NCBI GenBank assembly: GCA_049322255.1
Contig: JBMORE010000002.1
Span: 1-42,698 of the forward strand
Origin: Myxococcota bacterium
GTDB lineage: Bacteria > Myxococcota > Myxococcia > Myxococcales > Myxococcaceae
Length of the DNA stretch: 42,698 nucleotides
Reading direction: 5' to 3'
Part shown: positions 1 to 42,698 of the stretch, piece after piece
Numbering within the stretch: position 1 is the first letter of the stretch
How the letters are laid out: each line of letters begins with the position of its first letter
Made by a program: the position numbers and the translations under genes
The notes under the pieces: model-generated
Database searches by the model: none
What the model saw: the letters and a program-made list of their open reading frames with translations, nothing else
Told to the model about the DNA's origin: nothing

Positions 1-124
1 CGGATTTCGAGGGCTTGATTCGCGGCGACCAGCGGAGAGACATGGGCGTTACCTCCGCCCATGACAGATCATTTTTCCACGCCGACGTCGATCCCCTTGG
101 CGCCTAACGGGATCAGCTCTCTAG
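1..124 (-). mobile_element. Insertion sequence end (partial), pointing out of the window; CTAG target at 121-124; first codons of a probable transposase at 43..1 (MSLRWSPRIKPSKS)
   Basis: Exact reverse complement of 42572-42695; identity stops at CTAG; GGAGG SD plus ATG lead off the contig edge. Family (IS1182/IS5-like) is inferred from the CTAG target and the recalled N-terminus only. Confidence 0.8.
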
Positions 125-822
125 CGCCCCACCGAAAGCTGGTTCTCCACCCGGTCGACCCCAAAGACGTACCAGGTGTCGCGCTCGGCGAGCTCTCGTT
201 CGCTCTGGGTGGGCACCGACCCGGAGAGGGTGACGACCCGGTTTTGGGTGTGCACGCCGATCTGGGTGGTGTCGATGAGTGGGTCTTTCTCGAGCACGAT
301 GTCCACCGCGTCGGTGACCTCTTCGTCGCGATCCTCCTCGGCGGGGCTCACCCCCAGGCCGTTGACCACGTCGCGTGTGCCCGGCACCCACCACGCGAGC
401 ACGCCGGCCAGGCGCTTCTGAGCAAGGCTGCTCACTTCGCCGTCGAGGGTAACCACTCCGTCCTCGACCCGGATCTCGATGAGGCCCCTGGCTTCGGCGC
501 CCAGGTCTCGCACCGTCCTGCCATCCGCACGCAGGGAGAATGGACGCAGCGTCGGCTCCTCGTCGAGCGCGTCACGCACATGGTCGCGAACTTGGGCGTC
601 AGTCATGCGCATCGCCGGGACGACGCGCAGCTGGTCGACGAGGGCCTCCGGCGCCCACACGGCGGCCGCTCGCTCGAGGGCGAGCTTCTTGACCGCGAGG
701 CTGCTCACCTCTCCGCGCATGACCAGCGCCCCCGCGTCCACCGATAGCTCGATGCGCTCCTGCTCCTTTCTCACCAGCGGGTGCGAAGCCAGCGCTTCGT
801 CGACCTGAGCAGTGAGGGACAT
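121..822 (-). CDS. BON domain protein (three BON-like repeats, OsmY-like)
   Basis: Repeated motifs V(E/D)xGxVxLxGEVSSLAxKxLA and VQNRVVTLSGSVPT...VFGVDRVENQL; start trimmed to MSLTAQVD; the TAG stop lies in the IS target CTAG. Confidence 0.85.
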   Translation of the reverse strand: MSLTAQVDEALASHPLVRKEQERIELSVDAGALVMRGEVSSLAVKKLALERAAAVWAPEALVDQLRVVPAMRMTDAQVRDHVRDALDEEPTLRPFSLRADGRTVRDLGAEARGLIEIRVEDGVVTLDGEVSSLAQKRLAGVLAWWVPGTRDVVNGLGVSPAEEDRDEEVTDAVDIVLEKDPLIDTTQIGVHTQNRVVTLSGSVPTQSERELAERDTWYVFGVDRVENQLSVGR

Positions 823-948
823 GTCCAAACGGTAGTGTCGCTCGAGGTGTCCGGCGGCCGGGCGGGTGCCCTGGGGATCGCTTGGCTGCATGCATTCATG
901 GGCAGCTGGGGAGGACCTACCTTCAAGCTCGAGCCCACGGGAGGAACC

Positions 949-1422
949 ATGCGTCAGGAAGAAGAAAGGTCGGAACCGCGCTTCGAGGAGCTCGCCGTCG
1001 ATCAGGTGATGTCGACGCGGGTGGTCTCCATCCAGCCTGATGCGACGCTGGGCGAGGCCGCGGGGATGATGCTGGAGGGAGGATTTCGCCACCTCCCCGT
1101 GCTCGACGAAGACGAGCGGCTGGTAGGCGTCTTGAGCGAGCGCGACTTGCGGGAGTGGTTGGGCGTCGAGCTGCGGGAGTGGCCGCGCGCCGCCCGCAAC
1201 TTGGATGAGGCGGTGTCGAGCGCGATGGTCTCCAACCCCACCGCGATGCATTCGGGGGTGAAGCTGCTCGCGGCGCTGGAGGTGTTCGCCGACGAGCGCA
1301 TCGGAGCGTTGCCGGTGCTCGACGAGCACGAGCGATTGGTGGGAGTGCTTTCCTACGTCGACGTGCTCGACTGGCTCCGCCGACACACCGTTCCTCCGCC
1401 TGAGGCCCCAGCGCCGGTGTAG
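949..1422 (+). CDS. CBS-pair domain protein
   Basis: Two CBS repeats (VMS..VVSIQPDATLGEAAGMM..FRHLPVLDEDERLVGVLSERD; IGALPVLDEHERLVGVLSYVD); GGAGG SD before ATG 949. Confidence 0.9.
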   Translation: MRQEEERSEPRFEELAVDQVMSTRVVSIQPDATLGEAAGMMLEGGFRHLPVLDEDERLVGVLSERDLREWLGVELREWPRAARNLDEAVSSAMVSNPTAMHSGVKLLAALEVFADERIGALPVLDEHERLVGVLSYVDVLDWLRRHTVPPPEAPAPV

Positions 1423-1451
1423 GCTTTCCGCCCAGCAACGCCTGGACGGGG

Positions 1452-3023
1452 ATGAACGAACCAACGGTCAAGAAGCGTCGCCGCCGTCGGCGTGGCCGGG
1501 GGCGGGGCAGAGGTGGCCCACCCGCCAAAGCGACGCCCCTCGAGGCCTGCCGTGAGGTGGCGCGCCGTCGCTTCGGCATTCCCACCCTGCACCCGGAGCA
1601 AGAGGCCGCCATGCAGGCGGTGCTCGAAGGGCGCGACACCCTGGTGGTGTTGCCCACCGGCTTCGGCAAGTCGCTCATCTACCAGGTGCCGGCGCTGGTG
1701 CTGCCGCGGCCCACGGTGGTGGTCTCTCCGCTCATCGCCTTGATGATGGACCAAGAACGCGCGCTCCACCGTCGTGGGGTGCCGGTGGTGCGCTTGGACA
1801 GCACCGTGGGCGCGGTGGCCCGGCGCGAGGCGCTCGCCCGGCTGGAGCACGGCGGCCGCCTCATCGCCCTCACCACCCCCGAGACGCTCGAGTCGGCGTC
1901 GGCGGGCCCCTCGTTCGAGAAGGCCAAGCCCGCGCTCTTGTGCGTCGACGAGGCGCACTGCATCTCGGAGTGGGGGCACGACTTTCGCCCCTCCTACTTG
2001 CGCCTGGGCGAAAAGCGGGCGCGGCTGGGAGGGCCCCCGGTGCTCGCGCTCACCGCCACCGCCACGCCCAAGGTGCGCGAAGACGTGGCCGCCCGCTTGG
2101 CGATGAAGGCGCCGCTGGTGGTGGCCGCCCCTCCGCACCGCGAGAACTTGGTGCTGGGGGCGAAGCTCGTCCCCGGCAACTTCAAGCCCGAGGCGGCGGC
2201 GCGGCTGCTCAAGCGGTTGCAGCGGCCGGGCATCGTCTACTGCGCTACCACGGTGGCGGTGGACCAGATTTGGCGCGCGCTCAACCGGGCAGGCATTCCC
2301 GCGGCGCGCTACCACGGCAAGATGGCCGCCAAGGAACGCGAGGCCTCGCAGCGGCGCTTCATGAAGCCCTCCAAGCGCATCGTGATGGTGGCCACCAGCG
2401 CCTTTGGCATGGGCATCGACAAGCCCAACATCCGCTACATCCTCCACTACCAATCGCCGGGCTCGTTGGAGCAGTACGTGCAAGAGGCGGGGCGGGCGGG
2501 CCGCGATGGCGCGCGCGCGCACTGCGTGCTGCTCTTCGACCCCGCTGACTTGGACATTCAGCGCCACCTCCAATCGCGCAGCCGGCCCAAGGTGCACCAG
2601 CTTCTGCGGGTAGCCGAGGCCTTGGCGGCGTGGGCGGGCGAAGACAAACCGGTCGACGTGAAGGCGCTCGCGCTCTCGGCTTCGCTGCCGGCGGCGACTT
2701 GCGGTGCCTTGTGCGTCCAGCTGGAGGAGGCAGGCCTTATCGAGGAACGCGAGGGAGCCTTCGTGGCGCGGGTCGCTCCCAGCGAGTTGGTCGAGCGCGC
2801 CCGTGACCTGGCGGGCCGATTGGAGACGATGCGTCGCGAGGACGAACGGCGTCTCGAGGCGGTGGCGGGCTACGCCGAGACCGAGGAGTGCCGCAGCGTC
2901 TTCATTCGCCGCTACTTCGGAGAAGCCAATCCTCCCCGCTGCGGCAAGTGCGACCGTGACCGCCCCCTTGCGGGGAAATCGACCCCCGCCCCGGCTGTTG
3001 AGGCGCCCGGACGGACCCCCTAG
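1452..3023 (+). CDS. recQ: RecQ-family ATP-dependent DNA helicase (short, no HRDC)
   Basis: LPTGFGKS, VDEAHCISEWGHDFRPSY, ALTATAT, ATSAFGMGIDK, QEAGRAGRDG, C-terminal Zn-binding segment. Confidence 0.95.
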   Translation: MNEPTVKKRRRRRRGRGRGRGGPPAKATPLEACREVARRRFGIPTLHPEQEAAMQAVLEGRDTLVVLPTGFGKSLIYQVPALVLPRPTVVVSPLIALMMDQERALHRRGVPVVRLDSTVGAVARREALARLEHGGRLIALTTPETLESASAGPSFEKAKPALLCVDEAHCISEWGHDFRPSYLRLGEKRARLGGPPVLALTATATPKVREDVAARLAMKAPLVVAAPPHRENLVLGAKLVPGNFKPEAAARLLKRLQRPGIVYCATTVAVDQIWRALNRAGIPAARYHGKMAAKEREASQRRFMKPSKRIVMVATSAFGMGIDKPNIRYILHYQSPGSLEQYVQEAGRAGRDGARAHCVLLFDPADLDIQRHLQSRSRPKVHQLLRVAEALAAWAGEDKPVDVKALALSASLPAATCGALCVQLEEAGLIEEREGAFVARVAPSELVERARDLAGRLETMRREDERRLEAVAGYAETEECRSVFIRRYFGEANPPRCGKCDRDRPLAGKSTPAPAVEAPGRTP

Positions 3024-3038
3024 AGTCCGCGCATACTC

Positions 3039-3956
3039 GTGCTCTCGCTCCTCGCGACCATCGCCTTCGTCGCCCTCAGTCCCGAGGCGGCTCAGCCGCT
3101 CTCGGTGCAGCGCCGCGTCACCCCGGAGCAGGTGAAGCTGGGCGAGCCGTTCGTCTACGAGCTGGTTCTCACTCACCCCAAGGGCCTGCGCTACGAGCTG
3201 CGCGCTCCCCCTCCGCTCGAGGCCTTCGAGGTGCTCGAGCAGACGCGCCAGCGCGTCGATGGTGCTGACAGCGCCACCACTACCTTTCGAGTGCGTCTTT
3301 CGCAGTTCGAGCTGGGAAAGGTGCGCCTTCCCGAGCTCACCTTCGACGTCTTCGGCGACGAAGGCTCGGCGACTTGGGTGGCATCGGGGGTGGAGGTGGA
3401 GGCGGTACCCACGCTTCCTCCCGACGCTGAGGAGAAGGGCGCCGGTCTGCACGACATTCGTCCCAATGAAGAAGTTCCGGTACGCACTTTTCGGTTGCTC
3501 TACGCGTTGGCGGGGCTGCTCGTGGCGGCCGCGCTGACGTATTTGCTCCTACGCCACTTGCGTCGTCCGCGGGCGGCCCAGCGACCTGCTGTGCCTCCTC
3601 AGCCACTCGATGTGCGCACGGTGGCCGCGCTCGACGCGCTTCGCGCCGAAAACCTCCCCGCTCAGGGCAGGGTGCGCGAGTTCCACTTCCGTCTCTCGGA
3701 GATTGTCCGCGGCTACTTAGGTGAGCGGTATGCCTTCGAGGCGCTCGAGTGTACGAGTGGAGAGCTTCTCGACGCGCTGGCGAGGCTGCACACGCCCGGG
3801 CTGTCGATGGACGAGCTGGCTGCCTTTGCCCACGGCTCCGACCTGGTGAAGTTCGCCAAGGCCTCGGCGACGGTGGAGGAGTGCAAGGTCGCGCTGGAAT
3901 TTGGCTATCGCTTGGTTCAGGCGACGATGGCTCCAACCCAGCTCTCAGGCAGATGA
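3039..3956 (+). CDS. Bat-locus membrane protein (BatD-like N-terminal domain plus DUF4381-like C-terminus)
   Basis: Signal peptide, VKLGEPFVYEL beta domain, LHDIRP then TM helix, FHFRLSEIVRGYL..ALECTSGEL..DLVKFAK typical of the gene normally upstream of batA. Confidence 0.75.
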   Translation: MLSLLATIAFVALSPEAAQPLSVQRRVTPEQVKLGEPFVYELVLTHPKGLRYELRAPPPLEAFEVLEQTRQRVDGADSATTTFRVRLSQFELGKVRLPELTFDVFGDEGSATWVASGVEVEAVPTLPPDAEEKGAGLHDIRPNEEVPVRTFRLLYALAGLLVAAALTYLLLRHLRRPRAAQRPAVPPQPLDVRTVAALDALRAENLPAQGRVREFHFRLSEIVRGYLGERYAFEALECTSGELLDALARLHTPGLSMDELAAFAHGSDLVKFAKASATVEECKVALEFGYRLVQATMAPTQLSGR

Positions 3957-4011
3957 CCGCGTGCCTGCACGGGCGATTGCCGACGGCGGCGAGGCTGCCG
4001 AAGGTGTGGGC

Positions 4012-4278
4012 ATGGCGGTGCCCAAACATCTCGAAGAAGCGGTGACCCGGCTGGAGATGGCCGCGGAGCGCATCGACCTGGCCCGCGCGGCGCCTTTGTC
4101 GCTGGAGAGCCAGCGCGAGTGGCTGGAAGCGCTGACCGACTTCGTGCAGGCGTTGGGCGAGATTCACGAGTTCACCAACGAGTCGGTGCACGAGAAGCTG
4201 CACGAGCTCGCCGGACGCTTGCGGCTGCGCGAGACACTGACGCCGCCTCCTCCTGCACCCGGCCAGCCGGTTTCTTGA
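4012..4278 (+). CDS. Small helical hypothetical protein
   Basis: Amphipathic 88-aa ORF with GC3-biased codons, fills the intergenic gap. Confidence 0.65.
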   Translation: MAVPKHLEEAVTRLEMAAERIDLARAAPLSLESQREWLEALTDFVQALGEIHEFTNESVHEKLHELAGRLRLRETLTPPPPAPGQPVS

Positions 4279-4346
4279 CGATCCGTTCTTGCGGTCTCTA
4301 ATGGCGCGACAAGGTTGTTTCGTCCTGTGGCGCCCAAGGAGAGCCG

Positions 4347-4538
4347 ATGGAGGACCTCGATACCGTCCCTGAGCAACAGCGGATTCCGCAGTCGCGGCCC
4401 GAGCCGGAGTGGGTGTCCTTGGTGTGGCGGCCGGCGGGCTCTCAGTCGCTGGCCGATCGCTGGCTGCGCGCGGGAGAGGTGAAGCGCGAAAAGCCGCAGC
4501 CGCCGCCACTGCCGAAGCGAACCAAGCCAGCGAAGTAG
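4347..4538 (+). CDS. Small hypothetical protein (63 aa)
   Basis: AAGGAG SD before ATG; ends 4 bp from the convergent gene. Confidence 0.5.
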   Translation: MEDLDTVPEQQRIPQSRPEPEWVSLVWRPAGSQSLADRWLRAGEVKREKPQPPPLPKRTKPAK

Positions 4539-4542
4539 CACG

Positions 4543-5544
4543 CTAGCGGAGCAGGTCCGCCAGCCAGTCAGCGAAGGCAGGAGACTGAACGAACGCGGAC
4601 AGGCGTCGCTGAAGCGCCTCTTTGCCGAAGGCGCGCGCCGAGGCAAGCAAACCGTGCTGGTCGAGCATTTCTCCCGGCGTTCGTTTCGCAGCCCGACCCA
4701 GGAGCGTCTCCACCGCCGCTTCGAGCGTCGCCTGGCTTTCCTCACGGGAAAGCCACTTCGTCGCCGCCTCGCGGACGATGCGGGCCCCTCCCGGGACGTC
4801 CAGGCGCTGAAGCTCGTGGCCCAGTTGCTCCACGGTCAGCCCGAGCACCCCCTCGAGCATCGCCACCCGCAGCGCGGCTTGGTTTGCGGCACGTGAGGGG
4901 TTGGAGAGCTCTTCGGCGATGCGTTGGAGAATGCCCGACAGCGCCGCGTCGACGAACTCGGCGGCGCGCTTGTCGAGCTGGCGCTCCATCTCCTCGGAGA
5001 CCGCCCCCACCATGCCGCTGGCAATGGCGCCCAGTGACCCGGTGCGGCTCTTGGCCTGCTCGGCGGCGAACTTCGCCAGCCCTCCCAGCCCCTTGGCTAC
5101 CCGGCTGTCGGCGAGGGGAGCTCCCAGCCGGCGCCCGAAGTCGAGGACGATGTTCAGCGCCAGCTCGCGCACCAGTGCTCGCACCGGCTCGGGCTGAAGC
5201 AGCGCCAGCACCACCCCTCGATCGGGTGAGTACGGCCGTGCCAGGAGCTTCGCCGCCGCGTCGATGCCCTCGGAGGGAAGCACCTGGGCGAGCGTGCGGC
5301 GATCTGCGGTCAGCGCTTCGGCGACGTTCGAGAGCGCGGCCTCCAGTGCCGGCAGCGCTCGTTCCGAGGCAAGCCAACCGCTGAGTGCCTCTCGCACGAT
5401 GCGCGCGACCTCGGGGAAAGGAAGCAGCTCCTCCACGGAGCGCCCCAGCGCATCTTCCACGATGAGCTCGCACAGCCGTTCGAGGGGTGCTCCAGGGGAG
5501 TCGTCTTGGAGACGGCGAAGCAGCTCGGCCCTATTGTCGGACAA
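4543..5544 (-). CDS. All-helical hypothetical protein
   Basis: 333-aa Leu/Ala-rich amphipathic ORF, TTG start with GAGG SD. Confidence 0.75.
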   Translation of the reverse strand: MSDNRAELLRRLQDDSPGAPLERLCELIVEDALGRSVEELLPFPEVARIVREALSGWLASERALPALEAALSNVAEALTADRRTLAQVLPSEGIDAAAKLLARPYSPDRGVVLALLQPEPVRALVRELALNIVLDFGRRLGAPLADSRVAKGLGGLAKFAAEQAKSRTGSLGAIASGMVGAVSEEMERQLDKRAAEFVDAALSGILQRIAEELSNPSRAANQAALRVAMLEGVLGLTVEQLGHELQRLDVPGGARIVREAATKWLSREESQATLEAAVETLLGRAAKRTPGEMLDQHGLLASARAFGKEALQRRLSAFVQSPAFADWLADLLR

Positions 5545-5611
5545 GGGGTGACCTCATGCGCTCGTCGTATTTTGAAAGGTTCGGTTGGGTGCCGTCACCA
5601 GGAGAATGACC

Positions 5612-7264
5612 ATGATGAGCTCGCACTGCCGGGGAAGCTGCCGAGGCCGCGTCGATTTGCTGATTCCTTTCCTGTTGGTCGTGGCGCTGGTGGCCCTCCC
5701 GTCGATCGCGCATGCTGCACCGGACGAAACCCTGGCGGTCTGGATTCCGCGCGCGGCGGGAACGACTCCGTTCAGCGGCCAGCCAACCGCGTCGCCGCAC
5801 TCCTTCTGGCTCTATGCCCATCAAGGAGTGGAGTACCGTGCCTATGCCGTCGCCACTGGCGGCACGCCCCCCTACACCTGGTCATTGTCTGGGCAGCCGG
5901 CGGGGATGACCATCGACTACAAATCTGGTGCAGCGGGAAAGACCGGGACCAACACGCAATACTTCACCGGCGTGATTTCCTGGCCCAATCCCCAGGCCAG
6001 CTCCGGGACGATTACCGTGACGGTGACCGACGCGCTCTCGGCGCAGGCCAGCGCGACGTGGACCGTCACCGTACAGAGCTCCAAGTTCGTCTTCGTCGAT
6101 TGCGACGCGACGGCACCGGGGAGCGGCACCCTCGCCAACCCCTACCCGAGCATTTCGGCCATGTACAACGCCCGGCCTGCCCACGTGGACAAGATCGTGA
6201 TGTTTCGCTCCTGCGCAGGGACGTATCGCGTCCATGACATGACCTTGAACGATCCCGAGCGCAAGGACTTCCACGGCCTCTACGACCCGATGCAGTGGAT
6301 TGCTCATCCCGGTGAGACGCCGGTCTTCGACGTCAACTTCCAAGCCGGTGTGACCAACGGGGCTTACGTTCGGTTCACTCCGGCAGGAATGCCGGTCGCA
6401 TGGGTGGGAATTGACTGCATCAACACCCGGAATCAATGCCTGAATCTGGTGGACGGAACCTTTTTGGGTCTCGTGGCCGACTCCGCCTTCTCGGACCAGA
6501 CTGGGACCGATGGAGAGAATCCTGCCTTCGTGATGACCTCCGCCGGGGCGAAGAACCTCACGATGATCATCCGAAACGACTTCTCGGATTACGGCGTGAA
6601 GGGTCAGGCAAACGTCAGCGGCAGCTGCATCGAGACGTACGAAGAAACGTACTTCGCGCTGATCGACAATGTGTGCCGCGACTCGGTGGGCGCCGACTCC
6701 GATCTGAGTGGGTTTCATCTGAAAGGCAGAATGGACCAGGTCTTCGTCTACAACAACCTGGTGCACGGCGTTCATCATCGAGGGATCGGCGGCAGTAACA
6801 ACGTGCTCGGCGATGCGGTGATTGCCTTCAACCGGCTCTACAACTGCGGCAATGACTGCATGTCCCTGAACGAGTTCGGGACCATCGTGACGCCGATTCA
6901 CCTTCGGCGTAACAGCATCGTCGGACAACTGCTCATCGAGGACGTCAATCTCGCGTCCTCGGGCCCGTTCATCTTGAGCAACAACGTCCATGTGGCAACC
7001 GAACCGCTGGGCGGGTGCAAGCCGGGGCATCGGTTGACCTGTCCGAACAGCTCTCAGCTCGACAGAATTGTGCTTTCCGCCGCGCCGAACGAAGACGTCG
7101 TGAAGCAACCGTCCGACAACTGTGTGGACTCCCTGGGGCTCCTGAGCGATGTCGGGCCTGACGATTGTCTGACCAACTTCCTGGGTACCAAGGGAGCGCA
7201 GGTGGCAGCGACGCCGCCGAGTGGAGGCGTTCCTCGCCCGCCGCGCAATCTAACGGTTCGTTGA
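5612..7264 (+). CDS. Secreted protein: putative Ig-like domain plus right-handed beta-helix (pectin lyase-like fold)
   Basis: Signal peptide ending AHA-A; ATGGTPPYTWSLSGQPAGMTID (putative Ig); FVFVD..GSGTLANPYPSI; Asn-rich repeated strands; GGAG SD. Confidence 0.75.
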   Translation: MMSSHCRGSCRGRVDLLIPFLLVVALVALPSIAHAAPDETLAVWIPRAAGTTPFSGQPTASPHSFWLYAHQGVEYRAYAVATGGTPPYTWSLSGQPAGMTIDYKSGAAGKTGTNTQYFTGVISWPNPQASSGTITVTVTDALSAQASATWTVTVQSSKFVFVDCDATAPGSGTLANPYPSISAMYNARPAHVDKIVMFRSCAGTYRVHDMTLNDPERKDFHGLYDPMQWIAHPGETPVFDVNFQAGVTNGAYVRFTPAGMPVAWVGIDCINTRNQCLNLVDGTFLGLVADSAFSDQTGTDGENPAFVMTSAGAKNLTMIIRNDFSDYGVKGQANVSGSCIETYEETYFALIDNVCRDSVGADSDLSGFHLKGRMDQVFVYNNLVHGVHHRGIGGSNNVLGDAVIAFNRLYNCGNDCMSLNEFGTIVTPIHLRRNSIVGQLLIEDVNLASSGPFILSNNVHVATEPLGGCKPGHRLTCPNSSQLDRIVLSAAPNEDVVKQPSDNCVDSLGLLSDVGPDDCLTNFLGTKGAQVAATPPSGGVPRPPRNLTVR

Positions 7265-7355
7265 GAGTTTGGTTGGCGCTCGGGGCTGCGCGGACCATGC
7301 CCCTGCCCGGTTCCTGCCTGACGGGCGCGGCAGGGGCCGGTTAAGGTGTTTCAAC

Positions 7356-9035
7356 ATGAGCTCCTACCAACGCGACCCGGTAAACGCCCCGCGCCTGCGC
7401 GGAACACCTCTCAAGCTCTTCGTGGAGACGCTGGAGAGCCCGCTGGGTCGAGCGGTGTTGGGAAAAATCACCCATGACAGTGGGCTCGGGCGCTTTCGCG
7501 ACACGCCCGCGAACGGAAACCCGCTGCAGGAGCCCTTGCCACACCCTGCTTCGCTTCCGTCGAAAGCCTCCAGCGCCGTCGAGCTCGCCAACGCGAGCCT
7601 ATCGACGACGGCGAAGCTCCCCTTCGAAACCGCTGCCCAATTCGCTGTCTCCTACCGGTCGGGTGCGGTGTCGCCCGTCGAGGTGGCACGTCGCGTCGTT
7701 GAAGCAATAGGGAGGCGGGGCAAGGGAGAAGGCTCGCTCAACCTCTTCATCGCCTCCCACCCGGAAGACCTTCTCGCTCAAGCCGAGGCATCGGCGGAGC
7801 GCTTCCGTCGGAAGAGGCCACTCTCACTGCTCGACGGCGTACCGGTCGCGGTCAAGGACGAGATGGACCAGGCGGGTTACCCAACGACGGTGGGCACGTC
7901 TTTTCTGGGCACCGAGGTGGCGCGGGAAGACGCGACGGCGGTGGCGCGCCTGCGCGCGGCGGGGGCGGTGCTCATCGGTAAGACGAACATGCACGAGGTG
8001 GGCATCAACACCATCGGCATCAACCCGCATCACGGGGCGGCGCGAAACCCCTACGACCGGTCGCACATCACCGGCGGGTCCTCCAGCGGTTCGGCGGCGT
8101 CGGTGGCCGCGGGGTTGTGCCCCATCGCTGTCGGCGCCGACGGCGGAGGGTCGATTCGCATCCCCTCCGCGCTGTGCGGAGTGGTCGGGCTCAAGGCCAC
8201 CTTCGGCCGCATCAGCGAGCACGGCGTCTTCCCGCTGTGCTGGACTGTAGGCCACGTGGGCCCTATCGGCGCCAGCGTGCGCGACGTCGCGGCTGCCTAC
8301 GCGCTGATGGCCGGTGTCGACCCGCTCGACGCCATCACCCACGCGCAGCCCCCGGTGCACCTCGACGGGCTCGAGCGGCTCGACCTCTCCGGCGTGCGCC
8401 TGGGCGTGTGCAAGGCGTACTTCGAAGATGCCGAACGCTCGGTGGTCGAGCGCTGTGAAGAGTTGGTGAAAGCGTTCGTCCGCGCGGGCGCAGGGGTGGT
8501 CGAAGTGCCGCCCCCCGACTTCAACACCATCTTGTGGAGCCACCTCATCCTCATTCTCTCGGAGATGGCCAGCTCGCTCGCTCCTCACCTGCGCGAAGAC
8601 ACCCGCCGCTTCGGCTACGACGTGCGCACCAATCTGGCGATTGGGAGGTTCCTCGAGGCGACCGACTACGTGCACGCGCTTCGCCACCGCCGAATGCTTA
8701 CCGCTCACTGGCTGGAGGTGATGAAGGGCGTCGATGTCTTCGTCACTCCGACCACCGCCACCACCGCGCCGGCGATGCCCGAGCGTGCGTTGCCCGAGGG
8801 CGAGTCCAACTTGCGCACGACCGACGAGCTGATGCGCTTCATTCGCATCGGCAACCTCACCGGCTTTCCCGCCCTCTCGGTGCCCGCGGGCTACGACGCT
8901 CAAGGGCTGCCGGTCGGTTGCCAGCTCATGGGCCGGCCGTGGGAAGAACACCTGCTCTTGCGTTTGGGGCTGGTCGCAGAAAGCGCAGTGGAGCGGTGCC
9001 TCCCGGCACACCACGTTCGGCTGCTGGAACGGTGA
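7356..9035 (+). CDS. Amidase signature family protein (fatty acid amide hydrolase-like)
   Basis: [10 protein letters not shown] (catalytic Lys), [27 protein letters not shown]. Confidence 0.92.
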
Positions 9036-9066
9036 CCCACCGCCCTGCTCGTATTATGGAAGGGTC

Positions 9067-9648
9067 ATGAACGTTCCCCTGATTGTCGAAACGACTCACC
9101 GTGGCGAGCGGGTGTACGACCTGTACAGCCGCCTGCTCAAAGACCGCATCATCATGCTCGGCACGCCGATCACCGACGACGTGGCGAACATCATCGTCTC
9201 GCAGCTGCTCTTCCTCGAGTCGGACGATCCGGACAAGGACATCAGCCTCTACGTCAACTCGCCGGGTGGCTCGGTCACCGCCGGCTTGGCCATCTACGAC
9301 ACCATGCAGTACGTGAAGCCCAACGTGTCGACCATCTGCGTGGGACAGGCGGCCTCGATGGGCGCGGTGCTTCTGATGGCCGGCACCAAGGGCAAGCGCT
9401 TCGCTCTGCCCAACGCGCGGGTGATGATTCACCAGCCCTGGGGCGGGGTGGAGGGCCAGGCGTCGGACATCGAAATTCACGCCCGGGAAATTCTCTCGCT
9501 CAAGAAGCGGCTCAACGAAATCATCTCTCGCCACACGGGGCAGTCGGTGATGCGCGTCGACGAGGACACCCACCGCGACCGCTTCCTCACCGCGGCGCAG
9601 TCGAAGGAGTACGGCATCATCGACGAAGTGGTGACCAAGAAGCGCTAA
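9067..9648 (+). CDS. clpP: ATP-dependent Clp protease proteolytic subunit
   Basis: [25 protein letters not shown] (Ser), MIHQP (His), RDRF (Asp). Confidence 0.97.
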
Positions 9649-9722
9649 AGCCCTCACCCAGCCGTCTCCAACGCCGCCTGCTCCGTTCCACCTCGCTGGC
9701 GGTGTCAGCCGGGGTGTGCGTG

Positions 9723-9760
9723 TTGCCTGCGCAGAGTACTTGGCATATTTTTATGGCATG
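9723..9760 (+). promoter_or_regulatory. Sigma70-type promoter of the TA operon (TTGCCT-N17-TATTTT) overlapped by a TGGCAT direct repeat (candidate operator)
   Basis: TTGCCT 9723-9728, TATTTT 9746-9751, TGGCAT at 9741 and 9754; ATG 6 nt after the -10 box. Confidence 0.55.
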
Positions 9761-10012
9761 AAACATTTACATCTTCCGCTGTCAGATGATTTGTACGCTG
9801 CCCTCAAGGCCGAAGCTGCGCGACTGGAGACCCCCGCCACGAAGCTCGCGCGAGAGGCGATCGACCACTGGCTCGCCCAGAGGCGGCGTGAGGCTGTCAC
9901 CAAGGCCATCGCCCAGTACGCCGCATCGTTCGGAGGCACCGCCGCCGACCTGGATACAGCGCTCGAGCGTGCGGGGGCCGCGCACTTGGGCAACCTCGAT
10001 GAGGACACATGA
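9758..10012 (+). CDS. Ribbon-helix-helix (CopG-like) antitoxin
   Basis: MKHLHLPLSDDLYAALKAEAAR...KLAREAI RHH pattern; ATGA overlap with the toxin. Confidence 0.75.
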   Translation: MKHLHLPLSDDLYAALKAEAARLETPATKLAREAIDHWLAQRRREAVTKAIAQYAASFGGTAADLDTALERAGAAHLGNLDEDT

Positions 10013-10356
10013 AGCGCGGCGACGTCTGGTGGGCAGAGCTTTCGCCACGTTCTGGGTCTGAGCAGAGGGGCAGCCGGCCGGTCATCGTCGTTTCCCACGA
10101 CGGGTTCAACCGCGTGCCGACCTGGCGGTCGGTCATCGTCGTTCCGGTGTCCACTTCCCCGAAGCAGGCCGGTCGCGGCCCAACGGTCGTTTTCCTTCCT
10201 CGAGGTTCCGGGGGCCTTCGCGCGGACAGCTCCGCGTTGTGCCACCAAGTCACCACCCTTGATCGGGCGAAGTTGGCCCGCTGTCTCGGTACTCTGCCCA
10301 GCGCACTCATGTCCCAGTTGAGTGAGGGCCTCAAGGCCGCCCAAGACTTGCCCTGA
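10009..10356 (+). CDS. mazF: PemK/MazF-family mRNA interferase toxin
   Basis: MKRGDVWWAELSPRSGSEQRGSRPVIVVS, VVPVST, CHQVTTLDRAKL. Confidence 0.93.
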   Translation: MKRGDVWWAELSPRSGSEQRGSRPVIVVSHDGFNRVPTWRSVIVVPVSTSPKQAGRGPTVVFLPRGSGGLRADSSALCHQVTTLDRAKLARCLGTLPSALMSQLSEGLKAAQDLP

Positions 10357-10360
10357 ACCT

Positions 10361-10392
10361 CCAGCGACGGTGAGCGGCTCCACGCCGCTGGC
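10361..10392. terminator. GC-rich hairpin between convergent genes
   Basis: AGCGGC-TCCAC-GCCGCT, with an alternative CCAGCG/CGCTGG pairing; no U-tract. Confidence 0.3.
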
Positions 10393-10407
10393 GAAGCACC
10401 GGGCGCC

Positions 10408-10569
10408 CTACCGACCGACCCAAAGAGCCATGTAGACGTCGTCGATTTCGTTGGGCGTCGAAGCGAGCTTCCCCGGAACGGTCGCGATCATGCGCTCGGC
10501 CGCCGCAAGCAGCGGAGCGTCCTCCGGTCGTGCTTTTCGAATCGAGGCCCGGTGGGCGGCCCGTTTCAT
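10408..10569 (-). pseudogene. Internally deleted GNAT acetyltransferase remnant
   Basis: GNAT-like N-terminus (SIRKARPEDAPLLAAAE) joined directly to a GNAT-like last strand (IDDVYMALWV) in 53 aa; ATGA-coupled to the upstream gene. Confidence 0.55.
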
Positions 10570-12149
10570 CGGAGCAAGAGCGAGCGGGAGCCAGCAGCGA
10601 TGCTCACCTCGCCGGTCATCCCCGGTCTCAGCTTGGGGTCGGGCTTTTCCAGCACCGCCTCCGCTACGGCGGCGCCTTTCTCGCTCGGCTTCACCACCGC
10701 CACCGTCGCATCGAAGCTCTTGGCCGGCAACGCCGGACTGGTGAAGGTGAGCTCGGAGCCCGTGTGGACGTGGGTTGCGTCTTTGGCATCGAGCTTGACC
10801 AAAACTTTGAGGCTCTTGGTGTCGTCGATGCGCAACAAGAGGTCGCCCTCGTTCAACCGCTCGCCTACTTTCGACGTCGGCGAGGCCACCTCTCCCGCCG
10901 CGGGAGCGAGCAGCTCGGTCGAAGCGAGCTCTTTGGCGAGTGGCTCGCGCGCGGCCTTCTTCGCCGCGAGCTCCTCGGAGGCCGCCGCGCCATCGGGGCC
11001 GAGCTGTGCTTTGGCCTTCTTCAGCGCCACCGCCAGCGCGGCCACCTTCTTCTCCGCCTTCTTGAGCGCGCTCGTCTTCTTCGCCTTGGCCAGCTTGTTT
11101 TTCGCCGCCGTCGCCTTGGCGAGGTCGGCTTCCAACCGGCCCACCTTGGCTTTCATCTTGGGGTTGACCTTCGCCGAGCCCTTGGCCGCCTTCTTCACCT
11201 CGCGCTCCAGCCGGGCGATGCGCGCGTCCAGCTCCGCCAGTTTTTTCTGCGCTTCGCCAACGTCGAAGCGTGCCAACTTCTGACCTGCCTCCACCCATTG
11301 GCCGTCCTTGACCAACAGCTCGGCCAGCTTGGCCGCGCGCGGCATCTTCACCTCGACGGAGGCGCGCGGCGCGAGCACCCCTGGCGCGCTCGCCGAGTAG
11401 GGAAGCGGCACCGCCAGCACGGCCCCGAGCGCCACGAGCCCCACCCCGGCGACGATCAGCTTCTTCTTGGGGTTGGCTGGGCGAGAGCTCGCCTGTTCGT
11501 CTTCGTCGGGGGCGAACTGGCCGGTCTCACCTTCCTCGAACCACTTCGCCTCCGCTTGGCTGAACAAAGTGGCGAAGGAGAGCTCGGGCTTGCCTTCCGG
11601 GTACTGGGTGAGCAGCGCGTCGACGCGCGCGAGGAGCTCGGTCGCCTCAGCGGTCGCCGGCTGTTGGTCGAGCAGCTGAGTGAGGCACTGCTTGGCCTCT
11701 TGGAGCTGGTCGGCGCGGAAGGCCTTCAGCGCTGCTTGGTAGAGGGTGCGGCCTTCGGGGGTCCACGCGGCGCGCGCCTGCCAGGTGCTCCCCGGAGGCC
11801 CGCTCGCCTCGGCGGGAGAGGCCGGCCCCAGCGCTGCTTTGGCCTCGATGAGGCTGTGTTTCTGCAGCCGACGGACGAACTTCTGTAGGCTTTCCGGGGT
11901 GACGGGCAGGCCGATTTGCTCGGCGGCCGAGATGACGTCGCCCACCGTGCGCTGGCCGTTGAGCATGCGCGCCAGCGACAGCTCGAAGTCGTGCATCTCG
12001 AATGAAACGTCGCGCTGCGGATCGCTCACTTCGTATTTGAGCTGGCCGTGGTCTTCCTTGCGCTCGACTCGAAGGTCGGCACGCAGACTGGGGAGCACGT
12101 CGTCAACGGCGAGCGGCGGTAAGGGAAAACCCTTGGAGTCGGAGGACAT
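10566..12149 (-). CDS. HlyD-type membrane fusion protein with N-terminal PqqD/RRE-like domain and a TPR-like helix pair
   Basis: LPSLRADL..YEVSDP..LARMLNGQRTVGDV..LQKFVRRLQKHSLIE; TM helix; lipoyl halves LLVKDGQWVEAGQKLA and LLAPAAGEV..VGERLNEGDLL; LRPGMTGEVSI. Confidence 0.8.
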   Translation of the reverse strand: MSSDSKGFPLPPLAVDDVLPSLRADLRVERKEDHGQLKYEVSDPQRDVSFEMHDFELSLARMLNGQRTVGDVISAAEQIGLPVTPESLQKFVRRLQKHSLIEAKAALGPASPAEASGPPGSTWQARAAWTPEGRTLYQAALKAFRADQLQEAKQCLTQLLDQQPATAEATELLARVDALLTQYPEGKPELSFATLFSQAEAKWFEEGETGQFAPDEDEQASSRPANPKKKLIVAGVGLVALGAVLAVPLPYSASAPGVLAPRASVEVKMPRAAKLAELLVKDGQWVEAGQKLARFDVGEAQKKLAELDARIARLEREVKKAAKGSAKVNPKMKAKVGRLEADLAKATAAKNKLAKAKKTSALKKAEKKVAALAVALKKAKAQLGPDGAAASEELAAKKAAREPLAKELASTELLAPAAGEVASPTSKVGERLNEGDLLLRIDDTKSLKVLVKLDAKDATHVHTGSELTFTSPALPAKSFDATVAVVKPSEKGAAVAEAVLEKPDPKLRPGMTGEVSIAAGSRSLLLR

Positions 12150-12206
12150 GGGTTCGCACGATAGCAAGGGCTTGAAGCGATGGTAGATTGCCGAGCGAAG
12201 CGCGCG

Positions 12207-13217
12207 ATGCCCGTCCTGCCCAGCTTTCACAGTCCACAAGCGCTGTGGCTCCTTCTCGCCGTGCCGTTGCTCATCTGGTGGGCCGTGCTCGAGCGGAAGA
12301 GCCGGGCGGTGTTCCGTTTCTCCGCCGCGCACATGCTCCTGCGCTCCGGCCGTGGCCTGCGAGCGCATCTGACGTGGCTTTTGCCGACGATGCGGGTGGC
12401 GGCGTTCGTCTTGGCGGTGGTGGCGCTCGCCCGCCCCCAGGAGCGCGACGCGCGAAGGCGTGACCTCTCGGTCGAGGGCATCGACATCATGATTGCCCTC
12501 GACGTCTCGATTTCGATGGAGGCGGCCGACTTTCGTCCCCGTAACCGCTTGCACGTGGCCAAGGAGGTGCTCGCCGAATTCATTTTGGCGCGGGTGAACG
12601 ACCGCATCGGCTTGGTGGTCTTCTCCGGCGCGGCGTACACCCAGGCACCGCTCACGCTCGACTATGGCGTGCTCAAGGAGGTGGTGCAGCAGCTGCGCAC
12701 CCGCGTGTTGGAAGACGGCACCGCGATCGGCGATGCGCTGGCCACCTCGCTCAACCGCCTGCGTGACTCCGACGCCAAGAGCCGGGTGGTGGTGCTCATC
12801 ACCGACGGCGACAACAACGCCGGAAAAATCTCCCCCCTCGACGCGGCGGCGATGGCCCAGGCGTTGAAGATTCCCGTCTACACCATTCTCGTGGGAAAGG
12901 GCGGCAAGGTGCCCTTCCCCAATGGCACCGACCTCTTCGGTAACCCCGCCTTCCGGGAGGCGGAGATTCCCGTCAATCCCGAGCTGCTCCAAAAGATCGC
13001 CTCCTCCACCGGCGGCGAGTTCTACCGCCCCACCGACCGTGCCTCGCTGAAGGAGGGACTACAAAAGGTGCTCGACGCGCTCGAGCGCTCCAAGCTGATG
13101 GAGGGGGGCGCTGCCGCCACGTACCGCGAGAAGTTTCACCCCTTCCTCCTCTGGGCGTTCCTCCTCGCCGCCGCTGAGCTTCTTTTCCGGGCCACGGTCT
13201 TGAGGGTGTTCCCGTGA
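12207..13217 (+). CDS. batA: BatA-like VWA domain membrane protein
   Basis: N-terminal double TM, ALARPQ, MIDAS DVSISM, DRIGLVVFSG, GTAIGDAL, ITDGDNN. Confidence 0.92.
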   Translation: MPVLPSFHSPQALWLLLAVPLLIWWAVLERKSRAVFRFSAAHMLLRSGRGLRAHLTWLLPTMRVAAFVLAVVALARPQERDARRRDLSVEGIDIMIALDVSISMEAADFRPRNRLHVAKEVLAEFILARVNDRIGLVVFSGAAYTQAPLTLDYGVLKEVVQQLRTRVLEDGTAIGDALATSLNRLRDSDAKSRVVVLITDGDNNAGKISPLDAAAMAQALKIPVYTILVGKGGKVPFPNGTDLFGNPAFREAEIPVNPELLQKIASSTGGEFYRPTDRASLKEGLQKVLDALERSKLMEGGAAATYREKFHPFLLWAFLLAAAELLFRATVLRVFP

Positions 13218-14263
13218 GCCCCTGGCGCTTTGGCCTGTTGGGTTACCAGCTCGCGCTGAACCAGCCGCTCTATTTGGCGCTGGCGCCGGTGGCTCTCGCG
13301 GTGGCGGGGGTCGCCCTCCTTTCCGCCTTGCGCCGGCGTGAGCGGCTGGCCGCGCTCCTCCCCGAACGGCGGGCCGAACGCCTCGCGCCGGGTGTCTCAG
13401 TGGGCCGGCCGGCGGCGCAATCGGCGCTCTACGGCTTGGGCCTGTTGCTCTTCTCGGTGGCGCTGGCGCAGCCGCAGTGCACGAGCCACACCGAGCTGGC
13501 CAAGCGGCAAGGCATCGACGTGGTGGTGGCGCTCGACGCCTCCAAGTCGATGCTCGCCCGCGACGTGCAGCCCTCGCGACTGGAACGCGCCAAGCTCGAG
13601 CTACACGCCCTGCTCGATGAGCTGAAGGGCGATCGGGTGGGCATCGTCGTCTTCGCTGGCGACGCCTTCATTCAGTGCCCGCTCACCTCGGACTACGAGG
13701 CGGCCAAGCTCTTCTTGCGCGCGGTCGACCCCTCGCAGATGCCGCAGGGAGGCACCAACATCGGCGACGCGCTCCTCTTGGCGCGCCAAGTGCTCGACAA
13801 CGCCGACCGCGGCGCCCAAGACCGGGTGGTGGTGCTCATCTCCGACGGAGAGGATCTCACCGGCGACGTGCAGGAGGGCATCGCCGCGCTGCAAGAGGCG
13901 CGGGTGAAGGTGCTCGCCGTGGGCATCGGCAGTGAGCAGGGAGAGCCGATTCCGCTCTTCGACAAGCACGGCCAGATGGCGGGTTACCAGAAGGACGCCC
14001 TGGGCAACACGGTGGTGACTCGTCTCGATCGCGCCGGGCTTCTGGCGATTGCCGAGGCGACTGGGGGAGCGCTGTTTCACCAGCCACGCTCGGTGGCGAT
14101 GGGGGAGGTGGTGCGCCTCATCGACCAAATGCAGAAGAGCGAGCTCGAGAGCCGCCTCTTCGTGCACTACGCCGAGGGTTTTCAGTACTTCGCCGCCGCT
14201 GGTTTGCTGCTCACCGCCGCCGGCATGCTCCTTCGGCCCTCGCGCAGAAAGGTGACGGCGTGA
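13214..14263 (+). CDS. batB: BatB-like VWA domain membrane protein
   Basis: ALAQPQ, LDASKSMLARDVQPSRLERAK, DRVGIVVFAG, PLTSD, ISDGED; coupled to batA. Confidence 0.92.
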   Translation: MSPWRFGLLGYQLALNQPLYLALAPVALAVAGVALLSALRRRERLAALLPERRAERLAPGVSVGRPAAQSALYGLGLLLFSVALAQPQCTSHTELAKRQGIDVVVALDASKSMLARDVQPSRLERAKLELHALLDELKGDRVGIVVFAGDAFIQCPLTSDYEAAKLFLRAVDPSQMPQGGTNIGDALLLARQVLDNADRGAQDRVVVLISDGEDLTGDVQEGIAALQEARVKVLAVGIGSEQGEPIPLFDKHGQMAGYQKDALGNTVVTRLDRAGLLAIAEATGGALFHQPRSVAMGEVVRLIDQMQKSELESRLFVHYAEGFQYFAAAGLLLTAAGMLLRPSRRKVTA

Positions 14264-15219
14264 ACGCCCGCTGGCTTCGCGCGCCGCTTTCGGTGCTCCT
14301 GGCCGCGCTCGTCGCGGTGGGCTCGCCCGCGCTCGCCCTGGGGCCCTTCGAGAAGAACCACCCGCTGGTGCAAGAGGGCCTCGACGCCTTCGAGCGGGGC
14401 GACTACGAGGCGGCCCTGCAAAAATTCGAGGCGGCGAAGAAGGAGCTGCCCGACTCCGCGGCGGTGGAGTTCAACCGCGGCAATGCGCTCTTCAAGCTGC
14501 AGCGTTTCGAGGAGGCGCGCGACGCCTATCGTCGGGTGGCGGAAATCGGCCAGGGGCAGCTTCGCCAGAAGGACCATTACAACTTGGGCAACGCGCTGGC
14601 GGCGACGGGGGAGAACAAGGAAGCCATCTCGGCATATCGCCGGGCGTTGGTGCTCGACCCCAAGGACGAGCTGGCGCGGCACAACCTCGAGGTGCTCCTG
14701 CGCAAGCTGCCGCCCAAGCAGCAAAGCGGCCCCGACGGTGGAACGCCTGATGGAGGTGGCGGCGATGGCGGCGGGCCCGACGGCGGAGCTCCCGATGCCG
14801 GACGCGATGGCGGCACCGACGGCGGCTCCGATGGAGGCAAGCCCGATGGCGGGGAGGGTGACGGCGGGCACGAAGACGGCGGCGAGGACGGCGGCGGTGG
14901 TCAGCGCGGGGGCGACGCAGGCACGGATGGAGGCCGTGACGCTGGTCAAAGTGGAGAAGGGACACAGCCGCGTGACGGTGGTGAGGAAGAAGAGAACGGT
15001 GAAAGCGACGCCGGCATGCCCGAGGATGCGGACGGTGGGCAAGACGGGGGAGCCTTTGCCACCGCCGACGACGCCTCCGACGGCGGTCTCAGCGAAGCCG
15101 AGCTCTCGAGGCGAGAGGCGGAGAAGCTGCTCGACGCGATGAAGAAGAACGAGAAGAACCTCCAGCTGTGGCGCTTCCAGCAGAAGAAACGTAGGAGGCC
15201 GGTTGAGAAAGATTGGTGA
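14260..15219 (+). CDS. batC: BatC-like TPR protein with acidic Gly-rich linker
   Basis: Signal peptide, TPRs (FNRGNALFK, YNLGNALA, ARHNLE), EAEKLLDAM and terminal VEKDW. Confidence 0.88.
   Translation: MNARWLRAPLSVLLAALVAVGSPALALGPFEKNHPLVQEGLDAFERGDYEAALQKFEAAKKELPDSAAVEFNRGNALFKLQRFEEARDAYRRVAEIGQGQLRQKDHYNLGNALAATGENKEAISAYRRALVLDPKDELARHNLEVLLRKLPPKQQSGPDGGTPDGGGGDGGGPDGGAPDAGRDGGTDGGSDGGKPDGGEGDGGHEDGGEDGGGGQRGGDAGTDGGRDAGQSGEGTQPRDGGEEEENGESDAGMPEDADGGQDGGAFATADDASDGGLSEAELSRREAEKLLDAMKKNEKNLQLWRFQQKKRRRPVEKDW
14731..15087 (+). repeat. Coding low-complexity D(G/A)G repeat region
   Basis: About 20 DGG/DAG triplets counted by eye within batC. Confidence 0.85.
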
Positions 15220-15226
15220 AGCTTGG

Positions 15227-15262
15227 GCCCCTCACCCCAGTCCTCTCCCAGAGGGAGAGGGC
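15227..15262. repeat. REP-like extragenic palindrome CCCCTCACCCCAGTCCTCTCCCAGAGGGAGAGGG
   Basis: CCTCTCCC-AGA-GGGAGAGG hairpin preceded by CCCCTCACCCC; resembles a repeat I recall as abundant in myxobacteria; sits between batC and batD. Confidence 0.75.
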
Positions 15263-15306
15263 GCTCAGGAAGGAATCGCCCGTTGCGCGGTTTGAAGTAG
15301 GTTTCG

Positions 15307-17178
15307 ATGGCGATGACCGCAAGAGCGCTCCTGGCTTTCGGCCTGCTTGCCGCCGCCACGGTCGAGGCCGCGGAGGTCGAGCTCTACCAAACGGTGGACC
15401 GCAACCAGGTCGGCACCGAGGACACCTTTCGGCTCACTGTGGTGGTGGCCAACGCCCCTGACACCGCCCAACTGCAGCTGCCCGCGCCCCAGGACTTCGA
15501 GGTGCTCTCGCGCTCGCAAAGCACCCAGATGTCCTACCAGTTGGGAGGCGGCGGGGCGGGCTCGATTCAGCGGGTGCAAAAGTACGTGCTGGTGATGCGC
15601 GCCAACCGCGCCGGCACCCTCACCATTCCCCCAGCGGTGCTCACCACCGCCCAACGGACGTTTCGAACCGAGAGCGTGCAAGTGGAAGTGAAAAAGGGGA
15701 GGGTGACCGACCCCAACGCTGCTCCGCCGAGGCAGGGGTCGATGTTCGGCCAGCTCCCCGACCCGTTCAGGAACCTTCCCCTGCCGGGGTTCCCCGAGGA
15801 CTTCGGCGACGACCCGTTCGGCTTCCCCGAGCCTGACATTCCCCGGTCGGACTCCGACCTCTTCCTGAGCGCGGCGGTCGATCGCTCGGAGGTATACGTC
15901 GGCGAACAGACCACCCTCTCGGTCTACGTCTTCTCGCGGATGGACCTCTCCTCGGTGGACAAATTCATCGCCCCCAAGCTCGATGGCTTTTGGAGCGAGG
16001 ACTTGGACGACAGCCCCAGACAGCTCACCGCCGAGTCGCGAGTGGTGGGCGGAGTGCCCTACCGCGCCTACTTGCTCAAACGGTGGGCGCTCTTTCCGAC
16101 GAAGAGCGGAACCTTCACCCTCGCGCCCTCGGAGGCGGACATCACCACGGGCTATCTCTTCGCCGGCCGCCGCATCAGCCGCACGAGTAACCCGGTGGAG
16201 GTGAAGGTGAAGCCTCTGCCTTCTGGCGCTCCCAAGGGCTTCTCCGGGGGAAACGTGGGCAAATGGCGCCTCACGGTCGAGGCCACCCCCACCCAGGTGA
16301 AGTTGGGCGAGCCGGTCACCGTGCGCGTCGCCCTCGAAGGCCAAGGCAACCTGCGCAACGTGATGTTGCCGTCCCTCACTGCGCCGCCGCCGGTCAAGGT
16401 CTACGACCCCACCACCACCGACAAGGTAGCGGTGAAGCGCGGACTCTTCGGGGGCAAGCGGGTGCAGGAGTATTTGGTGATGCCGCAGCAGACGGGCACC
16501 TTCACCCTGCCGGGGCTGACCTTGCCCTTCTACGACCCCGAGCTGCGCCGCTACGACGAGTCGCGCACCGACGACATCCGCCTCACCGTGCTACCCGGGG
16601 CCGGCGGCGCCCATGCCATTGCCGGGGGCTCCAACAACGCCGCCCCCGACCCTTCAGAAAAAAATCAGCTCGCGGCCACCTCGCTCAAGGCGCTGCGTTA
16701 CCAGGCCGACTTCGCGGCGCCCCGTGTTCCGGCCTGGCGGCGTCCTTTCTTCATTCCGGTCGCGCTCGCTCCGCCGGTGCTGTGGCTGTCCTTCGCTCTC
16801 CTGGGCTGGGCGCGCTCCACGCTGGGCCGGGAGGACGCCGTCAGCCTGACCAAGAAAAAGGCCAAGGCCGCCCGCGCGCGGTTGGCTGCGGCCGAGAAGC
16901 TCGCGGCTCGTGGGAGCGCCGACGCCTTCTACGCCGAGGTGGAGAAGGCGCTCTTGCACTTCCTCGAAGCCAAGCTCGGCGTTCCGGTAGGGGGGCTCAC
17001 CCGCGAGGGGTTGAGCGAGCGGCTCTCGGCGGCGGGGATCTCCGCGGAGCGCTCGCGTGCGGTGCTCGCGGTGCTCGAGGCCTGCGACATCGGCCGGTTC
17101 GCGCCCGGCGCCGGTGGAGGGTCCCGCGCCCAGTTGCTCGATGACGCCGCGGCGGCGATGGGGGGCTGGAACGAATGA
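15307..17178 (+). CDS. batD: BatD-like protein
   Basis: Signal peptide, three repeated beta domains (VDRNQVG, VDRSEVYVGEQ, VKLGEPVT..GQGNL; GTFTLP), TM helix, C-terminal helical domain. Confidence 0.88.
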   Translation: MAMTARALLAFGLLAAATVEAAEVELYQTVDRNQVGTEDTFRLTVVVANAPDTAQLQLPAPQDFEVLSRSQSTQMSYQLGGGGAGSIQRVQKYVLVMRANRAGTLTIPPAVLTTAQRTFRTESVQVEVKKGRVTDPNAAPPRQGSMFGQLPDPFRNLPLPGFPEDFGDDPFGFPEPDIPRSDSDLFLSAAVDRSEVYVGEQTTLSVYVFSRMDLSSVDKFIAPKLDGFWSEDLDDSPRQLTAESRVVGGVPYRAYLLKRWALFPTKSGTFTLAPSEADITTGYLFAGRRISRTSNPVEVKVKPLPSGAPKGFSGGNVGKWRLTVEATPTQVKLGEPVTVRVALEGQGNLRNVMLPSLTAPPPVKVYDPTTTDKVAVKRGLFGGKRVQEYLVMPQQTGTFTLPGLTLPFYDPELRRYDESRTDDIRLTVLPGAGGAHAIAGGSNNAAPDPSEKNQLAATSLKALRYQADFAAPRVPAWRRPFFIPVALAPPVLWLSFALLGWARSTLGREDAVSLTKKKAKAARARLAAAEKLAARGSADAFYAEVEKALLHFLEAKLGVPVGGLTREGLSERLSAAGISAERSRAVLAVLEACDIGRFAPGAGGGSRAQLLDDAAAAMGGWNE

Positions 17179-17912
17179 TGCTCTCCCTCCTCGCCTGGGC
17201 GCTTTTGGCGCAGTCGCACTTCACCCCGGCCGAGGCGCAAGCCATCTTCAGCCAGGCCAACGATGCCTACTACCGCGAGGAGTGGGCCACCGCGAAAGAA
17301 GGCTACGCCAAGCTTTTGCAGCACGGCTACGGCGGGCCCGACGTGCTCTTCAACTTGGGCACCACCTGTCTTTCCGCCGGGGAGCTGGGCGAGGCGGTGC
17401 TCAACCTCGAGCGTGCGCACAGATTGTCGAACACGCCCGACATCGAGGCCAACCTCGCCGTCGCCCGCGCCCGCCAGCTCGATCGCGTCATCGGCGCAAG
17501 TAGCGACGAACCGTTCTTGCAACGTCTGGTCGCCGCCACCCACCCCGACGGGTTGGTCTGGGGCTTTCTGTCCAGCTGGGTCGTTGCGTTCGGGCTTTTG
17601 GTGCTGGTTCGGGTTGCGACTCGCGGGCGTCTGCTCCTTGGGCTGGGTGCGGCAGCGGCTTTCTTTTGCGCGCTGGTGAGCGGGAGCCTCGTCGGCGCCC
17701 ACATCTACGTGGAACGGACGGTCAGCGAAGGGGTGGTGGTCGCCAAGGAGCTCAAGGCTTTCGAGCTGCCCAAGGAGTCCGCCAAGGTCTCCTTCGAGGT
17801 GCACGCGGGGCTCAAGGTGCGCTTGTTGGAAAGCTCTGGCAAGTTCGTGCGCATTCGGCTGCCCAACGGCCTCGAAGGGTGGACGGAGAAGGAAGGCCTG
17901 GCGGAGATATGA
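17175..17912 (+). CDS. batE: BatE-like TPR plus SH3b protein
   Basis: ANDAYY, LFNLG, LERA..DIEANL, two TM helices, FEVHAGLKV..IRLPNGLEGW. Confidence 0.88.
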   Translation: MMLSLLAWALLAQSHFTPAEAQAIFSQANDAYYREEWATAKEGYAKLLQHGYGGPDVLFNLGTTCLSAGELGEAVLNLERAHRLSNTPDIEANLAVARARQLDRVIGASSDEPFLQRLVAATHPDGLVWGFLSSWVVAFGLLVLVRVATRGRLLLGLGAAAAFFCALVSGSLVGAHIYVERTVSEGVVVAKELKAFELPKESAKVSFEVHAGLKVRLLESSGKFVRIRLPNGLEGWTEKEGLAEI

Positions 17913-18601
17913 TTGAAGTGCACAAGGCCACCAAGGTGTACCGCCGCGGCAAAACCGAGGTGCGCGCGCTGGCGGTCGAGTCGCTCACAGTGCCCAAGGG
18001 ACAGTTTCTCTCGGTGATGGGGCCGTCGGGCTCGGGGAAGAGTACGCTCCTCAATCTCCTGGGCGCGCTCGATGTGCCCACCTCGGGCTCGATCACCATC
18101 GATGGCAAAGAAATCTCCCGCCTCGACGACGCCGCGCTGTCGCGTTTCCGCCGCGAGCGGCTGGGGTTCATCTTTCAGTTCTTCAATCTGTTGCCCACGC
18201 TCACCGCGGTGGAGAACGTCGTCTTGCCGGCGCTGCTCTCGGGGCAGTCGCGCGAGGCGGTGCTTCCTCGGGCCCGTGAGCTGCTGTCCGCCGTGGGCCT
18301 AAAAGAGCGAGACCATCACCGCCCCGACGAGCTCTCCGGGGGAGAGATGCAGCGGGTGGCGGTGGCGCGGGCGCTGCTCACCGAGCCGGCGCTTCTTTTG
18401 GCCGACGAGCCCACCGGCAACTTGGACTCGAAGACCGGCGCCGAGGTCTTACGCATTCTGCGCGAGGCCACCCGTCAGCGGAACGTCACCGTGGTGATGG
18501 TGACCCATGACGCCAAGGCCGCCGAAGTGGGGGACCGCATCGTTCGCTTGGCCGACGGAGCCGTCGTCGGCGACGAGGCGCTGCGGGGCGTGGCTGCCTG
18601 A
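17909..18601 (+). CDS. ABC transporter ATP-binding protein (LolD/MacB-like)
   Basis: GPSGSGKST, GFIFQFFNL, LSGGEMQRVA, LLADEPTGNLD, VTHD; ATGA overlap with batE. Confidence 0.95.
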   Translation: MIEVHKATKVYRRGKTEVRALAVESLTVPKGQFLSVMGPSGSGKSTLLNLLGALDVPTSGSITIDGKEISRLDDAALSRFRRERLGFIFQFFNLLPTLTAVENVVLPALLSGQSREAVLPRARELLSAVGLKERDHHRPDELSGGEMQRVAVARALLTEPALLLADEPTGNLDSKTGAEVLRILREATRQRNVTVVMVTHDAKAAEVGDRIVRLADGAVVGDEALRGVAA

Positions 18602-18630
18602 GCCGGGAGAGGACACGCACGCCGCTCGCT

Positions 18631-19317
18631 GTGGCGGTGGGCGAGGGCTCCGAGCCCAACGACGTCACCCGGCTGCGCGCCGTCGTCGCGGCGGCTCGCG
18701 CGGAGTCGGGCGAGGGGCGCCGCGCGCTCGCCGGGAAGGTGAACGAGCTTCTCATCGAGCTGCGCAAGCAGGGCCACGCGGCAGAGCAGTTCAAGGCCAT
18801 CGTGGAGGAACTGGATGCGGGAGGCTTCAACAACCTCGTGGACGAGGAGAACCGGTACTGTCGCGCAGTGGCTGTGGAGACTCTTCTCGCGATGGGTTTC
18901 CCCTACGCGCTCCACATCGTTCCCGAGGACTTGGAGTTCGCCCGCAGAGAAGAAGCCGCCTTCCGTCTCCTTGCTCCAGCCCGTTGGGGGAAAGCATTGA
19001 ACTCGCCACGCCTGCCTGCGTTGCTGCTCACCACGTCGGGTGGCGTGCTGGCGTTCGAGGCGGTCAAGTGGCTCCAGCAGGGCCGCTTCGGCATGGCTGG
19101 GCTCGCCCTTGCTCAAGTCGCCTTGGGCGTCACAGGCACCTACCTCCTCAAAAAAAGGAGATTCAAGAGGCAGACCTTCCCGGTCCTCGTGCTCTATGGC
19201 TCCGTCCTCGCTGGGCTCGCATTGGGAGCCTTCGCAGAAGGGCTTGGCTTCCTCTCGACGGTGGTCTTCTTCAGCAGCATTCTGACGATCCTAGAGAAAA
19301 GGCCGAAGGACCCGTAG
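18631..19317 (+). CDS. Hypothetical membrane protein (about 4 C-terminal TM helices)
   Basis: CRAVAVETLLAMGFPYALHIVPEDL motif (recalled from myxobacterial hypotheticals), then hydrophobic helices. Confidence 0.7.
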   Translation: MAVGEGSEPNDVTRLRAVVAAARAESGEGRRALAGKVNELLIELRKQGHAAEQFKAIVEELDAGGFNNLVDEENRYCRAVAVETLLAMGFPYALHIVPEDLEFARREEAAFRLLAPARWGKALNSPRLPALLLTTSGGVLAFEAVKWLQQGRFGMAGLALAQVALGVTGTYLLKKRRFKRQTFPVLVLYGSVLAGLALGAFAEGLGFLSTVVFFSSILTILEKRPKDP

Positions 19318-19349
19318 GTGTGGCCCTCACCGCTCTTTGGGTCGCGGTC

Positions 19350-19599
19350 GGACGTCACGAGCAGGTGCTGGTCTCGCGGCAAACCCTATGCCGCGATGGT
19401 GCACGTCGACGACCTGCCCGAAGAGGAACATGACTCCGAGGCCTTTCTCGAAAAGCTGCGTCAGAACGCCAGAAGGAACCCACTTCCCTTCACCGTGGAG
19501 GAATACATCGCGTGGAGCAGAAGAAGGCACTTGTTTTCATCGACTCCGACCCGTTCACGATCGACGTCGCGCATGTCGAAGACCCGCGGGCGCCCGTAA
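19350..19599 (+). pseudogene. Decayed Phd/YefM-like antitoxin
   Basis: EQVLVS in one frame, GKPYAAMVHVDDL in another (shift near 19377); no N-terminus; directly before a PIN ORF. Confidence 0.5.
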
Positions 19600-19895
19600 C
19601 GCGTCGATTCTTGGACGCGATGCGGGCAAGTGGTCGCGGTGTCACGAGTGCCTTCAACGTTCTTGAGGTCGCCGGAGCGGTCTCCCACACCTCGACGCCT
19701 GATGAGGTTGCCCGGCTCACTAAGGTTTTTTCCAAGGACTTCGGTGTGCGGATTGCGCCCCCAGCTGCAGAGTCCATCGTTCTCGACATGCGCGAGATTC
19801 AGGACCGCCTCCGCCGGAGAATGGGTGTCGGGGACGCGATCGTGCTGTGGCAGGCCGAGAGCTACCGGCCAGCCGTCGAAATGCTCGTAAGGTAA
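19512..19895 (+). CDS. PIN-domain (VapC-like) protein, probably C-terminally truncated
   Basis: VFIDSD, TSAFNVLEV, MGVGDAIV acidic motifs; ends at MLVR where the last T/S-x-N/D motif is expected. Confidence 0.65.
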   Translation: MEQKKALVFIDSDPFTIDVAHVEDPRAPVTRRFLDAMRASGRGVTSAFNVLEVAGAVSHTSTPDEVARLTKVFSKDFGVRIAPPAAESIVLDMREIQDRLRRRMGVGDAIVLWQAESYRPAVEMLVR

Positions 19896-19934
19896 GCCCG
19901 TCGAACCCTGGACTGCACTAAGGTGCGCCTGCCC

Positions 19935-22499
19935 GTGATTCACCTGCTCCGCCTCGTTTCCTGGCGCCACCTCGTCGGCGCGCCGCTGCGCTCGACGCTC
20001 ACGGTGCTGGGAGTGGCCGTCGGCGTAGCCACCATGGTGGGGGTCACCGCCATCAACCGCTCGGTGATGGACGCTTTCCGCAGCACGGTGGACACCATCG
20101 CGGGCAAGGCCGACCTGTCCGTGGCCGGCTCGAAGACCGGCTTCGACGACTCGCTGGTCGAGAAAGTGCGCGGCGTGCCAGGCGTGCTGCACGCCGCCGG
20201 CGGGTTGACCGCCATCGTTCCCGTGCACGGCGCTCAGGGTGTGAATCTCTACGTGATGGGCGTCGATCTGCTCGACGACGGCTATTTTCGCACTTACCAA
20301 GGCGTGGACCGCGACATCGGTTCGTTGGCCGACGACCTCGAGTTCTTGAACTCGGTCGACCGCATGTTGGTCTCCGAGCGCTTCGCGGCTGAGCGCCAGC
20401 TGAAGGTCGGCGACTCCTTCCAGTTGATGACCTCCGAGGGCGCGAAGGACTTCGTGGTCCATGCTCTCCTCAAGGAGTCGGGCCCGGTGAAGGCGTTCGG
20501 CGGCTCGGTGGCGGTGATGTACGTGGGCTCGGCGCAAGAGGCCTTCCAACGCGGGCGAAACATCGACCGCATCGACGTGGCGGTGGACCCCGCGGTGGGC
20601 ATCGACGCGGTGCGCGCTTCGTTGCAAGAGGCACTGGGGCCGCAATTCGAAGTCGACCGTCCCAGCCGGCGTGGCGGCAGCGTGGAGAAGATGGTGCGCA
20701 GCTTCCAGATGGGCCTCAACCTGGGCTCGGGGGTGGCGCTCTTGGTGGGGGTGTTCCTCGTCTACAACACCGTGGCCATCGGGGTGCTGCAAAGGCGCCG
20801 AGAGATTGGCACCTTGCGCGCGCTGGGGGCGACCAAGCGGCGCATTCGAGCGCTGTTCACCCTCGAAGCGGTGGTGATGGGCATTCTCGGCACGGCGCTC
20901 GGGCTGCCGTTGGGCGTGCTCATCGCGCGCGGGGCGATTCGGGGCGTGTCGGAGACGGTCACCTCCATCTACGTGCAGGTGAATGCCACCGACGTGAACG
21001 TGGGGCCGGTGGAGCTGTCGCTCGGCATCGCCTTGGGAGTGCTGGGGAGCGCCTTCGCCGCGCTGCGTCCCGCGGTGCTCGCCTCGCGCGTGCAGCCCGT
21101 GGAGGCCCTGCGCCGCGACATCGCCGCCGGCGCCGACGTCGCTTCCTTGCGCTCCACGCCCACAATGTTGGGGGTTGGCCTCCTGCTGGGCGTCTACCCG
21201 GCCACCTTCATCCCCGCGCCGGTCGAGAACCTTCCGGTGGGTGGGTACCTCTCCATCTTCTGTACCTTGATGGGCGCCTCGCTCGTCTCGCCGGTCCTCT
21301 TGCGTTGGCTCCAGCGGGTATACGCGCGGCCTGGAGAGTGGCTCGTGGGGGTGAGTGGCAAGCTCGCCGCCGACAACTTCGCCCGCGCGCCAGCACGTAC
21401 CGCGGTGCCGGTGTCGGCGTTGGCGATCGGGGTGGCGATGACGGTGTGTATCGCCGGCTTCGTCGGCTCCTTCCGGCGCTCCTCGGAGAAATGGATCGAG
21501 CAGTCGGTGCCTGCCGACCTGTTCATCACTTCCTCGGCGAAGGTGGGCGGGGTGCGGAACACCCCCATGCAGCCGGACCTGGCAGAAGAGTTGGCGGCGA
21601 TTCCCGGCGTGGGGCAGGTGGACAAGATTCGTGCGTTTTCTCACGACGTCTTGGGGCTGCGCGTCTACGTCATTTCGCTCATCTCCGACATCTACGACCA
21701 GCACGGCAAGCTGGAGTACCTCGAGGGCCGCCGCCTGAGCGACGAGGAGGAGGATGGCGGCAAAGTCATCATCTCGGAGAACCTCATGCGCCGGCGCAAC
21801 CTGCACGTGGGCGACACCTTCGAGATGAACACCCCCACTGGGAGGCGCACCTACACCGTAGGCGCGGTGATTATCGACTACACCTCCGACCAGGGCACCG
21901 TCTTCATGGACCGGCGCGTCTTCGTCGCACACTTCAAGGACGAGCTGGTCGACACCTTCGAGCTCTACCTTTCCGACCCGTCGCGCCTGGAAGAGGTGCG
22001 CCGCGAGGTGACGGCCCGCTTCGGCCAACGCTACGACCTCTATGTGCTCTCCAACGTCGAGCTGCGCCAAGAGGCCTTCAACCTGGTCGATGGCGCCTTC
22101 AGCGTCACCTACGCCATGGAGGTGGTGGCGGTGCTGCTCGCGCTCTTGGGGGTCATCAACACCTTGCTCGCGGCGGTACTCGACCGCACCCGGGAGATTG
22201 GTCTGCTCCGCGCGGTGGGAGCGGCGCAGGGGCATGTGGTGCGGTTGTTTGTCACCGAGGCAGCGTTGATCGGCCTCTCCGGTGGGCTCATCGGGCTCGT
22301 CGCAGGCGCGGTGATGGGGCTCACCGTGACCAAGGTGGTCGGCGCGCAAGCCACCGGCTGGTCCTTCCCCTTCGTTCTTCCCTGGGCGCTGGGACTGCAG
22401 ATGGTGACGGCGGCGACGGTGTGCGCGGTGGTGGCGGGGTTGTATCCCGCCCGACGAGCGGCGGGCCTCGACGTGGTCGAGGCATTGGCCTACGAGTGA
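19935..22499 (+). CDS. ABC transporter permease (duplicated MacB-PCD/FtsX)
   Basis: RSTLTVLGVAVGVA, QRRREIGTLRALGA, DRTREIGLLRAVGA, YPARRAA..EALAYE; start 19923 or 19935. Confidence 0.93.
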   Translation: MIHLLRLVSWRHLVGAPLRSTLTVLGVAVGVATMVGVTAINRSVMDAFRSTVDTIAGKADLSVAGSKTGFDDSLVEKVRGVPGVLHAAGGLTAIVPVHGAQGVNLYVMGVDLLDDGYFRTYQGVDRDIGSLADDLEFLNSVDRMLVSERFAAERQLKVGDSFQLMTSEGAKDFVVHALLKESGPVKAFGGSVAVMYVGSAQEAFQRGRNIDRIDVAVDPAVGIDAVRASLQEALGPQFEVDRPSRRGGSVEKMVRSFQMGLNLGSGVALLVGVFLVYNTVAIGVLQRRREIGTLRALGATKRRIRALFTLEAVVMGILGTALGLPLGVLIARGAIRGVSETVTSIYVQVNATDVNVGPVELSLGIALGVLGSAFAALRPAVLASRVQPVEALRRDIAAGADVASLRSTPTMLGVGLLLGVYPATFIPAPVENLPVGGYLSIFCTLMGASLVSPVLLRWLQRVYARPGEWLVGVSGKLAADNFARAPARTAVPVSALAIGVAMTVCIAGFVGSFRRSSEKWIEQSVPADLFITSSAKVGGVRNTPMQPDLAEELAAIPGVGQVDKIRAFSHDVLGLRVYVISLISDIYDQHGKLEYLEGRRLSDEEEDGGKVIISENLMRRRNLHVGDTFEMNTPTGRRTYTVGAVIIDYTSDQGTVFMDRRVFVAHFKDELVDTFELYLSDPSRLEEVRREVTARFGQRYDLYVLSNVELRQEAFNLVDGAFSVTYAMEVVAVLLALLGVINTLLAAVLDRTREIGLLRAVGAAQGHVVRLFVTEAALIGLSGGLIGLVAGAVMGLTVTKVVGAQATGWSFPFVLPWALGLQMVTAATVCAVVAGLYPARRAAGLDVVEALAYE

Positions 22500-22525
22500 C
22501 CGAGGCGGGCATAATCGCCTGCGGC

Positions 22526-22915
22526 ATGTCGGGGGCGACCAATACGGCGCAGTTCAACATCCTCTTGGTCGAGGACGAGCCGGTCATCCGCGAGCTGGTG
22601 CGCAGCATGCTCTCCGATGGGGAAGTGACGGTGGAAAGCGCCTCGACCGGTGTGGAGGGGCTCAAGCTCGCGCGGAGCCAGACCTTCGACCTCATCTTGC
22701 TCGACGTGGTGCTCCCGCAGATGGACGGCATCACGCTCTGCCGAATGCTCAAGAGCGACCCCTCCACCTCGATGGTGCCCCTCTACATGCTCACGGCCAA
22801 GGCGAAGAAGGCGGACGTCGAGGCTGCCACCCGGGCCGGGGCGGACGGCTACATTCACAAGCCGTTTCGTGGGGCCGAGCTGATGGAATTGGTGGAGCGG
22901 CTTCGAAAGCGCTAG
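22526..22915 (+). CDS. Single-domain response regulator (CheY-like receiver)
   Basis: ILLVEDE, LILLDVVLPQMDG, MLTA, YIHKPF. Confidence 0.92.
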   Translation: MSGATNTAQFNILLVEDEPVIRELVRSMLSDGEVTVESASTGVEGLKLARSQTFDLILLDVVLPQMDGITLCRMLKSDPSTSMVPLYMLTAKAKKADVEAATRAGADGYIHKPFRGAELMELVERLRKR

Positions 22916-22916
22916 C

Positions 22917-23243
22917 TCAAGGCAGACGGGGGTGGAGGAAGCGCGCGAGCGCGAACAAGTCCTCCCAGTCGAGCTGATCGAACTCCAAACCCACCTCGTC
23001 ACTCCCGCGGCGGCGCACGGTGCATGCGGTGACCACCTCGCGATCGCCGGGCAGTGGAATCGCCACCGCCAGCCGGTCGCGTGGCAGGCCAGGGTCGCTC
23101 ACCAGACACAGGCCGGCCATGGAGAGGTCACGCGCCTTGGCCAAGAGGGCACGACCGTCGACGAGGAGCTTCACCATGAGATTGGCTGGCACGCGCGGGT
23201 GGAAGCGCTCGGCGGGCTCGGTGCGGGAAGGAGCGGTCTGCAT
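22917..23243 (-). CDS. Stand-alone PilZ domain protein
   Basis: RFHPR (RxxxR) and DLSMAG (DxSxxG), VGLEF. Confidence 0.85.
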   Translation of the reverse strand: MQTAPSRTEPAERFHPRVPANLMVKLLVDGRALLAKARDLSMAGLCLVSDPGLPRDRLAVAIPLPGDREVVTACTVRRRGSDEVGLEFDQLDWEDLFALARFLHPRLP

Positions 23244-23278
23244 GGGCTCACCTTTGAGAGCGACAGGCTGGTAGCAGT

Positions 23279-24649
23279 TTGGCTCAGCCGGGCCGCCCCG
23301 CAACTTTTCGGCCAGCGAGGCGCAGCGAGCGAGAGGTGGGAGATCGTCGCAAGCCGTGCTCAGATGTGCGTCGCTTGGGCCATCGACCTACGGCATTGGT
23401 GCTCTCAGGAGGCGGTGCACGCGGCGCGTACGAGGCGGGCATCATTCGCTATCTGCGCGAGGAGCTGCCGCCGTCGGTACGCCCGAGCGTGCGCTTCGAC
23501 ATCTTGTGTGGCTCTTCGGTGGGGGCGATCACCGCGTGTTTTCTCGCGGCGACGATGGACGACCCACCCAACCAAGGCAAGGTACTGGCCTCGCTGTGGT
23601 CGGACCTCACCCTCGAGCAGGTGTACAAAGTTCACGGCCAAGACTTGTGGACGCTGGTGCGCAAGATGTGGCGGGCGGCGACCAACGAGCCGCTTCGGCC
23701 GGAAGGGTGGAGGCTCTATGACATCCTCCACCCCGAGCCGCTGGAGGAGATGGTGCGCACCCACGCCCCCTGGCCGCGCATCTCCGCCAATTTGGCAAAA
23801 GGCCTGTTCCTCGCCCTCTCGGTGTCGGCCACCAAGATCAGCTCGGGCTCCACCATCGTGTTCGTTCAGCGAAGGGAAGGCGGCGTGCCGGCGTGGAGCC
23901 GCGACCCCTACAACATCGCGCGAGAAGCCATCATCGGACCGGAGCACGCGCTGGCTTCGGCGGCGATCCCGCTGCTCTTCCGATCGGTGAAAATTAGCGA
24001 CGAGTACTTCTGCGACGGCAGCGTGCGACAGAACACACCCTTGTCGCCCGCCCTGCGCCTGGGGGCGGAAAAGGTGCTCATCATCTCTTTGCGGTATCGC
24101 CCCAAGGGCCTTCCTCCCGGGCGGCCGCTCAAGGGTTACCCCACCACCCCGTTGCTGATGGGCAAGGTGCTCAACGCGCTGATGCTCGACCACACCGATT
24201 ACGACCTGGATCGCTTGCGCCGCTTCAATGCGTTGCTCGAGGCGGGCGAGGCCACCTTCGGGGCAGATTTCATTCCCAAGATGAACGAGACGGTGCAGCG
24301 AATGCGCGGGCAGCCCTATCGCCTGGTGCAGGACATGGTCTTACGGCCCTCACGCGACATCGCCACCATCGCCGCTTCCCACGCCAAGAAGCGCCGCATC
24401 CGCGACGCGAGCGCGGTGACGTTGCCCACCAAGCTCTTGCACCGCATCGCCCAGAGCCAGCTGATGACCGAGGCGGACTTGGCGAGCTACCTGCTTTTCG
24501 ACGGCGACTACGCCAAAGACCTGATGACCCTGGCGATGGAAGACGCTCACGCCCAGCGTGAGGAGTTGATGGCGTTCTTCGCCGATGACACGTCTCGCCG
24601 TCCGCGCCGCGGGATGGACGACGTGCCTCCGGACCCGAAGGTCGCCTAA
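23279..24649 (+). CDS. Patatin-like phospholipase (true start may be GTG 23336 or 23366)
   Basis: LVLSGGGARG, GSSVG nucleophile, ASAAIP, DGS catalytic Asp. Confidence 0.9.
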   Translation: MAQPGRPATFRPARRSEREVGDRRKPCSDVRRLGHRPTALVLSGGGARGAYEAGIIRYLREELPPSVRPSVRFDILCGSSVGAITACFLAATMDDPPNQGKVLASLWSDLTLEQVYKVHGQDLWTLVRKMWRAATNEPLRPEGWRLYDILHPEPLEEMVRTHAPWPRISANLAKGLFLALSVSATKISSGSTIVFVQRREGGVPAWSRDPYNIAREAIIGPEHALASAAIPLLFRSVKISDEYFCDGSVRQNTPLSPALRLGAEKVLIISLRYRPKGLPPGRPLKGYPTTPLLMGKVLNALMLDHTDYDLDRLRRFNALLEAGEATFGADFIPKMNETVQRMRGQPYRLVQDMVLRPSRDIATIAASHAKKRRIRDASAVTLPTKLLHRIAQSQLMTEADLASYLLFDGDYAKDLMTLAMEDAHAQREELMAFFADDTSRRPRRGMDDVPPDPKVA

Positions 24650-24729
24650 GTCTTCGAAATTCCGTCGCTGGCGTCAGGCACGCCGGGTGAATCCAACGCC
24701 TTCCGACTCGCTTTCCTTCGGAGGTCGTC

Positions 24730-25167
24730 ATGGATTCCCCCCACCGTATTCAACCCACTGCTTTCACTCCCACCGTTGGCCGCCAGACCCCCAAGGTCGA
24801 GTTCGGCGAGGTTCTGGCGCACACCATTCGTCGCGTGGCTCACGTCGGAGGTGCACTCGCCAGCGGCATGGCCACCGGGATACCGGTGGTGAGCGCGGCG
24901 GTCTCGGGAATCCAGTCGATGGTGACGGCCGCCTCCTCCGTACGGGGCTCGGCGGTGGCGCCCATCGGGTCGCGTGCCTCTGCTTCCACCGCCGAAGCGG
25001 TGCAGCCGGACAGCACCGCGCTCCTCGACCTGCAGAGCCAGCAGAGCGAGTACTACCTCAAGCTCCAGTGGGAGATGCAGCGCGAGAGCCGCGAGTTCAA
25101 CGCGCTCTCCAACGTGCTCAAGGTCCGGCACGACTCGGCAAAGGCCGCGATCAACAACATCCGTTAG
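24730..25167 (+). CDS. Putative T3SS needle/filament subunit (SctF/PrgI-like C-terminal helix)
   Basis: GGAGG SD; C-terminus LQWEMQRESREFNALSNVLKVRHDSAKAAINNIR resembles recalled PrgI; first gene before sctI-sctJ. Confidence 0.55.
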   Translation: MDSPHRIQPTAFTPTVGRQTPKVEFGEVLAHTIRRVAHVGGALASGMATGIPVVSAAVSGIQSMVTAASSVRGSAVAPIGSRASASTAEAVQPDSTALLDLQSQQSEYYLKLQWEMQRESREFNALSNVLKVRHDSAKAAINNIR

Positions 25168-25177
25168 GGAGGCTGCC

Positions 25178-25570
25178 ATGGCGATCGACAAGATTTCGGG
25201 TGCTGGCGCTTCCCCGCCGGTGCCCGTGGCGGACGCTGGCAAGGAAAAGTTCGGAAAGGTTCTCTCCGCGGCGCGTCTTGCGAACCCCCAACAGGTCGCG
25301 CGGACTGGTCAGTTGGAACCGTGCGCACCGTCCAAGGCGCAACCCGCTCGGTCGCTGAAGGCTGCCGAGGTGCTCGACCAAGTGAGCGCGGCACAGAAAC
25401 GGCTCGATCAGGTGCTGGCCATGGCCCAATCGGGCAAGACCTTCACCCCGGCAGAGCTGTTGGCGATGCAGGCGCACGTCTACCGCGCCAGCCAAGAACT
25501 CGATCTGGCCGGGAAGGTCGTCGAGAAGGCCACCAACGGCGTCAAACAAATTCTCCAGACACAGGTGTGA
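25178..25570 (+). CDS. Putative T3SS inner-rod protein (SctI/YscI/HrpB-like)
   Basis: C-terminus PAELLAMQ..ELDLAGKVVEKATNGVKQILQTQ matches the SctI pattern; directly before sctJ; GGAGG SD. Confidence 0.7.
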   Translation: MAIDKISGAGASPPVPVADAGKEKFGKVLSAARLANPQQVARTGQLEPCAPSKAQPARSLKAAEVLDQVSAAQKRLDQVLAMAQSGKTFTPAELLAMQAHVYRASQELDLAGKVVEKATNGVKQILQTQV

Positions 25571-25587
25571 AGGAGGAGCGCCCTTCC

Positions 25588-26385
25588 ATGAAGCTCCAAC
25601 GATTGACCTGCTTTCTTTTCGCCAGCGCCGTGTGGGTCACCGGTTGCCGCTCGCAGATTCAGCAATCGCTCGACGAGCGACAGGCCAACGAGCTGCAGAC
25701 CGTGCTGGTTGAGCGGGGGTTCGATGCGCGCAAGGTGCCGGTGTCAGGCAAGAAACCAGCTTGGGCGGTGGAGGTCCCCAATGAACAGGCGTCCGATGCC
25801 GTTCGGGTTCTTGCCGAGCTGGGGCTTCCGAGGGCAACGGTGCCGACGACGATGGATGTCCTCGGCCGCGGAGGCCTCGTCCCCACGCCTGCCGAAGAGC
25901 GAGCGCGAATGGTCGTCGGCCTCGCGGGAGACCTTGCGCGGACGCTCGAGTCACTCGACGGAGTCGCCTCAGCCCATGTGCATTTGGTGCTGCCACCGCC
26001 AGCGCGATCTGGACAGGCTCCAGTCGAGGCCAAGGCTTCTGCGCTGGTGAGAGCTTCCCCCGGAGCGGCGGCTCGAGTGACCCAGATCAGGGAAGAGCTG
26101 AAGGCGCTCATTGCTGGAGGCGTCGAGGGGTTGACCGCGGGCAACGTGACGTTGGTGGTGAGCGAGGTGGCCACTCACGTGCAAAGCCCGGTGGCGGGGT
26201 CGTCGCCGGTGACTCGCCTGCGAGTCTTGCTGACGGCGATGGGCATCACCGTGTCGGTGCTCGCGGTCGTGATGGTGCTGTTGACGCTGCGGATCCGTCA
26301 CTTCCGAAACTTGGTGACGAGGGCGTCACCCACCGCGAAACCTCAGCCGAGCCCGCCGCCCCACGTCGCCCGCCGCGCGGCCTAG
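25588..26385 (+). CDS. sctJ: T3SS inner-membrane ring lipoprotein SctJ (YscJ/PrgK family)
   Basis: Lipobox VTGC, LDERQANE, LGLPR, GLVPTPAEERAR, TLESLDGVASAHVHLVLP, ASALV, IAGGVEGL, C-terminal TM. Confidence 0.92.
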   Translation: MKLQRLTCFLFASAVWVTGCRSQIQQSLDERQANELQTVLVERGFDARKVPVSGKKPAWAVEVPNEQASDAVRVLAELGLPRATVPTTMDVLGRGGLVPTPAEERARMVVGLAGDLARTLESLDGVASAHVHLVLPPPARSGQAPVEAKASALVRASPGAAARVTQIREELKALIAGGVEGLTAGNVTLVVSEVATHVQSPVAGSSPVTRLRVLLTAMGITVSVLAVVMVLLTLRIRHFRNLVTRASPTAKPQPSPPPHVARRAA

Positions 26386-26393
26386 GGAGCCGA

Positions 26394-26837
26394 ATGATGG
26401 CCCGCTCGATCCATGAAACGACCCGAATTCTCGCCGTGAGCACGAGGGTGGTGGAAGTGCCCGGAGAGAGCCAACCAGAGCGAATCGCTTTGTTTGCCTG
26501 CGCCCTCGACAAAGGCGGGGTGCTGACGTTGCTCGAGTCCTTCGCCGCCGTTCAAAGGTCGGAAGCCGAAACCGCGGCACGCTCGGCCCTTCGGTGGGGT
26601 TCAGCACTCCGGCAGGCGCGCTTGGAGCGGGTGTTCGGAATCAGAGACGGTGCAGAGCGCGCGGCGCGGGCGCTGTTGGCGCAGGCCGGTCATCACCTAC
26701 GTCGGGAGGCTTTTAGAGGGTTGCCCTCCTTTTTGCGGTCGCACTTTCCCACCCTGCAGCTCGACCTCGCCCAGCCCGCTGGATCTCCCATGGTGCGGGT
26801 CTTTGCCCAACGCCTCGTTCGGGAAGCCATTCGCTAA
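26394..26837 (+). CDS. Hypothetical protein in the SctK/OrgA position
   Basis: Helical ORF directly after sctJ; start uncertain; function by position only. Confidence 0.5.
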   Translation: MMARSIHETTRILAVSTRVVEVPGESQPERIALFACALDKGGVLTLLESFAAVQRSEAETAARSALRWGSALRQARLERVFGIRDGAERAARALLAQAGHHLRREAFRGLPSFLRSHFPTLQLDLAQPAGSPMVRVFAQRLVREAIR

Positions 26838-26987
26838 GACCGCCCTGTCACGTCGCTGACGCGACCACCGTCTCGCACGGTGAACAGTCGTCTTCCGACA
26901 GGACCTTCGTTCCCCTAGCCAGCGCAAGAACGAAAATGAATTCAACAGGTTGTCGTTGGTTCTTTTTTTGAAGAAGCAACAGCCGCG

Positions 26988-28166
26988 ATGAGAGCGGCCC
27001 ATTCCCCAATTCCGATTGCTTCCCAAGCACGGGCTCCTCAGCCGTTCGCGAAGATCAAGCGGCTGGGGGTTCGAAGTTTGACGCGGGCGCACCTGGCCCT
27101 CTGCTCGAGGCCCACGCTGGCGTCCCAGATGAGGGAGGCAGTCCAGAAGGTCGCGACCGTTCTCTCGAATCCATTGGGTGGCACGGTGGAGCTCGAGGGC
27201 CGGGTGCTCGCAGCAACGACCAACCCCTTTGAGGTATTGGCGCAGCAGGCCGGCTTTGCGGTGCTGGAGCTTTCAGCGGTGGGGGCCAAGGCCGTTCTCG
27301 AGGTCGAGCTTCCGCTTCTGGTCGCGCTTCTCGAGCGCATCGCCGGCAGCTCAGAAGGCGCCGGGCCAGCGACGAGGCTCACGAGAATTGAAGAGGCCGC
27401 ATTCGGCTACCTGGTGCTTCTCAGCCTTTCCGCGCTGCGCCCCGTGGAGTTTATGGAGAAGCGGTTTGCTCCCCGGCTCATCTCGGTCCATGGCGATCGA
27501 GGTGAGGCGCTCGATCACATCGATACCACACCGCGCCAGATTGCCTTTGCGCTGACAGTGACTCTCGGTGAGGTGACAGGCTCGGCGCGTGTCTATGTCC
27601 CCGCCGCTGCCGTGCAGGCATCGGTCCAGGACGTTCCCGTTCATCAGGAGCTGCCCATCGCTTCCGAGGTGATGGCAGCAGGTCTGGTCGCCCGCGTTTT
27701 TGCAGGACGGGCGGCGCTCGCCCTCGATGACCTCATGGAGCTGTGCGAAGGCGACGTCGTCATGTTCTCGGGGCTGACGATGTCCGCGGGCCGGCTCAGT
27801 GGCCCAGGTCGCTTGGTGACGCGCACGTTCGAGCTCCACGGCAACTGCAGTGACAAAGGTTTCACCTTCTCTCGCGCGACGCTCCGCGCCTTTACCCAGG
27901 AGTCGATGATGTCCTCGAAGCACGATGTCGCCAATGAACCCACCCAGCAGCTCCCGATCGAGGTGGAAATCGAGCTGGCCCGGGTACGCCTCTCGGTGGC
28001 CGAGCTCGCCCAGCTTCAAGTGGGCGCGGTCTTGCCCCTGCACATCCATCTCGCCGAGCCGGTGATCCTGCGTGTCGGAGACCGCGAGGTGGCTCGTGCC
28101 GAGCTCGTCGACATCGAAGGCGAGGTGGGGACGCGAATCCTCGCGCTGCTGTCGAAAGAAAGGTGA
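26988..28166 (+). CDS. sctQ: T3SS cytoplasmic ring protein SctQ (FliM/FliN-like, tandem SPOA)
   Basis: LDDLMELCEGDVV and LPIEVEIELARVRLSVAELAQLQVGAVL..VARAELVDIEGEVGTRI. Confidence 0.88.
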   Translation: MRAAHSPIPIASQARAPQPFAKIKRLGVRSLTRAHLALCSRPTLASQMREAVQKVATVLSNPLGGTVELEGRVLAATTNPFEVLAQQAGFAVLELSAVGAKAVLEVELPLLVALLERIAGSSEGAGPATRLTRIEEAAFGYLVLLSLSALRPVEFMEKRFAPRLISVHGDRGEALDHIDTTPRQIAFALTVTLGEVTGSARVYVPAAAVQASVQDVPVHQELPIASEVMAAGLVARVFAGRAALALDDLMELCEGDVVMFSGLTMSAGRLSGPGRLVTRTFELHGNCSDKGFTFSRATLRAFTQESMMSSKHDVANEPTQQLPIEVEIELARVRLSVAELAQLQVGAVLPLHIHLAEPVILRVGDREVARAELVDIEGEVGTRILALLSKER

Positions 28167-28170
28167 CGTC

Positions 28171-28575
28171 ATGGAAGCGCTGCGCTCCCCCAAGCACAAA
28201 GTCATTTTGGTGTCGGTCCTCCTTCTGCTGCTTGCGTTTGCAGCGTCGCGAAACGGCATCGATGCGGGCGGAACGGCGCGATGGATTCTCGGCCTCGCTG
28301 CGGTGGTCGGAGGCGTGATGTGGTTTCGAAGGACCAGAAAGGTCAGCGCCCGGTTCCCGATTCCTACCCGCCTCGAGGTCGTCTCCAGGGTGGGGCTGTC
28401 GCCACGCTGCGGCTTGGCGCTCGTTTGCGCCGAGGGGCGCAGCTACCTCGTCGTGCATGGAGACGGGTACGCCGAAATCACCGAGATGCCCGCGGCGCAC
28501 AAGCTTCGGGCACGCCATGGTGCGCCCAGCGGACGCTCTTGTCGTCGTCTGCCGAGAAAGGAGGGGACGAGATGA
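28171..28575 (+). CDS. fliO: FliO-like protein
   Basis: N-terminal TM helices then RLEVVSRVGLSPRCGLALVCAEGRSYLV; sits between sctQ and sctR. Confidence 0.75.
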   Translation: MEALRSPKHKVILVSVLLLLLAFAASRNGIDAGGTARWILGLAAVVGGVMWFRRTRKVSARFPIPTRLEVVSRVGLSPRCGLALVCAEGRSYLVVHGDGYAEITEMPAAHKLRARHGAPSGRSCRRLPRKEGTR

Positions 28576-29234
28576 ATCCCGAAAGCTCTTTCGCCGGGCA
28601 GCCAGTTTCCATGCTGGGCCTGTTGGCTCTGATGGCCCTGGTGCCGTTCGCGGTGGTGATGCTCACCAGCTTCTCGAAGCTCGCAGTCGTGCTCTCCATC
28701 GCCCGCTCAGCGATGGGTACTCAGCAGGCTCCGCCCACCATCGTCCTCACCGGGCTCGCCGCCGTGCTTTCGGGCCACATCATGGCTCCGGTGGCGCAGC
28801 GCATGTACGACGCCGGCCAGCTCGCCTATCAGGAAGCCGGTTCGAGTGGGCAGGTGCTTGCTTCTGCGGCCCGCGTCGGCCAACCACTGCGTGAATTCCT
28901 CCTCAAGCACGGCAGCCCGGAGGAACGCGCCCGCTTCGTCGAGCTGGCGCGCGAGCTAAGACCGGCGGAGGAAGCAGAGCTGGTGAGCGAGGAGGATCTC
29001 GCCGTGGTGGTCCCCGCCTTCGTCATCACCGAGCTCAAAGAGGCCTTCCAGATCGGGTTCCTCGTCTTCTTGCCGTTCCTGGTGCTCGACATGCTCATCG
29101 CCAACATCCTTCTGGCGCTGGGCATGCAAACGCTCTCACCCAGCCAGGTCAGTCTTCCCTTCAAGGTTCTCCTCTTCGTCGCCGTGGACGGTTGGGCGCT
29201 CCTCGCCCGGGGGCTGATTCTCGGTTACCGGTGA
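28572..29234 (+). CDS. sctR: Export gate SctR (FliP family)
   Basis: MLTSFSKLAVVLSIARSAMGTQQAPP, PAFVITELKEAFQIG, FKVLLFVAVDGW. Confidence 0.95.
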   Translation: MNPESSFAGQPVSMLGLLALMALVPFAVVMLTSFSKLAVVLSIARSAMGTQQAPPTIVLTGLAAVLSGHIMAPVAQRMYDAGQLAYQEAGSSGQVLASAARVGQPLREFLLKHGSPEERARFVELARELRPAEEAELVSEEDLAVVVPAFVITELKEAFQIGFLVFLPFLVLDMLIANILLALGMQTLSPSQVSLPFKVLLFVAVDGWALLARGLILGYR

Positions 29235-29239
29235 TGGTG

Positions 29240-29509
29240 ATGACTCAGGACATGCTCATCGCGTTGGGCCGGGAAGCGTTGCTCCTCATGGTGCTGGCGT
29301 CGTTGCCACCCGTCGGGGCCTCGTTGGTGGTGGGCTTTTTGATGAGCCTTTTTCAGGCCACCACTCAGCTCCAAGAGAGCACCCTCACCGTGGTCCCCAA
29401 GCTGTGTGCCGCTGTGCTGGCCTTGGTGCTTGCCGGACCGTGGATTTCCTCCCAGCTGGCGCGCTTCACCACTCAGCTGTTGCTGGCGTTGCCGGAGGTG
29501 GCGTCGTGA
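29240..29509 (+). CDS. sctS: Export gate SctS (FliQ family)
   Basis: SLFQATTQLQESTLTVVPK, GPW; alternative start 29234. Confidence 0.93.
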   Translation: MTQDMLIALGREALLLMVLASLPPVGASLVVGFLMSLFQATTQLQESTLTVVPKLCAAVLALVLAGPWISSQLARFTTQLLLALPEVAS

Positions 29510-30297
29510 TTGCCGTGGAGCTCGGCAGGATCGTCGAGCTGTGGTTGCCCCACGTCGTTGGGGTGGCCCTGTGTGGCGCGCGCTTTTTGCCGGTGGCTTT
29601 TCTGTGTCCTCTCTTTGGCGGCGTGTCTGCTCCTACCACTGTACGGCTGGCCTTGGTGCTCACGCTGGCGATGGCCGTTCATCTCGCCGGCGGCGTCGGG
29701 GCTCCTCATGTGGACGGTGCGTGGAGCTTCGCCGGCGCGGCCGTGAGAGAGCTGCTCTTTGGCATCTCGCTGGGGCTCATCGCCTCGCTCCCATTCGACG
29801 CGGCGCGCATGGGCGGTCGCTTCATCGACCTGTTTCGCGGGTCGTCGGCGGAGGCGACACTGCCCGCCGCCGGCACCCAGGAGTCGGCCACGGGGGACGG
29901 CCTCTATCAGCTCCTGGTGGCATTGGCGGTCAGCTCTGCAGCTTTTCCGGCGGTGTTGGGCGGACTGTTCAAGAGCTTCCAGGTGGTGCCGCTGGGCGCT
30001 TTCGTCGCCCATGAGTCGGTGGCGATGACAGGGGTACGGACGGCCACGGCGGCGCTGACGACGGGGTTGGCTGTCGGAGCGCCCATCGCTGGCGCGGCAA
30101 TGGCCGTCGACTGCGTGCTCGGTTTTGCCTCTCGCATCGCCCCACAGATGAATTTGCAAGAGGTGGGTGCGCCGCTGCGCATTCTCGGCGGTGGAGCGGT
30201 GGTTTGGCTGAGCCTGGGCGTCTTGTGCGAACGGCTCCTCGGTGAGGTGCTGGGCTTGGAGCACATGCTCCACTCGCTGTCGGAGGCCGCGCGATGA
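29506..30297 (+). CDS. sctT: Export gate SctT (FliR family)
   Basis: ARFLP..PLFG, ELLFG, MGGRFIDLFRG, SRIAPQMN. Confidence 0.9.
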   Translation: MIAVELGRIVELWLPHVVGVALCGARFLPVAFLCPLFGGVSAPTTVRLALVLTLAMAVHLAGGVGAPHVDGAWSFAGAAVRELLFGISLGLIASLPFDAARMGGRFIDLFRGSSAEATLPAAGTQESATGDGLYQLLVALAVSSAAFPAVLGGLFKSFQVVPLGAFVAHESVAMTGVRTATAALTTGLAVGAPIAGAAMAVDCVLGFASRIAPQMNLQEVGAPLRILGGGAVVWLSLGVLCERLLGEVLGLEHMLHSLSEAAR

Positions 30298-31346
30298 GCC
30301 AGAAGACCGAGCAGCCGACACCCAAGCGGTTGGCGGAAGCGAGGAAGAAAGGAGAGCTGCCTCGCAGCCGCCTGCTTTCCGCATCGGCGGTCACCGCTGG
30401 CGCCGTGTTCGCAACCCTCGCCTTCGCCACGTCATCGGCACAACGCATCATGGACTGGACCCGCGCGCTGTTTTCCTCCCCCGACGTCTTGGCCCATGCA
30501 GCGCTGGGAGAGGCGCTGCTCGTCTTGGGGTGGGTGGTCGCCCCGGCGCTTTCCGGTGCGCTGATCGCCTCGATGGTCGTGTCGCTGGCCACGGTGGGCT
30601 TCCAGCTCAACCCGGGGTTGGTGGCACCCAAGCTCGAGCGTGTCGATTTCTTCGGTGGCCTCCGGCGCCTCTTTTCGGCACGCCGACTCGTCGATCTCGC
30701 CAAGGGGTTGCTCGTCGTCGCGCTCACCACCTGGCTCGTGTGGAGCGCGGTGATGGAGGCGGCACCCGCGGTGCTGCGGGCGGTGGTGCTGGAGGGCACC
30801 GGCTCGCTCGAGGTGGTGCTCGCGCAGGTTGGCCTTTTGGCGAAGCGCTGCGCCCTCATGGTCCTCGTTCTCGGGGTGGGCGACTTTCTGCTCGCCAAAC
30901 GGCGCCATCAGAAAGACCTGATGATGAGCCGTCGAGAAGTAGAGCAGGAGCACAAGAACAGCGAAGGCGATCCGCATCACAAGGCCAAGCGCAAGGCGCT
31001 CCACAAGCAACTGGCGAACGGTGGCGTGGCACGAGGGGTGCGCCGAGCCACCGTCGTGGTGGTGAACCCCACGCACATCGCGGTGGCGCTGCGGTACGAC
31101 GAGTCGGAATGCGATGCGCCCTACGTCGTCGCCAATGGCCGTGAGGAGGACGCGCTGAACATCCGCCGGGAGGCGAGGCAGCTGGGAATTCCGGTGGTGA
31201 AGAACGTGGGCTTGGCGCGCAGCCTCATTCACTACGACGTGGGCGAAGAGGTTCCCGAAGAGCTCTACAAGGCGGCCGCCGCGGTCCTCCAGGTGGCACT
31301 CGACGTGCGCGAGGCAGAGGCCAGCGCGAGGAAGGAAATGCCATGA
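30294..31346 (+). CDS. sctU: Export switch protein SctU (FlhB family)
   Basis: KTEQPTPKRL..ARKKG, MMSRREVEQEHKNSEGDP, NPTH autocleavage motif. Confidence 0.95.
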   Translation: MSQKTEQPTPKRLAEARKKGELPRSRLLSASAVTAGAVFATLAFATSSAQRIMDWTRALFSSPDVLAHAALGEALLVLGWVVAPALSGALIASMVVSLATVGFQLNPGLVAPKLERVDFFGGLRRLFSARRLVDLAKGLLVVALTTWLVWSAVMEAAPAVLRAVVLEGTGSLEVVLAQVGLLAKRCALMVLVLGVGDFLLAKRRHQKDLMMSRREVEQEHKNSEGDPHHKAKRKALHKQLANGGVARGVRRATVVVVNPTHIAVALRYDESECDAPYVVANGREEDALNIRREARQLGIPVVKNVGLARSLIHYDVGEEVPEELYKAAAAVLQVALDVREAEASARKEMP

Positions 31347-33385
31347 GCCAGCTCGAAGGCTTGCTGACGCGGGCGAAGAAGTCCTCCGACGTCGTGCTGG
31401 CGGTGGTGGTGGCCGCCATTTTGGGAGCGATGGTCGTCCCCTTGCCTCCGTGGCTCGTCGATGTCGGCATCGCCGTCAATCTGGTGGCGTCGGTGTCTCT
31501 GCTCGTGGCGGCGCTCTACGCGCAGAACGCTCTCAAGGTGGCGGCGTTTCCCACGCTGCTCCTGCTCACCACGCTTTTCCGGCTGGCGCTCAACGTCTCC
31601 TCGACCCGGCTGGCGCTCTCCGACGGGCACGCGGGCGACATCATTCAGGCGTTCGGCGAGTTCGTGGTGCGGGGTGACTACGTGGTGGGTGCGGTGGTGT
31701 TCGTCATCCTCACCCTGGTGCAGTTTTTGGTGGTGGCCAAGGGCGCCGAGCGCGTCGCCGAGGTGTCGGCCCGCTTCACCCTCGATGCGATGCCCGGCAA
31801 GCAGATGTCGATCGACGCCGACCTGCGCGCGGGGGCGATCGACCAGGCGCAGGCGCGCGCGCGGCGCAAAGAGCTGGAGCGGGAGTCGCAGTTGTTCGGG
31901 GCCATGGACGGGGCGATGAAGTTCGTCAAAGGTGATGTGGTCGCCAGTCTGGTCATCGTGCTGGTCAACCTCCTTGGCGGAACCGCGATGGGCGTCCTCC
32001 AGGGTGGGTTGGAGCTCGGTGAGGCCGCAGCGACTTATGCGCTCCTCTCCATTGGTGACGGGCTGGTTTCGCAGCTGCCCTCCTTGTGCATCGCGATCGC
32101 CGCCGGCCTGGTGGTGACGCGGGTGAACGCCGAGGCCGACGATGGGTCTTTGGGCGCGGAGATTGGCTATCAGTTCTTCGGACAGTGGAAGGCGCTCTTC
32201 GTGGTCGGAGGGTTGTCGATTGCGCTGGCGGCCGTCCCGGGGATGCCCGCTGTTACCTTCTTGCTCCTCGCGGCTGCGTGCGGAGCCGTGGGGTACGGGC
32301 TCAAGCTGCTCCACGAGCGAAGACAGAACGCGCCGGGGCAGCCTTCGTCCTCGCCGACGTCGGCGAGTCTGCAGGCAAAGTCGCAAGAGCCGGCCGTGGG
32401 GGTCTCCCCGCTGGTACTCGACCTGGCGAGCAACCTCACCGAGTGGGCGCAGGCCGACGGCGGCAAGCTCGTGCACGAGGACCTCCAGCGCCTCAAGGAG
32501 CAGCTCTTCTACGAGCTGGGCCTTCGGCTCCCCGGCATTCGCGTGCGCACCGGTGCGAGCTACCTGCCGGCGGGCGGCTACGCCTTGCAGATCGACGAGG
32601 TACCCTGCGGCAGCGGGCAAATCGTTCCCGGTGAAATCTACGCCCTCGCCGCGCCGAGCGACGTTTCCTCCCTCGGGTTCGATGTCCAGCCGGCGACCGA
32701 GCCGGTCTCGCTCAAGTCGATTTGCCGCCTTCCCGCGGAGGCGCGTCCACGGCTCGAGGCGGCACAGGTGGCGACCCGAACCGCCACGCAGCTGGTCACC
32801 GGTCATCTTGCCGCCCTCTTGCGCAAGCGGGCGGCGTCGCTTTTGGGCGTGCAGGAAGTGCAAGCGCTGCTCGAAGCGCTCGAGCCGGTCGCTCCTGCCC
32901 TGGTGAAGGAGGCCCTCCACAAGGTCCCGTTGCCGCTGCTCACAGACGTTTTGCGCCAGCTGCTCCGGGAGGAGGTCAGCATTCGCAACCTCCGCTGCAT
33001 TCTCGAGGCGTTGGTCAGCCCCACCACCGAGGGCGACGTCCACGCGTTGGCCGAGAAGTGCCGGCAGGCGCTGCACCACTATTTGAGCCACAAGTACGCA
33101 CCTGGCGGGCCGCTGTTCGCTTTTCTGGTCGACCCGGCGGTGGAAGAGGCGCTGCGGGAGGGGGGTGGCGAAGGGGCGCTCGACCCCGCCCAGGTGGGAG
33201 GCATTCTCGAGGGTGTGCACCGAATCGCCCAGGGGGGCCGCGCGGTGCTCCTGGCCTCGCCCGACGTCCGCCGGACGCTGCGCCGGCTCATCGAGGGGGC
33301 CTTCCCCGAGGTCGCGGTGCTCACCTACGGCGAGCTCGACGCGGACCTGCAAGTCAAGCCGATTGGGCGGTTGGCGGCGCTTTAG
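31343..33385 (+). CDS. sctV: Major export apparatus protein SctV (FlhA family)
   Basis: FPTLLLLTTLFRLAL, KGAERVAEVSARFTLDAMPGKQMSIDAD, GAMDGAMKFVKGD, GDGLVSQ, EVSIRNL. Confidence 0.96.
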   Translation: MSQLEGLLTRAKKSSDVVLAVVVAAILGAMVVPLPPWLVDVGIAVNLVASVSLLVAALYAQNALKVAAFPTLLLLTTLFRLALNVSSTRLALSDGHAGDIIQAFGEFVVRGDYVVGAVVFVILTLVQFLVVAKGAERVAEVSARFTLDAMPGKQMSIDADLRAGAIDQAQARARRKELERESQLFGAMDGAMKFVKGDVVASLVIVLVNLLGGTAMGVLQGGLELGEAAATYALLSIGDGLVSQLPSLCIAIAAGLVVTRVNAEADDGSLGAEIGYQFFGQWKALFVVGGLSIALAAVPGMPAVTFLLLAAACGAVGYGLKLLHERRQNAPGQPSSSPTSASLQAKSQEPAVGVSPLVLDLASNLTEWAQADGGKLVHEDLQRLKEQLFYELGLRLPGIRVRTGASYLPAGGYALQIDEVPCGSGQIVPGEIYALAAPSDVSSLGFDVQPATEPVSLKSICRLPAEARPRLEAAQVATRTATQLVTGHLAALLRKRAASLLGVQEVQALLEALEPVAPALVKEALHKVPLPLLTDVLRQLLREEVSIRNLRCILEALVSPTTEGDVHALAEKCRQALHHYLSHKYAPGGPLFAFLVDPAVEEALREGGGEGALDPAQVGGILEGVHRIAQGGRAVLLASPDVRRTLRRLIEGAFPEVAVLTYGELDADLQVKPIGRLAAL

Positions 33386-33709
33386 CTACAGCGCGCCGCC
33401 CGATTCGCTGCCCGGTGTCGCCTGTTGAGCGGGGGGCCGATTCACCCGGTCGCGCAGCTCTTTGCCGGTGCGGAACAAGAGGCCGCGCTTGGGCTTGACG
33501 GGGATGACTTGCCCCGTCTTGGGGTTACGGCCCTGGTAACCGGGGTAGTCCTTCACGTGAAAGGCGCCCAGCCCCCGAATCTCGATGTTCTCGCCGCGGC
33601 AGAGAGCGTCTCTCATCGAATCGAAGATGGTCTCGATGGTCGCTTCCGCCTGCTTCTGTGTCACCCCGCGCTTGGCGACCAAAATGTTGATCAAGTCCGA
33701 CTTGAGCAT
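33386..33709 (-). CDS. HU/IHF-family DNA-binding protein (IHF beta-like)
   Basis: MLKSDLI, IEIRGLGAF, GRNPKTG, FRTGKELRDRVN; AGGAG SD. Confidence 0.93.
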   Translation of the reverse strand: MLKSDLINILVAKRGVTQKQAEATIETIFDSMRDALCRGENIEIRGLGAFHVKDYPGYQGRNPKTGQVIPVKPKRGLLFRTGKELRDRVNRPPAQQATPGSESGGAL

Positions 33710-33752
33710 GGGCGCTCCTAAAACCCGCGAAATCAGGCCAGTTCGGAGCAAA

Positions 33753-33780
33753 ACCATAACAAATGGGCCCGCGGATGCAA
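33753..33780 (-). promoter_or_regulatory. Sigma70-type promoter for the IHF/HU gene
   Basis: Minus strand TTGCAT-N16-TATGGT with extended TGn. Confidence 0.5.
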
Positions 33781-33809
33781 CATCGCCAACCGTCCAACCC
33801 ATCAAGACT

Positions 33810-35156
33810 TCAGGAGTTTTTAGCGGTGGCGGTGGAGCGCGCAGGTGAAGCAGCCAAACGCGTCGCCAGTTGGGACCAGGTGACGGCCTTGAGCCGCGCG
33901 ATCGAGGCCTCGTCGACGTCGGCGAAGAGTTGTTCAACCTCTTGGAACTCCGACACTTTGGGCACCCATTCGGGCGTGGGCATCAGCTTGGGAACACCGC
34001 CTACTGCAGCCGAAAGGTCGGCAAGCGTGAGCTCGTGGGGCTCCCGGGCAGGCCGGAGGGCGCCGCGCGGGCCGAGGACCAAAAGCTGGGCGTCAACGAG
34101 CAGGCGGGCGACCTCGGCGAGCATCTGCTCCGGGACTCGCAGCCTGCGGGCGAGCGAGCGAATGGTGGGATAGCTCACCTTTTGCAAGTGCGCCGCCGCG
34201 GTGAGCTGAGCGAGGCGTGCACCCAGAAGCTCCTTGGTGCGAGGGTGGTGCACCAAGTCCATGAACTCGCCGCGGAAAGTGGCGTGCTCCACCGCGTACG
34301 ACAGACGGGCGCCGAGCAGCACGAGCAGCCAGCTCAAATAAATCCACATCAAAAAGAGCGGAGCGGCCGAGAGCGAGCCATAGATGGGGTTGGCCTTGAA
34401 GACGAGGACCGCGAAGCGCGCGTAGAGGTGCTTGGCGGCCTCCCACCCGACGCCGCCCACCAGGCCGCCGGCCAGCGCCGAGCGCCAGCGCACCGGGGCG
34501 TGGGGTGCCAGCTTGTAGATGAGGGTGAGCACCCCGACCGAGAGGGCGATCGAGCCCAGAATGATGAATTCGGCGGAGAAGGGAAAACCAGCGTCGACGA
34601 TGAGCCGGCGGATGGTGGCGGTGCCGATGAGCCACGCGCCTGCGACCACCGGCCCGAAGGTGAGCGCGAGGGCGTAGAGCCCGAAGCTCACCCACAGAGG
34701 GCGCGCGCGCTGCACCGCCCAAATCTCGTTGAGCGAGGCGTCGAGGTGGCGCAGGAGCATGCCCGCCGACGCCATGAGGAAGAAAAAGCCCAGGCTGCCC
34801 GCGGCGGTGGAGCTGGCCGAGTTGATGAACTTGTCGAGGAAGGCGGCCGACTCGTGCTGAATGCCCGGGGCGAGCAGGTCGCGGATGAAGGTGGTCAGTC
34901 GGAGGCGTAAGGCGTCTTGGTGCAACAGCTGGAGTAGCGCCAGCGCCACGGTGACCATCGGCACCAGCGAGAAGATGCTGATGAAGGTCAGGCTGCCCGC
35001 GCGCAGGTTGATGAACTCGCCGCGAAAACCGTGGATGACCCCGCGCAGCGCCAGGTAGGTGTCGGAGGCGAAGCGGCCGGCCCGGGTGGTGGCCAAAGGG
35101 GCCCAGGCGGCGAGGAAGGCCCGGGTCAACCGAGCGCGCAAGAAAGGGAGGGCCAA
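33810..35156 (-). CDS. yihY: YihY/BrkB-family membrane protein with C-terminal winged HTH
   Basis: RAGSLTFISIFSLVP, LNEIW, IYKLAP, IYGSLSAAPLFLMWIYLSWLLVLLGA; Rrf2-like tail PAREPHELTLADL. Confidence 0.88.
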   Translation of the reverse strand: MALPFLRARLTRAFLAAWAPLATTRAGRFASDTYLALRGVIHGFRGEFINLRAGSLTFISIFSLVPMVTVALALLQLLHQDALRLRLTTFIRDLLAPGIQHESAAFLDKFINSASSTAAGSLGFFFLMASAGMLLRHLDASLNEIWAVQRARPLWVSFGLYALALTFGPVVAGAWLIGTATIRRLIVDAGFPFSAEFIILGSIALSVGVLTLIYKLAPHAPVRWRSALAGGLVGGVGWEAAKHLYARFAVLVFKANPIYGSLSAAPLFLMWIYLSWLLVLLGARLSYAVEHATFRGEFMDLVHHPRTKELLGARLAQLTAAAHLQKVSYPTIRSLARRLRVPEQMLAEVARLLVDAQLLVLGPRGALRPAREPHELTLADLSAAVGGVPKLMPTPEWVPKVSEFQEVEQLFADVDEASIARLKAVTWSQLATRLAASPARSTATAKNS

Positions 35157-35157
35157 G

Positions 35158-35493
35158 TTACCGGCGAACGAGGATGCGCTCGATGAGCTGCCGTGAGTAG
35201 CTGCTCAGCTCGGTGAACACCACCCCCATGCCCGCTTTTTCGCCCGAGCCCACCGGGACCGTGCGCACGACTTCGCCGACGCCTTCGATGGTCTCCAGCT
35301 CCTCCATGATGACGGTGAAGCGCAAGGTCACCTGGGTACCCACCGGCAGGGGGTCATCGGAGCGAATGAACACACCGGTGCGCGAGAGGTTGGTCACGTA
35401 CTCGGCGATGAAGTCGTCGACCGAGGCGAACTCTTTGTTGATGGTCCTGCGAACCTGGGACCTACGCTCGGCGGGGACGGGAGGGACAGTCAT
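35158..35493 (-). CDS. PilZ domain protein (myxobacterial TIGR02266 type)
   Basis: RSQVR, FASVDDFIAEYVTNLSRTGVFIRS..PVGT, GMGVVF. Confidence 0.88.
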   Translation of the reverse strand: MTVPPVPAERRSQVRRTINKEFASVDDFIAEYVTNLSRTGVFIRSDDPLPVGTQVTLRFTVIMEELETIEGVGEVVRTVPVGSGEKAGMGVVFTELSSYSRQLIERILVRR

Positions 35494-37742
35494 TGTCCCT
35501 CCACGCTGGCCGGAGCCTCCGCGGAAGCAGCCGCGGCAGATGTAGGCTCGCTCGGTTCCTTCGCTTGGGGGCGTTGCTCGTCGCGCCGCTGGCCGTCACC
35601 GCCCCGGCCTTCACGCCGGCCCCGGTCTCGATCTCTGCCTCTGCCACGGCCGCGGTCCCGTCCCCGCTCACGCTCGCGCTCGTTGTTTTGGGGTGGCCGC
35701 TGCTTGGGTGCCCCGTAGCTCTGCTCGGCGTCGAAGACCTGGCTCGAGGCGGCGACCTTGTGCTCGTTGCCCTGCGCGGTGCGGGCGTAGATGTCGTATT
35801 GCTCGCGGTGGTAGCTCGCCTGCGGCCGCACCTGAATGGTCTTGTTGAAGCGGTCCATCAGGTGGCGCAGCTCCTGCTTTTCGTCGCCCTGGAGCAGCCG
35901 CGCCACGTCGCCGTTGCAGTTGATGACCAGGGTCGGGTCTTTGTACGCCGCCGCCTCACGCCGCAGCTCGCGGAAGATTTCGTACGCCACGGTGGTGGCG
36001 GTCTTCACGTAGCCCTGGCCGTCGCAGTAGGCGCAGTCCTCGTGGAGCATGCGGGTGATGGACTCGCGCACCCGCTTGCGGGTCATCTCCACCAGGCCCA
36101 GCTCGGAGATGCGCAGCACGTTGGTCTTGGCTTTGTCGCGGCCGAGCGCCTCTTGCAGCGCCTTGAACACTTTGTCGCGGTTCTGCGGCTTCTCCATGTC
36201 GATGAAGTCGCAGATGATGATGCCGCCGATGTTGCGCAGCCGCAGTTGGTAGACGATCTCTTTGGCCGCCTCGACGTTGATTTTGGTAATCGTCTCCTCG
36301 AGGCTCTTCTTTCCCACGTAGCGCCCGGAGTTGACGTCGATCGCCGTGAGCGCCTCGGCCTGGTCGATGATGAGGTAGCCGCCGCTCTTGAGCCACACCT
36401 TGCGCTGCACCGCGCGGGAAAGCTCCTGCTCGATGCCGTAGGCGTCGAAGATCGGCTCCTCGTTGTCGTGCAAGAGCACCCGCTCGCGCAGCGCCGGGTC
36501 CTGCGCGGTGACGAAGTTCTGCACCCGCTCGTACTCTTCGCGTTCGTCGATGACCAGCTTCTCCACGTCCTGGGCGAAGAGGTCGCGGGTGGCGCGCAAG
36601 ATGAGGTCCAGCTCGGGCTGCACCAGCCCCGGGCCGCCGCGCTTCTCGGCGCGCTTGACCGTCTCGTTCCATACTTCGATGAGGAAGCGGATGTCCGCCT
36701 CCAGCTTCTCCTGGGGAACGGCCTCCGCCACCGTGCGCACGATGAAGCCCGTCCCCGGCGGGCGCATGCGGTCGACGATCTCGCGGAGCCGCCGGCGCTC
36801 CTTCTCGTTGGAGATGCGGCGGCTGATGCCCACGTGGTCCACGGTGGGCATGAACACCAGGTGCCGGCCGGGGATGGAGATGTGCGAGGTCAGCCGCGCC
36901 CCCTTGGTGCCAATCGGGTCCTTGGAGATCTGCACCAGCACCTCCTGGCCCACCTTGAGCAGGTCTTCGATCTTCGCCTGCTTGCGGTGCTTGACCTTGT
37001 CGTCCTCGCGGGCGCGGCGGTCGCGTTCGCGCTCACGGCGAGATTTCTCTCGCAGCCCTTGGTCGCGGGGGCCGCGGCGCTCTCCACGTGCTTCCTGAGA
37101 GACCTGCTCCAGCGCGGCGACTGTCGTAGCCGGCTCGGCGGCGGCGATGGCTCCCACCAGGGCAGCTGGCGCTCCGGCCTCGGCGATCGCCTGCGCCACC
37201 ACCTCGGTGCCGGAGGGAGGCTCCGTCGAGGGTGCTTCACCGCCAGGTGGCGGCTCGTTCGAAGCGGCCTCCGCCTCGTTCGTCCCTTCGCCGGCGCCGA
37301 TGGCCGGCATCTCGCCGCTCGAGGTGCGCTCGCCCTCGGGGGGAGGAAGGGCTCCGGGTGGCAGCTCTTGCACCTCCAGCTCGACCTCCTCCGCGGCGGC
37401 GTGCGCGGCGGGCTCTTCACCGCCAAAGGAGACGTCGGGGGAGACGTCAGGCACCTCGGCGGCCTCCTCGTGCTCGCCCTCGGTGAGCTCGAACTGCGCC
37501 CGGGCGCTCTCCGGGTCGTAGAGCACATCGCTCACGTAGAGGAAGGCGGCCTTGTCCAGGCCGACGTCGACGAAGGCCGCCTGCATGCCCGGGAGCACCC
37601 GGACCACGCGGCCCTTGTAGATGTTGCCGACGATTCCCTTGTCTTTCTTACGCTCGAGATAGAACTCGGCGATGTGCCCGTTTTCCACCAGCGCCACGCG
37701 GGTTTCCCGCCCCGCGGCGTTGATGACGAGAATGCTGCTCAT
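35490..37742 (-). CDS. rne: Ribonuclease E/G family
   Basis: GNIYKGRVVRVLPGMQAAFVD, VQISKDPIGTKGARLT, IDVNSG, QLRLRNIGGIIICDFIDM, CxxC Zn link. Confidence 0.93.
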   Translation of the reverse strand: MSSILVINAAGRETRVALVENGHIAEFYLERKKDKGIVGNIYKGRVVRVLPGMQAAFVDVGLDKAAFLYVSDVLYDPESARAQFELTEGEHEEAAEVPDVSPDVSFGGEEPAAHAAAEEVELEVQELPPGALPPPEGERTSSGEMPAIGAGEGTNEAEAASNEPPPGGEAPSTEPPSGTEVVAQAIAEAGAPAALVGAIAAAEPATTVAALEQVSQEARGERRGPRDQGLREKSRRERERDRRAREDDKVKHRKQAKIEDLLKVGQEVLVQISKDPIGTKGARLTSHISIPGRHLVFMPTVDHVGISRRISNEKERRRLREIVDRMRPPGTGFIVRTVAEAVPQEKLEADIRFLIEVWNETVKRAEKRGGPGLVQPELDLILRATRDLFAQDVEKLVIDEREEYERVQNFVTAQDPALRERVLLHDNEEPIFDAYGIEQELSRAVQRKVWLKSGGYLIIDQAEALTAIDVNSGRYVGKKSLEETITKINVEAAKEIVYQLRLRNIGGIIICDFIDMEKPQNRDKVFKALQEALGRDKAKTNVLRISELGLVEMTRKRVRESITRMLHEDCAYCDGQGYVKTATTVAYEIFRELRREAAAYKDPTLVINCNGDVARLLQGDEKQELRHLMDRFNKTIQVRPQASYHREQYDIYARTAQGNEHKVAASSQVFDAEQSYGAPKQRPPQNNERERERGRDRGRGRGRDRDRGRREGRGGDGQRRDEQRPQAKEPSEPTSAAAASAEAPASVEGQ

Positions 37743-38050
37743 GGAAAAGACCTGACCGCGCGCCGCGCTCTCCCGGGAGTACCGGACGGAAGACGGACTC
37801 CTGGCAGGCGAGCTGGCGCGCTGTGGGTGAGGCGAGGAATGCTGTGAATAGGGTTTCCACCACTGTGGCCCCACCTGGTTTCAACTACTCGAGCCCTTCG
37901 ATTCCGACGACTTGCGTGCCCCAAGGCCAAGCGGCCGGGCGCGTGACGGGACCGTCAGGCTTTCCGTCGAAAGCTTGTGAACGTGGCTAACCTGTCACGG
38001 AATGGGGCGGCAATGCAAAGGAAACGCCCCAAAAATCGTCAGCGGGCCGT

Positions 38051-38499
38051 TCATGCTTCGGCGGAGGCTGACTTGGTCGAGGGCTTTTCGGGGCGCGGCC
38101 CCCGTGGGCGCCACACCAGACGCAGGCCGGTCCAAGTCTCGTCGAGAACGCAGATCTTGTTGTCGACCAGGCCCATCTCGAGTGCCGCGAGGCGGATGAA
38201 GTCCTCGGAGAGTGTGTGGCGGGGCTGGGTGCCCAGCTTGGGTCGCGGCCAAATGACCCAGATGCTGCCGGTGACGGCCATGGCGCGGGAGAGGGCGGGC
38301 AGGCGTTCGAGCAGCTCCACCTTGTCGCCAGTGAAGAAGAGGATGACGTCCAATCCGGTGGAGGCGGTGACCAGGAACTCGACGCCCTCGGGCAGCGGGT
38401 TGAGCCTTTGCACGAAGCCCGGGGGAGGGTTGAGCAGCGACACCTTGGAGCCTGCCCGAATGCCGAGCATCGCCGGGAGCGGTGAGAGCAGGTAAGGGC

Positions 38500-38503
<4 letters not shown>
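38051..38503 (-). CDS. DUF3052-like protein
   Basis: [39 protein letters not shown]. Confidence 0.7.
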
Positions 38504-40839
<2,336 letters not shown>

Positions 40840-40962
40840 GCCCAGCGTTTTTCAAGCGCCCACTTCGGGTGCTCTCCCTTTTCCAAAGCAAGGTCGCACT
40901 CCCAGGGCTTCCCGGCAAGGGATTCCAGCGCGGCCATCCCCTTCATCCGAAGACGACACATC

Positions 40963-42534
40963 ATGCGCAAAGCCAGGACCAGTAGAGAGAAGGCCACCGA
41001 CGAGATGGAGCAGGTAGAAGAGACCGCCGACGAGAAGCCGAAGCGGAGGAAGGCGAAGGCCGACGGCGAGGAGAAGCCCCGGCGCCGCTCGCGCGACGAG
41101 GAAGAGGGCGAAGGCGACGAGGCTCACTTGCGGCCGGTGTTGACCGCGATGGCCGGGCGCGAAGAAGAGGGCGCGGGCGCAAAGGCCAGCTTCGCTCCTG
41201 CCGCTCACCTGCCGCCCGCTCCGCCTTCTCCCCAGGCGCCCTCGCTCTCCGAGGCGCGTCCTGGTGAGCCGATGCAGGCCCTGCGCCTCAACGACCTCAA
41301 GCGGATGAAGATCATCGAGCTGTCGAAGATGGCGCACGAGCTGAACATCGAGGGCGCCCAGGGCCTCAAGAAGCAGGAGCTGCTCTTCGCCATTCTCTCC
41401 GGCATCGCCGACAAGCGCTACGAGGTGCACGCCGAAGGAGTGTTCGAGCTGCTGCAGGACGGGTTCGGCTTTTTGCGCAGCGCCGACTCCGACTATCAGC
41501 CCTCGCCCGACGACATCTATGTCTCTCCCTCGCAGGTGCGCCGCTTCAACCTGCGCCCGGGGGACACGGTGGAGGGCTCCATTCGCCAGCCGCGCGAGGG
41601 GGAGCGCTTCTTCGCCTTGCAGAAGGTCGACAAGATCAACTTCGTCGACCCCTTGGGCGCCGAGGTGAAAGAGCGCATTCTCTTCGACAACCTCACTCCG
41701 CTCTACCCCACCAAGAAGCTCAAGCTGGAGCACGACGGGGCCGAGCTGACCACCCGCATCATCGACATGTTCTGCCCCATCGGCATGGGCCAGCGCTGCC
41801 TCATCGTGGCGCCGCCCAAGGCGGGCAAGACGGTGCTGATGCAGAACATCGCCCACGCCATCTCCGCCAACCACCCGGACATCGTCCTCATCGTGCTCCT
41901 GGTCGACGAGCGCCCCGAGGAAGTGACCGACATGGAGCGCAGCGTGCGCGGCGAGGTGGTGTCGTCGACCTTCGACGAGCCGGCCACCCGGCATGTGCAA
42001 GTGGCGGAGATGGTCATCGACAAGGCGCGGCGGCTGGTGGAGCAAAAGCACGACGTGTGCATCCTGCTCGACTCCATCACCCGCTTGGCGCGGGCCTACA
42101 ACACGGTGGTGCCGCCGTCGGGGAAGATTCTCTCCGGCGGTGTCGATGCCAACGCGCTGCACAAGCCCAAGCGCTTCTTCGGCGCGGCCCGCAACATCGA
42201 GGAGGGCGGCTCGCTCACCATCATCGGCACCGCGCTGATCGACACCGGCAGCCGCATGGACGAGGTCATCTTCGAGGAGTTCAAGGGCACCGGGAACTCG
42301 GAGATCGTCCTCGACCGCAAGCTCTTCGAGAAGCGCATCTTCCCCTGCCTGGACATCAACAAGTCGGGCACGCGCAAAGAAGAGCTGCTCTTGCCCGAGG
42401 CCGACCTGATTCGCATCACCGCGCTGCGGCAGGTCTTGCACCCGTTCACCCCTGTGGACGCGATGGAGTTCGTGCTCAAGCACATGCGGCCCACCAAGTC
42501 GAACGCCGAGTTCCTCGGGTCGATGAACCGGTAG
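40963..42534 (+). CDS. rho: Transcription termination factor Rho with N-terminal extension
   Basis: [50 protein letters not shown]. Confidence 0.98.
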
Positions 42535-42571
42535 GCCGATGCGCGGTGGTGGTCACCGTGCAGCCCGGCTA
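42532..42571 (+). terminator. Hairpin after rho, abutting the IS insertion site
   Basis: TGCGCGGTG-GTGGT-CACCGTGCA stem with outer GCCG/CGGC pairing; no U-tract before the IS. Confidence 0.45.
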
Positions 42572-42698
42572 CTAGAGAGCTGATCCCGTTAGGCGCCAAG
42601 GGGATCGACGTCGGCGTGGAAAAATGATCTGTCATGGGCGGAGGTAACGCCCATGTCTCTCCGCTGGTCGCCGCGAATCAAGCCCTCGAAATCCGAGG
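42572..42698 (+). mobile_element. Insertion sequence end (partial); CTAG target; probable transposase start at 42653 running off the window
   Basis: Inverted identical copy of 1-124; GGAGG SD and ATG TCT CTC CGC TGG (MSLRWSPRIKPSKSE). Confidence 0.8.

Follow-up and report, generated by a model that had tools for sequence, protein, structure and literature searches.

How an export gate could operate whose locus encodes neither an ATPase nor SctD nor a secretin is the question raised by eleven co-oriented genes in a 42,698-nucleotide stretch of DNA (the window) from a bacterium of the Myxococcaceae (assembly GCA_049322255.1, contig JBMORE010000002.1, positions 1 to 42,698). The genes, all real and intact, occupy positions 24730–33385 of the plus strand, to which all feature coordinates given below refer, between a patatin gene (23279–24649) and a convergent IHF gene (33386–33709), as a preliminary description had stated. 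Its hybrid composition without ATPase, SctD and secretin in the locus was confirmed by profile searches. Thereby, SctJ, SctQ, SctR, SctS, SctT, SctU and SctV exceeded the curated cut-offs and SctI, FliO, ORF1 and ORF4 stayed below them, so that of the labels assigned earlier J-Q-R-S-T-U-V stand and F (ORF1) and K (ORF4) remain sub-threshold. I-J-Q-R-S-T-U-V form one unit in the window without SctC and SctD, and an Rfam search of the DNA gave no matches.

The SctI-like inner rod/adaptor (25178–25570; PF17001, E 4.9e-5; TIGR02497, E 0.0096; both below cut-off) is followed by the ring protein SctJ (25588–26385; PF01514, E 3e-21; TIGR02544, 140 bits vs 51 for FliF), whose lipobox cysteine at residue 20, read from the sequence, corroborates its earlier designation as a lipoprotein and whose basic cytoplasmic tail motif is conserved in 30 of 38 orthologs. 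SctQ (26988–28166; TIGR02551, 1e-24; PF01052, 1e-20), the C-ring or sorting-platform protein, is predicted to be accompanied by a short FliN-like product, SctQ-C, from an internal ribosome site and start (27898–28166; ATG 27906/27909); such a site 70–90 codons from the gene end was found in 35/35 orthologs vs 65/445 control windows. For the FliO-like export-gate chaperone (28171–28575) the window copy is sub-threshold (PF04347, E 0.036; TIGR03500, E 1e-3), but all 34 aligned orthologs match PF04347 at E ≤ 0.1 (best 3e-6) and the gene is present in 41 of 42 short loci, so that the proposed fliO assignment holds family-wide, albeit at sub-threshold scores. The gate is completed by SctR (28572–29234; TIGR01102, 218 bits vs a cut-off of 208.6), SctS (29234–29509; PF01313, 4e-25), SctT (29506–30297; PF01311, 1e-39), SctU (30294–31346; PF01312, 2e-93) with an intact NPTH autocleavage motif (NPTH in 36 of 39 orthologs, NP-H in the other three) and the export-gate ring SctV (31343–33385; TIGR01399, 687 bits vs 577 for FlhA; PF00771, 8e-203). 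SctR of the window lacks a signal peptide, as noted before, but about 25 of 37 orthologs carry a FliP-like one at their N-termini (read by eye), and for this family the lack of a signal on SctR is not supported as an injectisome trait.

The eleven genes represent the locus that Abby and Rocha 2012 (PMC3459982) termed the 'short' non-flagellar T3SS locus of Myxococcales; in M. xanthus it is T3SS(2), MXAN_5643–5654. This assignment was made by order, annotation and gene sizes; the orthologs match the MXAN sizes and order in the table of PMC6791715 (sctV 5643, sctS 5646, sctQ 5649, 161 aa 5652, 155 aa 5654). Gene set, gene order, the lack of secretin or SctD and the wide vertical conservation are common to both, and the window locus is a new, divergent ortholog which has lost the SctR signal peptide and whose SctV is at most 71% identical to orthologs among those searched. 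The run from ORF1 to SctV was seen in 38 of 40 fetched short loci, nearly all then continuing with IHF/YihY/RNase G, the remaining two being cut or rearranged. The composition including FliO is already in print, with fliO published for both M. xanthus loci. PMC3459982 lists the ATPase among the genes common to both variants and describes SctF as lost, whereas here the ATPase is never inside the short locus and a weak SctF-like candidate stands at its head. We are thus dealing with a known, ancient, stripped-down myxobacterial export machine; new here are the co-occurrence of SctN with the short gate, the needle/pilin signal of ORF1 and signs of a working system.

In the SctV trees (FastTree and a quick IQ-TREE) the window falls into a short-locus clade distinct from that of the long locus (support 100) and outside flagellar FlhA (support 100); monophyly of short and long SctV gave an AU p of 0.049 in a quick tree. 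These trees support an early-branching non-flagellar T3SS with flagellar traits, and a grouping inside a complete flagellar system, which was looked for, was not found: the locus is not part of a flagellum. FliO, a putative FliG-like adaptor and, in most orthologs, a FliP-like signal peptide on SctR recall the flagellar export apparatus (FliO-P-Q-R, FlhB-A, FliG, FliH-I-J), whereas a FliF-length ring, rod, hook, flagellin and motor are lacking; flagellin and the rod/hook N-terminal domain were not found in the window genome. With canonical injectisomes (Ysc, Chlamydia, Hrp) the locus shares a non-flagellar SctV, the lipoprotein SctJ, SctI and the internal SctQ start; unlike them it has FliO but no SctC, SctD, SctW or recognisable translocon, no translocon or effector-injection gene being present in the short locus, and its ATPase is predicted to act in trans. 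Scattered T3SS loci are known in Chlamydia, where one ATPase serves one injectisome gate.

Could the locus be a decaying relic of a flagellum or an injectisome? Many parts are missing, expression is low, and, according to the part of PMC10196010 that cites Thiery 2022, the locus has no predation phenotype. However, the dN/dS analysis of 52 short-locus gene pairs yielded 0.02–0.60 in all 52, indicating purifying selection, gene order and chromosomal site are shared by at least four families with open frames, and the locus occurs in at least 146 of 162 genomes of family f1. Decay is therefore already refuted by the selection data, and its probability is negligible. Upstream of ORF1 a promoter motif, GG-N10-GA (24675–24692), which we take to be sigma54-like, was predicted; 33 of 39 loci carry it, as against 40 of 3900 shuffles. 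A candidate second promoter, an IHF-like site with a degenerate GG-N10-GA, precedes sctQ (26940–26971); the window copy of the motif is weak (best PWM score 4.8), and a score of at least 10 is reached in 12 of 36 orthologs vs 0–1 of 37–40 for internal genes, and IHF-like sites precede sctQ in 8/24 vs 17/1200 shuffles. A sigma70 scan gave no sites. The GA form also stands before 17 other genes of the window genome at a score of at least 13, which rules out a private sigma54 regulon. Purifying selection, the conserved internal SctQ start and the sigma54-like promoters are signs of a working system.

Where, then, is the ATPase? A whole-genome search of the window genome found one SctN, one SctL/FliH and one other SctV, all in the long locus on contigs C61/C114, i.e. 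two export gates with a single SctN and a single SctL, and sctL, sctN or sctO matched inside the short locus in none of the 40 fetched loci. The long locus carries paralogs of ORF1, I, J, K, Q, FliO and R-V in the same order, but differs by its sctL-N-O-P, a FliA-type sigma factor, LcrH-type chaperones, an FHA protein and an SctV clade of its own. Among 80 relatives without a long-locus SctV, Myxococcales-type SctN was present in 55 of the 60 with a short gate and in none of the 20 without, a contrast that is overstated because kin are not independent; about four separate collapses are counted. The five exceptions are all fragmented f2 genomes; in three of them the contig breaks off 0.26–0.52 kb beyond a sigma gene which in other genomes stands ahead of the module, and the other two lack this gene. 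In all 19 stand-alone SctN loci examined sctL lies directly upstream, no gate gene is present and Walker A is kept; dN/dS of these SctNs is 0.09–0.12, and the extra SctN is retained also in genomes with flagellar FliI. In five genomes (G016, G019, G022, G043 and G155) sctL-N(-O) occupies the site of the long locus on its own, preceded by the four-gene ABC operon that also borders the long locus of the window genome, and in G022 and G155 it is followed by the TPR-lipoprotein gene known downstream of the long locus. The position of G022 amid long-locus genomes in the short-SctV tree (support 99) implies that its long locus has collapsed to L-N-O; in a quick SctN tree the stand-alone copies do not fall within the long-locus SctNs but branch below them, a topology also compatible with a long locus that grew later. 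The sigma54-like motif precedes stand-alone sctL in 8 of 19 cases vs 0 of 16 for long-locus sctL.

T3SS gates can export weakly without ATPase, as flagellar bypass mutants do, and a gate driven by the proton motive force only, with the stand-alone sctL-N-O kept for another purpose or by inertia, would suit the five gate-positive genomes without SctN and also G061, whose short locus lacks ORF4 and SctQ, yet whose genome has SctN. Against it, SctN was never found without the gate (0/20), it is kept at a dN/dS of about 0.1 after loss of the other long-locus genes, and conservation extends to SctQ and SctQ-C, which are known to hold SctL-SctN. We consider this explanation, one of the options first offered for the locus, improbable. 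Instead, the short gate likely borrows the SctL-SctN-SctO module in trans, in line with the other early option of a second gate taking its ATPase from another locus.

A borrowed secretin, proposed at the same time, fared differently. The three secretins of the window genome lie in pil, gsp and Kil-like operons, none linked to a T3SS, and a dedicated SctC was not found in the whole genome. None of its 12 TIGR02500 matches for SctD exceeded the cut-off; all cover the FHA part only and none lies in the window. The sorting platform thus lacks the SctD by which it is usually anchored. Kil-like secretin was found in 0/53 f2, 0/6 g7 and 0/6 g6 genomes, most of which keep the short gate, and because the short locus persists there a borrowed secretin is not supported. 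A tie of the short locus to Kil predation was rejected on the same counts, in contrast to the long locus, the 'needleless' T3SS* (MXAN_2434–2464), which together with the Kil/Tad pilus is required for prey lysis and to which the prey-lysis function earlier connected with this cluster type belongs. If the short gate were a backup of the long one in the predation T3SS*, so that single mutants would not reveal it, both would draw on one ATPase, and the published deletion mxan_2438–2451, which spans MXAN_2442 (sctN), would disable both gates. Yet the short gate is kept in the f2, g6 and g7 lineages where neither Kil-like secretin nor the long gate was found, its sigma54-like promoters are absent from nine long-locus genes scanned, and T3SS(2) is reported, in the portion of PMC10196010 citing Thiery 2022, as down-regulated on prey and dispensable for killing. 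Such redundancy is improbable.

The first gene, ORF1 (24730–25167, 145 aa), is by position and size the counterpart of MXAN_5654 and likely encodes a needle/pilin-like (SctF/HrpA-type) subunit, as judged from sub-threshold family matches. Among 40 orthologs, matches at E ≤ 1 were obtained to HrpF (18), T3SS_needle_F (12) and HrpA (4), all below cut-offs, and 13/40 matched NCBIfam HrpA (best 2e-4, below cut-off); the best needle-family E values of 2e-4 to 2e-3 lie under curated cut-offs. The same three families lead again in an enlarged set of 128 members. hhalign against an SctF set gave 32–33%, and the top non-myxobacterial match of the ORF1 profile among 9068 ORFs was a bona fide SctF (E 0.21). 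The C-terminal helix is near-invariant among orthologs; the predicted model is a single long helix (95–144 confident, pTM 0.29) without a clear hairpin or hairpin partner. Searched against PDB sequences, ORF1 profiles built from 40, 40 and 128 members retrieved no needle, and all ESM Atlas structure matches had TM < 0.5.

The long-locus paralog of ORF1 shows weak but repeated needle/pilin matches (SctF, HrpA, HrpF), below all cut-offs. It lies in the order small helical protein, ORF1 paralog, TPR protein...I-J-K-L, and Ysc has the order yscE-F-G...I-J-K-L. The TPR neighbour matches LcrH (1e-10) better than CdsG (1e-4), and a PDB search with the E-like neighbour returned chance helices only. 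A predicted complex of the paralog with its two neighbours reached 0.57 vs 0.00 for the best control, with runs agreeing in at least 90% of contacts and partner pLDDT of at least 64; this support is weak; the mark was reached by 116/157 solved and 2/215 mismatched pairs, of which only 18/157 and both mismatches lay at ≤ 0.60. The value of 0.57 may reflect likeness to solved complexes. MXAN_2434 of the long locus is flanked by candidate E/G-like chaperones.

If the ATPase acts in trans but ORF1 is no needle, it could be a substrate of another sort, resembling a second rod, a cap or a translocator, and only an inner-membrane 'hat' would be built. The needle matches are indeed sub-threshold, the C-terminal profile also picks 260–380 aa proteins adjoining LcrH-type chaperones, ORF1 exceeds the bona fide SctF matched by its profile by about 60 aa, and MXAN_5654 was mostly undetected (RPKM 50–79 at 3 of 14 points), a level that in the conditions sampled speaks against a long filament. 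We nevertheless regard this as unlikely, since the three families matched most often in either sample are all of the needle/pilin type, a bona fide SctF leads the non-myxobacterial matches and the long-locus order mirrors that of Ysc. ORF1 thus likely encodes a needle-like subunit, in systems thought to be needleless.

ORF4 (26394–26837, 147 aa; in 36 of 42 short loci) had no family match in profile searches and no usable one in the ESM Atlas. FliG was the top hit for its AlphaFold model (pLDDT 88.8) in both fold searches, albeit weakly (Z 6.1, within the range of common arrangements, rmsd 3.0, 59 aligned; Foldseek E 0.8), and hhalign to the long-locus K gave 1.8%. Predicted fold and J-K position suggest that it is likely a truncated FliG/SctK-like adaptor. 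Flagellar CORE proteins have been described as platforms for membrane tubes or cell-cell bridges, and myxobacteria make outer-membrane tubes. The FliO-R-S-T-U-V set, which with SctQ forms the predicted second transcription unit, could accordingly serve as such a platform and not in protein export, but this would leave the conserved SctI, ORF1 and SctQ-C, the NPTH switch and the co-retained ATPase unexplained and is very improbable.

We therefore favor, with a probability of roughly 0.6, that the locus encodes the membrane half of a type III export machine that branched early and lacks a secretin, likely completed by SctL-SctN-SctO from elsewhere and likely exporting its own SctI and needle-like ORF1 to the periplasm. 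Transcription would likely be sigma54-dependent, starting upstream of ORF1 and, from a weaker promoter, upstream of sctQ. FliO would aid assembly of SctR-S-T, with SctU, SctV and the SctJ ring finishing the gate; these roles are established T3SS knowledge. ORF4, SctQ and internally translated SctQ-C would form a sorting platform docking SctL-SctN-SctO in trans, supplied in the window genome by the long locus on C61. SctI and ORF1 would then pass the gate and likely form a short periplasmic rod or needle-like conduit, by which cargo would be let out into the periplasm or envelope and not injected, a role presumably separate from Kil-dependent prey lysis. More tentatively, at somewhat less than even odds, MXAN_5654 and MXAN_2434 could be divergent needle subunits building secretin-free periplasmic needles, with two deeply diverged gates in one cell sharing a single SctL-N-O, a living example of a pre-secretin injectisome.

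How cargo moves past the inner membrane by the 'needleless' T3SS* is an acknowledged gap. If the short gate borrows SctL-N-O, published T3SS* deletions removing sctN would be double mutants, SctN-YFP foci may report either gate, and genomes with only the short locus would be clean study models. If ORF1 and MXAN_2434 are needle subunits, the step 'SctF was lost in Myxo' in the flagellum-to-injectisome scenario would change, and two small named genes would become direct experimental targets.

All eleven genes that the preliminary description had placed at 24730..33385 on the forward strand of the window were borne out, with open frames and a G+C content as in the remainder of the window. SctJ, SctQ, SctR, SctS, SctT, SctU and SctV passed the Pfam cut-offs, SctI and FliO scored under the cut-off of their families, and ORF1 and ORF4 received no confident family assignment; in a fold search FliG was the best, weak match for ORF4. 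The source genome (G000; 4.85 Mb, 99.6% complete) carries a second, larger T3SS cluster, the long locus, at the end of contig C61 and continued on C114. It encodes, in this order, a small helical protein, an ORF1 paralog, a TPR protein, an unknown protein, a FliA-type sigma factor, SctI, SctJ and a FliG-like SctK, followed by SctL, SctN, SctO, SctP, SctQ, FliO, SctR, SctS, SctT, SctU, a FlhB-C protein, LcrH-type chaperones, SctV and an FHA protein. According to a whole-genome search the sole SctN and the sole SctL of G000 belong to this long locus, no flagellin or rod/hook domains were found in G000, and its three secretins lie in pil, gsp and Kil-like operons.

The window locus is the short Myxococcales locus and thus a further member of a known locus type, ordinary for the clade. 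According to Abby and Rocha 2012 (PMC3459982) the "short" and "long" Myxococcales loci are the earliest non-flagellar T3SS branch, and secretin and SctF are missing from both; the "-s" suffix of the Anaeromyxobacter system therein may, as a guess, mean scattered. PMC10196010 names MXAN_2434-2464 T3SS* and MXAN_5643-5654 T3SS(2); the latter, it reports, is down-regulated in the presence of prey and, with reference to Thiery 2022, plays no part in killing. A preprint (10.1101/2025.05.06.652439) already reports FliO in both M. xanthus loci, and T3SS* is termed needleless in PMC10433427, PMC12075869 and PMC10849154. The MXAN_5643-5654 rows in the supplement of PMC6791715 agree with the short locus in order and sizes.

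Of the 162 genomes in the same family, at least 146 encode an SctV 55-71% identical to that of the window, and 38 of 40 fetched short loci show the same gene run at the same site; none of the 40 contains sctL, sctN or sctO. One short locus (L129, genome G061) is devoid of ORF4 and sctQ, so that J is directly followed by FliO, and the long locus is present in that genome. The window SctV groups with the short-locus sequences (support 100) among the non-flagellar branches and separately from long-locus SctV; short and long may or may not be sisters (AU p 0.049). SctV-like proteins of Polyangiaceae and unclassified bacteria (L028, L058, L066, L022, L053) make up a further deep branch on the non-flagellar side, close to the short locus. 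The supposed signal-less SctR does not extend to the locus type: the signal peptide is lost in the window's SctR, yet about 25 of 37 orthologs carry a FliP-like one, as read by eye. Near-constant neighbours are the upstream PilZ gene (in the window, within 22917-24649 together with the patatin gene) and the convergent IHF gene (33386-33709); IHF-like sites are enriched 5' of sctQ (26940-26952), and a regulatory link is possible. The patatin gene occurs in only about one quarter of the loci and is therefore not part of the system.

Long-locus SctV was detected in 144 of 162 genomes of family f1 (probably Myxococcaceae), 0 of 53 of f2 (probably Anaeromyxobacteraceae), 5 of 7 of f4 and the single f8 genome; the family tallies contain a single row for G080, an unpublished genome, and no claim depends on that row. 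Of the 100 genomes without it, 80 were searched (all 53 f2, all 18 f1, 5 f5 and 4 f3), flagellar FlhA and FliI being set apart from SctV and SctN by identity and linkage. The short gate was accompanied by a Myxococcales-type SctN in 55 of the 80 genomes and unaccompanied in 5, SctN without the short gate was found in none, and neither was present in 20, 7 of them with flagellar genes only. In two of the 55 (G192, G234) the long locus is probably present but incompletely assembled. All five gate-only genomes have fragmented assemblies: three have a contig that stops within 0.52 kb of the sigma gene which precedes the ATPase module in relatives, and two lack this marker gene. The earlier proposal of a gate borrowing from another locus is thereby supported for the ATPase, which we infer to be supplied in trans and to dock on the short gate, and not for the secretin, for which no partner is evident. 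No statement on one ATPase shared by two gates was found in the searched literature, subscription papers including Thiery 2022 being out of reach, and natural-deletion evidence for such sharing appears absent from the searched papers.

Stand-alone modules consist of sctL then sctN and no gate gene in all 19 loci examined, with a helical ORF of about 150 aa 3' of sctN in 16; two of four tested ORFs in this position gave a YscO-like match. In f2 the module is preceded by rpoBC, a sigma gene and a nikR-like gene. Five genomes (G016, G019, G022, G043, G155) have it directly behind the ABC operon next to which the long locus lies in G000; in two of them, G022 and G155, it is followed by the TPR-lipoprotein gene known from the downstream side of the long locus. 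G022 (99% complete, 40 contigs) has a single gene each for SctR, SctV and the ORF1 family, and the short-SctV tree places it as sister to genomes with the long locus (support 99); of its long locus, therefore, exactly L-N-O was retained and the rest lost. Judging from the trees, there were about four such collapses: in G022, in genera g6/g7, in G203 and in f2. Walker A is intact in 19 of 19 stand-alone SctNs, whose dN/dS is 0.09-0.12. They join long-locus SctN in a single clade (support 99) and branch off basally in it; faster evolution could produce this position, which is also compatible with the long locus having been built up later. A sigma54-like motif precedes sctL in 8 of 19 stand-alone versus 0 of 16 long-locus cases.

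For ORF1 a needle- or pilin-like identity is slightly favoured. The C-terminal 40 residues are helical and hardly vary, and the family comprises 2414 clusters at E<=0.001. The most-matched Pfam families were HrpF (18), T3SS_needle_F (12) and HrpA (4) for 40 members at E<=1, the same three leading with 20, 8 and 8 for 128 members at E<=0.1; NCBIfam HrpA matched 13 of the 40. Needle_F members made up 11% of an ESM Atlas cluster at 0.90, hhalign of the ORF1 family against the SctF set gave 32-33%, and among 9068 ORFs a real SctF was the top non-myxobacterial match of the C-terminal profile (E 0.21). The family had no match above any curated cut-off and none in PDB sequence searches, and the same C-terminal helix also ends longer proteins adjoining LcrH-type chaperones, which counts against a needle. 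A candidate needle subunit appears absent from the searched papers, one set of which yielded no mention of "SctF".

The long-locus paralog of ORF1, MXAN_2434 by position and size (RPKM 215-464), lies between the small helical protein and the TPR protein in 16 of 21 long loci fetched, corresponding to the yscE-F-G gene order. In G000 this start of the long locus is L008:2119-3655 on C61, where the paralog and its neighbours are candidates for the needle subunit of the predation T3SS* and its chaperones. Co-folding with both neighbours lent weak support (0.57 versus 0.00 for the best control; runs agreeing in >=90% of contacts, partner pLDDT >=64), and the score may reflect likeness to solved complexes. 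Of 157 solved pairs 116 attained this mark, as against 2 of 215 mismatched ones, but at 0.60 or lower it was attained by only 18 of the 157 and by both mismatches.

The short locus is under selection: the dN/dS analysis suggested in the preliminary description gave 0.02-0.60 in 52 of 52 gene pairs (five genome pairs, Nei-Gojobori). NPTH is retained in 36 of 39 SctU; in genus g7 (L120, L130, L131) Ile or Val replaces Thr in this cleavage motif. An internal ribosome site and start for SctQ-C were predicted in 35 of 35 SctQ versus 65 of 445 control windows, and a sigma54-like motif lies 5' of ORF1 in 33 of 39 loci versus 40 of 3900 shuffles, and 5' of SctQ in 12 of 36. M. xanthus sctV was expressed at 14 of 14 points (RPKM 27-68), MXAN_5654 being detected at only 3 of 14.

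The Kil-like secretin was detected in 0 of 53 f2, 0 of 6 g7 and 0 of 6 g6 genomes, and two f1 genomes without T3SS possess it; given this distribution, the short locus has no tie to Kil predation and no evident secretin partner. Two very small f1 genomes (G011 and, with locus L179, G083; 2.1-2.7 Mb) keep only the long gate, and G011, the one tested, has the Kil-like secretin too. All 12 f2 loci fetched (L209-L218, L223, L224) encode an ORF1-family protein of roughly 300-380 aa with an LcrH-like TPR gene next in line (e.g. L209:5184-6558, L210:5440-6764), candidates for a cargo of the short gate and its chaperone; the three loci inspected gene by gene are close to infA, and most pairs have a canonical sigma54-like motif 5'. 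Long-locus proteins between LcrH-type chaperones (L009:11470-12249, L014:8640-9152, L179:3693-4037) end in the same kind of helix and are candidate translocator-like substrates. The apparently split f4 long loci (L220:12502-14733, L221) encode a larger FHA protein (491-744 aa) after SctJ, the position of a true SctD.

The natural-deletion evidence that two gates share an ATPase and the candidate for a needle subunit both open the way to named, cheap tests in M. xanthus.
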